From Candidatus Bathyarchaeota archaeon (GTDB lineage Archaea > Thermoproteota > Bathyarchaeia > TCS64): a stretch of 64,000 bases of DNA. The stretch spans positions 209,341 through 273,340 of the forward strand of contig JBDRQD010000048.1 of the NCBI GenBank assembly GCA_043826455.1, in the 5' to 3' direction. A program made the translations under genes and the position numbers. Of the stretch, positions 1-64,000 are shown in pieces; the stretch's first letter is position 1, and every line of letters begins with the position of its first letter. Below the pieces are notes generated by a model. That model did not search any database and had not been told where the DNA came from. It saw only the letters and a list, made by a program, of their open reading frames with translations.

Positions 1-987
1 CACGTCCACGGGGGAGCCGGCGTCGACACCATGGACCCCGACCCGGAGGCCCTCAGCAGGCTCTCAACGTACCTGGCCACTGGGGGCGTCACAGGGTTCT
101 TGGCCACCACCCACACGGCCCCCAAGGAGGAGCTGATAACGGCCCTCTGCAGAGTCGAGGCGGCCCAGAGGATGGGCACGCCCGGGGCTGTCATCCTTGG
201 GGCCCACGTGGAGGGGCCCTTCATCAGCGAGGAGAAGAAGGGGGCCCAGGACGGCGGCCAGGTGAGACAGGCCACAGAGATGGAGCTGGACGCCCTCTAC
301 ACGGCGTCAGGGGGCACATTGAAGATCATGACTCTTTCCCCAGAGACAGGGGACGCTCTGAGGGCTGTGGAGTGGCTGGTGGAGAGGGGCGTCGTCGCAG
401 CGGCGGGCCACACGGACGCGTCCTACGAGGAGGCGCTGCGAGCCTTCGACCGCGGTATCACGCATTTAAGCCACTTCTATAATGGCATGAGAGGGCTTCA
501 TCATAGAGAACCCGGGGTAGTGGGAGCTGGTTTGACCGATGGCAGGGTCAACCTGGAGCTTGTGGCCGACGGAGTCCACGTCCACCCCGCCGCCCTTAGG
601 CTGGCCGTGTTAGCCAAGGGCCCCGCCAAGATAGCCCTGGTGAGCGACTCAGTGAAGCCCGGGGGACTCCCGGACGGCGAGTACAGCTTCGGTGGCAGAG
701 CGGTTCACGTGAAAGGCAGAAACATCACGCTGCGGGGCGGCGTCATCGCCGGCAGCGGGATAAGGCTCAACGACGCTATCGCCACCATGGTGGAGGAGGC
801 AGGCGTCGCCCTCACGGAGGCCGTGCAGATGGCTTCCAACACCCCCGCTAGGATACTCAAGCTGACGCCCCGCAAAGGCAGGCTGGAAGAAGGCGCAGAC
901 GCCGACATCACGGTAATAGACTGGAGGTACAGGGTCCTGAGGACCATCGTCGGCGGAGAGACAGTGTACGAGGCTGAGCAACAATGA
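1..987 (+). CDS. nagA: N-acetylglucosamine-6-phosphate deacetylase (5'-truncated by window edge)
   Basis: Frame open from base 1 (HVHG); motifs GAHVEGPFI, GHTDA, HFYNGM, DGVHVHP, LVSDS. Confidence 0.9.
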   Translation, partial: HVHGGAGVDTMDPDPEALSRLSTYLATGGVTGFLATTHTAPKEELITALCRVEAAQRMGTPGAVILGAHVEGPFISEEKKGAQDGGQVRQATEMELDALYTASGGTLKIMTLSPETGDALRAVEWLVERGVVAAAGHTDASYEEALRAFDRGITHLSHFYNGMRGLHHREPGVVGAGLTDGRVNLELVADGVHVHPAALRLAVLAKGPAKIALVSDSVKPGGLPDGEYSFGGRAVHVKGRNITLRGGVIAGSGIRLNDAIATMVEEAGVALTEAVQMASNTPARILKLTPRKGRLEEGADADITVIDWRYRVLRTIVGGETVYEAEQQ

Positions 988-2171
988 AGGATAGGCATGA
1001 TGTCCAGCTGCAACGAGCCAAAGCCTCAAGAAGAATCCTCGGCCTCATGTCAGGCACCTCAGCTGACGGCGTCACAACTGCCCTAACTGAGATAACGGGC
1101 ACCGGGGCCACCGCCAAGATCAGGCTCCTCGCCCACGGCACATACCCGTACCCCGAGGAGGTGAGCCGCCGCCTCTTCAACCTCTTCACCCCAGGCGCGT
1201 CCACCATCCGGGACGTGTGCGAGATGAACTTCGTCGTCGGCGAGTGCTTCGCGGACGCCGCCCTCAGGCTCCTGGATGACCACGGGCTGAGCCCAGAAGA
1301 AGTGGACCTGGTGGGCTCTCACGGCCAGACCGTGTGGCACCAGCCCCAGGCGAAGCCCGTCGCAGGCATCGACGCTGATTCGACCCTCCAGATAGGTGAG
1401 CCCGCCGTCATATCCATGCGCACCGGGCTGCCCGTGGTGGCCGACTTCAGGAAGGCGGACATGGCGGCCGGGGGCCAGGGCGCGCCTCTGACGCCGTACC
1501 TTGACTACGTCCTCCACAGGCACCCCTCAAAGAGCATCATACTCCAGAACATCGGGGGCATAGCGAACCTCACCTACATCCCGGCCTCCACCTCCCCAGG
1601 CGACGTGGTGGCCTTCGACACCGGGCCCGGGAACATGATCATAGACGCCGTGGCCCGCCGCTACACGGGCGCAAGCCACGACGTGGACGGCGGCCTGGCC
1701 AGAACCGGCACTGTCCACCGGGAGCTCCTTGCCGATCTGATGAGTCACCCCTACTACGGCAGGACTCCGCCCAAAACCACAGGCCGCGAGATGTTCGGCG
1801 AACAGTACGCCGCCGAGGTCATAAGGCGGGGAGAGTCTATGGGGCTGCCCCCAGGAGATATTGCCGCGACCGTCACGGCCTTAACCGTGGAGACCATCGC
1901 TGACGCCTACATGAGGCACCTGCCCAGTGCAGTGGACGAGGTCTACGTCTCAGGAGGCGGCTCGAAGAATCCGGCCCTAATGGATGAGCTGAGGAGCAGG
2001 CTCAGCACCCCCGTCCGCAACTACTCTGAGCTTGGGTTCCCAGGCGAGGCCAAGGAGTCGGTACTGGTGGCTCTCCTGGCCAACGAGTACATCATGGGCA
2101 CTCCATGCAACATGCCCTCTGCTACGGGTGCACGGCAGCGGGTCGTGTTGGGCTCCGCCACATGGGTTTAA
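984..2171 (+). CDS. anmK: Anhydro-N-acetylmuramic acid kinase
   Basis: GLMSGTSADG, GSHGQTVWH, DFRKADMAAGGQGAPL, NIGGIAN, FDTGPGN, PPKTTGRE; ATGA overlap with nagA. Confidence 0.93.
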   Translation: MKDRHDVQLQRAKASRRILGLMSGTSADGVTTALTEITGTGATAKIRLLAHGTYPYPEEVSRRLFNLFTPGASTIRDVCEMNFVVGECFADAALRLLDDHGLSPEEVDLVGSHGQTVWHQPQAKPVAGIDADSTLQIGEPAVISMRTGLPVVADFRKADMAAGGQGAPLTPYLDYVLHRHPSKSIILQNIGGIANLTYIPASTSPGDVVAFDTGPGNMIIDAVARRYTGASHDVDGGLARTGTVHRELLADLMSHPYYGRTPPKTTGREMFGEQYAAEVIRRGESMGLPPGDIAATVTALTVETIADAYMRHLPSAVDEVYVSGGGSKNPALMDELRSRLSTPVRNYSELGFPGEAKESVLVALLANEYIMGTPCNMPSATGARQRVVLGSATWV

Positions 2172-2236
2172 CCCAACAATTTACTTGGGTAAAGACATAT
2201 ATGGGTAAATGTGGTTTTGGTAAACTAGTGACCTGG

Positions 2237-2473
2237 TTGGCCGAGACCACTTACCACGAGAACAAGATATACGTCCCCGCAGAGGTACGAGAGAAGCTGG
2301 GCCTCAGACCCGGTGAGAAGCTCAACATCGTCATGCTGGATAAGCGGAGCTTCAAGGTGGAGCTTCAGAGAAGACTCCCCGAAGAGGAACTGGACGACGA
2401 ACTCATAAGCCCCTCCAAGGTAGGAGTGCCGGCTAAGCTCACCCGTAGGGAAATATACGATGATATATGTTGA
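2237..2473 (+). CDS. AbrB/MazE-family antitoxin
   Basis: KIYVPAEVREKLGLRPGEKL AbrB signature; overlaps the PIN gene; start approximate (TTG 2237 or GTG 2228). Confidence 0.8.
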   Translation: MAETTYHENKIYVPAEVREKLGLRPGEKLNIVMLDKRSFKVELQRRLPEEELDDELISPSKVGVPAKLTRREIYDDIC

Positions 2474-2963
2474 CCGCGCGCCCCTCCACGAGAGCCCCCA
2501 CGCGGCCAAGCGGTTACTCCTGGACACCATGATCCTGTGCTACGCCCACGACAGCCTGAGCCCCCACAACTGCAGAGCCAGCCTCATAGTCAGGGCCGCC
2601 ATCCACGGCCACATCAGAACCCAGCTGAGCTACCAGAACCTGTCAGAGTTCTACGCCGTCGTCACAGGCAGACGGGTGGTCAATCCCCTGACGCAGGACC
2701 ACGCCGCCCGGCTCTGCAGGCTCTACATGGGCTGCGCAGAGATCGGGCTCATATCGCCCACCAGGGAAACGTACGCCGAAGCCTTCGCGTCCCTAGGCGA
2801 AAGACGGGTCGCCGGAGGCGACGTGTTCGACCACATACTCGCCTACACTGCCAAGGACAGGGCCGACACCATCTGGACCGACAACACCAGGCACTTCCAG
2901 GGCTATCCCTTCCTCAACGCTGAGAACCCCCTCGACTGGGATTGGGAGGAGACTCCGAAGTAA
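2460..2963 (+). CDS. PIN-domain (VapC-like) toxin
   Basis: LLLDTMIL, QNLSEFY, VFDHILA, IWTDNTRHF acidic PIN motifs. Confidence 0.85.
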   Translation: MIYVDRAPLHESPHAAKRLLLDTMILCYAHDSLSPHNCRASLIVRAAIHGHIRTQLSYQNLSEFYAVVTGRRVVNPLTQDHAARLCRLYMGCAEIGLISPTRETYAEAFASLGERRVAGGDVFDHILAYTAKDRADTIWTDNTRHFQGYPFLNAENPLDWDWEETPK

Positions 2964-3099
2964 CAATAGCCCATAGCACCTTAAAACTAGTTAAAAGCAA
3001 TCCAAAAATAAATCGCGAAAGGTACGGTCACGGTACCGGACCCTCGTCAGCGCTCGTACACGTTAAATTGCCTCAGCAGCCATAAAATACGGAAGCAGA

Positions 3100-4290
3100 A
3101 TGAGTAAAACAGCCCTATCGAAGGCTCTCAAGAGGATCGACGAGAACCGGATCATCGAGCTCGCCAAGGAGCTCATAGGAGTCCCCAGCGTCACGGGCCA
3201 GGAGAAGGCCGTCATGCACCGCGCCAAGGGCCTCCTGGAGGACGCCGGGGTCCCCGTCACCTTCCACGGCGGCGAGGACAGGCCCATCATCGAGGCCGTC
3301 CTCAACCCCGGCGCCGAGAGGCAGCTGATATTCAACGGCCACCTGGACGTGGTGCCCATAGCCAGGCCCGACGCATGGACCAGGAAGCCCTGGGACCCCG
3401 TCCTGGAGGACGGCAGGCTCTACGGCAGGGGCGCCAGCGACATGAAGAGCAGCTGCGCAGTGATGATACACCTTATGGAGCTCCTCAGAGACGCTGACCT
3501 GCCCCTCAGCGTCGGTGTCCACCTGGTGCCCGACGAGGAGAAGGGCGCACAGTACGGCTCCAAGGTGCTAGTGGACAAGATAGTGGCGGGGGAGATGAGG
3601 CGCCCAGACTATGTGGTCATCGGTGAGCAGAGCAACCTGAAGGTGAGGGTCGCTGAGCGCGGCATGTTCGGGTTCCAGGTCAAGTTTCTCGGGCGGGCGG
3701 CTCACACGGCGGCCTGCAGGACCAACGGGGTGAACGCCATAGCCAAGGCCTCCAAGGGGGTCCTGGCCCTGGAGCACCACATAGACAAGTTCCACCCCTG
3801 GATAGGCCACCCCATGCAGAGCGTCAACATCATCCAGGGTGGGACAGTCACCAACCAGGTGCCCGCCGAGTGCACCATCACCGTGGACCGGCGCCTCGTC
3901 ATCGGGGAGACCGCCGACGACGTAGTGGAATCGGTCAAGGCCGACCTGGACAAGGCTGGAGAGGGGGACCTCGACTGGAGCTGGGAGATGGTAGCCCCCA
4001 AGGACGATAAAGGAGAATGGGTTTACACCCCCGCCAACTTCACTCCACCGGACACGCCCCTGGGAGAAGCCTTCATGAAGGCGGTGCCCGCCGCCCTGGG
4101 CACGGAGCCGGAGCTCTACGTGGAGTGGGCCGGCAGCACCGACGGCCGCCTCTACAGGCAGGCCGGCATCCACACCATAGGCTTCGGGCCCGTAGGGTTC
4201 GGAGCCCACGGCCCCGACGAGTTCGTCATCGTGGACAGCCTCATGAAGCAGGCCAGGGTCTACGTGGCCCTGGTCCATGGGCTCGGCTAG
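3100..4290 (+). CDS. M20 family metallopeptidase/deacylase (ArgE/DapE-like)
   Basis: FNGHLDVVP, LYGRGASDMK, DEE, GE, AHGPDE. Confidence 0.9.
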   Translation: MSKTALSKALKRIDENRIIELAKELIGVPSVTGQEKAVMHRAKGLLEDAGVPVTFHGGEDRPIIEAVLNPGAERQLIFNGHLDVVPIARPDAWTRKPWDPVLEDGRLYGRGASDMKSSCAVMIHLMELLRDADLPLSVGVHLVPDEEKGAQYGSKVLVDKIVAGEMRRPDYVVIGEQSNLKVRVAERGMFGFQVKFLGRAAHTAACRTNGVNAIAKASKGVLALEHHIDKFHPWIGHPMQSVNIIQGGTVTNQVPAECTITVDRRLVIGETADDVVESVKADLDKAGEGDLDWSWEMVAPKDDKGEWVYTPANFTPPDTPLGEAFMKAVPAALGTEPELYVEWAGSTDGRLYRQAGIHTIGFGPVGFGAHGPDEFVIVDSLMKQARVYVALVHGLG

Positions 4291-5906
4291 CCGCCGTTCT
4301 TTATCCGGACGATCTCGTCCACTAGGTTCATTGCTAGCTGGTAGTTGTCCCCGACCCTTATCCACGGGTCCATGAGCCAGGTGATGTCCCCGAAGGCCAC
4401 CACCGTTGTGTTTCCCTTATCCAGCAGCGCCACCGGCCCGTATACGTCCATCAGCTCAGAGACGCTGTTGTAGGTGCCCCAGCTGGCGTAGGCTGTGTCA
4501 CTGTCCGTGGCGCTTAGGTGGGTCGAGGTGAAAAACACGAGCTGGGTAAGCTCCTCTGTGAGCCAGTTGGCCTCGAACTGGGTGACCTTGATGTTCCTGT
4601 AGAAGCCGTGGTAGTCCAGCATGTTGTACAGGTAGCCTTTGCCAAAGTGGAGTCCCCAGTGGTTCGCCAAGCTGTTTATCGGTCCCTGCATCTGGCTGGT
4701 GCTGAGGAACTCGGTGCTGGCGTCACTGAACAGCACCAGCATGTTTCCCCTCTGGACGAACCTCTGGATGGCCTCGTACTGCTCGTAGCTGTAAGCCTGG
4801 GTGGGGGCAACCACTATGAGGCAGGAGGCGTGATCCAGGGCCTTCTCGACGGTCTCCCACGTGTAGCCGTATCCCAGGAAGACGCCGCGCTTGGCCAGCT
4901 CAGCGGCCAGGGCGTCCATGACGTAGGGGCTCACCCTGTTGCCGTGGCTCACGTCCACCACCACCTGGCCTACCTGCACCTCTGTCACGTTGCTCTCCTC
5001 TATGGTGATGGACGCCTCGTCTCCGTTCTGCATGTATATCTGGTTAGGCATGTACAGGTAGTAGAGGGCCGGGGGCGGGTTAGCCTCGTTGAGCTGGCTG
5101 ACGGTGGGGTACCCCGAGGTCAGGGCGCCGCCGCCCTGGTTCACCCTCTCCACTAGGTCCACCACCTTGTAGCTGTCCAGCTCCGCCTGCCCGGCAGCGT
5201 AGTCTAGGGCGGCCTGCCGGCCCCCTATCTGGTCCGCGACGCCCAAGTTGACGGCCTCCGTCCCCAGCCACACCGAGCCTCTCTTCATCTCCATGAGGCT
5301 CAGGGTGAGCCTGGAGCCTCTGCCCAGCTGCACCGCCGAGGCGAAGCTGTCCAATGCCTTGGTAATGTTGAAGGGGAAGAGGGCGGGGCTGAACCCGGTG
5401 ACCTTCTGGGGCCCCGTCTCGAAGGTGAACTCGCTGGGCACCATGAATCCTGGGCCCACGCCGATGACCCCCACGTTGCCCACCATGGCCGTGGGCAGGG
5501 TGAATATCTGGTCCGCGGCCACGGCTATGTAGTAGCCGCCCGAGAGGGCCGTGGAGGCCGAGGCCACCAGGGGCTTGGACTTCTTCAGCTCCAGGAGGTC
5601 AAAGTACACCTGCTCCACAAGGTATGCGGAGCCGCCGGGGGAGTCGATCTCCAGCACAACCGCCTTGATGTCGTCGTCGTTCACCGCCTCCCGTATGGCG
5701 TCCAGCAGCAGCCCTGCCTGGCCTGCCTCCTCGATGACGCCCTCGACGGCTATCACCCCCACGGTGCCCCTCCTGACACCGGTCCCAGGTATGCCGTCGT
5801 TAGGCTCCCAGAAGTAGATGAATGCCATGCCTACGATCATTATGATGGAGAACGCGGCCAGCGCCATCGTCCCACGGTTACCCTTAATCTTCTCCAAATA
5901 CCCCAA
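4287..5906 (-). CDS. S49 (SppA-like) signal peptide peptidase with C-terminal GATase/DUF4350-like domain
   Basis: N-terminal TM; IDSPGGS, ALSGGYYIA, VGNVGVI; C-terminal VVVDVSHGN domain. Confidence 0.8.
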   Translation of the reverse strand: MGYLEKIKGNRGTMALAAFSIIMIVGMAFIYFWEPNDGIPGTGVRRGTVGVIAVEGVIEEAGQAGLLLDAIREAVNDDDIKAVVLEIDSPGGSAYLVEQVYFDLLELKKSKPLVASASTALSGGYYIAVAADQIFTLPTAMVGNVGVIGVGPGFMVPSEFTFETGPQKVTGFSPALFPFNITKALDSFASAVQLGRGSRLTLSLMEMKRGSVWLGTEAVNLGVADQIGGRQAALDYAAGQAELDSYKVVDLVERVNQGGGALTSGYPTVSQLNEANPPPALYYLYMPNQIYMQNGDEASITIEESNVTEVQVGQVVVDVSHGNRVSPYVMDALAAELAKRGVFLGYGYTWETVEKALDHASCLIVVAPTQAYSYEQYEAIQRFVQRGNMLVLFSDASTEFLSTSQMQGPINSLANHWGLHFGKGYLYNMLDYHGFYRNIKVTQFEANWLTEELTQLVFFTSTHLSATDSDTAYASWGTYNSVSELMDVYGPVALLDKGNTTVVAFGDITWLMDPWIRVGDNYQLAMNLVDEIVRIKNGG

Positions 5907-6008
5907 CCTCAGTTACCCCATAGGATTCCCGGACACGTTTAAAGATGTTCACACCCAGGCAAGACTTTAACAGCCCCGGACCCATATGTCCCGTGTTCTG
6001 GTGTCGAA

Positions 6009-6896
6009 ATGACTCAAACCGTTTTACCCGGCGTCCCCGAGGCCTTCAGCCTCTTCGGCAGGCCCCTATGTACTGCCCCGCTGCTTCCGGAGGCCCTGGA
6101 GCAGCAGAGGCCGCTCTACGAGAAGGCCCTTGAGGACTGGAGGGAATGCCCAGAGGACCCCGACAGGATCATATGGCTGGGCAGACGAACCGCTTACCTG
6201 GGAAGGTACAGGGAGGCCCTAGCCATATTCAGCATGGGTCTGGAGAAGCACCCCGGCTACGCCAAGCTGTACAGGCACAGGGGCCACAGGTTCATAACGT
6301 TGAGGCTCTTCGGCAACGCCGTCGACGACTTCGAGAAGGCCGCGGAGCTCATGGTCTCGGCGCCGGACGAGGTGGAGCCCGACGGCCTCCCCAACCCCAG
6401 GGGCACGCCCACCAGCACCCTGTACTTCAACGTCTGGTACCACCTCGGCCTCTCCTATTACCTGGTAGGCGACCTGCGGAGGGCCCTCAAGGCCTACAGG
6501 ATGTGCATGAAGGTCTCGGAGATGGACGAGAAGTACGTGGCCACGGCCCACTGGACCTACATGACCCTACGACGGCTGGGCAGAGAGAAGGAGGCGGAGA
6601 GGCTCCTGGGCCGCGTGGAGCCCGGCATGGACGTGGTGGAGAACACCCACTACCACGGCTGCCTCCTCATGTACAAGGGGCTGCGGAGCCCCGAGGAGCT
6701 CATGAAGGAGGCTAGGGATCAGGGCGCCCTGGGCTTGGTGACCACGGGGTACGGGGTCGCCAACTGGTACAGCTACAACGGCGACAAGGAGAAGGCCGTG
6801 GGCATCCTGCGGGAGATACTGGCCCTGGAGGGGTGGGCGGGCTTCGGATACATCGCGGCTGAGGCTGACCTGAAGCGCATGGGCTTGAAGCCCTGA
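6009..6896 (+). CDS. TPR-repeat protein
   Basis: Repeated helical TPR-like units (YLGRYREAL, YHLGLSYYLVGD). Confidence 0.7.
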   Translation: MTQTVLPGVPEAFSLFGRPLCTAPLLPEALEQQRPLYEKALEDWRECPEDPDRIIWLGRRTAYLGRYREALAIFSMGLEKHPGYAKLYRHRGHRFITLRLFGNAVDDFEKAAELMVSAPDEVEPDGLPNPRGTPTSTLYFNVWYHLGLSYYLVGDLRRALKAYRMCMKVSEMDEKYVATAHWTYMTLRRLGREKEAERLLGRVEPGMDVVENTHYHGCLLMYKGLRSPEELMKEARDQGALGLVTTGYGVANWYSYNGDKEKAVGILREILALEGWAGFGYIAAEADLKRMGLKP

Positions 6897-7037
6897 TCAA
6901 TTATTTTCCACCTGGGCCCTCCGAGGCGTCGGCCATCACATCAGTGATGGCCTTGAAACAGGTGGCCAACCATGTCCCTAATCTAGGCCTCGGCTTCAGA
7001 GATGTTGATTATATGGATTTAGGTATAGGCACGGGCT

Positions 7038-8204
7038 CTACCTTCTGTTGAACACTGTGAGGCCTATGAAGGCTGCCGCAGCCAGGGCCCCGCTGTACAG
7101 GCTGGAGACCCATAGGCCCTGGGTCTGCCACAGGGCGCCCACAACGGAGTTGGCCACCAGGAAAGCTGTCCCCACCACCAGGTAGTAGAGGCCGTAGGCG
7201 GTGCCCCTGAGCCCGGCCTCCACGTAGCCCGGGACCAGGGCCCGCTGAACCGTCTCCACCACACCGACGTAGGCACCGAAGACCGCCGCCGCCACGTAGG
7301 CCGAGACTACAAGCCTGGGGCTTAGAGCCAGCAGCGCGACTGAAGCCAGGAACACTAGGTAGCCGTAAGATAGAACCTTCTCCTTGCCCACCCTGTCCGC
7401 CAGCCTACCAGCCGGGATGGCCACTAGGGTGTGGGCGACGTTCACCACCGCGTACACCACCGGGATGAGGGCGTCCCCCACCCCCATCTCCTTGGCGTTA
7501 AGCAGAATGAAGCTGAAGTTGAAGGCCCCTAGGCTGAACATGGCGACTATGCCTAGCAGCACCAGGAACCTGCCCCTGGCCACCTCCCTCAGCCCCTGAA
7601 GGAACCTGAACTCCCTGAGCTCATCGCCCACGATCTCCTTGACGCCGAAGAGGATTATTACCAGGGCTATTGTGCCCGGAACCAGTGAGAGCCAGAAGAC
7701 CTCCCGGACGGTCCAGCCCAGGAACACCATCACGGCGGTCGCCACCAGCGGCCCCACTATGGCTCCCGTCTGGTCCAGGGTCCTGTGGAGGCCGAAGGCC
7801 TCCCCTCTCCTGCCCGCCGGCACCGAGTCGCTTATCAGGGCGTCCCGGGGCGCTGTCCTTATGCCCTTACCCACCCTGTCCGCGACCCTGATGATGAGGG
7901 CGTCCGTCACCGTGGAGGCGGCGGCGAAGAAGGGCTTCACCACGTTGGACAGGGCATAGCCCAAGATGATGAAGGGCTTCCTGCGCCTGAACTTGTCGCT
8001 GAAGACACCTGAGACGGCCCTGAGCATGTAGCTGAGGGCCTCCGCCACCCCCTCGATGAATCCTAGGGTGGCCACGCTTCCTCCGGGCAGCCCCAGAATG
8101 AAGACAGGTAGGATGCTGAACACCATCTCGCTGGACACGTCGGTGAAGAAGCTGACGAAGCCCAGCATGTACACGTTCCTGATGTCCTCGTTTCCTTCTC
8201 CCAT
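7038..8204 (-). CDS. MFS transporter
   Basis: About 12 hydrophobic segments; SFFTDVSSEM, DRVGKGIRTAPRDALI, GRLADRVG. Confidence 0.9.
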   Translation of the reverse strand: MGEGNEDIRNVYMLGFVSFFTDVSSEMVFSILPVFILGLPGGSVATLGFIEGVAEALSYMLRAVSGVFSDKFRRRKPFIILGYALSNVVKPFFAAASTVTDALIIRVADRVGKGIRTAPRDALISDSVPAGRRGEAFGLHRTLDQTGAIVGPLVATAVMVFLGWTVREVFWLSLVPGTIALVIILFGVKEIVGDELREFRFLQGLREVARGRFLVLLGIVAMFSLGAFNFSFILLNAKEMGVGDALIPVVYAVVNVAHTLVAIPAGRLADRVGKEKVLSYGYLVFLASVALLALSPRLVVSAYVAAAVFGAYVGVVETVQRALVPGYVEAGLRGTAYGLYYLVVGTAFLVANSVVGALWQTQGLWVSSLYSGALAAAAFIGLTVFNRR

Positions 8205-8318
8205 AGCCTCATGTTGGGTGGCAGCCGAGATAATAGTGTATCTTGTTCAAGTCGTGGCCGTCCCAGATTCGTCAACGTAAAATCTGTGAAGCCCCACCAC
8301 AGGTATCAGGTGACCACG

Positions 8319-8510
8319 TTGAGCGGTGATGGGGAGAAAGAGTACATCCGCATGGTGGCGGAGACGGCTAGAACCATGTGGGGCGAGGAGACGGTGAAAC
8401 AGTTCATGGACCACATCGAGAGGACGGCCAAGGCGGTCTACGAGGTGGGCAGCTACCCTCTGGAGGCCTCAGCCGAGCCGGTGACCAAGATGAGGCCGGA
8501 GGCAGCGTGA
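8319..8510 (+). CDS. Small protein translationally coupled to the amidase (possible GatC/AtzG-like partner)
   Basis: GGTGA SD then TTG; host-like codon usage; stop overlaps the amidase ATG (TGATG). Confidence 0.55.
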   Translation: MSGDGEKEYIRMVAETARTMWGEETVKQFMDHIERTAKAVYEVGSYPLEASAEPVTKMRPEAA

Positions 8511-9826
8511 TGGAGGCCTACACGCTGTCCCTTGCCGAAGCCGCCCGGCTCATGAGGAACGGAATGCTGACCCCCACACGCCTCGCCGAGTCCCTCCTAG
8601 ATAGGATCGATGAGCTTGAGCCCGTGGTGGAGGCCTGGGTCACCGTGGACAGGGAGAAGGTCATGGAGGAGGCCGAGGAGGCCACCAAGGAGATCACCGA
8701 CGGAGTTTTCAGGAGCCCCCTCCACGGCATCCCCGTGGGTGTGAAGGACATCTACTACACGGAGGGCACCCTCACCACCATGGGGTCACCGCTGTTCGCG
8801 GGGTTCGTCCCGGACCGCGACGCCGACATAGTGAAGGCCCTCAAGAGGGCGGGGGCCATCATTCTGGGCAAGACGGAGACCACCGAGTTCGCTTTACACG
8901 ACCCCGCCCCGACGAGGAACCCCTGGAACACGGGGCACACCCCCGGGGGAAGCAGCAGCGGCTCAGCGGCCGCCGTCTCCTGCGGCATGGCGCCCCTGGC
9001 CTTCGGGAGCCAGACGGGGGGCAGCGTTGTACGCCCCGCCAGCTACTGCGGCACCGTGGGGTACAAGTGCACCTATGACCTCCTCAGCAGGGGAGGCGTC
9101 TACCCCCTCAGCTGGAGCCTGGACCACATAGGCTTCATGACCCGGACCGTGGAGGACGCCTTGATCACCCTGAGGACCCTACGCCCCGACCTCTCCGACG
9201 GGCCCCAGACGGGCAAGCCGCCGAGGCTGGGCCTCCTGAGCGGCTACTTCAAGGAGAACGCGTCCGAGGAGGTTTGGCCTGGCTTCGAGAGAGCCGTGGG
9301 CAAGCTCTGGGGCGAGGGAGCCCAGGTTGTGGACGTGAAGCTGCCTGAGAGCTTCAGGATGGTGCCCAGCGTCCACAGGGTCATCATGGCGGTGGAGACG
9401 GCGGCGGCCCACGAGGACATGTTCAGGGAGAGGGCCGACGAGTACCGGGAGTACCTGAGGGGCTTCATATCCAGCGGCCTCCTGGTCCCAGCCACCGCCT
9501 ACCTGCGGGCCCAACGGATCAGGGGTCAGATCATCAGCGACGTGGTCAAGCTGCTGGAGGGCTACGACTGCCTCATATGTCCCTCCACCGTGGACACGGC
9601 CCCTCGGGGGCTACAGTGGACCGGAAGTCCGGCCTTCAACTCCCCCTGGAGCCTCACGGGGCTGCCCACGGTCACGGTGCCCTCAGGCCTGAGCGGAGAG
9701 GGGCTGCCTCTGGGCCTCCAGCTTGTAGGCCGGCCCTACGATGACATCGGCCTCTTCAGGGTGGCGGCCTGGTGCGAGAAGACCCTGGAGTTCCCCACGG
9801 GCCCAAAGGACCCTCACACACCTTAA
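8510..9826 (+). CDS. Amidase signature family protein (GatA-like)
   Basis: LHGIPVGVKD, GKTETTEFA, TPGGSSSGSAAAV, GSQTGGSVVRPASYCG. Confidence 0.9.
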   Translation: MEAYTLSLAEAARLMRNGMLTPTRLAESLLDRIDELEPVVEAWVTVDREKVMEEAEEATKEITDGVFRSPLHGIPVGVKDIYYTEGTLTTMGSPLFAGFVPDRDADIVKALKRAGAIILGKTETTEFALHDPAPTRNPWNTGHTPGGSSSGSAAAVSCGMAPLAFGSQTGGSVVRPASYCGTVGYKCTYDLLSRGGVYPLSWSLDHIGFMTRTVEDALITLRTLRPDLSDGPQTGKPPRLGLLSGYFKENASEEVWPGFERAVGKLWGEGAQVVDVKLPESFRMVPSVHRVIMAVETAAAHEDMFRERADEYREYLRGFISSGLLVPATAYLRAQRIRGQIISDVVKLLEGYDCLICPSTVDTAPRGLQWTGSPAFNSPWSLTGLPTVTVPSGLSGEGLPLGLQLVGRPYDDIGLFRVAAWCEKTLEFPTGPKDPHTP

Positions 9827-9857
9827 TCATATATTTATAGCCACGTTTCTTCATGGT

Positions 9858-10223
9858 ATGAGCGGCAAGCTTCTCTTCGTGTTCCAGACCGGTCCCGAGA
9901 ACATGTACAATGTGCTCTGGGGCCTCCGCATGGCCAAGAATACTTGGATTCATCCATACGGGGATGAGCGCCTTGAATCCGTCAAGGTCCTGCTGTTTGG
10001 GAGAGGCGTCAGCCTCCTTAACCCCAAGCTACCTGAGACCCCGGAGTACGAGGAGAGCATCCTCGAAATCGTGGACGCGGGCGTTGAGGTATCTGCCTGC
10101 ATATCCATTGCTGAGCCTCAGGGGCTGGTGGGTGAAGCTGAAAACCTTGGAGTAAGGCTGGTGCATGCGTCTCAGTACTTGATCGATAGGGTGAACGAGG
10201 GATACACAATCATGAATTTTTAG
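9858..10223 (+). CDS. DsrE-family protein
   Basis: VKVLLFGRGV, GVEVSACIS; TATA-like atttata upstream. Confidence 0.7.
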   Translation: MSGKLLFVFQTGPENMYNVLWGLRMAKNTWIHPYGDERLESVKVLLFGRGVSLLNPKLPETPEYEESILEIVDAGVEVSACISIAEPQGLVGEAENLGVRLVHASQYLIDRVNEGYTIMNF

Positions 10224-10665
10224 CGTCCCGCCAGTAAGACTTCTCCCAAGGCTCCGGGGGCCCCTCCACTACGCGGAACATGGGGTGAGGCTCCAATGTC
10301 TCAGCCTTCTGGTTCTCCTCTAACTTGGCCGGGTCACGCCTCGCAAGCCTCTCGTTGAGTATCCTGTACTCGTACTCCAACTGACCCCACGTCAAGCGCA
10401 CATGCTCCACGGCGTCCACAGGCTCAAGAATCTTGGAGAAGTCGTACCTGTAGCCCCTCCTGCGGCTCTCCCTGTGAACCTCAACCAGGTAGAAGCCCAC
10501 AGCCTTCAGGGGCTCCACGTGGCCCTTGAACCTGTCCAGTTGGGGGTGGTTCCTCCACCCCCTGGTTCCACCCAGGAGCACCCTCTGAGCCAAGAGAGTC
10601 TCCCTCCAGAGGGCGCCCAACCCCTTCCAGTCCAGGTACCTGGGATGGATGGACCAGATGCGCAT
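10210..10665 (-). CDS. Pyrimidine dimer DNA glycosylase / endonuclease V-like protein
   Basis: MRIWSIHPRYLDWKGLGALWRE, NHPQLDRF, ESRRRGYRYD. Confidence 0.8.
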   Translation of the reverse strand: MRIWSIHPRYLDWKGLGALWRETLLAQRVLLGGTRGWRNHPQLDRFKGHVEPLKAVGFYLVEVHRESRRRGYRYDFSKILEPVDAVEHVRLTWGQLEYEYRILNERLARRDPAKLEENQKAETLEPHPMFRVVEGPPEPWEKSYWRDAKNS

Positions 10666-10674
10666 GGCCGGCGC

Positions 10675-11451
10675 CTACAGAGGGGTCTTGATCTCCTCGC
10701 CGTTCATCAGCGCGGAGACCTCTATGAGGTCCCGGAGCCCGCTGGACGCCAGCTTCCTGCCTATGACCTGCTCGATCTGGAATATGCCCGCCGGGTTCTC
10801 CATGTGGACCCTGATGCCCACGGGCTTCAAGTCGCCTCTCACCAGCTCCACCCTCTTTATGGCGAGGGCGGAGACGCTGTGGATGTCGTTCTTTCCCCCC
10901 TTGAAGGGCTCCCTGGAGCGACCCTCAGCCATGTCCGTGCCGTCCGCCACGGTGACTATGCCCGCCTCGACGCTGAGGCACGGCACCTTGTCGTCGCTGG
11001 CGTATATGGTGTGCAGCGTCTCCGATTTCACCCTGTACATGAGCCCCGGATCCTCGCTGTATAGGGAGGGGAGCAGCCTGTCCAGTATAGGCGCAGCCAG
11101 GTACACGCTGATAGCCTCATGCCCCACCCTGTGCACAGCGTTGCCCACGTCGTGAAGGTATGCTCCGCAGAGCACGGCCGCCCTAGCGTCCTCGTAACTG
11201 AGGCCGCTCTGGGCCACGCTGGATGGCTCCACGGCCCTGGTTATCAGGTCAAATATCTCCAGGGCGCTCCCCGCTGTTATCCTGGCGTGGGTGGGGCCGT
11301 GGTCGTTGTAGCTGAGCCTCTGGACGGCCATCACATTGGCCATCCTCAGGAGGCTCTGGACCTCGACGTCGTTCTCCAAGAGGCTGTAAACCCTTGAGAT
11401 TTTTGGGTCGGAGAGGTGTCTGTGGATGAGCCGGTTGTTGACTGCGACCAA
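10675..11451 (-). CDS. HD-domain phosphohydrolase
   Basis: YNDHGPTHA, YLHDVGN, VADGTDM. Confidence 0.85.
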   Translation of the reverse strand: MVAVNNRLIHRHLSDPKISRVYSLLENDVEVQSLLRMANVMAVQRLSYNDHGPTHARITAGSALEIFDLITRAVEPSSVAQSGLSYEDARAAVLCGAYLHDVGNAVHRVGHEAISVYLAAPILDRLLPSLYSEDPGLMYRVKSETLHTIYASDDKVPCLSVEAGIVTVADGTDMAEGRSREPFKGGKNDIHSVSALAIKRVELVRGDLKPVGIRVHMENPAGIFQIEQVIGRKLASSGLRDLIEVSALMNGEEIKTPL

Positions 11452-11487
11452 TGTTATCCTGTCTATCTTGGGGGCCGCGTCATATAA

Positions 11488-12174
11488 TCAGTTGCGTTTG
11501 GGCAGCGTGAAGGTGAAGGTGGTGCCCTCACCCAGCTCAGATACGTAACCTATGGTTCCCCCGTGGGCCTCCACGATCCTCTTTGCAGCCGGGAGGCCCA
11601 GCCCTTTACCGTTCTTCAACCTAGACATGAAGGGGACGTAGATCAACTCCCTCATGTCCTCACTGATGCCGCAGCCGGTGTCACTGATAGCCACCTCTAC
11701 AATGTCACCCGCGTCCCTAATCCGGACGCCGAGCTCTCCGCCGTCTGGCATGGCGTCCAGGGCGTTCTGCATAAGCTTCTTGAAGACGAGGGCCACCTTG
11801 GTGGGGTCCATGAGGAAGCTGGGCAGTTCCTCTATCTGGGCCACCGTCTTCACGTTCTCCGGCACCTGCAGCTCAGCGGCAGCCAACTCGTAGGGCTTCA
11901 CTAGGTTGGCCTCCACAAGCTTGAGCTGGTGACCCTTATAGTAGTCCCTGAAGTTGTCCAGGATGTCGGTGGTCTGCCTCAGGCTCAGCTTTATCATCTC
12001 GTAGAACAGCGGGTTCCCGGGGCTCCTCTCCAACAGGAAGAGGGCGTTCTGGATGGTCTGGAGGGGGCTCCTCAGGTCGTGGGCCAGCCCCGACGATATC
12101 TGACCCATCTCCTCTATGAGCCTCCGCTCAAACTCACCGCTATCTAAGCTATCCTTCTTGCCCTCGCACGCCAA
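11488..12174 (-). CDS. Histidine kinase (HisKA + HATPase, no sensor domain)
   Basis: LAHDLRSPL H-box, QNALDA, DTGCGI, GKGLGL, HGG. Confidence 0.88.
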   Translation of the reverse strand: MACEGKKDSLDSGEFERRLIEEMGQISSGLAHDLRSPLQTIQNALFLLERSPGNPLFYEMIKLSLRQTTDILDNFRDYYKGHQLKLVEANLVKPYELAAAELQVPENVKTVAQIEELPSFLMDPTKVALVFKKLMQNALDAMPDGGELGVRIRDAGDIVEVAISDTGCGISEDMRELIYVPFMSRLKNGKGLGLPAAKRIVEAHGGTIGYVSELGEGTTFTFTLPKRN

Positions 12175-12242
12175 GCCTAAGGCCTCAGACAGAGTAAAAC
12201 CACTGAAAGGTATTTCATTTTATGGAGTGTGGATAGCGACCA

Positions 12243-12986
12243 CTACTCCCTTCTGTAGCATGTGGTGTGGGGGAGCCTGATCTCGGGCACTATCACCTCG
12301 GGCAGGTTCAGGTCTTTGTGGCTGGCTATGGTGGCCATGAGGTCGGCCACCGTCTCAGGCCTGAGCAGCGCCTCCTTGACGGCGTTGGGGGTGGCCTCCC
12401 ACCTCATGGGGGTGTCCATGGGGGCTGGGCACACCACGTGGACGCCTACGCCGTCCTTCTGGTGCTCGCTGGCCAGGGCCTTGCTGAAGCCGACGACAGC
12501 CATCTTGCTGGCCTTGTATAGGCTTATGATGCCTCCGCCCGGGTACCAGAGGCCGGCCTGGCTGGCCACGTTGAAGATGTGGCCTCCGCCCTGCTTAATC
12601 ATGTGGGGGAGCACCGCCCTGCATGTCAGGTAGATGCTCTTCATGTTTGTGTCGAAGAGGTGGTTATAGTCCTCCTCGGTGGTCTCAAGGGTGGGCTTGA
12701 TGAGCCAGTCCCCCTGAGTGTTCACAAGAGTGTCGATCCTGCCGAACCTGTCCACCACAGTTTTCACCAGCCCTTCAACCTGGTCCGCCTCCGTTGCGTC
12801 GGTTGGGATAGCTAGGCCTCTCCTTCCGAGCTTCCTCACCTCGGCAGCCACCTCATCTATCTCAGGTTTAGTGCGCGCGGCGACCGCCACATCTGCTCCC
12901 TCCTCGGCGAACTTGATGGCGGTGGCTCTCCCCAGACCGCGTCCACCACCCACAATCAAAGCTACGTGGTCCTCTAGCCTACCCAT
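12243..12986 (-). CDS. Short-chain dehydrogenase/reductase
   Basis: VALIVGGGRGLG, NVASQAG, YKASK; own TATA-like cttaaat ~25 bp upstream of ATG 12986. Confidence 0.85.
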   Translation of the reverse strand: MGRLEDHVALIVGGGRGLGRATAIKFAEEGADVAVAARTKPEIDEVAAEVRKLGRRGLAIPTDATEADQVEGLVKTVVDRFGRIDTLVNTQGDWLIKPTLETTEEDYNHLFDTNMKSIYLTCRAVLPHMIKQGGGHIFNVASQAGLWYPGGGIISLYKASKMAVVGFSKALASEHQKDGVGVHVVCPAPMDTPMRWEATPNAVKEALLRPETVADLMATIASHKDLNLPEVIVPEIRLPHTTCYRRE

Positions 12987-13024
12987 GATCCCCAAGGGGC
13001 GGCTATGTGATTTAAGATCGATGC

Positions 13025-13628
13025 GCGGGTCAACGAGGCTGCCTCCGCCCCCGCTGGTGCATATCTTGATGAAGTCCACGCTCATCCTTAGCTGCTCCCT
13101 GACCGCCTTCAGGCACTCGTCCACGCCGTCCGCGATCCTCCCGTCCATGCCCCACCCGAAAGGACGGCCCTCCTTCACCCACTCCAGAGGCAGGCTGTGG
13201 GTGTCCCCGTGGCCGCCGGTCACGGACATGTAGCGGCCCGCCGCCAGTATCCTTGGCCCGTCAACTATGCCGGCGCGGACCGCATTCCTGACATGGAGCC
13301 CCACGAGGCCGCCGGTGTCCATCACCGAGGTTATCCCGGCGTCCAGGAGTTGCCTGGTCTGGACGACGGCGGCCCTTATGAGCCTGGTCTCGAAGGCCTC
13401 TCTCTGGAGGCCGGGTGTCGCCGTGTCGCTGCCTGTGAAGTGGACGTGGCAGTCTACAAGTCCCGGCATGAGGGTGCACCCTGACGCGTCGTGCACAGCC
13501 GCGCCGCTTGGAATTTTGACCTTTCCTCTGCTCCCCGCCTCCTTTATGACCCCGTTCTGGATAAGCACAACGGGGTTCTCTATAATCCTCTCAGCGTCAA
13601 TAAGTCTGCTGCCCAGAATAGCTTCCAT
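13025..13628 (-). pseudogene. 3'-truncated metal-dependent amidohydrolase (Xaa-Pro dipeptidase-like), in frame with the downstream SDR
   Basis: LMPGLVDCHVH, TGGHGD, DFIKICTSGGG, then the sequence switches to the SDR upstream region; second half of the barrel absent. Confidence 0.7.
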
Positions 13629-13742
13629 GGTATGGACTCGTGGTAAGCCGATTTAAAACGTTGGCACGAGGTATTTGGCCTGGGCACGCCCCCCTAACAA
13701 TAATCTTTTACGATTAAATGGCTAGTAAATGTCGGGGGTTCT

Positions 13743-15944
13743 ATGAGGCTGAGGCGGGGCGCCACCGCGCTCCTTCTGTTCATTATCCTTTTAAATCCGT
13801 TACCCGTGTACGCGGGGCACTTCTTCGAGTCCAACCAGGTTGAGGACGACTCCGGGGACACCTATAACTTCGAGAGGTGCTTCAACGAGGGTATCCTTGA
13901 GCCCCAGCCTATGGAGCTGGACATCCAAAGAGTGGAAGCCGTCGCCGTGGAAACGTTGGACGGCTCAGGGGCCGATGAGATATATGTGGAGATCACCCTC
14001 AACATGCCGCCTCTGCCCCACATGTCCTACACCATCGAGTTCGGCCTGGACGTGGACAGGGACCCCACCACCGGAGCGTCCCAGCCCGCCGCCTTCTACA
14101 GCGGCCTCGGGGTCGACTACGACGTGGGCGTCGAGGTGCTCACGGGCGTCATCGCCTCCACGTGGGTGGACAGGTACGAGGCCGGCTCCTGGGTTAGACT
14201 CGGCGAGACAGCTTACAAAATAGTGAATAACAAGGTCCGGATCGGTCTGCCCCTGGGCCTCATCCCCCACCCAATGGACGCCTCCGGTATAGTCTTCCTC
14301 ATCAGGGACGGGGGCCTCGACATTACGCCCGGCGTGATAGCCCGGTTCCACTACACGCCCGAGGCCCGGATCACGGAGGCGCCCCCGCTGGGCGAGGGGT
14401 CAGAGTATCCTCTCGACGCCTCGGAGTCAGCGACGAGGTACGGAGGCTTCAGCCTCTACGAGTGGGACCTGGACGGCGACGGCGTCTACGACGAGTCCAG
14501 CGGCGACCCCACGTACACTGCCCTCTTCCCGAGGGACGGCGAGTACACGGTCACCGTGAGAGTGACCGACGCAGAGGGCTTCACAGGCACCCACACCCAG
14601 ACGGTTACCGTCCTGAATCTGCCCCCCACCAGCCTCGAGGCCGGGTACACAGGCGAGGCCAAGGTCGGCAACACGTTGACCTTCACGGCGTCTGCCACTG
14701 ACCCAGGCGGCGACCCTCTCACCTACGTGTGGGAGTTCGGGGACGACACCACCGGCGAGGGACCCGAGGTATCCCACGCCTACACGGGGGCAGGTTTCCA
14801 CATAGTCATGGTGACTGTGAGTGACGACGCCGGAGCTGAGGCCACCACGGTTTTCAACGTCGAGGTGGCGCCCGCGACGACCCAGCCCACAGCTAATGGC
14901 GGAGGATCGGGGGCCCCGCCCATCGACCCGCTGCTTGTGGTCCTGATCCTCGTATTCGGCATCGGAGGCGTCTTCATCTACAACATCATCCGGGGCAAGA
15001 AGAAGGAGGAGGAGCCCCCCAAGAAGGAGGAGAAAAAGGAGAAGGACTTCTGCGAGGAGCACCCCGAGGTCGTAGAGGAGGAGACACACAAGTGCGACGA
15101 CGCCCTCATCGACCTGGAGTCCGCCATAGGCGACGTCCAGGACAACTTCGACGAGGCCGAGCCCAGGTGGCGGAGCAACGCCAACGAGGTGGCCCGCCTG
15201 CTCGTGCAGTGGGACGGCGTAATCAGCCTGATAGCCCACTGGACCAAGTCCGAGAAGGCCCTCCAGGCGGACGCGGAGAAGGTGCAGAAGGTGGCCAGCC
15301 TCGTCAAAAACTCTGGGAGCGCGGCGAAGACGGCGTTCAAGGAGGGTGGGGAGGCCGTCATGAAGGAGCTGGGCAAGGACATTGCCAAGGACATGGCCAA
15401 GGGCATAGCCGGCGAGCTGAGCGACACCGTGGGCACCCTCCTGGACATGGAGGACTGGGCCATCAGAGAGATAGGCCTGGGGATAGCCAAGGGCCTCACA
15501 GGCATCGACCCCAAGGGCAACGCCGTCAAGCTGAGGCAGAACTCGGAGATACTCCTCACACAGCTCCTCAGCTGGGTGGACCACAGCGAGGCCTGGAACC
15601 TAGGTAGGAGGCCCCCCGATACCCTCCCCAGCATGATAAAAGAGGCTGAAGGGATGCTGAACGCCTTGGACGACGCGTTGAAGAGCTTCGAGGACGCCGT
15701 CAAGGACTTCAAATGCGTGACATGCAAGATACCCGACTACCTCCAAGAGGAGATGGATGAGCTGAGGAAGAAGCTGGAGAAGTGGAAGAAGACCTTCAGC
15801 GACCTGGAGAAAGAGGTCCAGAAGAGGATCGACCAGGCCAGGGCCATGTATGGACGCAAAGACCTCTACGAGTCACCCTACGAGTACCTTCACAAGGCTG
15901 ACAGAAACATCGAACGGATAGATAGGGCCCGGGAAGGGTCCTAG
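13743..15944 (+). CDS. Single-pass surface protein with two PKD domains and a helical cytoplasmic C-terminus
   Basis: Signal peptide; YEWDLDGDG..VTD and YVWEFGD..HAY..VSDD PKD motifs; TM followed by GKKKEE. Confidence 0.75.
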   Translation: MRLRRGATALLLFIILLNPLPVYAGHFFESNQVEDDSGDTYNFERCFNEGILEPQPMELDIQRVEAVAVETLDGSGADEIYVEITLNMPPLPHMSYTIEFGLDVDRDPTTGASQPAAFYSGLGVDYDVGVEVLTGVIASTWVDRYEAGSWVRLGETAYKIVNNKVRIGLPLGLIPHPMDASGIVFLIRDGGLDITPGVIARFHYTPEARITEAPPLGEGSEYPLDASESATRYGGFSLYEWDLDGDGVYDESSGDPTYTALFPRDGEYTVTVRVTDAEGFTGTHTQTVTVLNLPPTSLEAGYTGEAKVGNTLTFTASATDPGGDPLTYVWEFGDDTTGEGPEVSHAYTGAGFHIVMVTVSDDAGAEATTVFNVEVAPATTQPTANGGGSGAPPIDPLLVVLILVFGIGGVFIYNIIRGKKKEEEPPKKEEKKEKDFCEEHPEVVEEETHKCDDALIDLESAIGDVQDNFDEAEPRWRSNANEVARLLVQWDGVISLIAHWTKSEKALQADAEKVQKVASLVKNSGSAAKTAFKEGGEAVMKELGKDIAKDMAKGIAGELSDTVGTLLDMEDWAIREIGLGIAKGLTGIDPKGNAVKLRQNSEILLTQLLSWVDHSEAWNLGRRPPDTLPSMIKEAEGMLNALDDALKSFEDAVKDFKCVTCKIPDYLQEEMDELRKKLEKWKKTFSDLEKEVQKRIDQARAMYGRKDLYESPYEYLHKADRNIERIDRAREGS

Positions 15945-15947
15945 CCG

Positions 15948-17708
15948 CTACTCGCGGACCAGGACCTTGCCGGGCAGGGCCCCCGTGTGCTTGCCCTTGC
16001 TCACCACGAGCACACCGTTCACCATGACGTGGCTGATGCCCTCAGGGTACTGGCGGGGCTCCAGCTGCGTCCCCCTGTCGGTTATCGTCTCCGGGTCCCA
16101 GACAACGAGGTCCGCGTATGCTCCGGGCTTAATGACGCCCCTGCCTGCGAGCTTGAACTTCCTGGCCGGGCTGCCCGTGATCTTTCGGACCGCCTCCTCG
16201 AGGCTCAGCACCTTTGCTTCGCGGACGGCTCTCCTCAGGTAGCAGGGGAAGCCGCCGAAGCTGTTCTGGTTGGGGTACGACGGCGGCTTGTGCCAGCTCT
16301 CCCGTTTCTCGTCCACGGCGAAGGTGTCGATGCCGATCATCATCTCCGGGTGCTTGTAGAGCTCCAGCTTCTCCCAGTCGTCGCCTCCTCGCCGCTCCAC
16401 CCTGGTGTAGGGGTCGTCCATGAGGACCCTGAAGAGGGCGTCCAGCTCGTCCAAGCCTTTCTCCTTGGCTATCTGGGCCACCGTCTTCTCCCTGTACTCC
16501 TCCACCTTGCAGTCCACTATGACCCTGGCACCGGCCCACCCGGGCTCGATGTTGGGGTTCAGCCCGTAGTGCCTGCCCGCCCATATCTTGTCCTTGATCT
16601 CGTCCCTGAACTCGGCCATGCGCAGGGCCTTGGCAAGCTGCTCCGGTGAGCCGGCTACGTGGAGCCACGGGCTGAGGCTGTGCACCAGCCACGGGGTGGT
16701 GCCTATGCCGCCGGTGAGGTGGTGGGGAATCTCATCGAAGTTCACGTCCAGGCCCTCGGCCCGGGCGTCGTCTATGATCTTCAGGGTCGCGTCGACGGCC
16801 GCCTGCTGCAGAGGCCTGCTGTCGCCGGGGCGGACATCGTAGAGGACCCCCAGGTGGCTCACCTGGACGGGCATCTTGGCCTGGCGGCCCACATCGATGG
16901 CCTCCAGGACGCCCTTGGTCTTGACGGGCGGGAACTCCCCCGGCCTCCTGGGCTTCCTGTGGCCCGTGCGGAGGCTGTGGCTGCCGTAGACTCCGCCGTA
17001 CTTGGCGGCGGCCTTGGCGCAGGCAAGTATCTCAATGAAGTCGGCCCATATGCCTGGGTCGTAGTCCCTGCCCACAGTGATGCCTCGGCACCCGTCCAGC
17101 ATGGCCGCCTCCGTGAGCCTGACCATCTCCTCTATCTCGTCGTCGGTGGCGTGGCGCATGAAGTCGGGGCCCATGACCAGGCTCCTGATGTCGCCGTGGC
17201 CCACCAGGGGCACATAGTTGGGGCTAAGCCCCTTCTTCTCTAGCCTGTCGAAGAACTCGCCCATGGTGTGCCAGTCTATCTCCCACCCGTAGACCTCCCT
17301 GTGGCGGAGGTTCAGTGTGTCCCTGGGTATGAGCCACTCCCGGACGTACATGCTGGGGGCCACGTCGGCGTACAGGTCGCTGAGGACCCAGGGCTGACCG
17401 ATATAGTCACCGTAGGGACCTGGGCTGGTGCCGCACTGGCCCCCCACGAAGCTGGTGATGCCCTGCATTATGAAGCCCTCGGCCCTGGGGTAGTAGAGGA
17501 TGCTGAGGTCGCCGTGGTTGTGGACGTCTATGAAGCCCGGGGACACCACTTTGCCCTTGGCATCCATGGTCTTCACAGCGTCCCCCGTGACGCTTCCCAC
17601 GCCCACGATCTTCTCATCCTTCACGGCCACGGAACCTTTCACGGCTTGAGCCCCTGTGCCGTCGACGATCAACGCGTTCCTTACCAGAACATCGTATTCT
17701 TCAGTCAT
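15948..17708 (-). CDS. N-acyl-D-amino-acid deacylase (D-aminoacylase)
   Basis: PGFIDVHNHGD, GQCG, LVGHG, QVSHL, YADLVVWDP, VMVNG. Confidence 0.88.
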   Translation of the reverse strand: MTEEYDVLVRNALIVDGTGAQAVKGSVAVKDEKIVGVGSVTGDAVKTMDAKGKVVSPGFIDVHNHGDLSILYYPRAEGFIMQGITSFVGGQCGTSPGPYGDYIGQPWVLSDLYADVAPSMYVREWLIPRDTLNLRHREVYGWEIDWHTMGEFFDRLEKKGLSPNYVPLVGHGDIRSLVMGPDFMRHATDDEIEEMVRLTEAAMLDGCRGITVGRDYDPGIWADFIEILACAKAAAKYGGVYGSHSLRTGHRKPRRPGEFPPVKTKGVLEAIDVGRQAKMPVQVSHLGVLYDVRPGDSRPLQQAAVDATLKIIDDARAEGLDVNFDEIPHHLTGGIGTTPWLVHSLSPWLHVAGSPEQLAKALRMAEFRDEIKDKIWAGRHYGLNPNIEPGWAGARVIVDCKVEEYREKTVAQIAKEKGLDELDALFRVLMDDPYTRVERRGGDDWEKLELYKHPEMMIGIDTFAVDEKRESWHKPPSYPNQNSFGGFPCYLRRAVREAKVLSLEEAVRKITGSPARKFKLAGRGVIKPGAYADLVVWDPETITDRGTQLEPRQYPEGISHVMVNGVLVVSKGKHTGALPGKVLVRE

Positions 17709-17888
17709 GGAGAGGAATAGGGTGAACCACGGTAAACCTTTTTCCACCGCGGTGGTCGCCGGGAGAAGACGCAAACAGGGTGCAGCGGAACAGATCCCCA
17801 TGAGTCTCCCCTTTCACATGGTGGCCAGGGGCGAGCTCCTCTAAGCCCCTCCGATACCTTCATCACGGCCGCACCCAATACGGTACAC

Positions 17889-18677
17889 ATGTCAACGGGT
17901 GAGAGGGTGACCCTCCAGAGAGCCGCCGAGGAGGACGCCCACTGGCTGGCTGAGATATGCTCCAGGGCCTACGCTGGCCAAATAGAGCGCGGCGCGTATA
18001 TCCCCGGCGGCCTGTCCCGCGTGGACAGCCCCCGGAGCCACCTCAAGTTCATGGAGTACTTCGACTACTACAGGGTCACACTGGACGGCTTCACCGTGGG
18101 CGGCCTCATGATCGCCACCAGGGGGCCCACAATGGTGGAGGTGGTCAATGTCTACGTGGACCCGGACCACTGGAGGAATGGCATCGCATCGGCCGCCCTC
18201 AGGCAGGCTGAGGGGCTCTACCCTGACGCGGGCCTATGGGCGCTGGGCGTCCCCGATGGCAACGAGGCAGCCTCGTCGCTCGTCGAGGGAGTGGGCTACG
18301 TGAGGGTGGGCCAGGTAGCGGAGGATGGCGGGACCTTACTTGGCTGGTTCCATAAGACTGGTGCGCCTCTGAGCCTATCGCCCGTGGGGTCTCTCAGGGA
18401 GGGCATGAAGAACGTCCTGGTGGAGGGCGTCATCCTCGAGAAGGCGCACGCCAGGGCGGTGCGGGGACGCAGGCCAGGGGAGTCCCTCAGCGTCACCGAG
18501 GCGGGCCTGGGGGACGAGTCAGGTAGGGTGGTTCTCACCCTCTGGAACCAACAGATAAAGATGATCCAGGTCGGCGACAGGGTTAGGGTTGAGAACGGTT
18601 TCGTGGGCGGTTACCGTGGGATCACACAGCTCAGCGCGGGTAAGACCGGGCGGATCGTCAAGCTTGATACGTATTAA
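17889..18677 (+). CDS. GNAT acetyltransferase fused to an SSB/RPA-like OB fold
   Basis: VYVDPDHWRNGIAS (GNAT motif A); C-terminal GDESGRVVLTLWN..GDRVRVENG..YRG..QLSAG. Confidence 0.78.
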   Translation: MSTGERVTLQRAAEEDAHWLAEICSRAYAGQIERGAYIPGGLSRVDSPRSHLKFMEYFDYYRVTLDGFTVGGLMIATRGPTMVEVVNVYVDPDHWRNGIASAALRQAEGLYPDAGLWALGVPDGNEAASSLVEGVGYVRVGQVAEDGGTLLGWFHKTGAPLSLSPVGSLREGMKNVLVEGVILEKAHARAVRGRRPGESLSVTEAGLGDESGRVVLTLWNQQIKMIQVGDRVRVENGFVGGYRGITQLSAGKTGRIVKLDTY

Positions 18678-18722
18678 CTGGAACAAAGGTTCCAGTCCGT
18701 TCATCGAGGTTCTTATTATATA
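18677..18722 (+). promoter_or_regulatory. (GTTC-N6)x3 + TATA promoter with an 8-bp inverted repeat
   Basis: gttc at 18689, 18699, 18709 then ttattatata; actggaac-aaag-gttccagt palindrome. Confidence 0.6.
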
Positions 18723-18743
18723 ACCTCGGCTGGGTTCCACCAG

Positions 18744-18941
18744 GTGGCATCGGTGAAGCGCAGCCTGGAGCACACTGTGAGGGTGATCCGTATAGAGAAT
18801 AGAGGCTACGACGACGATGACGGGCTGCTCTCTCTCCCACTCCTGTCCCTCCAGGACTTCGTCTCGGAGTCCAGGAGAACTCGCGTCATACTACGCAAGT
18901 CCGGTACCACGGTAGTTGACGGCGAAGACGTTGTGCTCTAG
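18744..18941 (+). CDS. Small hypothetical protein
   Basis: 65-aa ORF, host-like codons, ~22 bp after a strong TATA (ttattatata). Confidence 0.5.
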   Translation: MASVKRSLEHTVRVIRIENRGYDDDDGLLSLPLLSLQDFVSESRRTRVILRKSGTTVVDGEDVVL

Positions 18942-19095
18942 CTCATGATCCAGCCACCCATTATCCCCCTTTTTGGCTTTCTTCCCTGTTCAACTTGGCT
19001 GCATAGTGGCCGATGTCTAGCTAACATCATGTAAACCGTGGAGGAGTTTTTATTACAGAGGCCGCGTCAACCTCATCAAGGCGTTAGTCGGGTGG

Positions 19096-19479
19096 GTGAA
19101 GGGAATGGGCGGGGCTTCTATCGAAGGCGGTGAGCCGTGCAGGGCACGTGGCTGCAACTTGTGCTGCGTGGACACCAGGATGCCCTTATGCGGGGAGGAC
19201 GTGGCCCGGCTCAGGGCCCTGGGCTTCAAGGTCAGGGACTTCGTCTACGGCTACGGGCGCAAGAGGGTCCTCAGGAACGTGGGGGGCCGTTGCTTTTTCC
19301 TGGGTGAGGAGGGATGCACGGTCTACAGCGATAGGCCTGAGGGGTGCCGCCTCTACCCGCTGGTGTACCACGAGGGCAGACGCAGAGGCGTCCTGGACTC
19401 CTACTGCCCCCACAGGAACGAGTTCACCGTGGGGGATGGGGACCGGGAGGCCCTGAGGTCGCTGATCAGGAAGCTGTAG
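19096..19479 (+). CDS. YkgJ-family cysteine-cluster protein
   Basis: C..C..CC, CFFL, CTVYSDRPEGCRLYP. Confidence 0.85.
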   Translation: MKGMGGASIEGGEPCRARGCNLCCVDTRMPLCGEDVARLRALGFKVRDFVYGYGRKRVLRNVGGRCFFLGEEGCTVYSDRPEGCRLYPLVYHEGRRRGVLDSYCPHRNEFTVGDGDREALRSLIRKL

Positions 19480-19545
19480 AGCTCCCTGCCCGGGACCATT
19501 GGTTGAACTCTTATCTATGGTTGCCCCCGGTTCTACTGTGGAACC

Positions 19546-20382
19546 ATGAACGAGTACAACGAGTATGGTAAGGTTATCGAGGAGGAGATCAGGCCCAACA
19601 CGTACCCCATGGCGGTGCGGATGCTCCGGAGCAGGGACGAGGTGCCCCCGGACGCCCTCAGGCCCCTTGAACGGTTCGGCAAGTGCCTCTCTACCTGCCA
19701 GGCCTTCGCCCTGAGCCGGAGGTTCGGGGAGACGGTGGCCCAGCTCTTCGAGGACATGTGGTGCCCCGAGCCCGTCATAGGGTTCGGCCTAGCGGAGCCC
19801 CCCGAGTTCTTCTACGAGGGCAGGACCAGGTACCCCGACGGCGTGAAGTCACTGGAGGCGGGGGCCAACTGGGCCAGGGAGTTCCCCAGGCTGCCCGTGG
19901 GGGAGTACGCGGGGATAGTCTCGGCGCCCCTGACCAAGGCGGGCTTCGAGCCCGACGTGGCAGTCATCTACTGTGACTCATCCCAGTTGCTCCGGCTCCT
20001 GCTGGCAGTGGCCTACGAGGATGGCAGGGACATCATCACGCCTCTGGGAGGCCACAGCGCCTGCGTCTACGCCGTCGTCCCCTCCATGCTGAGCAACCTG
20101 TGCACGGCCTCGGTGCCCTGCAGGGGGGACAGAGGCTACGCCGGGGCTCAGGACTACGAGATGATCTTCACCGTCCCCAGGGACAAGATAGGGAGGGTGG
20201 CCCAGGGCCTCAAGAAGGGCGGAACCTCCACGGTGCCCACCAGGTTCAGCATGAGCCCCGAGTACAGGCTCAGCGAGGGCTACGCCGAGATAGCGCGAAT
20301 GATGGGGCAGAGGGCGGGGGACGGCTCAGAGATAGTGGGGTACGCGGCCAAGGAGAGGCGGCTGGCCCTCCAGTACCGGTGA
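19546..20382 (+). CDS. DUF169 family protein
   Basis: TCQAFALSRR, WCP, PDVAVIY, SACVYAV, PCRGDR. Confidence 0.8.
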   Translation: MNEYNEYGKVIEEEIRPNTYPMAVRMLRSRDEVPPDALRPLERFGKCLSTCQAFALSRRFGETVAQLFEDMWCPEPVIGFGLAEPPEFFYEGRTRYPDGVKSLEAGANWAREFPRLPVGEYAGIVSAPLTKAGFEPDVAVIYCDSSQLLRLLLAVAYEDGRDIITPLGGHSACVYAVVPSMLSNLCTASVPCRGDRGYAGAQDYEMIFTVPRDKIGRVAQGLKKGGTSTVPTRFSMSPEYRLSEGYAEIARMMGQRAGDGSEIVGYAAKERRLALQYR

Positions 20383-20428
20383 CCCCTCACCCACTTTTTA
20401 TCTCCGTTAGACCTCATCTAGGATTATC

Positions 20429-21175
20429 ATGGATTACTCTGAGCAGGAGACGGAGTTCACCAGGCAGGTCAAGGAGAACGCCGTGAGGTACGGCTTCGAC
20501 CTGGTGGGCGTGGTCTCAGCGGAGGCCCTGGACGCGGTACCCAGCCACTATATAGGCCACAGGGACTACAGGACGTGGACTAGGAAGACCACAGACTACA
20601 TGGATGACGCCAGGAGCCTCATCATCCTGGGCGCCCCTGTCTGGGACAACCTCTTCGACCTGGTGATAAAGGTGCGGGGCCGCCACGAGTACCCCGACGA
20701 GTGGAGGGGACGCCTATACGCCCGGCGCTTGGTACGGTTCCTGGGCCGCCACGGCTACAGGACGGAGTTGGAGCCGGACTTGCTGTCGAAGAAGAGGATG
20801 GCCCAGCTCGCCGGCCTCGGCTGCTTCGGCAAGAACAGCCTCCTGGTGACCCCGGAGTACGGGCCCTGGGTGAGGCTGAGGAGCGTCCTCACGGACGCCG
20901 CGCTGGTCCCCGACGAGCCCTTCACTAGGGACCTTTGCGGCGACTGCGACAAGTGCGTCAGGGCGTGCCCCGTGAGCGCCCTCACACCCTACAGGGTGGA
21001 CCCGGACCGGTGCCTCCTGGGGATGGAGATGGAGAGGAGGCTCTCAGACGAGTACAGGGACCTGTACCTGGAGCACAGCCCTCTGGTCACGGAGAACACA
21101 TGGATCATGTGCCAGACCTGCCAGAGGGCCTGCCCCATCGGTAGGAACAGGAGAAACCAGTTGTTCGGAAGGTAG
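20429..21175 (+). CDS. Epoxyqueuosine-reductase-like (QueG-like) 4Fe-4S protein
   Basis: AGLGCFGKNSLL, GPWVRL, CGDCDKCVRACP, CQTCQRACP. Confidence 0.8.
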   Translation: MDYSEQETEFTRQVKENAVRYGFDLVGVVSAEALDAVPSHYIGHRDYRTWTRKTTDYMDDARSLIILGAPVWDNLFDLVIKVRGRHEYPDEWRGRLYARRLVRFLGRHGYRTELEPDLLSKKRMAQLAGLGCFGKNSLLVTPEYGPWVRLRSVLTDAALVPDEPFTRDLCGDCDKCVRACPVSALTPYRVDPDRCLLGMEMERRLSDEYRDLYLEHSPLVTENTWIMCQTCQRACPIGRNRRNQLFGR

Positions 21176-21258
21176 CCCGACGCCCGCCTGAGCCCAGCTT
21201 TCCGCTGCCTTGAGTCGAGGGTCTATTAAGCCCCGAGCCCAATATTTTGGTGATAACT

Positions 21259-22410
21259 ATGGATTACGCTGGGAGGCTTGCGAGGGCCAGGGAGGAGATG
21301 AAGCGGAGGGGCATCGCCCTCATGTACCTCAGGCGGGGCGCCAACCTCTGGTACCTCACGGGCATACAGAGGGGCAGCCCCGAGCTCACGGACCACAACA
21401 CCTACGGGGACTACGTCCAGGGGGCCTACATCGGGGCCGACGGCGGCTTCACCCTGGTGGCCCCCAGGATGGGCGCAGCCGGCTGGCAGAGGCAGGCCGA
21501 GGGCAAGCCCTGGGTTGAGGCTGTTAGGATCGTGGACGAGAGTATGCGGCCCCGAGACGTCTTGAAGGAGGTGCTGGCCCCCTTCAGGCTCAGAGGTAAG
21601 GGCGTCTGCCTGGAGGAGAGGGCTTGGGCCCACACTACCCTCATCTTCAGAGAATTACTGCCCTACAGCAAGCTGTCCAACGCAGGCGATATCCTGGACC
21701 CCATGCGGATGATCAAGGACGAGGACGAGGTGGCCGTCATGAGGAGGGCCGGGGAGGTCACCGACAAGGTGTACGGGGAGATGGTGAACACCCTGAAGGT
21801 GGGGGCCTCGGAGGTGGACGTGGCCAACGAGGTAGACTACAGGTTCAGGCTCCACGGTGCGGAGCATAGCAGCTTCTCCACGGGCGTCCGGTTCAGGAGC
21901 CCCAAGCACCCTTGGGGGCTGTGGGGCGGCGGCGGCCCCGAGCCCAGGCTGCTGGAGGAGGGAGACACCATCAGCTTCGACTTCGGCTGCGTCTACAAGG
22001 GGTACTGCAGCGACTTCGGCCGTACAGTGTACGTGGGGGAGCCCCCGGAGAAGGTGAGGCGCATCCACGGCGTGGTGATGGAAGCCCAGGCACTCGCCAT
22101 CGAGAAGATGGTGGACGGCGAGATCACGGCCCAGCAGCTGGACAGCGTAGCCCGGGGCGTAATCGAGCGTGCCGGGTATGGGCCCAACTTTGTGCACCGG
22201 CTGGGCCACGGCATCGGGGTCACCGTCCACGAGCCGCCTTTCCTGTACATCCCTGACGACACGGTGCTTCGGAGTGGCATGACCTTCACCGTGGAGCCCA
22301 GTATTCTATTGTTCGGGGAGTGGAGCGCCCGGGTAGAGGATGTGGTGATGGTCACGAAGAAGGGCGGGGTGCCCTTCAGCAACTACCACAAGGAGCTCAC
22401 CACCATCTAG
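21259..22410 (+). CDS. M24 Xaa-Pro peptidase
   Basis: RMIKDEDE, FDFG..GYCSDFGRT, HRLGHGIG, VHE, TVEP, RVED. Confidence 0.9.
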   Translation: MDYAGRLARAREEMKRRGIALMYLRRGANLWYLTGIQRGSPELTDHNTYGDYVQGAYIGADGGFTLVAPRMGAAGWQRQAEGKPWVEAVRIVDESMRPRDVLKEVLAPFRLRGKGVCLEERAWAHTTLIFRELLPYSKLSNAGDILDPMRMIKDEDEVAVMRRAGEVTDKVYGEMVNTLKVGASEVDVANEVDYRFRLHGAEHSSFSTGVRFRSPKHPWGLWGGGGPEPRLLEEGDTISFDFGCVYKGYCSDFGRTVYVGEPPEKVRRIHGVVMEAQALAIEKMVDGEITAQQLDSVARGVIERAGYGPNFVHRLGHGIGVTVHEPPFLYIPDDTVLRSGMTFTVEPSILLFGEWSARVEDVVMVTKKGGVPFSNYHKELTTI

Positions 22411-22459
22411 CCGCATGAACCAAATAAAGTGTTAAAATGGGGGCTATCCCCCGGGGGCT

Positions 22460-24434
22460 CTACTCCTCGCCCTTCAGGTGCCTGTCGAACCACCTGACAA
22501 TGTGCTGAAGCCGCTCGACCCTGTGCTTGGGCTTACCTGTGCGGCTCAGACCGTGGGGCTCGTTGGGGAACCTCACGAACTCTGTGGGCACCCCCAGCAC
22601 CTTGAGGGCCGTGAACAGCTGCTCGTCCTGCTCCATGGGGCACCTGTAGTCCTCCTCAGAGTGGATGATGAGGGTCGGCGTCTTGACGTTCCCCATGTAG
22701 GTGATGGGGCTCTTAGCCATCACCTCCTCCAGGTTGTCCCAGGGCCGCTTGCCCCAGGTGACCTCGTGGCTCCTGTAGCTGATGTCGCTGGTCCCCCACA
22801 TGCTGTACCAGTTGCTTATGCTACGCATGGTGACGGCCGCCCTGAACCGGTCCGTGTGGCCTATGATCCAGTTGGTCATGTAGCCGCCGTAGCTGCCCCC
22901 GGCGACGCCCAGCCTGGACGCGTCCACGTAGCCGTAGCTGTCCAGCACGTGGTCCATAGCCTCCATGAGGTCCAGGTAGTCGCGCTCGCCCCAGTGGCCG
23001 CTGATGGCTGCGGCGAACTCCTCACCGAAGCCCGTGCTGCCCCGCGGGTTGGTGTAGACGACAGCGCAGCCGCTGGCGGCGAGCACCTGGAACTCGTGAC
23101 TGGCGGCTGTCACCCCGTAACCGTATGCGCCTCTGGGGCCGCCATGGATCTGGAGCACAGTGGGGTACTTCTCCCCCTCCACGTAGCCGTGGGGTTTCAC
23201 TATCCAGCCCTGGACCTTTACCCCGTCGCTGGCTGTGAACCAGAACTCCTCGGGCGGGACCCACTTGAGCTGCTTCAGGAGCCCCCTGTTCATGTCCGTG
23301 ACCTTCCTGGCGCTGCCCTCACCCAAAGCGTAGAGCTCGCTGGGCGTCGCGTCATCCGTGGCCGTGTAGACGACAGTCTCGCCGTCTCCGTCCAGACTGA
23401 AGCCGCCCACATTCATCTTGCCCTCGGTGACCCAGGAGACCTCGCAGCCCATGGAGGCGCGGCACACGTGGGTGCCTCCCCTGTCGGGGGCAGTGAAGTA
23501 GAGGTGCTCTCCGTCGGGGCTCCACGTGAGGCCACTGCCCACGGTCCTGTCGAATCCCCCTGTGAGGCACCTGGGCTCTCCGCCGTCAACACGTAGCACG
23601 TAGACCCTGTCGCTCTTATGGAACACAAGGTCGGGGTCGTCTATCACGTGGCCCGTGAATGCCAGGTGCTCGCCGTCTGGGCTCCACGCCACCTCGTCTA
23701 TGGGGCCCAGGCCCCTCCATAGTAGCTTGGGTTCTCCGCCCTTGGCGGGGACCAGGTATATGTTCTTGAAGTGGACTAGGTCCGCGTCGGGGTCCATGTT
23801 GGCCACGAAGGCCACCTGCTTTGAGTCGGGGCTCCACGCGTAGGCCTCCACGTCGTACTCGCCGTAAGTGATCTGTTTAGCCTTGCCGCCCCCGCTGGGC
23901 ACCGTGAAGAGGTGCATCCACTTGCCCTCGAAGTATCCCTGGCCGTCGAACCTGTACTTGATGCGGCGGATGATCTTCACGTCGCTCTCCTCTGTGGCCT
24001 TCTCGCCCTTGAAGACCCTCGCAGAGAACAGGATGGATCTGCCGTCGGGGCTCCACTCGGGCTTGGCCACGGCCTCCTCCATGTAGGTGAGCTTCACTGC
24101 CTCGCCTCCGTCCGCCTTCAGGCATCACGAACAGCTGGGGCTTGGGCTTGGCGTCAGGCTTGTCCCGCTCCCCCAGCCTGTTGCTGAGGAAGAGCACCCT
24201 GTCTCCCTTGGGGCTCCACCGGGGGTAAGACTCGTTGCTCTTTCCGTGGGTGAACTGGCGGGGCTTCCCCCGTTTGAGGTCTGTGATCCACAGGTGGGCA
24301 TCATACTTGTTCTCGTCCATGTTCACATCGCTGTACACGAACAGGGCCTCCGCGCCGTCCGGGGAGACCTGTGCGTCCGAGACGGGCGCCGAGGGGAAGA
24401 TGGGCATGAACTTGTAGTCTTCTAGCTTCTTCAT
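22460..24434 (-). pseudogene. S9 family peptidase (acylaminoacyl-peptidase-like) split by a frameshift near 24115
   Basis: N-terminal propeller in ORF 23877..24434 and remainder with IHGGP, GGSYGG, DYRC, PHG in ORF 22460..24097; frames join at FVMP|ADGGEAVKLT. Confidence 0.8.
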
Positions 24435-24562
24435 GCTGAATCATTGAAAGTGATGCAGGGATGCATAACTCTTATGATGCCTACTCGCCACACGCATTGG
24501 CCTGTCGCAGCCTAATCTATAAACCGCGGGAAAATTTGGAGCAGGTTGCACCTGTCACACTT

Positions 24563-25312
24563 TTAGCTGGATTTAATGTACTCGACAATGGCTGCTGCGA
24601 GGTCCTCCACGTATCTCTTACCGTGGTTGGCGCTGGCGCCCCGGGCGTCCCCCAGCACACCGATGGGTGAGAGGGCGCCGATCCCATGCTCGAAGATGCG
24701 CCGGGTAACCTCCTCGTCGAACTTACCCATGTAGCCCCTAGACTCCGGGATCATGCTCTCCTTAACTAGGCTTCCCTTTACGTGCAGCATCATGGAGACC
24801 TCTGACTCTCCGGCGTGGGCTCCCGCCGCCTCGGGGCTCACCCCCAGCTTGGCGCTGGTCTTCATCAGAGTTGCCACGAAGGCCTGGAGGTCGTGGTAGA
24901 CGAGAACCTCGACGCCCGGGTGAGCGGCCTCGAGCTCGTCAGCGATCTCCCCTAGGGGCCCGAAGTTGCCGCCGTGGCTGGGCAGAACAACGATCCTCTT
25001 GAACCCGTGCTGGGCTAGGCTGCTCACGTAGTCGCTGATCACGTTCTGCAGGGTCTCCTTGCGGAGGGTGATGGTCCCCGGGAACCTCATGTGGTGCTCC
25101 GAGCAGCCCACGTTAACAGTGGGCGCCTTCAACGCCTTACCAAGTTTACTCGCAACGGCTTTTGCCAGTGCGTCGCCCAGCACCGTGTCCGTGGAGACTG
25201 GTAGGCAGGGGCCGTGCTGCTCGTTGCTTCCCACCGCGAAGACAACGGTGTCGAAACCCTTCTTTATCGATACCCCGATGTCGGGGGAGGTCATCTGAGC
25301 CAGATCAATCAT
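24563..25312 (-). CDS. Creatininase family protein
   Basis: GSNEQHGP..TD, SEHH..FPGT, SHGGN, HAGESE. Confidence 0.88.
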   Translation of the reverse strand: MIDLAQMTSPDIGVSIKKGFDTVVFAVGSNEQHGPCLPVSTDTVLGDALAKAVASKLGKALKAPTVNVGCSEHHMRFPGTITLRKETLQNVISDYVSSLAQHGFKRIVVLPSHGGNFGPLGEIADELEAAHPGVEVLVYHDLQAFVATLMKTSAKLGVSPEAAGAHAGESEVSMMLHVKGSLVKESMIPESRGYMGKFDEEVTRRIFEHGIGALSPIGVLGDARGASANHGKRYVEDLAAAIVEYIKSS

Positions 25313-25392
25313 GGGTGAATCTGGTGCCGCGGCCGGGATAAAGACTTGGCTCGCCGGATCCACCATAAGCATTTCAATCTTGAAGCCGATAA

Positions 25393-26301
25393 ATGGGCAT
25401 GGAGCCTAGAGGTAGGGTCTGCGTCGTGGGGGCGGGTTTCCTGGGGACGCAGATAGGGGTCGTCAGCGCCAGGCACGGGTACCACGTGAGTATGTGCGAC
25501 ATATCCGGCGACGCGCTGGCCTCATCGAGGAAAGCAGTGAAAGGTTACCTTGGGCAGTGGGCCGCGGAGGGTCAGGTTTCCGGCGATGAGAGCCGCGAGA
25601 TCATGGGGCGGGTGTCCTTCACGGGCGACATGGCTGAGGCGACCGAAGGCGCTGACGTGGTCATAGAGGCCGTCGTCGAGCGCCTGGACGTGAAGCGCGA
25701 CGTGTTTGGGAGGCTGGACGAGCTGTGCCCTCCCGGGACGCTGATAGCCACCAACAGCAGCTCGATACGCGTATCCAAGATCGAGGACGCCACCAGCCAC
25801 CCGGAGCGGGTGCTCAACATGCACTTCTACTCGAACCCGTGGCGCAGCAGGGTCCTAGAGATCATGCGTGGGACCCGCACCTCGGATGAGGCCGTGGAGA
25901 GGGCGGCGGCCTTCAGCAGGAGCATAGGCGTAACGCCGCTCATCGTGCAGAGGGAGAGCACAGGGTTCATCTTCAACAGGGTATGGCGCGCCGTGAAGCG
26001 TGAGTGCCTCAGGGTGGTGGACGAGGGGGTGGCCAGCTTCGAGGACGTGGACAGGGCCTGGATGAGCCTCTACGGGACATCCGCGGGCCCCTTCGGGCTC
26101 ATGGACAGGGTCGGCCTGGACGTGGTCCGCGACATAGAGATGGTCTACTACGGTGAGTCGGGGGACCCGCGGGACGCGCCGCCCAGGGTCCTGCTGGAGA
26201 AGATCGAGAGGGGCGAGCTGGGGGTTAAATCCGGTAGGGGCTTCTACACGTACCCGAACCCCAGCTACATGGAGCCCGGATGGCTCCACGGAGACGCCTG
26301 A
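25393..26301 (+). CDS. 3-hydroxyacyl-CoA dehydrogenase family protein
   Basis: VGAGFLG, IEAVVE, ATNSSS, MHF, GFIFNR, GPFGLMDRVGLD, LGVKSGRGFY. Confidence 0.9.
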   Translation: MGMEPRGRVCVVGAGFLGTQIGVVSARHGYHVSMCDISGDALASSRKAVKGYLGQWAAEGQVSGDESREIMGRVSFTGDMAEATEGADVVIEAVVERLDVKRDVFGRLDELCPPGTLIATNSSSIRVSKIEDATSHPERVLNMHFYSNPWRSRVLEIMRGTRTSDEAVERAAAFSRSIGVTPLIVQRESTGFIFNRVWRAVKRECLRVVDEGVASFEDVDRAWMSLYGTSAGPFGLMDRVGLDVVRDIEMVYYGESGDPRDAPPRVLLEKIERGELGVKSGRGFYTYPNPSYMEPGWLHGDA

Positions 26302-26489
26302 ACCCACGAGCCGGAGACCTGGCGAGACACCGTTACTTTGGGTCGGCTCAAATGGATGTCCGGGTCGAGCAGGGGTACGAGATGGGCCGTCCCTCTCTTC
26401 TCTACCTCCAGTCGGAGGACAAAGGAGATCCCGTTGAGGTGAGCGTCGGCGGTAAGTGCGTGATGATAGCAAAGGGAGAACTAGTTTAA
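26302..26489 (+). pseudogene. C-terminal remnant of a PhzF-family isomerase
   Basis: VEQGYEMGRPSLL..VSVGG..IAKGEL PhzF C-terminus with no N-terminal part. Confidence 0.7.
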
Positions 26490-26522
26490 ACGCGTTACAA
26501 ATCTGAGCGAATGCATGGGTTG

Positions 26523-26611
26523 GGGGGTATAATTTTTACCATTCACACAACGGCGGGTTGTTTTGGCTGTCAGGGCATGTGCAGGCTGTCATTGGCAGAG
26601 AATTAAATTCA
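26523..26611 (+). repeat. Left 89-bp inverted repeat
   Basis: gggggtataatttttacc...gagaattaaattca; exact reverse complement of 27739-27827. Confidence 0.95.
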
Positions 26612-26728
26612 AAGCATGTAACTCTGTTAAGCCTGTTTTCAGGAGAAGATATACTCAGTAATTCATTAAGATATATATGGCGCGCGCGTAGGTTTCCCTT
26701 TTTTTATTTCCAATTACTTCTTTTTCAA

Positions 26729-27691
26729 TTATACTATCCTTTCCCTTTTCTTCCACGCCAGCATTGAAAGAAACTCTTGCACGACGCATCCTGCTAGGTA
26801 AGCTGTAATTTGAGTTGGATCAAACGCTGGAAGCACTTCAACGACATCAAATCCAACGTAATTAAGGTTCAGGGTACTGCGCATAAGCTTAAGCCCCTCA
26901 TAGCTTGTAAATCCACCAACTTCGATAGTGCCAGTCCCCGGAGCATATGCAGGATCAAAAAAATCGATATCATAGGTTAAATGAGTTTTTTTGCCTCCAA
27001 CTGTATCAATAATCTTCTGCGCCGCCCACTCAATACCATGTTCATGCAGATCTTTTGCAGTAATTACCGTAAATCCAAGTTCTTCTGACTCTCTAACTGT
27101 ATCCATATTAAAAATGCCTCGAATTCCAACCTGGATAGAGTGCTTTGCATCGATGATACCTTCTTCAACGGCTCTGCGAAATATAGTGCCATGCGTTAGC
27201 TTACTACCATTTTCGCTATCATATGTATCTAAGTGGGCGTCGAATTGCACTAACGAAACAGGGCCATGTTTATGTGCAATTGAGCGTAAAAACGGAAGTG
27301 TAACTGAATGGTCTCCGCCTAGCCCTATTGGGAATACATTTTGGCTAACCACTTCATCGAATTTTTTCTCAATCTCATCGTGGCTGTTCTGAAGATTGCA
27401 TGGATTAATATTGGCATCGCCATACTCGATTCCTGATAAGTATTCGAAAATATCGATATCCAGATTCGGGTTCCCTGAACGAAGCATAATCGACATTTCA
27501 CGAATAGCGGCCGGTCCGAATGCAGCACCTGATCGAAACGTTGTTCCTCCATCACATGGCATGCCAACGATTGCGAAATCCGCACCTGAAAGATCACCTT
27601 TCACATAAGGTAGCTTCATGAATGTGCGGATTCCAGTAAACCGTGTAACTATACTCGGGTCTTCAGGACGATACTTCATAGACTTTGCCAT
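26729..27691 (-). CDS. speB: Agmatinase (ureohydrolase family)
   Basis: GGDHS, FDAHLD, HGT, YDIDFFDPAYAPGTGT.E.GG, DVVEV; GAGGAGG SD before ATG 27691. Confidence 0.88.
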   Translation of the reverse strand: MAKSMKYRPEDPSIVTRFTGIRTFMKLPYVKGDLSGADFAIVGMPCDGGTTFRSGAAFGPAAIREMSIMLRSGNPNLDIDIFEYLSGIEYGDANINPCNLQNSHDEIEKKFDEVVSQNVFPIGLGGDHSVTLPFLRSIAHKHGPVSLVQFDAHLDTYDSENGSKLTHGTIFRRAVEEGIIDAKHSIQVGIRGIFNMDTVRESEELGFTVITAKDLHEHGIEWAAQKIIDTVGGKKTHLTYDIDFFDPAYAPGTGTIEVGGFTSYEGLKLMRSTLNLNYVGFDVVEVLPAFDPTQITAYLAGCVVQEFLSMLAWKKRERIV

Positions 27692-27738
27692 GATTATCCT
27701 CCTCATGCGGTGTATTTTAATTTGGTTTGCGCACGCGC

Positions 27739-27827
27739 TGAATTTAATTCTCTGCCAATGACAGCCTGCACATGCCCTGACAGCCAAAACAACCCGCCGT
27801 TGTGTGAATGGTAAAAATTATACCCCC
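27739..27827 (-). repeat. Right 89-bp inverted repeat
   Basis: tgaatttaattctc...ggtaaaaattataccccc. Confidence 0.95.
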
Positions 27828-27863
27828 AGCATCCGAACCATTATCTATTCTGAGGCTGAAGCA

Positions 27864-29579
27864 TTGGCACACACGAGCGTCCCCGAGAGGTACCTGAAGA
27901 CCATCAAGCAGGAGGTGACGGCGAGCAGAGGCGTAGTCGTGACCAACCACCCGCTGGCCAGCGCGGCGGGCGTCCAGGTGATGGCCGGGGGCGGCAACGC
28001 CTTCGACGCAGCCGTCGCGTCCCTCTTCGCCCTCACCGTGGTCGAGCCCATGATGGTGAGCATGTTCGGAGCAGGCTTCTTCGTGTACAGGGACGGAGAG
28101 ACCGGGGAGGTCTCCACCCTCGACGACTACGCGGTGGCCCCCAAGGCCGCCGAGGAGACAATGTACAAGCCCGTGGAGGACCGGAGGCCGGACCAGTACA
28201 TCTTCGAGACAGTAGGCCGCAGGAACATGGTGGGACACCTGAGCGTCGCCACACCAGGCGCCCTCAAGGGGTGGGAGCATGTGCTCAGAGAACATGGAAG
28301 CCTCAGCCTGCGCGAGGTGATGGCGCCGGCCATCCGCCTGGCCCGCGACAGCTACCGGGCTACACCCTACCTGGCGTACATGGTGGAGTATACCCGCCGG
28401 GACCTGGCCCTCTTCGAGGACACGGCCAAGACTTTTCTGCCGGGCGGCAAGCCTATCCGGGCCGGCGACATGGTGGCGATGCCCGAGTACGCCGAGACGC
28501 TGGAAGCGGTGTCCAGGAAGGGATCAGACTACCTCTACCGGGGCGACCTGGGCAGGGCCGTGGTGGACGACATGGAGGACCACGGCGGCATCCTAGCCAT
28601 GGAGGACCTGTCAGCGTACAGGCTCCATGAGAGGCCGCCCGTGACGGGCACCTACCGGGGCAGGTACCGTGTGGCCAGCATGGCCCCGGGCAGCAGCGGC
28701 GGCACCCACATAATACAGATGCTCAACATGCTGGAGCGGTTCGACGTGGCCGCCCTGGGGTTCGGCTCAGCGGACCACATCCACCTCTTCGCCGAGGTCC
28801 TCAAGCTGGCCTTCGCCGACAGGCAGAGGTACATGGGTGACCCGTGGAGGGTGCCCGTGCCCGTGGAGGGCCTGACCAGCAAGGCGTACGCCACGGAGAG
28901 GGTGAAACTGATAGGCGACAAGGCCGGTACCTACATGTTCGGTGACCCGTCAACGTACCATAAAGAGAGCCAGAACACCACCCACGTCTCAGTCATGGAC
29001 GACAGGGGCAACATGGTGGCGGCCACCCAGACCCTCTTCGCCGTCTTCGGCTCAGCTGTCACCGCCACCGGTACGGGGATGTTCCTCAACAACTGCATGG
29101 GGCTCTTCGACCCCCGCCCCGGCAGGGCCAACTCTGTGGCCGGAGGCAAGCGGATGCTCAGTTCCATGACCCCGACGATAGTGCTGAGGGACGAGGCGCC
29201 CTTCCTGTGCCTGGGGTCCCCCGGCGGAACCAGGATATTCCCAGCCATCTGCCAGGCCCTGGTCAACGTCATCGACTTCGGCATGAGCATCCAGCAGGCT
29301 GTCGAGGCGCCCCGGGTGTGGACCATGGGGGTGCCGGGCACTCCAGAGGGGAAGCTCCACGTGGAGCCGGAGCTCAGCAAAGAGACCCTGGAGGAGCTGA
29401 AGAGGAGGGGCCACGACATCCTCTTGGTGCCCAAAGTGGCGGGCGGCATGAACGGCGTGATAGTAGGCGAGGACGGGCTCATGCACGGGGGCGCCTGCTG
29501 GAGGGCCGACGGCACCCCCATGGGGGTCTCAGGCGGAGAGGCGGCGGCCAAGGCCCTGATGGACCAGTTCTCAGTCTAG
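27864..29579 (+). CDS. ggt: Gamma-glutamyltransferase
   Basis: GGNAFDAAVA, VVEP, TTHVSVMD (nucleophile Thr), LSSMTP, GSPGG. Confidence 0.9.
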   Translation: MAHTSVPERYLKTIKQEVTASRGVVVTNHPLASAAGVQVMAGGGNAFDAAVASLFALTVVEPMMVSMFGAGFFVYRDGETGEVSTLDDYAVAPKAAEETMYKPVEDRRPDQYIFETVGRRNMVGHLSVATPGALKGWEHVLREHGSLSLREVMAPAIRLARDSYRATPYLAYMVEYTRRDLALFEDTAKTFLPGGKPIRAGDMVAMPEYAETLEAVSRKGSDYLYRGDLGRAVVDDMEDHGGILAMEDLSAYRLHERPPVTGTYRGRYRVASMAPGSSGGTHIIQMLNMLERFDVAALGFGSADHIHLFAEVLKLAFADRQRYMGDPWRVPVPVEGLTSKAYATERVKLIGDKAGTYMFGDPSTYHKESQNTTHVSVMDDRGNMVAATQTLFAVFGSAVTATGTGMFLNNCMGLFDPRPGRANSVAGGKRMLSSMTPTIVLRDEAPFLCLGSPGGTRIFPAICQALVNVIDFGMSIQQAVEAPRVWTMGVPGTPEGKLHVEPELSKETLEELKRRGHDILLVPKVAGGMNGVIVGEDGLMHGGACWRADGTPMGVSGGEAAAKALMDQFSV

Positions 29580-29659
29580 CCAACGAAGATCCCAAACCCG
29601 TGATTACTGGCCGCCTCACCCAAACCCTTTTTCCCGGGCGCGCCCCGCTGATCATTGAG

Positions 29660-29902
29660 ATGCCGAGAACCGAGTACGTTAGGTGCCCCAACCCAAGGTG
29701 CGGGAAACTCAACCCAGTGGATGAGTTGACCCAGGGTAAGGAGTACACCTGCGTGTTCTGCGGCCACCCGTTCACGTCACCAGCGAAGACGGTTCAGCGG
29801 GCCGATGAGGCGTCCTTCAAGAAGAGGAACAAGGGAAAGAAGCCTCTGAGCACATCTGAGGCTAGGCCCGAGAACAGGAACCTCAGGAAACCCATGATAT
29901 AG
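29660..29902 (+). CDS. Small zinc-ribbon protein with a basic tail
   Basis: CPNPRC...CVFCGH; Lys/Arg-rich C-terminus. Confidence 0.6.
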   Translation: MPRTEYVRCPNPRCGKLNPVDELTQGKEYTCVFCGHPFTSPAKTVQRADEASFKKRNKGKKPLSTSEARPENRNLRKPMI

Positions 29903-30190
29903 GACTGGTAACCGAGAAGCTCTAGGTAGAAAAGAGTAAATTCCCGGTTCATCATTGACTATAACAGAGCGATGTTTAGAAAGGGTCGTAGTAAAAAACT
30001 GTCAGACATCCTAATTCGACAGAAGCCGTGGCCCATATCCAGCCTCGAATACCAGAGAAGGCTTAGGGACGAGTGGCGTGAACGCTGCCCCTAGCCAATA
30101 TAAGCGGCTAGCTAAAAAACAGTTAAAACTTAAAAATTCACGTTATACCAGGCTACTGTCATATGGGTCGGTTGGCACAGGTATCCACCG

Positions 30191-30430
30191 TCAAACGCCT
30201 TCGCCTGCGAGGTACCTGCAGTACTCGTAGTCGATGGGGCCCTCCTTCGTGGTCTCGCAGGGAAACTCGGGGCACTCAAAACACAGCTCAACCCCCTTAC
30301 CGTGCGCACAGGTAGCCACCTTGCAGAAGGGGGTGTCCCTGGGCCTGCACCCGCCCTCCCCGCTGGGGCAGATACCCCTCCGCATGCGAGGGCACCTCCC
30401 ACACGCTATTCCGCAGACGCCCACCCTCAT
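30191..30430 (-). CDS. DUF3795-like Cys-rich protein
   Basis: GVCGIACGRCP..C..GC..CKVATCA..CFECPEFPC. Confidence 0.75.
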   Translation of the reverse strand: MRVGVCGIACGRCPRMRRGICPSGEGGCRPRDTPFCKVATCAHGKGVELCFECPEFPCETTKEGPIDYEYCRYLAGEGV

Positions 30431-30484
30431 CTTTGAGTCACCACCAAACGCCCTGATCTCAACATCACCCACATCTTGTCACCG

Positions 30485-31288
30485 TCAACTGTCATCAAGA
30501 CCCAAGTCCACCAGCTCCAACCTCTCAGCGTCTTTGAGGAAGTGCTGGAAGAGCTCATCGCCCCACTCGATGGCTCTCCGGCTGTTGGACACCAGGTCCC
30601 TGCTGTAGTCGTACTCCCCGTTTAAGCTGAAGAAGCCCATGGAGAAGCTGTTCTCCGTCACGGTCAAGGCGACCCTCAGCTCGTCAGCCACGAATATCCT
30701 CAGCCTATCCTTCTCAATGTAATTGAGTATCTGCCGGGTGTCCGCCAAGGTCAGAGTCTTATCGAGGACGCCACGCGAGAGAATGAGGTCCACCGTCGCC
30801 CCTTCGCTGAGCAGCAGCTGGAAAGCCCCGATGAAATCCGAGTGGAAGATGGGGGACACCCCCCGCACCCTCCTCGAGGATAAGAGAAGCTGCTTAAAGG
30901 TGATGTGAACCCTATCCAGCTCCGTGGAGTCGTCCTGGATCATGGTCGAGTCCCGGAGGGCCCCAATCCTCCGCAGGAGGTGGCTCGGTATGGCCGTGAT
31001 GTCGTGCCTGAGCCAGAAGTCCCTAAACTTTTCAAGCACTTCCACGGTTGAGGAGGCCTCCTCAATGAGATGGGCCTCGATGACTCCGAGCGGCGTCAGC
31101 CTATAATGTCTCCCAGCCTGCTCAGTCAGTTTCAATGTCTCTAGGTCCGTGAGGGCGTGTATGATGGTGGACCCGCTGCTGCCCAGCTCCTCTCTGAGGG
31201 TGCTCAGTTTCTTTTCACCTCGTAGGAGACTCGTAAGTATGTCCAGCTTGAGCTGGGACCTGAAGAGCTGAATGTATGGGGAGATCAT
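30485..31288 (-). CDS. wHTH + DUF1724 transcriptional regulator (FilR1-like)
   Basis: N-terminal HTH, YRLTPLG, FWLRHD..AIP, GEYD, AIEWGDELF. Confidence 0.8.
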   Translation of the reverse strand: MISPYIQLFRSQLKLDILTSLLRGEKKLSTLREELGSSGSTIIHALTDLETLKLTEQAGRHYRLTPLGVIEAHLIEEASSTVEVLEKFRDFWLRHDITAIPSHLLRRIGALRDSTMIQDDSTELDRVHITFKQLLLSSRRVRGVSPIFHSDFIGAFQLLLSEGATVDLILSRGVLDKTLTLADTRQILNYIEKDRLRIFVADELRVALTVTENSFSMGFFSLNGEYDYSRDLVSNSRRAIEWGDELFQHFLKDAERLELVDLGLDDS

Positions 31289-31388
31289 GGCTGATGCCTC
31301 AGTAGGTTGTTCGATCTAAGCAATATTTAATGGCTTTCTGGGCCTCCAGAGCCTAAGCGCTATGAATACAGACTAAAGGCATGGTGGA

Positions 31389-32270
31389 TTACAGCAGCCT
31401 CATGAGAGCTACCAGAGGCATCCACTCCCCGTCCACCGCCAACTCCACAAGGAGCCTCTTATGTCCCTTCCTCGAGAAGACCCAGATGATCAGGTATCCG
31501 TAGACCAAGCCGAAGAACAGGGCCGGCATGTACTCCAGGAACAGCCCTTGCGCCAGGCAGTAGACCAGCCACGGCAACATGAGGCTGTTCACCATCAACA
31601 GGAGGCTCCGCGTCCTGCTCATCCCCAGGACTATGGGAAGGGTCCTCACACCTGAAGCCATGTCCCCCTCCACGTCACAGACATCGCACAGGACCGTGTT
31701 CACCAGGAGCTGGATGGATATGTACGCGAACGTCAACGCTATCTTCAGGGGGTCCACCGGCTGGGCGCTGGCCGGCAGGAGCGCCCCCGTGAACCCCCAG
31801 CTGAGGGCCACCAGGACGCTTTTCACGCCCACAATCTCCTTTAGCCTGGGGATCGAGGGCAGCAGCTTGACGCTGTAGGCTACGGATGCGATGAACGAGG
31901 TTAGAACCACTAAGAAGGCGTAGGCGCCGATCATGGCGCTCAATAAGAAGCACAGCACCATTGCAGTGATTGACGGTAATAGGTAGAAGCTTGCCCCCCG
32001 CGAGGCCGTCTCGGGTCTGTTTATGAAGTCCTCGGCCCTGTCCGTGGCCCTGTTCATGTTGTAGACGGAGTAAGTCGCGAAAAAAGCTATCAGCAGTATC
32101 ACGGGTTTAACCTCGACCCCATACAGCAGGGAGCTGAACGCCGCGACCATCTGCGCGTTCACGGCGAGAAACACTGAGGTTGATGTAACCATTCTGAGGA
32201 GGTCCAGCAACACCTCCCGCGCCTTAGCTGGGTACGGGTTGACAGGCTTTTCACCCACTAAAAGCGCCAT
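31389..32270 (-). CDS. UbiA-family prenyltransferase
   Basis: YNMNRATDRAEDFINRP, DVCDVEGD..GVRTLP; multiple TMs. Confidence 0.82.
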   Translation of the reverse strand: MALLVGEKPVNPYPAKAREVLLDLLRMVTSTSVFLAVNAQMVAAFSSLLYGVEVKPVILLIAFFATYSVYNMNRATDRAEDFINRPETASRGASFYLLPSITAMVLCFLLSAMIGAYAFLVVLTSFIASVAYSVKLLPSIPRLKEIVGVKSVLVALSWGFTGALLPASAQPVDPLKIALTFAYISIQLLVNTVLCDVCDVEGDMASGVRTLPIVLGMSRTRSLLLMVNSLMLPWLVYCLAQGLFLEYMPALFFGLVYGYLIIWVFSRKGHKRLLVELAVDGEWMPLVALMRLL

Positions 32271-32780
32271 GTCCGCTGCAGCCCCGGTTCCAAGTCCTGG
32301 GAATCTTTAAAGAGGTTTGAGGAGCCTGAGTCTGAAAGGCTAATCTCTAGGCTACCTACGAAAATCGTTGGTGGCTAGACCAGCGGGAGCAACAAATAGG
32401 AGGGTTCGTTGTTCAAATCTCATCGGTTTTTCCTGATCCTGCTCACCTTTTTTACAGATTCATGTAAAGTCATAATTCGCTGACCCAGCATAATGACGTA
32501 TTGTGTGGAGGTTACCCCACTCTTATGTGGTGAGGTTTAAATATGTAGAGTGACTTAACATAATTTACAGCCCCTTTCTATCCTCTTATGAGTAATTTGT
32601 TTCTGTCGTATAGAAACATTATCATTTTATAACAATATTGCTTTAGTAGGACAATTAATTTATTATCAATAGTTATATATAATGGAGATATTCTATACTC
32701 AATTAATATATCTATAACCATCAATCAATTATGGGCGGATATTTGGGGGAGAGAGCTGAACAGGGGGAGTAGAGGCAGTA

Positions 32781-33191
32781 GTGAGCAAAGAGAAACCGAT
32801 CCGGGTTCTCCACGTGGACGACGAGGAGGACCAGCTCAGGTTCACCAAGATGTTTCTGGAGGAGCTGGACCGGAGGGTCACTGTGGACTCCGTGTCCGAC
32901 CCGGAGGAGGCCATACGGCTCCAGGGCATGAACAGCTACGACGTGGTCGTCAGCGACTACATGATGGTGAATATGACGGGCGTCGACCTGTTCCAGAGAG
33001 TGAGGGAGCGGAGCGACGTCCCCTTCATCCTGTACACGGGCAAGGGCAGCGAGGAGGTGGCCGAGTCCGCGTCCAGGGCGGGGATGGACGGCTACATGAA
33101 GAAGGAGGCCGAGCCCAGCCACTACCAGGCCCTCTCCAGGCGCATACGGCAGGTTGTCGAGAAGCGCAGGATGAGGTTGCAGGTTTGCTGA
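32781..33191 (+). CDS. Response regulator receiver protein
   Basis: VLHVDD, VVSDY, FILYTG, YMKK. Confidence 0.88.
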   Translation: MSKEKPIRVLHVDDEEDQLRFTKMFLEELDRRVTVDSVSDPEEAIRLQGMNSYDVVVSDYMMVNMTGVDLFQRVRERSDVPFILYTGKGSEEVAESASRAGMDGYMKKEAEPSHYQALSRRIRQVVEKRRMRLQVC

Positions 33192-33259
33192 AGGACCAAA
33201 CCACATCATTTAGCTAAATGCAACTCGAAAAAATATCACATTCTTCCATGCAGTTGTCA

Positions 33260-33297
33260 GAAGATAGTTGGTGTGCTGGCCTGGCCCATCCTCAGTT
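33260..33297 (-). repeat. Degenerate copy of the RNase P RNA 3' end
   Basis: tggtgtgctggcc identical at 33269-33281 and 34179-34191, followed by cccatc.tc.gtt in both. Confidence 0.7.
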
Positions 33298-33363
33298 CCA
33301 TAAATCGCGCAGCACGTAACCGATAACCTCTTTCAATCAGATACAGATAAGCAACTAGGGTGA

Positions 33364-34137
33364 TTGTTGGTGGACTTGTTCAGCCTAAAAAATAAGGTGG
33401 CAATCGTCACCGGAGGAAACGGGGGCATCGGATATGGAATAGCATGTGGCTTAGCCAGCGTAGGAGGAAGCATAGTCATAGCTGCTCGTAACCCATCAAA
33501 GACGGCGAAGGTGGCGGAACACATCAGAAACGAGTACGGAGCCAAGGTTCTAGAACTCGGCGTCGACGTGAGCCAAGAGAACCAGATCACATCAATGGTG
33601 GAGAAGACTCTAGACTGTTTCGGTCGGATCGATGTACTGGTTAACAACGCGGGCATTAACATCCGGAAGATGCCCCAGGACCTGACCTCCGCTGAGTATG
33701 ATGAGGTACTGGAGGTGAACCTGCGGAGCGCCTTTCTGTGCTCGAAGGCAGTCTACCCGGCCATGAAAGAAGTCGGGAGTGGAAAGATCATCAACATAGG
33801 GTCAATGACGTCCCTGTTCGGCGGAGGCAAGCTGATGGCCTACGGGACCAGCAAGGGAGGGATAGTGGCCATGACCCGGGCACTGGCGGTTGCGTGGGCG
33901 ACGGACAATATTCAAGTCAATGCCATACTGCCTGGCTGGATTGACACAGATCTAACGAGAAGGGCGCGCGTAGAGTTGGAGGGGCTGAATGAGAGAGTTT
34001 TATCCAGGACGCCCGTTGGGAGGTGGGGGCAACCTGAAGACTTGCAGGGTTCAGCCATCTACCTTGCGACGGCCGCGTCCAACTTTGTGACCGGAGTGGC
34101 TCTTCCAGTCGACGGCGGCTACTCTGTGAGCATATGA
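33364..34137 (+). CDS. SDR oxidoreductase (KduD / gluconate 5-dehydrogenase-like)
   Basis: VTGGNGGIG, NNAG, IGS, YGTSKGG, PGWIDT, VDGG. Confidence 0.88.
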   Translation: MLVDLFSLKNKVAIVTGGNGGIGYGIACGLASVGGSIVIAARNPSKTAKVAEHIRNEYGAKVLELGVDVSQENQITSMVEKTLDCFGRIDVLVNNAGINIRKMPQDLTSAEYDEVLEVNLRSAFLCSKAVYPAMKEVGSGKIINIGSMTSLFGGGKLMAYGTSKGGIVAMTRALAVAWATDNIQVNAILPGWIDTDLTRRARVELEGLNERVLSRTPVGRWGQPEDLQGSAIYLATAASNFVTGVALPVDGGYSVSI

Positions 34138-34179
34138 TACCAACTCTAGCTTCTACATCATATTATTTGAAAAGGTAGT

Positions 34180-34467
34180 GGTGTGCTGGCCGTAACCCAT
34201 CTTCTGTTGACGGCGGCATTCAGCTATGCGGGCTACCCGCGCCCCCTGCAGGAGGGTATCGGCGCCTATTCGCCCTTGCACCCTGCGGGTCGGTCGTCTC
34301 ACCCAGGCCCGTAGCGTCCTCGTCCTCCTAGGAGTCACGGCGTGCCACGGGAGGTATCGTTTCTGTCCGTTGCCAGGGGTCTCCCCCTACGCCTCGCGGC
34401 GTCACAGCCCTGCTCGGTGGATGGAGTTTCCTCAGCCTCTCGGCCGGCGGCCGCCCACCAGCTCACC
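34180..34467 (-). ncRNA. rnpB: Archaeal RNase P RNA
   Basis: Minus strand has GAGGAAACTCCATC (CR-I), ACAGAAAC (CR-II), GTGCAAG, AACAGAAGATGGGTTA (CR-V); ends GGTGAGCTGG/CCAGCACACC pair as P1; TATA-like atttatt upstream. Confidence 0.93.
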
Positions 34468-34665
34468 TTGACAGTAGGAGCAGTTGGACTGAATAAATGT
34501 TCTGGAAACTGGCTAAGTTACCGGAGTAATGACTCCCCCCACCGGCGCCTTCATTACAACCATGTTATCCTTGGGCACCCGTCTTCTATTCGCGGTGACA
34601 TTGGTCTCTGGCTCACCGCCGCCATACAACCCAGGAAACAGAAGTTTATTCACAGACGACACATG

Positions 34666-35022
34666 GTGAGTAATCTCACTAAAGAAAAAGTTAGGAACAA
34701 AAGATGGAAAATTTTCTCCGCCTTATCCCAGCCGGCACGGGATAAGCCACCCAGCTAACGATACACCCACCACGCCACCGCCGGACACCCAGTGAGGGGG
34801 GAGGGGGGTAGAGCAAGATAGACCGGAAACGGGCGCCCCACGCCAAAAGGAGCCACAGAACCGGTCCGACGCCGCATGAATCTATGCAAAAACGCTGTCC
34901 ATACCATACAAAAACACGGCACATTCATCACATCAAGCACAGGGCAACGATGGTTGATATGCAAAAAAGGTAGGGGGGTATCAATTAATGGAGAATATTT
35001 TCATTATTAGACGGGATACCCT
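34666..35022 (-). repeat. Dispersed ~310-350 bp non-coding element, copy 1
   Basis: Reverse complement aligns along its length with 46763-47070; 34-bp exact block at 34836-34869. Confidence 0.9.
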
Positions 35023-35095
35023 CCTTCAGCCACGTAACAGCCGGGGCCTCCGATACTTTCACAGCCTCTATATCCTCCCAGTGCACAGTTAAACC

Positions 35096-35839
35096 ATGAC
35101 GCGTGTTCTTCTTGTGGGCGAGAGCTGGGTCAGCATCTCCACACACATCAAAGGCTTCAACCACTTCGTCAGCGGCACCTACGAGACCGGCCTCAAATGG
35201 TTCAAGGAGGCCATGAACCTGGAGGGCGTGGAGTTTACCCACATGCCGTCCCACCTGGCCGCCAACGAGTTCCCCTTCGACCCAGCGGACCTGCAATACG
35301 ATTGCATCATCCTCAGCGACGTGGGCGCAGACACGTTCCTGCTGCACCCCCGGACCTGGCTCCACGGGGAGAGGACCCCCAACCGATTGAGGGTCATCCA
35401 GGAGTACGTCAGACGCGGCGGCGGCCTCATAATGGCGGGCGGCTACATGAGCTACCAGGGCATCAACGGCGCCGCCATGTACCAGAGAAGCCCCCTGGCC
35501 GAGGCTCTGCCTGTGGAGATGATGGCCACCGACGACAGGTGCGAGCGCCCCGAGGGAGTGGAGCCTAAGATCATAGCTCAGCACCCGGTGGTTGAAGGGC
35601 TGCCCCAGCGCTGGCCCCACCTACTGGGCTACAACCTGGTCAAAGCGAAGAAAGGCTCACAGGTAGTTGCCAAGGTGGACAGGGACCCGCTCCTGGTCGT
35701 GGGCGAGTACGGCGGGGGACGCGCGATAGCCTTCACCACCGACATAGGCCCCCACTGGTGCCCCCTGGAGTTCGCCGAGTGGGACGGGTACCGGAGGCTC
35801 TGGAGCGGCATGGTGAGGTGGGCAGCAAGCGAGACGTAA
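35096..35839 (+). CDS. Glutamine amidotransferase-like protein (DUF1355)
   Basis: LLVGESW, IILSDVG, GGGLIMAGGYMSY, DIGPHW. Confidence 0.85.
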   Translation: MTRVLLVGESWVSISTHIKGFNHFVSGTYETGLKWFKEAMNLEGVEFTHMPSHLAANEFPFDPADLQYDCIILSDVGADTFLLHPRTWLHGERTPNRLRVIQEYVRRGGGLIMAGGYMSYQGINGAAMYQRSPLAEALPVEMMATDDRCERPEGVEPKIIAQHPVVEGLPQRWPHLLGYNLVKAKKGSQVVAKVDRDPLLVVGEYGGGRAIAFTTDIGPHWCPLEFAEWDGYRRLWSGMVRWAASET

Positions 35840-35898
35840 GCTTCTCGCCCCTTCTAGACCTTTATATCCATAAAATGTACCCATCAGTGAGGGATGAG

Positions 35899-37326
35899 AT
35901 GAACCCCAACGTCCTGAGCCAGCGGTACGCCACCCCCGAGATGAACAGGCTGTTCAGCGAGGAGGGCAAGACGGTCATGGAGCGGGAGCTATGGATCAGC
36001 GTCCTCAGGGCCCAGAAGAAGCTAGGCCTGACCCTCCCCGACGGCGTCATAGAGGCCTACGAGAAGGCGAAGGAGGACGTGAACCTTGGCCTCATCGAGG
36101 AGATCGAGCGGCGGACCAAGCACGATGTCAAAGCCAAGATCGAGGCCTTCGTCCAGGCGGCGGGGGGCCACGAGTACCTCCACATGGGGATGACCAGCCG
36201 CGACCTCACCGACAACGTGGAGCAGCTCCAGATCAAACGGGCCATGAAGCTGATCCATGGCAAGTACGTGTCCGTCCTCCGCCACATGCTGGACAGGGCC
36301 GAGATGTACAGGAGCGTGGTACTCACGGGGCGCACTCACCACCAGGCCGCCCAGCCCACCCTCCTGGGCCGTAGGTTCAGCATGTGGGCCGAGGAGCTCC
36401 TGCTTCACCTGAACGAGTTCGAGGCCTTCATCGACGCCTACCCGCTCCGCGGCATCAAGGGCGCCCTTGGCACCCAGTTCGACATGGTCACCCTCCTGGG
36501 CAGCGGCGAGAAGGCTGGGAGACTGGAGGCGCTGGTAGCCGCCGAGTTGGGCTTCAGGGAGACCCTGGACAGCACAGCCCAGGTCTACCCCAGGAGCCTG
36601 GACTTCAAGGCGGTGAGCCACCTGGCGGCCCTGGCCTCGGCCTGCGAGAGCTTCGCCAAGACCATGAGGCTCATGGCCGGCTACGACCTGGTGACGGAGG
36701 GCTTCGCGGAGGGCCAGGTGGGGAGCAGCGTCATGCCCCACAAGATGAACACCCGCAGCAGCGAACGCATATGCGCCTTCGCTGAGCTCCTGAAGATGTA
36801 CGCCGACGGAGCCTCAAGGCTGGCAGGCGACCAGTGGGAGGAGGGAGACGTCTCGTGCAGCGCTCTCCGTAGGGTCGTCATCCCCGACGCCTTCTACGCC
36901 TCGGACGGCCTCGTCGAGACCACCCTGACGGTGCTCAACCAGATGGGCGCCTACCCCGCCGTCATAGGCAAAGAGGTGGACAGGTACCTGCCATTCCTTG
37001 CCACCACCGAGATACTGAGCCTAGCCTTGAAGCACGGCGTCGGCCGCGAGAAGGCTCACGCGGCCATAAAGAAGCACGCGGTGGGGGAGGCCCTCCGAAT
37101 GAGGAAGACCGGCTCAGCGGAGAACAGGCTCATCAGGCTCCTCACAGGGGACCCCGCGTTCAAGGAGGCCGGCGTCACCGAGGCCATGCTCGGCGAGGTG
37201 CTCAGAGACAAGGCCCACTTCCTGGGCAACGCCGAGAAGCAGATAGACGCCGTCAAGTCGAAGGCCAACCAGGTTCTCGGGAAGTACTCCCGGGAAGCCG
37301 CCTACGAGCCCAGGGAGATACTGTAA
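35899..37326 (+). CDS. purB: Adenylosuccinate lyase
   Basis: TKHDV, HMGMTSRD, GRTH..AQPT, GSSVMPHKMN. Confidence 0.92.
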   Translation: MNPNVLSQRYATPEMNRLFSEEGKTVMERELWISVLRAQKKLGLTLPDGVIEAYEKAKEDVNLGLIEEIERRTKHDVKAKIEAFVQAAGGHEYLHMGMTSRDLTDNVEQLQIKRAMKLIHGKYVSVLRHMLDRAEMYRSVVLTGRTHHQAAQPTLLGRRFSMWAEELLLHLNEFEAFIDAYPLRGIKGALGTQFDMVTLLGSGEKAGRLEALVAAELGFRETLDSTAQVYPRSLDFKAVSHLAALASACESFAKTMRLMAGYDLVTEGFAEGQVGSSVMPHKMNTRSSERICAFAELLKMYADGASRLAGDQWEEGDVSCSALRRVVIPDAFYASDGLVETTLTVLNQMGAYPAVIGKEVDRYLPFLATTEILSLALKHGVGREKAHAAIKKHAVGEALRMRKTGSAENRLIRLLTGDPAFKEAGVTEAMLGEVLRDKAHFLGNAEKQIDAVKSKANQVLGKYSREAAYEPREIL

Positions 37327-37374
37327 GCCAAGCCTCATGGCAACCTCTAAATCCGGTGCGGCAGCCATGGATTC

Positions 37375-38412
37375 ATGGCCTCCGAAGTAAAGGTCCTCAT
37401 CACGTTTCACCTCGCCCCCGACCTCCTCGAGAGAGTGGAACAGCTGCCCGGCGTCCAGGTCCTGTACGATCCCAGTCTGCTGGGGAAGCCCAGGTACATG
37501 AACGACCAGCACGGCGGACCCATCCAGCGTACCCCAGAGCAGGAGGCCAGGCTCAGGGAGATGATGAGCCAGGCCGAGGTGCTGTTCGGCTACGTCCCAG
37601 AGGAGTACCAGCCGGAGATAAGGCGCTACTTGCCCCTGCTCAGGTGGATGCAGTCAGCCAGCGCGGGCATAGGGTGGAGAGCCAAGACCATGGGCTGGAC
37701 GGAGACCAACATCATGTTCACGTCCTCCAGCGGCATCCACTCCACGCCCCTGGCCGAGTTCTGCCTCATGGCCATGCTCATGTACGTCAAAGACTACTTC
37801 TACATGGCTGATGAGAAGGCGAGGAGACACTGGCAGCGGACCTGCACCACGGAGCTGAGGGGCAAGACCCTCGCGGTGGTAGGCCTCGGCAGAGTAGGGA
37901 CCGAGGTGGCCCGCCTCGCCCGGTGCTTCGGGGTCCGCGTCATTGGCACCAAGAGGCACGTCGAGGGCGCTGACCCTGAGAGGCTGCACGTGGACGCCCT
38001 CTACCCCTGGACCGGCCTCAGAGATATGCTGGGGGAAGCCGACTACGTGGTCCTCATATGCCCGGAGACGGAGGAGACCCGCGGCCTCATGGGGCGAGGG
38101 GAGCTGGCGGCCATGAAGAGGGGCGCCGTCCTCATCAACATAGCCAGGGGCAGCGTCGTGGACGAGGAGGCCCTCATCGAGGCCCTCAGGTCAGGGCACC
38201 TGGGAGGAGCGGCCCTGGACGTGGCCCAGACGGAGCCCCTGCCCCCGGATAGCCCTCTCTGGGACCTGCCCAGGGTCATCATAAGCCCCCACTCGGCCAG
38301 CACCGCCGACACCGAGAACGCCAAGCTCACCCAGATGTTCTGCGACAACTACATTAGATACGTGGCTGGGGAGCCCCTGAGGAACCTTCTGGACAAGAGG
38401 CTACTCTACTAG
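37375..38412 (+). CDS. D-2-hydroxyacid dehydrogenase
   Basis: VGLGRVG, INIARG, LDV..EPL, SPHSA. Confidence 0.9.
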   Translation: MASEVKVLITFHLAPDLLERVEQLPGVQVLYDPSLLGKPRYMNDQHGGPIQRTPEQEARLREMMSQAEVLFGYVPEEYQPEIRRYLPLLRWMQSASAGIGWRAKTMGWTETNIMFTSSSGIHSTPLAEFCLMAMLMYVKDYFYMADEKARRHWQRTCTTELRGKTLAVVGLGRVGTEVARLARCFGVRVIGTKRHVEGADPERLHVDALYPWTGLRDMLGEADYVVLICPETEETRGLMGRGELAAMKRGAVLINIARGSVVDEEALIEALRSGHLGGAALDVAQTEPLPPDSPLWDLPRVIISPHSASTADTENAKLTQMFCDNYIRYVAGEPLRNLLDKRLLY

Positions 38413-38461
38413 GGCCGCAGACGCGACCCCTGCTACCTGTGAAGGGTGCCTCCCCCGCCCC

Positions 38462-39145
38462 TCACTGGGACGAGCTCCTCAGGTACAGTATGAGGGCTGT
38501 GGCTACCCCTAGGACCACCACCACCCCTATCACCACGTGAGGCACGGGCAGGCTCCCCAGGGGCCCACCCAGGGCGGCCCCTATGTAGGGAACCGCCAGG
38601 TATATGGCGGCTGTGAGCACGGCCGTGGCCGTCACCAACATTATCAGGTACCCCATCTGGCCCCCCGAAACCTGGTCTATGTCATCGGGGACCGCGCCCC
38701 TGCTGAGGAGCTCCTGCCTCATCTCCCTGAACCGGACGCTGTGGCGGAGGGTGAGGTACGCCACCTGTAGTAGGAGGCCCACCGTGAACACCCAGAGGGC
38801 CGTCACCTTAGTGACGGGGGGCAGATCCAGTATGAGGCCCACCCAGTTGAAGGTGCTGAAGTCCAGGACCGAGGGGAAGAACATGAGCATGTTGAGCATG
38901 AATATGCGTCCGAACCAGTCCGCGTCGCCCCGCCTCCAGAAGGCGATGATGGCTAGGAGGGCCAGGAGTATGGTGACCAGGTCCATGTAGGCTATGTAGT
39001 CGCCTACGAGATACCCGATGAAGCTGTCCTGGACCATGGCCACGATCTTAGCGTAGAGGGCGGTCTGGACCATGGTGACGGCGGCCATGTAGCAGGCCGC
39101 TAGGCTGACCCCCAGCTCCATGGACCTTATGACGTTCTCCTTCAT
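38462..39145 (-). CDS. Membrane protein (MoxR operon)
   Basis: Several TMs; start overlaps the DUF58 stop. Confidence 0.7.
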   Translation of the reverse strand: MKENVIRSMELGVSLAACYMAAVTMVQTALYAKIVAMVQDSFIGYLVGDYIAYMDLVTILLALLAIIAFWRRGDADWFGRIFMLNMLMFFPSVLDFSTFNWVGLILDLPPVTKVTALWVFTVGLLLQVAYLTLRHSVRFREMRQELLSRGAVPDDIDQVSGGQMGYLIMLVTATAVLTAAIYLAVPYIGAALGGPLGSLPVPHVVIGVVVVLGVATALILYLRSSSQ

Positions 39146-40587
39146 CCCGCCACCCTCTGCCGTTGAAGCGCCTGGGCGAAGCTCTCCCCTATGGGGTCCC
39201 AGTTCACCACGGTGCACCCCATGCCCCGGAGCACGTCGTACACCGGCTTGTTGTGGTAGGTGAGGAAACCTGCGGCTATCTTCTCCTCCTCAGTCTGGGC
39301 CGCGACGCTGTACCCCTGGACGTTGAAGAGGATGATGTCGGGCCGGCCCACGGCCCTCACCATGTACCTGTGGAGCTCCTTGACGCCCTCCACTATGCCC
39401 CGCGCCTTGGCGGCCTCGATCATGGTTATCACCACGAAGAGGGGCTGGGACCCCACTATGTAGCGGCGGCAGCTGTGGATGGCCTCCTTGAGGCTCTCGG
39501 TGCTGTACCTGACATCCACGTGTAGGAGCTCCCTGGTGATCCTGTACTGCTGCCGCTTGCCCACGTCCGGGAAGATGACCCGGCTGGCGGACCTGGGCTT
39601 GGCGGCTCCTACCTCGACTTCCTCCTCCACGGCCTCTATCTGGTCTATGCCCTCCAGGACACCTATCTCGGGGGGCTTCTCAGTCCTCCTGAAGGTGCCC
39701 TCCCACTGGAAGGCGTCGTGGTCGTAGACGCAGAAACCCACCCTGCAGTCGCGTTCCAGGTAGAAGTTGGTAAACCCAAGGGTGGCTCTGATGGCGTACT
39801 CCATAGTGTTGTTGACGGCGGTGCCCAGGGCCATGTGGACGGCGCTGTCCAGGAATATCCACACCATCTTCTTGCCCTCCTTCTCATACTCGTTGACAAG
39901 GAAGCCCCCCGACCTGTAGCTGAGGCGCTTGGCGCTGGCCTTCCAGTTGATGTTCCTGTAGTGGTCCCCCTGCTGGTAGTCCCTGATCTCCCGGAAGTCG
40001 GTGGTGGGTATCCCGAACCTGAACCTGGCGTCCATGGGCATGGGGATCTTGGTGACGCTCTTGTGGTTCTTGATCTTCCTGACGAAGAGGGGGTGGGGCT
40101 GCACCACCACGGCCCGCTTAGCTATTATGCTGCCCAGCTGGTTGCTGCTCATGACCAGGGGGTGGCGAACCTCGTAGCTTATCTCGCCTATGTCGTAATA
40201 GCCCCGCTTGGGGCACAGGGCCATGTACCCGAACTCCACGGTCTTGGGCTTCAGGCCCTTCCAGAAGGCCTTGAAGTTGGTGCCCTCCTCCAGGGCGAAG
40301 CTCTTGGGCAGGACGTCGGCCACAGTGACCACGCCGGGGCCCCCATCCACGTTGACCACGATCCTGTCCCCCATCTTGTCGTCCACGTTGATCTTGATGT
40401 CCTTGCCCACCCGCTCCACCGAGGTAACACTGGGCTGCCCTATGAGGACGCCCAAGGCCAGGAATATGACGGGGGCCATGCCCAGGGATATGAGGATGAG
40501 GTTGCCCAGGAACATGCCCATCACTAGGAAAGTGACGGTAGTAACCACCAGCTCTATGGTGTCCTGGGTAAGTAGCCGGGCTGTCAC
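39142..40587 (-). CDS. DUF58 family protein
   Basis: FREIRDYQQGD..INWKASAK, VNEYE, IFLD. Confidence 0.88.
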   Translation of the reverse strand: MTARLLTQDTIELVVTTVTFLVMGMFLGNLILISLGMAPVIFLALGVLIGQPSVTSVERVGKDIKINVDDKMGDRIVVNVDGGPGVVTVADVLPKSFALEEGTNFKAFWKGLKPKTVEFGYMALCPKRGYYDIGEISYEVRHPLVMSSNQLGSIIAKRAVVVQPHPLFVRKIKNHKSVTKIPMPMDARFRFGIPTTDFREIRDYQQGDHYRNINWKASAKRLSYRSGGFLVNEYEKEGKKMVWIFLDSAVHMALGTAVNNTMEYAIRATLGFTNFYLERDCRVGFCVYDHDAFQWEGTFRRTEKPPEIGVLEGIDQIEAVEEEVEVGAAKPRSASRVIFPDVGKRQQYRITRELLHVDVRYSTESLKEAIHSCRRYIVGSQPLFVVITMIEAAKARGIVEGVKELHRYMVRAVGRPDIILFNVQGYSVAAQTEEEKIAAGFLTYHNKPVYDVLRGMGCTVVNWDPIGESFAQALQRQRVAG

Positions 40588-41570
40588 CTCTTACCTATGA
40601 ACTCCTTGGGTACTTCTGTCTGCTCCAGGATCTCGTTGAGGATGGCGTCCGCGCTGAAGCTGCCCTCCAGCACGTACTCCATCTTCATTATTATCCTGTG
40701 GCCCAGGGCGTCGTGGACGAACATCTTCACGTCGTCGGGTGTCACGAAACTTCGGCCCGTTATGGCTGCGTGGGCCCTAGCCACCTTGAGAAGGGCTAGG
40801 CCGCCTCTGGGGCTGGCCCCCACCTCCACCACGGGGTGCCTCCTGGTCTCCCTGATAACCTGGCTTATGTAGTCGATGATCTTGTCGTCCACGTAGATCT
40901 GCTCCTCTATGAAGCGTTGGAGGGAGCGGAAGGTGGCCTCGTTGGTGACGGGCTGGATGAAGCCGCTGGGGTCGTCCTGCTTCCAGAAGATGCGGCGCTT
41001 CATGATGAGGCTCTCCTGGGCCAGGGTCTCCACATAGCCCATGCTCATCTTCAGGAGGAACCTGTCCATCTGGGCCTCAGGCAGAGGGTAGGTTCCCTCC
41101 ATCTCTATGGGGTTCTGGGTGGCTATGACGAAGAAGGGCTCGGCCAGCTTGTGGGTCTCACCCTCTATGGTGACCTGCCGCTCCTCCATGGCCTCCAGGA
41201 GGCCGCTCTGTGTCTTAGGCGGAGCCCTGTTGATCTCGTCGGCCAGGAGCACGTTGGTGAATATGGGACCCTTCTCCAGGACGAACTGGCTCTGCTGGGC
41301 CCTCCACACCCTGGTGCCCAGGATGTCGGCGGGCATGAGGTCCGGGGTGAACTGGACCCTGCTCCAATGGCAGCCCACTATCTTGGCGTACAGCTTGGCT
41401 AGAAGCGTCTTCCCCAGCCCGGGGTAGTCCTCGAAGAGTACGTGGCCGTTGGCCAGGCTGGCGGCCAGAAGCTTCCTGAGCACCATCCGTTTTCCCACGT
41501 AAACCTTTCCAAGTCCCTCCAGTATGGCGTTGCTGACCGCCCTTACCTGGTCCACATGCATCGATGTCAT
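40584..41570 (-). CDS. MoxR-family AAA+ ATPase
   Basis: DYPGLGKT, RVQFTPDLMPADI, LADEINRA, ATQNPIE..GTYPLPEAQMDRF, GASPR. Confidence 0.93.
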   Translation of the reverse strand: MTSMHVDQVRAVSNAILEGLGKVYVGKRMVLRKLLAASLANGHVLFEDYPGLGKTLLAKLYAKIVGCHWSRVQFTPDLMPADILGTRVWRAQQSQFVLEKGPIFTNVLLADEINRAPPKTQSGLLEAMEERQVTIEGETHKLAEPFFVIATQNPIEMEGTYPLPEAQMDRFLLKMSMGYVETLAQESLIMKRRIFWKQDDPSGFIQPVTNEATFRSLQRFIEEQIYVDDKIIDYISQVIRETRRHPVVEVGASPRGGLALLKVARAHAAITGRSFVTPDDVKMFVHDALGHRIIMKMEYVLEGSFSADAILNEILEQTEVPKEFIGKR

Positions 41571-41582
41571 TTCCTTGTTCTC

Positions 41583-42812
41583 CTAACTCACTATCTTCAT
41601 TCCCGCTTCCTCGGCCGGGACGGCCTCCCTCATGAGGCCGCCCAGGCCGAGCTGGTTGATCCTTCCCACTGTGCGCTGCAGTAACTGCATGCGCCTCTCC
41701 TGGTTCCCCCGCTGCACCCTCTCGGCGCTGCCCTTTCTGGCTATGTTGGGAGGCCTGTCGTCCTCGTACTTGATGAGCTCCCTGAGGGTGCTGGCTATCT
41801 CCGCCTCCGAGGCCCTGTTCTCCTCCAGGAACCTGAAGAGCTTTACGAGGAGCCTCTCCTTGTGGCCCTCCCTCACGAACTCGTTGATGATGTCGGTGAA
41901 GTCCTCCAGGGCCTTGCCCTTCGTCGGGCTCAGGTCCTGCACGTGCTTGCCCCAGGCCCCGGCCTCGAAGGGCACCATCATGGACTCCTGCATGCCTCTG
42001 CGGACGATGGTGAATATGAGGGCCCCCAGGACGACTATGCCCGTCCACTCCACGTAGGGGCTGAGCTGCCTGATGACGGGGCTCACCTGCACCAGGCGCC
42101 CGCTTATGAAGTTGAAGTAGAGGGTGCCTATGAGGCTCATGGCCGCCACGAAGGGGTAGCTGCTGGCTATTCCGCCGGCCTGGGCAAGGTACGCGTTCCT
42201 TGAGTCCCTGAATATGCCTATCATGGTGATGACGGCGGCCACGGCGAAGCCCCAGTTGAGCATATCCTTGATGAGGAGCACCTGGTCTGACTCGGGGACC
42301 CCCGGCGTCACCATGTACAGGTTAGCCAGCTGGACGCACACCTGGCCCAGGATGAACATGGTGGCTGAGCCTGACACCACCCTGATGTAGTGCTGACCCC
42401 TGATCTCAGCCGCGGCGGCCAGTATGTTGTAGATGAAGAACACGGAGAATGCGCCCATCACCAGGTACCCGGCCACCTGTGTAGCCTGGCTTATGGGCTG
42501 CAGCATCATGAAGAAGGCTATGATGCCCGCGAAGCCGCCTGCTATCATGCCGCTCACTAGGACCCTGTTGAGGCGGCCCTCGAAGAATATGGTGAGGAGG
42601 GTGGCCGCGTAGAAGAAGGCCATGCCCCCTAGTATGGGGAGGAGGACGACGGCTATGCCCTCGTTCACCAGGGCCTCGGGCATGTAGGGGAGGAAGCTGC
42701 CGAAGTCCCCCACTGTGAAGGGGGTGATGAAGCTGACGCCCCCTAGGACACCTGCCACGAAGAGGAACAGGGCCGTTGATCTTATGAGTCTGCTACGGTT
42801 CTCCGCGTCCAC
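41583..42812 (-). CDS. Multi-pass membrane protein (MoxR operon)
   Basis: About 8 TMs plus a soluble C-terminus. Confidence 0.7.
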   Translation of the reverse strand: MDAENRSRLIRSTALFLFVAGVLGGVSFITPFTVGDFGSFLPYMPEALVNEGIAVVLLPILGGMAFFYAATLLTIFFEGRLNRVLVSGMIAGGFAGIIAFFMMLQPISQATQVAGYLVMGAFSVFFIYNILAAAAEIRGQHYIRVVSGSATMFILGQVCVQLANLYMVTPGVPESDQVLLIKDMLNWGFAVAAVITMIGIFRDSRNAYLAQAGGIASSYPFVAAMSLIGTLYFNFISGRLVQVSPVIRQLSPYVEWTGIVVLGALIFTIVRRGMQESMMVPFEAGAWGKHVQDLSPTKGKALEDFTDIINEFVREGHKERLLVKLFRFLEENRASEAEIASTLRELIKYEDDRPPNIARKGSAERVQRGNQERRMQLLQRTVGRINQLGLGGLMREAVPAEEAGMKIVS

Positions 42813-44901
42813 TCTTCATCAACTCTATGATTAGCTCTATTGTGGCGTTGGTACGCTTAAAGTCCTCCGCGGTGACGGTGATGTTGCTGTACATGGCTAT
42901 CTCGTAGCTGGTCACCAGGTCCTCCAGGGCCAGGTGGGCGTTGCCGGGCAGCCGGTCCATGAGGGTCCGCTCGAACTCCCTGGGGGTCATGGTGTCGTCT
43001 ATGTCCTGGTATATGCGCTGCATGGAGACGTAGAACCTGTTGAACAGCTTGACGACGCCCTCCTCGTAGCTGCCGTAGTCCAGGGGGGCACCGTCCTCGT
43101 AGCCGATCCTCTCCCTGGGCGTTGGGAGGCTGACCCTGGGCTCCAGGAACTCCTCCTCCTTCATTCGCCTGTTGCGCCGCGCCGCGTAGATGGCGACGCC
43201 GGCTGCGCCGCTTAGGGCGATTATTATGTTCTGGGGGAAGCCCAGGAGGATGGAGAGGAGGTCCGTTGGGTTGGGGGGCGGGACCAGGACGCTGACGCCG
43301 AAGGAGGTGGAACTGCCCAAGTAGAACCTGCTGCCACTCATGGTGAGGGTGATGTTCTCCTCGCCGTTCTCGGGGAACATGACCTGGTACTCGATTTTGC
43401 CCTCCGCGTCGCTCCTAAGTTGGAGGTCCTTGCCCAGGTAGGTGACAGTGAGGTTGACGTTGGTGATGGGTCTCCCGCTCTTCAGCTCTGTCAGTAAGCC
43501 CTTGTAGGTGACATTCTTGCCCGAGTACACCTGCCTGGGGCCGGTGACCTTGACGGCCGTCTCCGACATTACAGTTATTGGAGGGTCACTGAAGCTCTCA
43601 TCATACTCCCGGTTCTTCATAGTGTGGGCTACCAGGTTGTAGTCCCCTACGTTAAGATCAGCGGCGTCGCAGGTGACGTTGAATAGCCCGTTCTCCACGG
43701 AGCCGACCCCAACTATCTGCCCGGTCTCGTTGGCGTCCTCCTTGTTCACCTTCAATATTATCTCAACTTGGGGTCCCGATACTGCGGTGCCATTCAAGGT
43801 GGTCACGATGCCCCAGACATGGAACTTGCTGCCCTTCAACGCGACGGGGTCGTTGCCCGTGATGTTGGTGACAGTCTGCTGCCTGGTTATGTTCACATCT
43901 CCCTCGTCGTAGTGCTTGGGAGTGGCGTCGAAGATGACCCAGCCCTGGCCCTGAAACTTGGCCTCGACGTAGAGGTAAGCCTGCTGAGGCATCACGTACT
44001 GGATCTCGTTGTAAGGGTCGACCAAATAACCTATGACGGCGCGGGCCGGCAGCCCGGCGCTGCGGGCCAGGAGTATTAGGGCGCTGTTGAAGTGGCTGCC
44101 CACTCCCTCCCGGGTGTTGAATAGGAACCACTCCACTGGGTCGATGGTGCTCGGGGCGGGCCTGAAGTCCTTTTTGAACTTGTAGTTCTCCTTCAGGTAG
44201 GCCTCTATCGCCCGATACTTGTCGTAGGGAGAGGTGCGGCCTACTGTTATCTGCTGGGCCAAGGCGGCCAGCCTGGCCTTTACATTGTCGGGTACATTCA
44301 GCATGAGCTCGCTCCCCACTGGGTTAGCGGCCCTCAGTGAGGCCTCGTTGTAGTTGGGCATCTGCCAGGAAACCCAGTACGGCTTGTCGAAGGGCCCCAG
44401 GGACAGGAAGCTCCGAGCCTCAGGTATGTAGGCGAGGCTTGTGTTGAGCATGAGGGTCACGGTATTAGGCGCGACAGGTACATAGCCGCTGAACGTGGTT
44501 AGGGGCGTCACGTAGAACTGTTTAAAGGCGTAGGTGACCCGGCCCTCGTACTCGCTGGGGATGAGCTGCCCGTTGTAGGTCTCCGACTGGTACTGCTTAG
44601 CCTCCACCCACCTGCCCAGCGTATAGTTCTCGGCGGGGTACCGCCTAAGGTACCTGGTGAAGGTCTGGAGCCTTATCTCCATGATGGGCCCCATCTCCCT
44701 AGGCTCCTCATCGTCCACGCTGACGCTCTCAGTGGACTTGCCCAGGGCCCCCGGGTCCATGATGGGGTTCACTGGGCCGGGCCTGTCCTCGTCCAGGTCT
44801 AGGCGCGTGATGTCCCCCAGTATGCTGATGGCCGTCGAGAGCATACCTACACTTAGGGCTAGCACGATGAGCAGGAGCACGAGCCTGGCGTAGCTCTTCA
44901 A
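42793..44901 (-). CDS. Transglutaminase-like domain protein with a C-terminal DUF4129-like domain
   Basis: FLF..EGVGSHF...ARSAGLPARAVIGY, GWVIFDATP; MTPRE...LVTSYEIAMYS. Confidence 0.8.
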   Translation of the reverse strand: MKSYARLVLLLIVLALSVGMLSTAISILGDITRLDLDEDRPGPVNPIMDPGALGKSTESVSVDDEEPREMGPIMEIRLQTFTRYLRRYPAENYTLGRWVEAKQYQSETYNGQLIPSEYEGRVTYAFKQFYVTPLTTFSGYVPVAPNTVTLMLNTSLAYIPEARSFLSLGPFDKPYWVSWQMPNYNEASLRAANPVGSELMLNVPDNVKARLAALAQQITVGRTSPYDKYRAIEAYLKENYKFKKDFRPAPSTIDPVEWFLFNTREGVGSHFNSALILLARSAGLPARAVIGYLVDPYNEIQYVMPQQAYLYVEAKFQGQGWVIFDATPKHYDEGDVNITRQQTVTNITGNDPVALKGSKFHVWGIVTTLNGTAVSGPQVEIILKVNKEDANETGQIVGVGSVENGLFNVTCDAADLNVGDYNLVAHTMKNREYDESFSDPPITVMSETAVKVTGPRQVYSGKNVTYKGLLTELKSGRPITNVNLTVTYLGKDLQLRSDAEGKIEYQVMFPENGEENITLTMSGSRFYLGSSTSFGVSVLVPPPNPTDLLSILLGFPQNIIIALSGAAGVAIYAARRNRRMKEEEFLEPRVSLPTPRERIGYEDGAPLDYGSYEEGVVKLFNRFYVSMQRIYQDIDDTMTPREFERTLMDRLPGNAHLALEDLVTSYEIAMYSNITVTAEDFKRTNATIELIIELMKSGRGEP

Positions 44902-45133
44902 TCTGATTCTTAACGTGGTTCCTACTGTTTTATCCTTTTAGCCCCCGGGGAGACTGTTTTTCGGCTTCTTCCTGTTTTTGTCTCACCTATGCGTGATGTT
45001 CACTTGTATGTGACGCGAAACTTGGGGTGGTGTTAGCCCCCTAAATATAGTGTTTCGTGTCAAGTTATTTCAAGGGGCTGAGAGTAACCCTCTATACGAT
45101 AATTCTATACTCCTAAACCACCTTAGGGTACCC

Positions 45134-46480
45134 ATGTGGACTGTCAAGTCTGAGTCGGGCAGGCTCCGCGCCGTCCTAGTCCAGGACTCCGCGGAGCAGC
45201 TCTGGACCAGGAGGCTGCCCTTCGCAGGCGTAGAGAGCAGCACCCACTACTTGGCCAGGGACCCCCACGCCCAGATGGAGCCGGGCCACGAAGAGTGGCT
45301 CCAGCTCCCCAAGATGCTCAAAGATGAGGGCGTCCGGGTCTTCGAGGTCAAGTCCATGCTGGAGAAGATACTGGAGGAGGCCACCGTGGCGGAGAGGGCG
45401 CAGATGGTGGAGGACGTCTGGGATGGGATGCCCGGGGCCCCCGACCCGGAGGAGCTTACCGTCGACCACTTCATGTGGGGACACCCGCCCAGGCCCTACT
45501 ACGACGAGGCCTGTGACAGGGTGGTTCTCCCCGACCACAGGAGGGTAGCCTGGACCTATACTAGGGACACCAGCTTCACCACTCAGGTGGGCGCAGTCAT
45601 ATGTAACATGAGGCGGTACAGCCGCCGATATGAGCCCCGGGTAGTGAAGCTCTGCTACACCTACGACCCGGTGCTGAGGGAGAACACGGAGATCGTTTAC
45701 GACGCCAACGAGGCCGAGGGCGTCTTCAGTGAGCCGCCCTGCGTGGAGGGGGGCGACACCCAGATCGTGGACGAGGAGACCATAGCCGTCGGCGTGGGCC
45801 AGCGGTCCACCGTCACCGGGGTCCTGGAGACGGCGAAGAGGCTCTTCCAGGCGGACACGGATGGCCAGCTCAGGTACATATGCGCGGTGAGCCTTGCTGA
45901 TTACCCCGCGGTGGACTACATGCACCTGGATGTCACCATCAACTACCCGGAGAGGGGTAGGGCCCTGGTCATGCCCTACGTCTATGACACCGAGCTGGTG
46001 CCCGACTACCCGCCTAAGAGGCTGCTGCTGAAGACCCTGGAGGCGGTCCGGGCTCAGGCCGAGGCCCACGGCCGCCCTATGGAGCCTCTGGTTCATCCTG
46101 ACCACTTCAGGAACCTGGGCAGGACTGCTGTCTATGTCAATCGGGGTGGCAGGCCTGTGCTCCTCCGGAATGAGCTGAGTCTTCTGGACTTCTTGGTGAG
46201 GGAGGGCAAGCTGGAGCGGGATGGTCTCATCTATGTGGGTGGCAGGTCGGAGAAGCCTAACGATGTGGAGCACCTCTTGGAGGCCATGATGGAGCAGAGC
46301 CGCGGCGCGGCCAACATAGTTACCGTCAAACCTGGGGTGGTCATCGCCTATGACAGGAACAGGCGGACCAACGGGGAGCTGAGGGACCACGGCGTCACCG
46401 TCAGGGAGTGGAGCAGTAGCTATCTGGACCTTCTTGGTGGTCCTCATTGTAGTACCAGTCCTCTCTGGCGGGACCCTTAA
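45134..46480 (+). CDS. arcA: Arginine deiminase family protein
   Basis: VKSESGRLRAVLV, YTRD, EGGD, MHLD, GGPHCSTSPL.RD. Confidence 0.78.
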   Translation: MWTVKSESGRLRAVLVQDSAEQLWTRRLPFAGVESSTHYLARDPHAQMEPGHEEWLQLPKMLKDEGVRVFEVKSMLEKILEEATVAERAQMVEDVWDGMPGAPDPEELTVDHFMWGHPPRPYYDEACDRVVLPDHRRVAWTYTRDTSFTTQVGAVICNMRRYSRRYEPRVVKLCYTYDPVLRENTEIVYDANEAEGVFSEPPCVEGGDTQIVDEETIAVGVGQRSTVTGVLETAKRLFQADTDGQLRYICAVSLADYPAVDYMHLDVTINYPERGRALVMPYVYDTELVPDYPPKRLLLKTLEAVRAQAEAHGRPMEPLVHPDHFRNLGRTAVYVNRGGRPVLLRNELSLLDFLVREGKLERDGLIYVGGRSEKPNDVEHLLEAMMEQSRGAANIVTVKPGVVIAYDRNRRTNGELRDHGVTVREWSSSYLDLLGGPHCSTSPLWRDP

Positions 46481-46560
46481 GATTGGGTGGATTTGGGTTG
46501 TCTTCTTGTCTGGCGCTGTGTGAAGCCCTGGAGCCCTTATTTTAGGAGGTTTTTTCTTCC

Positions 46561-46785
46561 TAAAATCGATACCCCCCTACCTTTTTTGCACATATGCTCC
46601 GGGTCATGGTCTCGCGGTACGAGTTAACTCGTTTTATGACTGAAAAAACAGCCATAAAATGATACCCCCCCTACCTTTTTTCACGTCAATTAATCTGGGA
46701 CACTCAGGCGTCTCATCGGTGTCCGGGTGATCCCGAATGATAGAAAAAAACGCCATTAGGGGGTACCCCCCCTACGTTTTTTATA
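46561..46785 (+). repeat. Three tandem units of (g)ataCCCCCC(C)TAC(C/G)TTTTTT with unique spacers
   Basis: Cores near 46568, 46661, 46763; units 2 and 3 preceded by atga..gaaaaaa(a)c(a)gccat. Confidence 0.8.
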
Positions 46786-47070
46786 CATCAGCCACCAGTG
46801 CGCCGTGCCCGGTGTGCTTGACGGACCGTGATTCTGTGTGGAATGGACGGTGTTTCTGCATAGAATGGGATCGCATCGGACCGGTTCTGTGGCTCCTTTT
46901 GGCGTGGGGTGTCCGATTCCGGTTCACCTGCTCTCCCCCTCCCCCGGGGGTTCTTACGTTGGCGTGGTGGGCGTATCGTTAGCTTGGTGGCTATCCTGTG
47001 CCAGACGGGATAAGGCGGAAAAAATTTTCCATCTTTTGTTTCTTGCTTTTTCTTCAGTGAGATACCTCAT
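46763..47070 (+). repeat. Dispersed non-coding element, copy 2
   Basis: Aligns to the reverse complement of 34666-34985; exact block at 46876-46909. Confidence 0.9.
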
Positions 47071-47164
47071 TATCCCTTGCTCAGGAGATCTACAGAGCAC
47101 GGTTAACCGGAAGCCTCTTAACGTTTTTTAGAGGTTGGCTCGGGGCGAGAGAGGGGTTGGCCTC

Positions 47165-47695
47165 CTATGAGGGCCAAACGGGCTCCGTTTTCCAGTACGT
47201 GATCCTTATGTGGGCCTTCTGGTCCCTTGAGCTGGAGTAGATCTTCCAGGCGGTCGAGGAGCGCATACCCCAAGGGCTGTCGAAAATTGAACCATACTCC
47301 TCCTGGGCCAGCCACACCACTCCGTCGCTTATCCTCCACTCGGCGTGTACCTGGTACTCTCGCCCATCCGTGAACCGTATCAGGATGTACTCCCCCGGCG
47401 TTGACTCAGCCCAGATGCTTATGTTGTAGACTCCGTCCATGCTGGCCGTCTTCCTCACCATGTAGTCGCCTGTGATGTCATCGACGGGGGCGTCGGTGAA
47501 CTCTATGTCCCACGAGTAGCTCTGCGGCGTCCTGGTGAAGGAGTAGAGTGAGAGGCTTATGATCACCGCGAAGGCGAACATGGAGCTCCTGAACACCTGT
47601 TTATCTGAGTATTCTTTGTCTGGGACCCACGCGGCTACTTGGTTTGCCCCTGGGCACCAGCCAAGGTACCGGAGGGTTAGGGTACGCGGATTCAT
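47165..47695 (-). CDS. Single-TM hypothetical protein with an N-terminal LGWCP motif (DUF1673-like)
   Basis: RYLGWCPG followed by one TM. Confidence 0.6.
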   Translation of the reverse strand: MNPRTLTLRYLGWCPGANQVAAWVPDKEYSDKQVFRSSMFAFAVIISLSLYSFTRTPQSYSWDIEFTDAPVDDITGDYMVRKTASMDGVYNISIWAESTPGEYILIRFTDGREYQVHAEWRISDGVVWLAQEEYGSIFDSPWGMRSSTAWKIYSSSRDQKAHIRITYWKTEPVWPS

Positions 47696-48267
47696 GCCCT
47701 CAGCCCCTGACGCCTAATCTGCCCGGTAACATCGATTGCTCCGCTGAAACCCCCTAGCCTCAGCACCCCGGCCTCAAGCCGCTGACACACGAGACAAACC
47801 ATTAAATCATCCCCCAAAACTAAACATATGTAAAGTATTAAACCTTTACGGATGGGCTGAGCCGAGAAGGTCACCTAAGCACAGCACCACACCCCTAAGA
47901 ATAGTGGTGAGACACGAACCCCGTAAAAAATCGTAAATTCTCAGTCACTAGTAACAAAAGGGCCCAAAAAAACGCTTATTACCAATAACAGGAGTATTGA
48001 ATTTCTCTAATTATTACCTTTCGTAGTTTAATATTAAATTATTGTGAAAACATGAGGGATGGGGTTTGAACCCTACCGCAAGTGGAGACATATTTCTCAA
48101 TACTCCCCATTTTTTATTCATTAATTTGGAGTATGTCACCAATTAAATCAATTATGTCCTGAAAAATCTGCACGCGCAATCTGTCCAGATGGCTGGTAAC
48201 ATTGCTATAATGTCAACCAATGAAGGCTAATATATATAGATTTAACAGAAAGGAAACGTTACAGCAA

Positions 48268-49110
48268 TTATATTAATGCTAAAAATTCTTTTGTAATTAG
48301 CTCAAAATCTCTAACATGTCCATCTCTTTGAGCTTCATAAATACCCCATAGAGGGACATGTTTCTCTGATGCCTTTGAGTAATAAGTTGAATTTCTTGTT
48401 CTATTTTGGAAAACGTATTTTCGTCCTGATTGAGTTTTCCTTACACCTGACATTATTTCATTCATTAAATTAGTCTGTCTAAACATTGTAAAAATAATTC
48501 CTAGAGGCTCAATTTTAGATCCATACATTTCAGTAGTTTTATCAATCACTTCTTCAAGAAGTGGTATTCCGAGTACCGATAATGGGTCTGGTTTAACTGG
48601 TACTAGATAATAATCACAAGCAACAATTCCACTAATGAGAAAAACCGAAAATGTTGGAGGGCAGTCTACGAAAATATAATCATATGCATCTTTGTATTTT
48701 AAAATAAAATTTTGAAGTTTATGCGCCACATCTGTTCTAAAGCTGTGATTGATGATATGAATTGTACTGGGGATGAGGTCTAATGTTTTTCCTTCAATGG
48801 TGGATATTTTTCTAACGTAATCTTCTAACTCTAATTTTTGATGCGATATTGTTTTTATTCCTTCTAGTATGCTATTATAAGTGATATCGTTAGAAAATAA
48901 TATATTGTAAACAGTTGGCTTCTCACCTGAAACCATATCTTCATTCGTTTTAATATCAACTAAATATTGTGTTGCATTATATTGAGGATCTAAATCAATC
49001 ATTAATACTCGTTTATTTTCTCTATAGGCTAGAAAATAGGCTAAATTTATGGCCACAGTTGTTTTACCAACCCCTCCTTTCATATTGAGAAATGCAATCG
49101 TTTGACCCAT
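48268..49110 (-). CDS. ParA/Soj-family ATPase
   Basis: NMKGGVGKTT deviant Walker A, IDLDPQ.N.T, DLIPS, FVDCPP. Confidence 0.9.
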   Translation of the reverse strand: MGQTIAFLNMKGGVGKTTVAINLAYFLAYRENKRVLMIDLDPQYNATQYLVDIKTNEDMVSGEKPTVYNILFSNDITYNSILEGIKTISHQKLELEDYVRKISTIEGKTLDLIPSTIHIINHSFRTDVAHKLQNFILKYKDAYDYIFVDCPPTFSVFLISGIVACDYYLVPVKPDPLSVLGIPLLEEVIDKTTEMYGSKIEPLGIIFTMFRQTNLMNEIMSGVRKTQSGRKYVFQNRTRNSTYYSKASEKHVPLWGIYEAQRDGHVRDFELITKEFLALI

Positions 49111-49225
49111 GTCTTATTCTTAACTTCCAAGTTTTTATTAATTTTTCTGTCTTTTTTTGTGTGTGTGTTTGATTTATTTTTCGTCATTTTTTTATAGTTC
49201 GTAATTTCCTTAATATTGAACGTGC

Positions 49226-49882
49226 ATGAGTTCCGAGTCAAAAGATATTGTCCGATATTTAAAAAAAATTAGTGAGGATATTGACTATATTAAAAAAATG
49301 TATGTAATACAAAATCGATTCGTTATTCATGATAGTCTTGAATCAGTTTTAAATGATGATAGAAAAAAATTAACTTATGATCTATTTGATGGAAACACAT
49401 CTACAAATGATATAATTGAGTTATTGAGATTAAACCGTTCTACTCTATATGCTTGGATTAATCAATGGATGAAAATGGGGATAATTAATTCTGATTTGAA
49501 AAAAGGGAGTAAATTTTATAAAAAAATATTTTCTCTAGAGGATTTGAATATTTCTAAACCCAGCATAGATGAATTCATTGATCGATCTAATTATATGTTT
49601 AATTTACCAAATGATTATGAACTACACAAGTTGTTATCCAATATCAATGTAAAATACCCAAAAGAATTGGAGACTTTAACTCATGATGTTTTTAATAGTT
49701 TTTTTGTGCATGTTTCAGACATTGTCATTGAATATAATAAATCCACCAATAAGAAAAAATTATTATATATACAAGGTCTTAGACAGATTGGAGAGGTAAA
49801 AAAAGATACAGAATTTATTCGCTATTTCAATCAATGGGAAAATAATATTAAACATAAAGATGATAAAATTTGTACCGATTAG
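49226..49882 (+). CDS. Winged-helix DNA-binding hypothetical protein
   Basis: YDLFDG..ST.DII..LRLNRSTLYAWINQWMKMGII HTH-like segment. Confidence 0.65.
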   Translation: MSSESKDIVRYLKKISEDIDYIKKMYVIQNRFVIHDSLESVLNDDRKKLTYDLFDGNTSTNDIIELLRLNRSTLYAWINQWMKMGIINSDLKKGSKFYKKIFSLEDLNISKPSIDEFIDRSNYMFNLPNDYELHKLLSNINVKYPKELETLTHDVFNSFFVHVSDIVIEYNKSTNKKKLLYIQGLRQIGEVKKDTEFIRYFNQWENNIKHKDDKICTD

Positions 49883-50601
49883 GAGAGAAATATAAAAGAA
49901 TAATACATGATGATTTTTTAAATGTAATATTCTACTATGATAATTTAACAAGTGATCAAAACTTATCATCGTATTATTCATTATTATTAAAATCAGTGCA
50001 TGATTTTGCGTTTACCATCTGTATTTTGGTTGATAACGCCCATTCTCCAATCCATTCAATGCCGTATTTACTTCAAATGAAATCGAGCACAATTCAAATG
50101 GTGGCGTCCATCGCTCAATTCAATCATTCTTCGTATAAACTACATCAAAGGATCGTTCTTGAAAATCTTTTAAGATATATTTACTATTATCATCATGAGA
50201 TTGAGCATATATCTGTTCAAATAGATCCATCCAAATATAATACGATTAGACATTTATTTGATTATTTGTACAACCATCCATTTTTAAAATTATTCAATAA
50301 TCCTGATCTAATAAAAAATACTATTGGAAATTTGGATACATATTATAAAATGATAAGTAAGGAGATACATAAAAGCACGATTAAAGAAATGAGCATAATC
50401 ACATCACTTTCTGAAATTACTTTTCCACATGATAAAATAACTGAAGAAATTGATGTTCTTATAAAAATGTTAGACGATATAGTTTTTATAATGTATTGTT
50501 TTAACAATAGTGATTATATTGCTCTTCCTTTTGAGGAAAAAATATATTTATTAAAGAAAATTAGTCGAGAAAAAAGGCGTTTAGTAAATAAATTAGTTTA
50601 G
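49870..50601 (+). CDS. Helical hypothetical protein, HEPN-like
   Basis: R..LE (QRIVLEN) and Y..IS..IH (YKMISKEIH) pattern; start uncertain. Confidence 0.5.
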   Translation: MYRLGEKYKRIIHDDFLNVIFYYDNLTSDQNLSSYYSLLLKSVHDFAFTICILVDNAHSPIHSMPYLLQMKSSTIQMVASIAQFNHSSYKLHQRIVLENLLRYIYYYHHEIEHISVQIDPSKYNTIRHLFDYLYNHPFLKLFNNPDLIKNTIGNLDTYYKMISKEIHKSTIKEMSIITSLSEITFPHDKITEEIDVLIKMLDDIVFIMYCFNNSDYIALPFEEKIYLLKKISREKRRLVNKLV

Positions 50602-50928
50602 ATTGAGACGCGCTCGCAGTTATTAAATTAATTTAAAAATACTTCATGAAAGGGTATCCCGCCTATAAAGAAAAACATCGATTAAAATTATAGTGAAAAA
50701 GGCTAATAAAAATTTGGTAATCAATAAGATGAAAATTATTTCATATTGCGTACGCGTCATTGATCTCCTTGTTCTTGTCACTGTCAAGGATGGTCTCATT
50801 GTAGCTGTCGTTGAAATAGTTTCTATTTATTAAGATTATATTAAAGGAATTTAAAATACTGTCTATAATAAAATACTAACTATAAGATAAGAAAATCAAA
50901 ATAACGATTACAAGTAGCTTGTAACAAA

Positions 50929-51996
50929 CTAGAAGTGGCGGAAGCACCGCTCATCGGTGAACGCCATGGCGATCCCCGCCTCGTCACAAGCCTCGATGAC
51001 TTCCTTGTCCTGGACGCTACCCCCCGGCTGAACACACGCAGTCACACCGTGCACAGCCAGCAGGTCCACGCTGTCCCTGAAGGGGAAGAACCCGTCAGAG
51101 GCCAGAACAGAGCCAGCTACGGCGTTCGCGTGGCCTCTCATCTCCGCCTTCTCCAGAGCCAGCTTCACCGCCGTCACCCTGTCCTGCTGGCCTGTGCCGA
51201 CGCCGATGGTGGCCCCGTCCTTGCTCAGGACGACGCCGTTGCTGCGGACGTTCATGCACACGTACCAGCTGAACAGCAGGTCCTTAACCTCCTGCTCCGT
51301 CCCGTGCCTCACGGTGACCCACCTCAGGTCCTCTGGGCTCCTCACCTTTGTCAGCATAGGTGCCTGGAGCACCAGGCTGCCGTCCATCTGGACGCTGATG
51401 TCCAGGGGCTCAGGGGGGTCCCCCACCCACTTGCTGATCCCGTCGAGGCCCGTGACCTCCATGACCCTGATGTCCTTCTTCTGCTCAAAGTGCTCCATGC
51501 AGCCCGGCTCGTAGCCCGGCGCCACGACGGCCTCCACGTAGCTGCTCATTATCTCCTCAGCCGTGTCCGGGTCCACCACAGTGTTGAATCCCACGACGCT
51601 GCCGTACGCGGCCAAAGCGTCACAGTCCCTTGCCTTCCTGTAGACCTCCCTGAGGGGCTCACCCGGCCTGTTCCTGACAGCCGCCCCGCTGGGGTTCACA
51701 TGCTTCATGACGGCGCACGCCGGCTCCCTGAAGTAACTGACGATCCTCATGGCGTTGTTAACGTCCTCCACGTTGGTCATGCTGAGGCCGCTCTTACCCG
51801 TCTTAAGCAGCTTCAGGTCGCCTACAGTCAGGGGCCCCTCCGCGGGGCTGTAGAAGGCGGCGGGCTGGTGGGGGTTCTCCCCGTACCTGAGGCTCATCTT
51901 CTTCCTGTACAGCCTCTCCGAGCCGCCTATGATGATCCTTATCTCCTCGGGGAACTGTTCCTCGAGGGATGTCCGGTACTTTTTCCTCATGCTCAT
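50929..51996 (-). CDS. purH: AICAR transformylase part of PurH (stand-alone)
   Basis: LRYGENPHQ, MKHVNP, SNGVV, GTGQQDR, ASDGFFPFRD, QPGGS, RCFRH. Confidence 0.88.
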   Translation of the reverse strand: MSMRKKYRTSLEEQFPEEIRIIIGGSERLYRKKMSLRYGENPHQPAAFYSPAEGPLTVGDLKLLKTGKSGLSMTNVEDVNNAMRIVSYFREPACAVMKHVNPSGAAVRNRPGEPLREVYRKARDCDALAAYGSVVGFNTVVDPDTAEEIMSSYVEAVVAPGYEPGCMEHFEQKKDIRVMEVTGLDGISKWVGDPPEPLDISVQMDGSLVLQAPMLTKVRSPEDLRWVTVRHGTEQEVKDLLFSWYVCMNVRSNGVVLSKDGATIGVGTGQQDRVTAVKLALEKAEMRGHANAVAGSVLASDGFFPFRDSVDLLAVHGVTACVQPGGSVQDKEVIEACDEAGIAMAFTDERCFRHF

Positions 51997-52589
51997 AGTG
52001 CTTCCTCCAGGTAGCCCACTATGGCCTTATCGTAGGCCGCCGTCCGTTTGAAGGCTTCCAGGGCGTAGCGTCTCCTCAGCTCTGTGGTCAGCGCCCCCTT
52101 ATGCTTCTTAAGCATCTTAATTACCTCCGAGTACTGGGCCGGATCGGTCACTATGCAGGTCCTATCATATAGGATGCTAGCCTTGGCCGCGGACCTCACC
52201 ATGGCTGGGCCCCCGATGTCTATGTTGTGGCCCGCCGTCTCCAGGTCAGCGCCCCCAGCCACCACCTCCTCGAAGGGGTACAGGTTCACCACCACTAGGT
52301 CGATGGGCTTGACTCCGTTCTCCTCCATCCACCGCCTGTGCTCGGGGTCGTCCCAGTCCATGAGGAGACCGCCGTGGACCTTGGGGTGGAGGGTCTTCAC
52401 CAGTCCTCCTGGGCTCTCAGGGTGCCCGGTGTAGTCGCTCACCTCGACGAGCCGTTTATAGCCGAGCTCCTTGATGCGTCTGGCTGTGCCTCCGCTGCTG
52501 ATGATCTCCACATCGTATGCCCTCAGCGTCTCCACGAGCTCCTCTAAGCCGGACTTGTCGTAGACGCTGACCAGTGCCCTCTTGATCAA
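51993..52589 (-). CDS. purH: IMP cyclohydrolase (MGS-like) part of PurH (stand-alone)
   Basis: RALVSVYDK, SSGGTA, VKTLHP, VVNLYPF, IDIGGP, TAAYD. Confidence 0.88.
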   Translation of the reverse strand: MIKRALVSVYDKSGLEELVETLRAYDVEIISSGGTARRIKELGYKRLVEVSDYTGHPESPGGLVKTLHPKVHGGLLMDWDDPEHRRWMEENGVKPIDLVVVNLYPFEEVVAGGADLETAGHNIDIGGPAMVRSAAKASILYDRTCIVTDPAQYSEVIKMLKKHKGALTTELRRRYALEAFKRTAAYDKAIVGYLEEAL

Positions 52590-52673
52590 ACTCCACCACT
52601 CTGGTTAAGGCAATATGGCAGAGGCTAAAGCGTTTGCCTTACACCCGGCTGCAAAATTGTAAAGAAGAAATAA

Positions 52674-54845
52674 CTAGGGCGTGTGCTCCACGTAGACGGG
52701 GCTGCTCCAGGCTAAGGCGCCGTCGCATTGGGTTACTTTGATCCAGTATGGGTTGACGCCGCTCAGGATGTCCTTGTCTTTGATGGTGAACTCCAGGCTG
52801 CTGGGCAGAGGCCCCGCCGAGATGGCCTGAACTTTCACCCTCCTGTTCACGGGTCCCACCTCGACCACCAATGGCTCGTAGGTCATCTCGCTGGGCCGGA
52901 AAGTGAAGTTCACAGGCTCGCTGAAGAAGGTCACCTTGGCGTCCTCGGGTGCATCCAGACCAAGCAGCACTCCGTCCGAGTCTCCGCCGGTGGTGCTCCT
53001 CCACTCCAGCCTCTGATTGGTAACCCTTCTGACACCCTGGTCCAGGTAGTCGAAGCTGTACTCCTGATAGCTGCTGATCCTGCCCTTGTCGATGTAGAGG
53101 CCGCCGCCCCAGTTCACCCTCTTGGGCCTGCTCCTGACCCTGGCCCCCATCCACTCCACCTTAATCAGCCTATCACCGCCCCTGGGCTCCGCGAAGGGGT
53201 GTCTGAAGATGAGGTCTCTGCCTCTCATGACCTCCACCGCGTGCAGAGGCCTGGTCCCGTGGACCCTGACAGTTATCTCGGGCGACCCGCCTGTCCTGCA
53301 CTCTTCGCCCATCATGTGGCCGTCCACCCTGACGTCCAGGATGATCCTCTCCCCGGTGGTGGCGTAGGTTCTTCTGGCCCAGAAGGCCTCCCAGAGAGCC
53401 TCACGGGTGAGCTCCCTGGCGTAGACCCCCGTGTACCCCCCCTTAGTCTCGAAGGGGCCTGAGGGCAAGGTGAGCCCCGGCCTACAGGTGTGGTCGTCGC
53501 TGGCGGCCACGAACCCGACCCTGATGCCCCTGTCCAGGGCCTCCTCCAGGAGCCACTCGAAGGTACCGTGGTGGCTATGAACCTCTATGAGGGGCACCCT
53601 CTCCGCGTCCCAGTAGTCAAGGTTGGCGTGGCGGCCCCCCACGTGGCTTATGGCCATGACGTCCCGTCTCCCCCTGAACTCCTTCCAGAGCTCACTGATG
53701 GGGTATCTGTCCGTAGGCGCCCCCGTCTTGTCGGGTATCTGCCAGTGGTCGCTGCGGTGGATTTCCTCGTCGTCGCCCAGGAAGTAGATGTTGTGGTCTC
53801 CTCCGGCGGGGGTGAGGCCGCTCCACTCGTAGCCCAGGAAGGTGACGAACCTGCCGGGCTCATGGTACTTCCCAGTCTTCTCCTTGACCTCCCCCCAAAG
53901 CTCGTCGGTGACCTGGAAGTCGTTGCCCTGCCAGCCCCCGAAGTCCATGGCGGCCACGTCCCTGAGGAAGCTGAAGTACTCATCCAGAGTGCCTGTGCCC
54001 ACCGTCTCCTTGGTCTGGCCGTGCATGTCACCCCACAGGAGCCTATGCTCGGAGCGCTGCTTCTCCACCATGATGGGGTTGGACTCGGCGCAGAAGCCGC
54101 CGCCGTCGGAGACAGTCAACCTTTGGAGGCCCGGCCTCCTCAGCGCCAAGGTGAACCTGTGAGCTCCCAGGTCCTCATCGGTGAAATTGTAGGGCTTCAG
54201 AGGCTTATCCTCGGCTGTGATGGTCACTTCCCCGCGGTAGCCGTCGCATCTGTTGCCGAAGCTGTCCAGCGCCCTAGCCACCACGGTGAAGGGCTCACCT
54301 ACAACCGCCTCTGAGGGGGCCGCCACCTCGATGGACGCCGCCGGGCCCCCGACGATCCTTATGCTGGGCGAACCCGTGATCTCCTCGAAGAGGCCCGAGC
54401 CGAACGGGTCCACCAGAACCTGAAACATGTGCTCCTCCTCCCTGAAGCTCTGGTTCCTGATGCCGGGTGAGCCACGGCCCCTATCCCCGTAGACTATGGT
54501 GAGGGCATCCCCCTCATAGAGGCTGCCGTCGCGCACGTCCACCTGGAGGGCGGCCCTGAAGGGGCGGATGTGGCCGCGGTTACTGAAGAACTTCTCCAGC
54601 CTCACGTCCCTGCTCGCCGTCACCGTGGTGTAGCCCGGCTTCGCCGGGTCCTTGAACTGGGGGTCCTCCTCGTCGCTGACGCTCCGTCTCGCCACCCTGA
54701 TGCTTCCGCCGTCGTCGATCCCGTACCTGCCCACGTGGATTGTGAGCTTCCACGTGGAGTAGCTGCCAGCCACAGCGTCTTCAGCGGGCTCTAGCTCAGC
54801 CCAACCAAGCCACGACCTATCCAAACCTTGTCTCCACAGGAACAT
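52674..54845 (-). CDS. DUF3604-family (PHP-like) protein
   Basis: WGDMHGQ, FLGYEWS, GDHN, ASDDH, RRTYATTG, AWSSP. Confidence 0.8.
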   Translation of the reverse strand: MFLWRQGLDRSWLGWAELEPAEDAVAGSYSTWKLTIHVGRYGIDDGGSIRVARRSVSDEEDPQFKDPAKPGYTTVTASRDVRLEKFFSNRGHIRPFRAALQVDVRDGSLYEGDALTIVYGDRGRGSPGIRNQSFREEEHMFQVLVDPFGSGLFEEITGSPSIRIVGGPAASIEVAAPSEAVVGEPFTVVARALDSFGNRCDGYRGEVTITAEDKPLKPYNFTDEDLGAHRFTLALRRPGLQRLTVSDGGGFCAESNPIMVEKQRSEHRLLWGDMHGQTKETVGTGTLDEYFSFLRDVAAMDFGGWQGNDFQVTDELWGEVKEKTGKYHEPGRFVTFLGYEWSGLTPAGGDHNIYFLGDDEEIHRSDHWQIPDKTGAPTDRYPISELWKEFRGRRDVMAISHVGGRHANLDYWDAERVPLIEVHSHHGTFEWLLEEALDRGIRVGFVAASDDHTCRPGLTLPSGPFETKGGYTGVYARELTREALWEAFWARRTYATTGERIILDVRVDGHMMGEECRTGGSPEITVRVHGTRPLHAVEVMRGRDLIFRHPFAEPRGGDRLIKVEWMGARVRSRPKRVNWGGGLYIDKGRISSYQEYSFDYLDQGVRRVTNQRLEWRSTTGGDSDGVLLGLDAPEDAKVTFFSEPVNFTFRPSEMTYEPLVVEVGPVNRRVKVQAISAGPLPSSLEFTIKDKDILSGVNPYWIKVTQCDGALAWSSPVYVEHTP

Positions 54846-54884
54846 GGGACCGTGTAAATTAAAAACTAACCAAAGAAAGGTGGG

Positions 54885-56336
54885 TTAGAGGGTGCGGCCC
54901 GGGCCGGGGCGGAGGATGTCGTGGGGCGCCGCCTCCTGGGCCCCCCGCTCGGTGATGAGGGCCAGCCTGGCCTTCTCCCACATCTCCGGGATAGTAGAGG
55001 CCCCCACGTAGCCCATGGCCGCCTTAAGGCCGCCTGTGAACTCGCTTATTATGTCCTTCACGGGGCCGCGGTACGGGACCCAGCCCTCCACGCCCTCGCT
55101 GATGGTCTTGCTAGGGGCACTGTACCTGTCCTGAGCGTAACGCTTCTTCTTAGCCCTCTCGCTGCCCATACCGTAGTACTCCTTGTAGTAGCGGCCCTCC
55201 ATGGCGACGAGTCTTCCGGGGCTCTCGCGGCACCCCGCGAAGACGTTACCCATCATGGCGCAGCTGGCGCCCACGGCCATGGCCACCGCCACGTCGCCGG
55301 GGTTCCTCATGCCGCCGTCGGATATTATGGGTATGTCCGCGCCGTACTGCTTGACGGCGTCGGCCACCTGGCTGGTGGCGAATAGGGTCGGTGCGCCGGC
55401 CCTGGTCACCACGCTGGTGCTGCAGATGCTGCCGCTGCCTATGCCCACCCTGAGGCCGGCCACCCCGTCCAGCTGGGTGATGATGTCCTCTGCCGCCTTG
55501 AAGGTGCCTATGTTGCCCACGACCACCTCGGCGTTCACCTCCTTCAGTATCTGCTTGGTTGCCTCGAAGCAGTTGCTGTTGTGGAAGTGGCTCACGTCCA
55601 GGACCAGGATGTCCACGTACCTCTCCAAGGCCTGAGCCCTGGGCAGGTCGAAGGGGCTTATGGCGGCTGCGCATATGAGGCGGCCCTCCTCGTCCCTTAT
55701 GGCCTCCTGGTAGGTGCCCTTGAGGGTAATGTCCTTCATGGTTATGAGGCCCTTGACGCGGCGCTGATCATCTATTATCGGCAGCTTCTCTATCCTGTGC
55801 TCGTGGAGGATCTTCATGGCCTCCTCCAGGCCCGTCTCCTCTGTGCCCGTGATTACCTCCTCGGTCATCACGTCCCTCACCTTGAGTCTGCTCTCAGCCA
55901 GGCGGACGTCCCTCCACGTGACGATGCCCACCAGCCTGTCGTCCTGCTCGACGACGGGGAACCCCTTGATCTTGTGCTCCTCCATGAGCTTCAGCAGCTC
56001 CTCCACCGTGGTGTCGGGGCCAACGGTGACAACGTCCCTGATGATGACGGCCTCGGCCCGCTTCACCGAGCGGGCCATGTCCACCTCCTCCTTGGCGCTG
56101 CAGTTCCTGTGGAGCACGCCGAGGGCGCCCTCCCTGGCGAGGGCTATGGCCATCTCGGCCTCCGTGACCGTGTCCATGGGGGACGCGATGAAGGGTACGT
56201 TTACCTGAATATTTTTCGTGACCCTGGACTCGACATTGGCCTCGTTGGGCTCTAGGGTGGTCCAGCCGGGTAGAAGCAGAACATCGTTAAAGGTGAGGGC
56301 TTTTTCCGCATTCTCGAACTTGGAACGGAAACCCAT
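54885..56336 (-). CDS. guaB: IMP dehydrogenase
   Basis: LTFNDVLL, SPMDTVT, CBS pair, VGIGSGSICST, ISDGG, YYGMGS, EGVEG. Confidence 0.95.
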   Translation of the reverse strand: MGFRSKFENAEKALTFNDVLLLPGWTTLEPNEANVESRVTKNIQVNVPFIASPMDTVTEAEMAIALAREGALGVLHRNCSAKEEVDMARSVKRAEAVIIRDVVTVGPDTTVEELLKLMEEHKIKGFPVVEQDDRLVGIVTWRDVRLAESRLKVRDVMTEEVITGTEETGLEEAMKILHEHRIEKLPIIDDQRRVKGLITMKDITLKGTYQEAIRDEEGRLICAAAISPFDLPRAQALERYVDILVLDVSHFHNSNCFEATKQILKEVNAEVVVGNIGTFKAAEDIITQLDGVAGLRVGIGSGSICSTSVVTRAGAPTLFATSQVADAVKQYGADIPIISDGGMRNPGDVAVAMAVGASCAMMGNVFAGCRESPGRLVAMEGRYYKEYYGMGSERAKKKRYAQDRYSAPSKTISEGVEGWVPYRGPVKDIISEFTGGLKAAMGYVGASTIPEMWEKARLALITERGAQEAAPHDILRPGPGRTL

Positions 56337-56498
56337 TACTTACACCATTTTAAAGCCCTAACTCTCTTACGCGCTTAATATATCTTTGGGTTAAAGGGGA
56401 TTAAAAATTAACCTAAACGTGCAATAATTGGGTGGTTTAGGTCCGGGCCTCACCAGAAAATAATAACAGGCAGCCGCCGAAGTTATTGGGGAACCCGC

Positions 56499-58439
56499 AT
56501 GAGGATCGTTAAGACCATGTGCGCCCGGGACTGCCCCGACGCCTGCTTCCTGGACGTGGAGGTCCAGGAGGGCACCATAACCAAGGTCAAGGCCAGCGGC
56601 GAGAACCCCGTCACGGCTGGCATCACGTGCCCCAGGGCCCACGGCGACCCCCAGCGTGTGTACAGCATGAAGCGGGTCCTCAACCCCTACATCAGGCTGA
56701 GCAAAACGTCCACGGGGTTCAGGCTCGCCACATGGGACGAGGCCCTGGACCTTATAGCGTCCAAGCTGAAGGAGACCATCAAGACGCATGGCCCGGAGTC
56801 CGTCCTCCTCCTGGACTACGCCGGCAACACGGGCCTCATCACCTCAGGATTCAGCAAGCGCCTCTGGAACGCCCTGGGGGCCACCAGGACCGACTACACG
56901 GTGTGCAGCGCCTCGGGCCACGCCGCCCTGCAGCTCCACTACGGCCTAAGCTACGGTGTGGAGCCTGAGGAACTCCTGGACCGGCGCGTCATAGTGTTCT
57001 GGGGCTTCAACGCCAGGCACAGCTCGCCCCACATGTGGGCCATGGCCATGAGGGCCCGGAGGGAGAGGGACGCCGTCATCGTAGTGGTGGACCCCCGGAG
57101 GAGCGAGAGCGCCGACATGGCCGACCTGTGGCTCTACCCTAAGCCAGGCTCCGATGTGGCCCTCTGCTACGGCGTCGCCCGCCGCCTCATCACCGAGGGG
57201 CAGGTGGACCAAGGCTTCGTCGGAGCACACACCAGCGGCTACGAGACCTACAGGGATGAGGCCCTCAAGTGGGCACCAGAGAGGGTTGAACATGCAACGG
57301 GTGTCAAATGGGACGGGGTTGTGGAGCTGGCCTACGCCCTGGCCGAGCATAAGCCCCCGGTCTTCATGGTGGGGCTGGGCCTCCAGAAGAGCCTCGCGGG
57401 AGCCGAGGCCGTACGGGCCGTGTCCCTCCTCCCCGCCCTCGTGGGGCAGCACAGGGGCTTCTACTACACCAATAGCAGGGGCAGGTACCTGGGCGGAGAC
57501 ATGAGCGGCGACTCGTTGGCCGCCCACAAGCCGAAGGTGGTGAGCCAGATCAGCCTCGGAGAGAGGCTGGCCCGGGGCGAGTTCAAGTTCGTCTACGTCT
57601 TCGGCATGAACCCGGTCCTCACCCTCCCCGACAGCGGCAGCGTCGCTGAGGGGCTGAGGCGGGATGATGTTTTCCTGGCGGTCCATGAGACCCACATAAC
57701 GGAGACCAGTGACCATGCGGACGTGGTTCTGCCCGCTCCCACCTACCTGGAGAAGGACGATGTGGTCCTCTGTGACAGCCACACCTATGTGAGAAAGGCT
57801 TTCAAGGCGGTGGAGCCTGAGGGGCTGAGCCGGGACGAGGTGTGGGTCATGAGGGAGCTGGCCCGCCGCGTAGGCGTGAAGGAGCCCTGGGTCTACGCGG
57901 ACCCGTGGGCGGAGGCCGAGAGGGTGCTCAAGGACGCCTTCGCTGACGGTGGCTTCCGGGACTACCTGGAGGGGGCTCAGCTCAGGCTCAGGACAAGGCC
58001 CCGTGACCAGTACCAGACGCCCACGGGTAGGATAGAGTTCGCCTCCTCCGCGGCCCCGGAAGGGGTCACGGCTCTGCCCAGGCAGATTGAACTGAATGAG
58101 GCTCCGGGCGAACTCACATTGCTGACCAGCTCCGTCCCCAAGTACACCCACACCCAGTTCAGAGACGTCTACGGGGAGAATCTGACTGAGGCGTGGATAA
58201 ACCCACTGGACGCCGAGAGGAACGGCGTACGGGACGGTGACGCGGGCACCCTGGTGAACGAGTTGGGCCGCCTCGGCGTCACCTTCAAGGTCACTGATAG
58301 GGTCCGCCCTGGGGTCCTCTGGATGTCCAGGGAGCTGTTGGACGGGGAGGGAAGGCCACAGAACGGCCTCACCTCGGGCACCTCGCAGAAGATAGGCGGC
58401 GGCCCGGTGTTCAACTCTACCAGGGTCCGCGTCCTCTAG
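56499..58439 (+). CDS. Molybdopterin-dependent oxidoreductase
   Basis: CARDCPDAC..C Fe-S motif, VDPRRSE, ADVVLPA, TPTGRIEF, C-terminal MGD-binding domain. Confidence 0.88.
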   Translation: MRIVKTMCARDCPDACFLDVEVQEGTITKVKASGENPVTAGITCPRAHGDPQRVYSMKRVLNPYIRLSKTSTGFRLATWDEALDLIASKLKETIKTHGPESVLLLDYAGNTGLITSGFSKRLWNALGATRTDYTVCSASGHAALQLHYGLSYGVEPEELLDRRVIVFWGFNARHSSPHMWAMAMRARRERDAVIVVVDPRRSESADMADLWLYPKPGSDVALCYGVARRLITEGQVDQGFVGAHTSGYETYRDEALKWAPERVEHATGVKWDGVVELAYALAEHKPPVFMVGLGLQKSLAGAEAVRAVSLLPALVGQHRGFYYTNSRGRYLGGDMSGDSLAAHKPKVVSQISLGERLARGEFKFVYVFGMNPVLTLPDSGSVAEGLRRDDVFLAVHETHITETSDHADVVLPAPTYLEKDDVVLCDSHTYVRKAFKAVEPEGLSRDEVWVMRELARRVGVKEPWVYADPWAEAERVLKDAFADGGFRDYLEGAQLRLRTRPRDQYQTPTGRIEFASSAAPEGVTALPRQIELNEAPGELTLLTSSVPKYTHTQFRDVYGENLTEAWINPLDAERNGVRDGDAGTLVNELGRLGVTFKVTDRVRPGVLWMSRELLDGEGRPQNGLTSGTSQKIGGGPVFNSTRVRVL

Positions 58440-58476
58440 AGATAAATTTACAGGTGGCATGGCCCCAATCCATGCT

Positions 58477-59175
58477 ATGAGGTTCAGGGCAAAGGTTTTG
58501 GAGGGTTACCCCGGCGTTCACATAGGCGTCTTGGTTGGTAGAGGCTTGAAGAACGCGTCTATCCACCCCGCTGTGGAGGCGGCGAAGCGAGAAGCCCTGG
58601 AGGCTCTTCCGGGTAAGCTGGGGGACGGCCCAGCGAGCCGCCACCCCTTCATCGCCTCCTGGAGGGAAATGTACAGGAGCTTCGGCACCAAGGCGGGGGA
58701 CTACCGGCCCTCGGCTGAGGCCCTGGCCAGGAGAGCCCTGAAGGAGGGGGCTCTGCCCAGGATCAACTCGGCAGTGGACGCCTACAACGCCGTCTCGGTG
58801 AGGCACCTGGTGCCCATGGGGGGCTTCGACCTGGACCGGGTCAGAGGAGACATCGTTCTCAGGTGTTCGGAGGGCGGCGAGGAGTTCACACCCCTAGGGC
58901 CAGCGGCTGCCGAGGAGACATACCCGGGCGAGGTGGTGTACGCCGACGATGCCAGGGTTCTCACCAGGCGCTGGAACTACCGCGACTGCGAGGAGACCAA
59001 GATAACCGTGGGTACGGCGAACGTGGCCATGTTCGTGGACGGCTCACCGGCGATACCAAGGAGCGTCGTGGAGAACGCGTTAAATGACCTAGAGGAGCTG
59101 CTCAGGGTCTCCTGCGGCGGCGAGTACGGTTCCGCGGTGGCGTGCGATAAAATGAGGGAGGTAGCCCTCCTATAG
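58477..59175 (+). CDS. B3/4 domain protein (PheRS-beta editing-like)
   Basis: WREMY..FG, RPSAEAL, PRINSAVDAYN, GGFDLD, GEVVYAD, RRWNYRD. Confidence 0.85.
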   Translation: MRFRAKVLEGYPGVHIGVLVGRGLKNASIHPAVEAAKREALEALPGKLGDGPASRHPFIASWREMYRSFGTKAGDYRPSAEALARRALKEGALPRINSAVDAYNAVSVRHLVPMGGFDLDRVRGDIVLRCSEGGEEFTPLGPAAAEETYPGEVVYADDARVLTRRWNYRDCEETKITVGTANVAMFVDGSPAIPRSVVENALNDLEELLRVSCGGEYGSAVACDKMREVALL

Positions 59176-59184
59176 GCGGCTCCT

Positions 59185-60315
59185 CTACGCTTGCACGTTG
59201 TATTTGTCGTACAGTTTCTTTAGGAGGGTGTTCAGCTCACGGGCCCGCTCCTCGCTGTCCTTGGGCTTCAGCTCTGTGCACTCGTAGCCCACGACCTCCC
59301 GCATGTGTCTGACGTTCTTCTCGCAGAACACCACGGTGCCGTCGCTCTTCACCTTCTCGATGCCGTCTATCCTGCCCCCCGCCTCGTTGATGCTGATGGC
59401 TTCCTCAAGGCTGATGCCGGGTAGCACGATCTCGGCCCCTTTCTCGGAGAGCCTGCACGGGTACGCGCCGGGCAGCCCCTTCGCTCCGGCTACGGCTGTG
59501 TGCACCTCCCCCGTGTCGTAGTAGATTGCCAGGACGTGCTTCAGGAAACTGGAGGCGGTTCTCATCTGGTCCACCACGGCGCTCTTGTACTGGGTTACAG
59601 CACCGTAGCCCTGCCCCTGGTAAAGCTCCGTGATGCGCTCGTTGGGGAACCTATCTGAGACATCCACCCCGTCCACCATGATCATGACCCAGAAGGGTCC
59701 GCCCATTCTCACAGTATAGTAGGAGCCGTGATGGCCGACGCCGTAGATCTTCACGCTTCTGTAGGGCACCTTGAGCTCCCGTGCCACTATCCTCTGGACC
59801 CTGGAGAGCCCTAGGTCCATGTTTCCTCCGCCGCACACCGGTTCCAGCCCCAGCCTGCTGAGCACCACGTTGGTGGTGTCCGGGAAAGCCCCGTTCACGA
59901 CGCTGGTGTGGATGCCGCTCTTCTTCACCGCCAGCATCAGCTTGTGGGCCAGTGTTAGGTGGTTGGGTAGCCACGGCCCCACTGGGCCGATCTTCTCATA
60001 GTCCTCGGGGGGTAGGAGCCGAGTTATCCACCAGCTGCCCAGGCTCGCCAGGTTGCATATGACCTTGGGTTGCAGCTCCTTCAAGAGTTCAGCAGTCTCG
60101 TTAATCTCGAAGAGGTTGATCTTGGTGAAGCTGAGGTCAGGGTAGAACCCGAAGTTGTGAGCCGTGTGGAGGCTCTCCTCCACCTCGAAGCGGCCCTTCG
60201 CCTCATCTACGTCTGCGCCCACCACCTTTATGGGCTGCCCCATAGAGGCTACCTGGTACATCATGTCGTGGCCCACGCTTCCCGCGGAGCCTATAATCAG
60301 GATGCTGTCCGTCAA
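59185..60315 (-). CDS. Uncharacterised NAD-binding (LDH/MDH-like) protein, paralog 2
   Basis: IIGSAGSVG Rossmann motif, VVNGAFPD, GVGHHG, GLPGAYP. Confidence 0.65.
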   Translation of the reverse strand: MTDSILIIGSAGSVGHDMMYQVASMGQPIKVVGADVDEAKGRFEVEESLHTAHNFGFYPDLSFTKINLFEINETAELLKELQPKVICNLASLGSWWITRLLPPEDYEKIGPVGPWLPNHLTLAHKLMLAVKKSGIHTSVVNGAFPDTTNVVLSRLGLEPVCGGGNMDLGLSRVQRIVARELKVPYRSVKIYGVGHHGSYYTVRMGGPFWVMIMVDGVDVSDRFPNERITELYQGQGYGAVTQYKSAVVDQMRTASSFLKHVLAIYYDTGEVHTAVAGAKGLPGAYPCRLSEKGAEIVLPGISLEEAISINEAGGRIDGIEKVKSDGTVVFCEKNVRHMREVVGYECTELKPKDSEERARELNTLLKKLYDKYNVQA

Positions 60316-60366
60316 ATCCTTCGCCGAAGGAGAAGAGGGGGTCTGAGTAGAAAAAATGTGAGGCGT

Positions 60367-61494
60367 CTACTTGCTCACGTGGTACTTGTCGTACAGCTTC
60401 TTGAGTAGCTTCTCCAGCTCCCTGGCCCGCTCCTCAGACTCCTTAGGCTTCAGCTCCTTACACTCGTAACCTACGACCTCCCGCATGTACCGGACGTTCT
60501 CGTCCCGGTACACCACGGTGCCGTCGTCCTTGATGCGCTCGATGCCGTCGAACTGGCCCCCCGCCTCGTTGATGCTGATGGCCTCCTCCAGGCTGATGTC
60601 GGGGACCACGGCCTCGGCTCCGTTCTCGCCCAGCCTGCACGGGTAGGCGCCGGGCAGCCCGTTGGGTCCCGGGACGCACTCCTGGGCCTCCTGGGTGTCG
60701 TAGTAGATGGCCAGGACGTTCTTGAGGAAGCTGGCCGCTGTCCTCATCTGGTCCACCAGGGCCCCAGAGTACTGGACGCTGGCAGCGTAGCCGGCGGCCG
60801 CGTACATGTCCCGGAGCTTGGTGTTGGGGTACCTACCGGTGACGTCCTCGCCGTCCACCATGATCTTCACCCAGAAGGGGGCATCCATGCGCTTGGTGTA
60901 GAAGGCCCCGTGGTGGCCGACGCCATATATCCTGACGCTGCGGAAGGGGACGCCCATATCCCTGGCGATGATGCGCTTGAACCGGAAGACCCCCAAGTCC
61001 ATGTTGCCGCCTCCGCAGACGGGGGCCATCCCCAGCTTGCCCAGGACCACGTTTGTGGCGTCCGGGAACGCGCCGTTCACCACCTTGATGTCCACGCCGC
61101 TGAGTTTGATTGCCTCCATGAGCTTCATGGCCAGGGTCAGGTGGTTGGGCAGCCACGGGCCGATGGGCCCTATCTTCTTGTACTCCTCGTCCGGCAGGAG
61201 CCTGGTGACCCACCAACTGCCCAGGCTCGCCAGATTGCATACGACCTTTGGCCGCAGCTCCTTCAGGAGCTCTGCGGTGCCCTTCACGTCGAACAGGTCT
61301 ATCTTGGTGAAGCTCAGGTCCGGGTAGAAGCCGAAGCTGTGGGCTACGTGGAGGCTCTCCTCTATCTCTAACCTGCCCTTCGCCTCGTTCACGTCGGCGC
61401 CCACGACCTTTATGGGCAGCCCCATGCTGGCGATCTGGTACATCATGTCGTGGCCCACGCTTCCAGCGGAGCCAATTATCATTATCGAGTCCAT
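60367..61494 (-). CDS. Uncharacterised NAD-binding (LDH/MDH-like) protein, paralog 1
   Basis: Collinear and highly similar to 59185..60315. Confidence 0.65.
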   Translation of the reverse strand: MDSIMIIGSAGSVGHDMMYQIASMGLPIKVVGADVNEAKGRLEIEESLHVAHSFGFYPDLSFTKIDLFDVKGTAELLKELRPKVVCNLASLGSWWVTRLLPDEEYKKIGPIGPWLPNHLTLAMKLMEAIKLSGVDIKVVNGAFPDATNVVLGKLGMAPVCGGGNMDLGVFRFKRIIARDMGVPFRSVRIYGVGHHGAFYTKRMDAPFWVKIMVDGEDVTGRYPNTKLRDMYAAAGYAASVQYSGALVDQMRTAASFLKNVLAIYYDTQEAQECVPGPNGLPGAYPCRLGENGAEAVVPDISLEEAISINEAGGQFDGIERIKDDGTVVYRDENVRYMREVVGYECKELKPKESEERARELEKLLKKLYDKYHVSK

Positions 61495-61600
61495 TTCTAT
61501 CCTCTAGAACCTTGATCCGTTTTGTATTAAAGAAGTTATGACGCTCCCCCTATGAGGGTCTATGTAATTTTTATATCAAAATGATAGACATGATGTGTGA

Positions 61601-62899
61601 GTGGGGGAACGATTGAGGAAAATTTTGCTTTTCGTCGGGCTGCTGACCGTCATCCTACTTCAAGCCATGGCTGTCAGCGCCCAGGACGAGGTCACCCCCC
61701 TGAGCCTCGACATCACTGTATACTCGGACGGCAACGTGAAGATAGTCTACTATGTAGAGTCTGACCCGACGAAGGTCCGTGTCGACGTGGACCTGTTTGG
61801 TTCAAGCTACAGCACACTGGTGGTGAGAGACGAGGAGGGCCGCCCCCTGGCCTCGACCCCCAGTCCATCGGGAGTCACAGTGGACAGCCTGGGAGCCACC
61901 GAGCTCACATTCACTTATTACACGGCCAGCCTCACCACGAAGGAGGGGCTGCTGTGGACCCTCAACGTGACGACGCCCGTATCCTCAACCATCACTCTTC
62001 CGGTGGGCACCGCCATCTTCGACCTGAGCCACGTCCCCGTAGACCTGGGCACCGTGGGCGGGCTCCAGTACGTGAAGATGCCCGCAGGCGACCTATCCCT
62101 CTACTACATCATCGGGCTGCCCAACGTGCAGCAGGAGGCCCAGGCCGCCATACAGGACGCCCAGACCTATATCGAGGATAAGGAGGCCACGGGCTATGTT
62201 CTAGAAGGTGCTCGCGGCCAACTGGAGGCCACCAAGTCCCTCTACCAGCAACAGATCTATGTAGACGCTAAGGCGGCCGCTGTGGACGCTAAACAGCTAG
62301 CCATATCAACCGTCGCAGCCGCCGACTCCGCGTCCACTAAGATTTCGCTGTCCGCCGATGCCGTGCAGAGGGCTCGGAGCGAGGGTAGGACAAGCGGCTT
62401 ATCCGAGGCAGAGGCAGAGCTCCAGTCCGCTAGACAGCTATACCAGGCGGGAAGCTACCCTGAGGCGGAGATGACCGCCATCGGGGCGGCTCAGCTGGCC
62501 ACCACAGCCAAGGCGCCTGACAACACCATGCTATACGCGGGGGTGGTCATACTGGCAGCCGCAGCCGCTGGCGGCTACGTCTACCTGAAGAGGGTGAGGC
62601 CCACGCTGGGCCAGGCCATTCCACCAGCGCCCACTGCGCCTGCGACCCCAGCGGAGGTGGACCTTGCCAGGATATTCGATAAGCACGGGGACCTGAGGCT
62701 GGAGGACAAGGAGGTCCTCCGGTACCTGGCGGAGAACAACGGGGAGGCCTTCGCCTCAGAGATACGCGACAGGTTCGACCTGCCCAGGTCCACAGCCTGG
62801 AGACTGATGCGGCGCCTCATCCGTGAAGGCATCGTGGAGGAGACCAAGATAGGTAACCAGAGCCTCATACGGGTGATGAAGAAGTACCATAAGGCTTGA
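61601..62899 (+). CDS. Membrane-anchored wHTH regulator (COG2512-like)
   Basis: Signal peptide, extracellular domain, TM, then LRLEDKEVL..ASEIRDRFDLPRSTAWRLMRRL..EGIVE..KIG. Confidence 0.8.
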   Translation: MGERLRKILLFVGLLTVILLQAMAVSAQDEVTPLSLDITVYSDGNVKIVYYVESDPTKVRVDVDLFGSSYSTLVVRDEEGRPLASTPSPSGVTVDSLGATELTFTYYTASLTTKEGLLWTLNVTTPVSSTITLPVGTAIFDLSHVPVDLGTVGGLQYVKMPAGDLSLYYIIGLPNVQQEAQAAIQDAQTYIEDKEATGYVLEGARGQLEATKSLYQQQIYVDAKAAAVDAKQLAISTVAAADSASTKISLSADAVQRARSEGRTSGLSEAEAELQSARQLYQAGSYPEAEMTAIGAAQLATTAKAPDNTMLYAGVVILAAAAAGGYVYLKRVRPTLGQAIPPAPTAPATPAEVDLARIFDKHGDLRLEDKEVLRYLAENNGEAFASEIRDRFDLPRSTAWRLMRRLIREGIVEETKIGNQSLIRVMKKYHKA

Positions 62900-62910
62900 C
62901 CGGGAAAATC

Positions 62911-62944
62911 GTTCCAAAACGTTCCACGGTGTTCTTATAATAAA
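62911..62944 (+). promoter_or_regulatory. (GTTC-N6)x3 + TATA promoter
   Basis: gttc at 62911, 62921, 62931 followed by ttataataaa. Confidence 0.65.
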
Positions 62945-62976
62945 GCCCCCCGCCCTCTATTTTTCAGTGAAGTCGG

Positions 62977-64000
62977 ATGAAGAATAAGGCACTGGCGCTC
63001 ACTCTCTTGATGATGCTTCTATTAGCCCCGTTGACGCACATGGTCTACGCTGAGGAGACCGGTGAGGACCCTGGATCCGGCAACATCGACCCCCTGATCC
63101 TTGCGCAGATAAAACAGGACACGGAGGCGAGGTACCAGGAGCTCTATAACCTGATCTTCGGCCAGTCAAGTCCCCCCGAAGGCGAGGGCACAGAAGGTGA
63201 AGGCACTGAGGGGGAAGAAGACCCAGACTTGGTCGGGTACGACGGCCCAGAGATCCCTGAGGGTACCGATCCGGCCCTTAGAAACCAGTTCATGCACGCC
63301 TGGATGGCCATGCAGCAGGCCCAGAGCATGGAGGGCGAGAGCCCCCAGGCCGCGGCCCAGCAGTACCTGCGGGCCATGAAGCAGCTGAGGAACGCCTGGA
63401 GGAAGTACCAGAAGGACAACCCCGAGGTGGTAGAGGAGCTCACTGAGGAATCAGAGGGCGAGCCTGTTGAGGAAGGCGCCGAGGTGCCCACTGAGGAAGA
63501 GATAACCGAAATACAGCAGCAACTCATCAACAGGTTCCAGGAGAGGTTCCAGGAGCAGCTGACCAACATGTTCAGCAACTACAACGAGGTCCAGGGAGAC
63601 CTGTCTCCCGGTGACGCGGTGAAGGCCCAGAGCGCCCTGTACCACGCCGAGCAGAAGCTCCTGCGGATACAGGAGAGAATACAGGCGGGTCAGTACGATG
63701 AGGCTCTTGACGAGCTGGACGAGACCACAGAAGGCCTCGACGACGAGTTCAACGAATTGGAGGACCCGGCCTCGGCCCAGATGTTCAGAACCATGAACCA
63801 GTATGAGGCCAGGATCGCGAAGATGGTGGAGAAGATGGAGAGGAAGACCGCCCGGGGCGAGGACACCTCCGAGGAAGAGGACCTGGTGAACCAGTTCAGG
63901 GGAAACGTCAACAGCGCCAAGAACGAGCACAAGGAGAACAAGGGAAACGGGAACGGTCAAGGCTCTAACAATGGCAAAGGTAAGCCTGAGGATAAAGGCA
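62977..64000 (+). CDS. Secreted acidic, helical protein (3'-truncated by window edge)
   Basis: MKNKALALTLLMMLLLAPLTHMVYA signal peptide; frame appears open to the end; missing from the ORF track because it has no stop. Confidence 0.8.
   Translation, partial: MKNKALALTLLMMLLLAPLTHMVYAEETGEDPGSGNIDPLILAQIKQDTEARYQELYNLIFGQSSPPEGEGTEGEGTEGEEDPDLVGYDGPEIPEGTDPALRNQFMHAWMAMQQAQSMEGESPQAAAQQYLRAMKQLRNAWRKYQKDNPEVVEELTEESEGEPVEEGAEVPTEEEITEIQQQLINRFQERFQEQLTNMFSNYNEVQGDLSPGDAVKAQSALYHAEQKLLRIQERIQAGQYDEALDELDETTEGLDDEFNELEDPASAQMFRTMNQYEARIAKMVEKMERKTARGEDTSEEEDLVNQFRGNVNSAKNEHKENKGNGNGQGSNNGKGKPEDKG

Follow-up and report, generated by a model that had tools for sequence, protein, structure and literature searches.

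The window that we analysed, a stretch of 64,000 nucleotides from a Candidatus Bathyarchaeota archaeon, contains a single small gene packaged between two 89-bp arms. The left arm (26523–26611, + strand) and the right arm (27739–27827, − strand) are exact reverse complements, and the match ends at these positions. Each carries an internal direct repeat, GGCTGTCA, at positions 43 and 62 of the inverted repeat, a spacing of 19 bp. By the open reading frame list and Pfam, the interior holds one ureohydrolase gene and no transposase or recombinase, and the outer ends show no direct repeat of 3 bp or more (offsets 0–3) that could represent a target-site duplication. A first-pass annotation of the sequence had claimed the perfect arms, the short internal repeat, a lone speB and the lack of a transposase and of a convincing target duplication, and we agree with it. 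The interior has a GC content of 42%, compared with 58% for the genome. To the left lies a host gene for a 3-hydroxyacyl-CoA dehydrogenase (3HCDH; 25393–26301, + strand, identified by Pfam), and to the right a gamma-glutamyltransferase gene (ggt; 27864–29579, + strand), whose start we set from orthologues; a start at 27804 would fall inside the inverted repeat. Between the 3HCDH gene and the left arm is a 3′ scrap of a PhzF-family gene (26302–26489, + strand; PF02567, E 0.0056, below the cut-off), which is inside the insert, outside the inverted repeat and probably earlier cargo. Elsewhere in the window, an S9 peptidase gene (22460–24434) appears to be split into two overlapping frames (22460–24097 and 23877–24434), probably by a frameshift, and an island of 31% GC at about 47760–51060 starts with an open reading frame (48268–49110) that looks ParA-like by eye.

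The 89-mer occurs twice in the host assembly (G000, 2.95 Mb), both times at this locus. We found no other locus with 89-bp arms in G000, in 70 family genomes or around four other copies of speB, and no element with these ends in G000, the 70 family genomes, viral contigs or the genome collection. The other long inverted pairs of G000 did not supply an autonomous partner: they belong to an unrelated repeat family of about 330 bp, whose dispersed copies surround ordinary host genes. The copies are 74–93% alike, form inverted pairs 9–20 kb apart, and lie in the window at about 34670–35000 and 46730–47070 and on G000 contigs C39, C64 and C71.

The inverted repeat is not an assembly chimera. Unitig depths in run X1, which is the probable source of the assembly and hence not independent, are 16.8 for the left flank, 34.2 for the 89-bp repeat, 15.8 for the 1187-bp interior and 21.3 for the right flank. 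The repeat unitig has about twice the depth of its neighbours, and therefore there are two arm copies and the insert is present at host depth. The interior unitig has the length, 1187 bp, expected of a repeat-bounded interior at k = 31. None of the contigs listed is an empty allele of the host species.

Each arm is a composite, made of an outer 18 bp that belong to a junction palindrome and 71 bp of a non-coding repeat that we call R. R is about 200 bp long, and its outer end is a palindromic site composed of a G-run, a 7-bp AT core and a C-run, frequently with low-complexity arms. Of 70 other family genomes, 4 contain it, and G000 has one further copy; it invariably adjoins AT-rich accessory genes, and an alignment of 10 copies places its inward end at a GCGC-type word in 9 of them. 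The left copy in the window (26541–26679, + strand) is long and cut at a GCGC word; the right copy (27739–27809) ends with the 89 bp. The two are thus unequal truncations, and the extension of R-family homology inward from the left arm to about 26680 had been overlooked. The aligned copies share no open reading frame and R has no match in Rfam, so that neither a coding remnant nor a known RNA was recognised in it. Two exact patterns gave 0 matches that would point to a viral origin of R or of the site, and the match of a Clostridium record (L052) to a 21-mer is due to chance, as the nhmmer score covers those bases alone.

The sites at the outer ends of the arms are both degenerate; they fold no better than shuffled sequences. 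On the left, the junction palindrome (26523–26540) keeps the order G-run, 7-bp AT core, C-run and has a hairpin z-score of 0.18, compared with about −5 for two full sites. On the right, a site-like word (27810–27827, + strand) includes the probable TATA box of ggt. An X2 contig has the same 21 bp before ggt and no R sequence, which makes the outermost 18 bp of this arm host sequence. The cores of the two sites are inverted rather than direct, so that one circle integration event could not have made the speB unit. The perfect identity over 89 bp needs a recent duplication or conversion.

The gene between the arms (26729–27691, − strand; PF00491) encodes a SpeB-like ureohydrolase of 320 residues with intact metal-binding motifs. 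It scores 213 bits against the agmatinase model TIGR01230 (cut-off 174), and its best PDB matches are guanidinobutyrase, guanidinopropionase and then agmatinase. Its assignment as an agmatinase is an HMM-based prediction. GC3 is 0.36 in speB and 0.86–0.89 in its neighbours. The Shine–Dalgarno-like GAGGAGG upstream (27698–27704, − strand), which had been taken as a bacterial-style ribosome-binding site unlike those of the host, is indeed there, and it is rare before host-like open reading frames (15 of 1187, with rough start positions). However, 218 of the same 1187 are preceded by a Shine–Dalgarno-like 5-mer, and the ribosome-binding site by itself is therefore weak evidence of foreign origin.

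The 90% cluster of SpeB has 54 members, one of them named Bathyarchaeota; the host's own ureohydrolase is 30% identical to SpeB. We built a quick IQ-TREE phylogeny with SH-aLRT support only, a midpoint root and 80 rows (P0001–P0060 and 20 chosen others, minus two shorter than 280 residues, plus two added). SpeB and the Bathyarchaeota protein form a clade (SH-aLRT 99, 93% identity), and a weaker group (SH-aLRT 88) adds Desulfosporosinus (83%) and a Treponema-containing cluster (73%). The earlier claim of a bacterial gene is in keeping with this tree, in which SpeB is of a bacterial, indeed anaerobic-bacterial, type. A bacterial origin is the simplest reading of this midpoint-rooted tree. The accompanying claim, that the insertion was a recent delivery from bacterium to archaeon, is not supported: the 54-member cluster already includes a Bathyarchaeota protein at 93% identity, and therefore the cross-domain step predates the insertion. 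A search of 400 other class genomes did not find this speB at DNA level, so that its spread within Bathyarchaeia rests on that one named protein and on metagenome contigs. These suggest that speB already circulates among Bathyarchaeia, where it probably adds a guanidino-compound hydrolase to a host with a distant ureohydrolase of its own.

The same speB, at 90–97% DNA identity, is present on four metagenome contigs, each time in a different neighbourhood and in no case with arms (0 of 4). Homology to all four begins at a GCGC word (27729–27738) that precedes the start codon by about 45 bp and forms the 5′ boundary of the speB unit; a loose end in X8 falls at 27736. Another GCGC word (26680–26689), of the type targeted by IS1182-like elements, forms the 3′ boundary and contains the joint of a reversed allele (26682) described below. 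Both words had gone unnoticed. On three of the four contigs a junction site lies within about 220 bp upstream of speB.

GCGCGC is depleted in G000 (271 occurrences, compared with 2198 for GGCGCC), and the ends of IS1182-like elements abut GCGC words in 13 of 14 readable cases that include at least four terminal repeat types. The corresponding transposases of G000 score 170–176 bits against an NCBIfam cut-off of 270; copies lie on G000 contigs C57, C69, C67, C34, C29 and C31 and at loci L020 and L096. In one speB contig (L022) the remnant of an IS end, flanked by two GCGC words, lies shortly before speB, and in a second contig an IS end sits within the 3′ end of speB. We infer that IS1182-like elements are responsible both for the inner limits of the speB unit and for the places where R is cut. 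Members of the IS1182 family are reported to target palindromes (PMC4923244), and IS1272 to target hairpins and leave no duplication (PMC4923244, PMC5678879). Among the IS1182-like insertions that we saw, none is at a junction palindrome; their ends lie at GCGC words.

The 3HCDH–ggt interval is a variable slot. In G065 the two genes lie side by side, about 75 bp apart, as they do in an X4 contig (53 other letters), and these empty alleles, which show no target duplication, support the earlier proposal of an insertion mobilised in trans. The slot measures 1.56 kb in the host, 1.55 kb in G008 and 5.2 kb in G013. G008 holds other genes there, and G013 holds formate dehydrogenase-type and other genes (named by reading translations); neither cargo is related to speB. 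Measured against the empty allele, the host insert is about 1.54 kb and includes the phzF scrap, which the empty alleles lack and which had likewise escaped notice as part of the insert. In all three species the right end of the insert falls just to the left of the TTATAC word before ggt. A TTATA or TTTAT word at the same upstream distance in 20 of 23 ggt orthologues is probably a TATA box. The empty allele of G065 keeps only the right half of the site, and our searches, including those in genus g67, yielded no clean empty and filled pair in which the empty allele carries exactly one site.

The speB unit may also occur in the opposite orientation. An X2 contig, from another study and at a depth of 3.15, joins 26682 to 27739 on opposite strands. 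Read from the contig-end columns, this would put the 3′ end of speB beside the right arm and ggt, with the gene reversed. Either of two events would explain it: the segment between the GCGC words was inverted, or the arms recombined and 70 bp were then deleted. The suggestion of an invertible segment is supported to the extent that speB reads as reversed in one contig; the joint there is at GCGC words and not at the arms. The notion that the arms are dedicated cassette ends is not supported. The four other speB contigs lack them, and the arms themselves consist of a junction palindrome or host promoter word together with a repeat of the lineage that is also found next to other cargo. Seen in this way the 89-bp inverted repeat loses some of its apparent singularity, and is one by-product of a wider system.

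Copies of the junction palindrome are dispersed across Bathyarchaeia, at 1–19 per genome, and coincide with breaks in synteny. A 29-letter site pattern matched 10 of 401 class genomes and its reversed control none; a 17-letter pattern matched at 19, 13, 7, 1 and 1 places in five genomes chosen for carrying sites (control 0). A third pattern detected the site in 21 of the 71 genomes of the family, with 5 matches for its control. Neither the 29-letter nor the third pattern detects G000, and a stricter pattern finds the site in only one of five well-assembled family genomes and in 2 of 301 phylum genomes. The sites are simple palindromes of 17–45 bp, and full sites form strong hairpins (z about −5, two tested). 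Paired sites enclose one to few accessory genes. Across 80 sites in 50 loci there are 37 neighbouring pairs, for which the best fit is 25 direct and 12 inverted; exact core matches number 16 direct and 3 inverted (p 0.004), although the orientation call often hangs on one central base, which in one comparison differs with the same flank.

Homology between genomes starts at the site in three direct comparisons. One small gene that is flanked by sites in G339 has a copy at a different place in G379; the two are 96% identical, compared with 80–81% for core genes. In a test of 79 sequences, which is descriptive because loci were selected for sites and breakpoints were counted from both partners, 14 of 88 intergenic homology ends fell within 20 bp of a site (expected 2.4; maximum 8 in 2000 draws) and 15 of 88 fell near a GCGC word (expected 6.8; 3 of 2000 draws reached 15). 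A tRNA-derived att site is not supported by the tRNAs of G000: the longest exact match between four sites and 40 ARAGORN calls in that genome is 10 nt (9 nt in credible tRNAs). We found no description of the junction sites in the open literature that we searched.

Several loci that we came across deserve mention in their own right. Four sites lie between single genes within 9.7 kb at L284 (G421:C5:90000-99710), in a genome assigned to another class of the phylum, through either transfer or mis-binning. Site-bounded units in genomes of two families (L229:5634-6186, L246, L241, L074) contain a gene of some 75 codons, whose copies in G339 and G379 are 96% identical. G000 has a second module (C57:21440-22490, L018), made up of a site, an AT-rich gene and a cut R copy between direct repeats of about 35 bp, which include the 3′ end of a gene. 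At L049 and L073:8897-12410, R is followed by four AT-rich genes (one TIR, one Mrr-like), partly separated by GCGC words, and the locus adjoins a gene for a terminase large subunit and other provirus-like genes. Finally, the TBP gene of L061 has two or three separate matches per genome in G339, G229, G355, G379 and G152, which suggests several TBP paralogues in genus g67.

Our searches for integrases, Cas1 and Y1 transposases tied no recombinase to the junction sites. None of 36 integrase loci has a site within 1.5 kb, and no mobile gene family recurs in three or more loci among 622 site-neighbouring proteins; a linked tyrosine integrase is rejected on these counts. One tyrosine integrase was present among 118 site-neighbouring proteins, 1.6 kb from a site, and G000 has six tyrosine recombinases. 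A PF00589 match of any kind occurs in 52 of 71 family genomes, and in neither of the site-positive genomes G043 (one contig, 92% complete) and G048, so that in these incomplete MAGs no Xer-like gene appears to be universal. Y1 transposases of the RAYT type were rejected because none occurs in five of five site-bearing genomes tested. Solo Cas1 was rejected as the mover because it is unassociated with the sites (5 of 21 site-positive genomes; Fisher p 0.58 over 71 genomes). The presence of a 7-bp core between inverted arms suggests a tyrosine recombinase as the catalyst, and an unlinked enzyme of this class is our first guess, by resemblance to the lambda-type overlap (PMC8371274).

The cas1 genes are of separate interest. 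Of the 71 family genomes, 21 have matches, as many as 10 in a single genome, and many are 3′ fragments; we saw no polB nearby. A solo cas1 with an upstream HTH gene and a divergent run of small open reading frames, one of them unannotated and primase-like by eye (L072:8807-12935, L106:7260-10696, L111:7279-10496), could be an undescribed Cas1 element.

We consider it slightly more probable than not that the locus is an accessory-gene module in a variable chromosomal slot, its arms being two inverted copies of a lineage-wide module end (the site and part of R). The best reading of the locus is as one module of a gene-swapping system that resembles dif modules and has its own sites. An anaerobic-bacterial ureohydrolase gene would have entered the mobile gene pool of Bathyarchaeia some time ago. 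IS1182-like elements acting at GCGC words would then have cut it down to a unit of 1.05 kb and placed it next to an R end. The module would have docked at the site-like promoter word of ggt through recombination in the AT-rich core, most likely catalysed in trans by an unlinked site-specific recombinase. Duplication or gene conversion in the recent past would have given a second, reversed copy of R its identity over 89 bp, and the gene could end up in either orientation. A broader version, which we put forward tentatively and hold to be less probable than its negation, is an integron-like exchange across Bathyarchaeia. A recombinase would swap modules of one to three genes at palindromes and dock them at site-like promoter words, a single pool would serve several families, and IS1182-like elements would feed in bacterial genes at GCGC words; the present locus would be a fresh product with both ends intact.

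Other explanations have to be weighed against the module reading. IS1182-like transposases might do everything, targeting both GCGC words and junction hairpins and leaving the modules as remnants of composite transposons or adjacent deletions, with no site-specific recombinase at all. The elements of G000 do abut GCGC words, L022 has an IS-end remnant between two such words just before speB, the hairpins formed by full sites are strong, and IS1272 is reported to attack hairpins without duplication (PMC4923244, PMC5678879). Nevertheless, we regard this as rather unlikely, because the ends of these elements lie at GCGC words and none was seen at a junction palindrome, and because IS1272 deletes part of its hairpin target whereas the sites here retain both arms on either side of the cargo. 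We also judge it unlikely that the unit is a dedicated non-autonomous transposon of the MIC or TIME kind, with the arms as true terminal repeats, the transposase elsewhere and the unit moving intact. Such an element would account for a long perfect inverted repeat with internal short repeats around one passenger gene and no transposase inside; R, being conserved and non-coding, could be an old element end, and the 9-bp AT core shared directly by paired sites elsewhere can be read as a target duplication. It does not account for the single locus with arms among G000, 70 family genomes and four other speB copies, the missing target duplication at this locus, the outer 18 bp found before ggt without R in X2, or the unequal truncation of R in the two arms.

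The remaining alternatives are weaker. Flipping between the arms or sites could serve as a maintained switch of speB or ggt expression, given that the cores are identical and inverted, as an inversion substrate would be, that the arms include the probable TATA word of ggt and that speB is reversed in one X2 contig. But recombination between identical arms would not alter the ggt promoter, the joint in X2 lies at GCGC words 70 bp inside the R extension of the left arm, no invertase is nearby and the arrangement is found in one species only, all of which make a switch improbable. Solo cas1 drew attention as the only mobile-type family common to three site-bearing loci (338 proteins); it is multi-copy and often broken in family genomes, and some casposon repeats contain palindromes (PMC4046053). 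A casposon-like system, with the sites as ends or targets and solo Cas1 as mover, is nonetheless largely refuted and very improbable: cas1 shows no association with the sites over the 71 genomes, it is absent from G000 and from site-rich G339, and 22 cas1 copies have no site at their 3′ end and no PolB seen near them. An artefact of assembly, or bacterial DNA as a contaminant, might be suspected because the MAG G000 has 7% contamination and unitigs cannot order pieces across an 89-bp repeat; against this stand the X1 depths given above and the recurrence of the R–speB and repeat–ggt junctions in X2 and X4, and we give this explanation next to no weight.

Among known systems, the unit behaves most like the dif modules of Acinetobacter and the cassettes of integrons, yet its sites have the architecture of neither. 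An attC site has two pairs of inverted boxes; judged by eye, the sites here lack this structure. REP/BIME elements with their RAYT transposases (the subject of PMC2817692) are likewise dispersed intergenic hairpins of 20–40 bp. They are found in more than 100 copies per genome, compared with 1–19 here, and here the sites lie at accessory-gene junctions, with no Y1 transposase (5 of 5 genomes). Casposons carry cas1 and polB inside terminal repeats and make a target duplication, and neither feature was found.

The pdif modules of Acinetobacter plasmids, moved by XerC and XerD, resemble the units described here: short sites of recombination type enclose one or a few adaptive genes, the module itself carries no recombinase, almost identical modules occur at different loci, and sizes are 0.8–3 kb (PMC6449649). 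As in those modules, the accessory genes lie between paired sites and are common to genomes at different loci. By contrast, dif sites have an 11-6-11 arrangement (PMC8371274), whereas here a G-run, AT core and C-run form low-complexity arms around a 7-bp core; the sites here are chromosomal, neighbours are mostly co-oriented and our searches gave no link to Xer. Integrons and CALINs, including archaeal ones, share the short arrays of accessory genes, the hairpin-forming sites and the gene flow across domains (bioRxiv 10.1101/2022.02.06.479319, main text); the string ‘Bathy’ is absent from that main text. They differ in that the sites here are short near-perfect palindromes without the inner boxes of attC, the genes lie in either orientation and we found no intI near the sites. 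MIC, TIME and IMU elements (the subject of PMC4133298 and PMC13367494) also place a passenger gene between inverted repeats with no transposase, whereas here there is no target duplication, the arms are unequal fragments of a longer repeat, and neither a second copy of the unit nor a cognate transposase was found. Members of the IS1182 family such as IS1272 and TnSha1 target palindromes and spread single metabolic genes (PMC4923244, PMC5678879), and related transposases in G000 abut GCGC words like those that bound speB. The local transposases, at 170–176 bits against 270, fall below the IS1182 cut-off, and there is no IS inside or beside the speB unit.

Bathyarchaeia are abundant archaea of sediments with a patchwork of accessory metabolism, and the acquisition of single genes by these organisms is poorly explained. 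The combination of a junction site, a slot known in empty and filled forms and a cargo of bacterial origin makes single-gene gain in Bathyarchaeia testable. If the integron-like reading is true, the locus would be a ready substrate for finding the enzyme, and if the catalyst is none of Xer, IntI, Cas1 and Y1 transposase, it may be a new recombinase.
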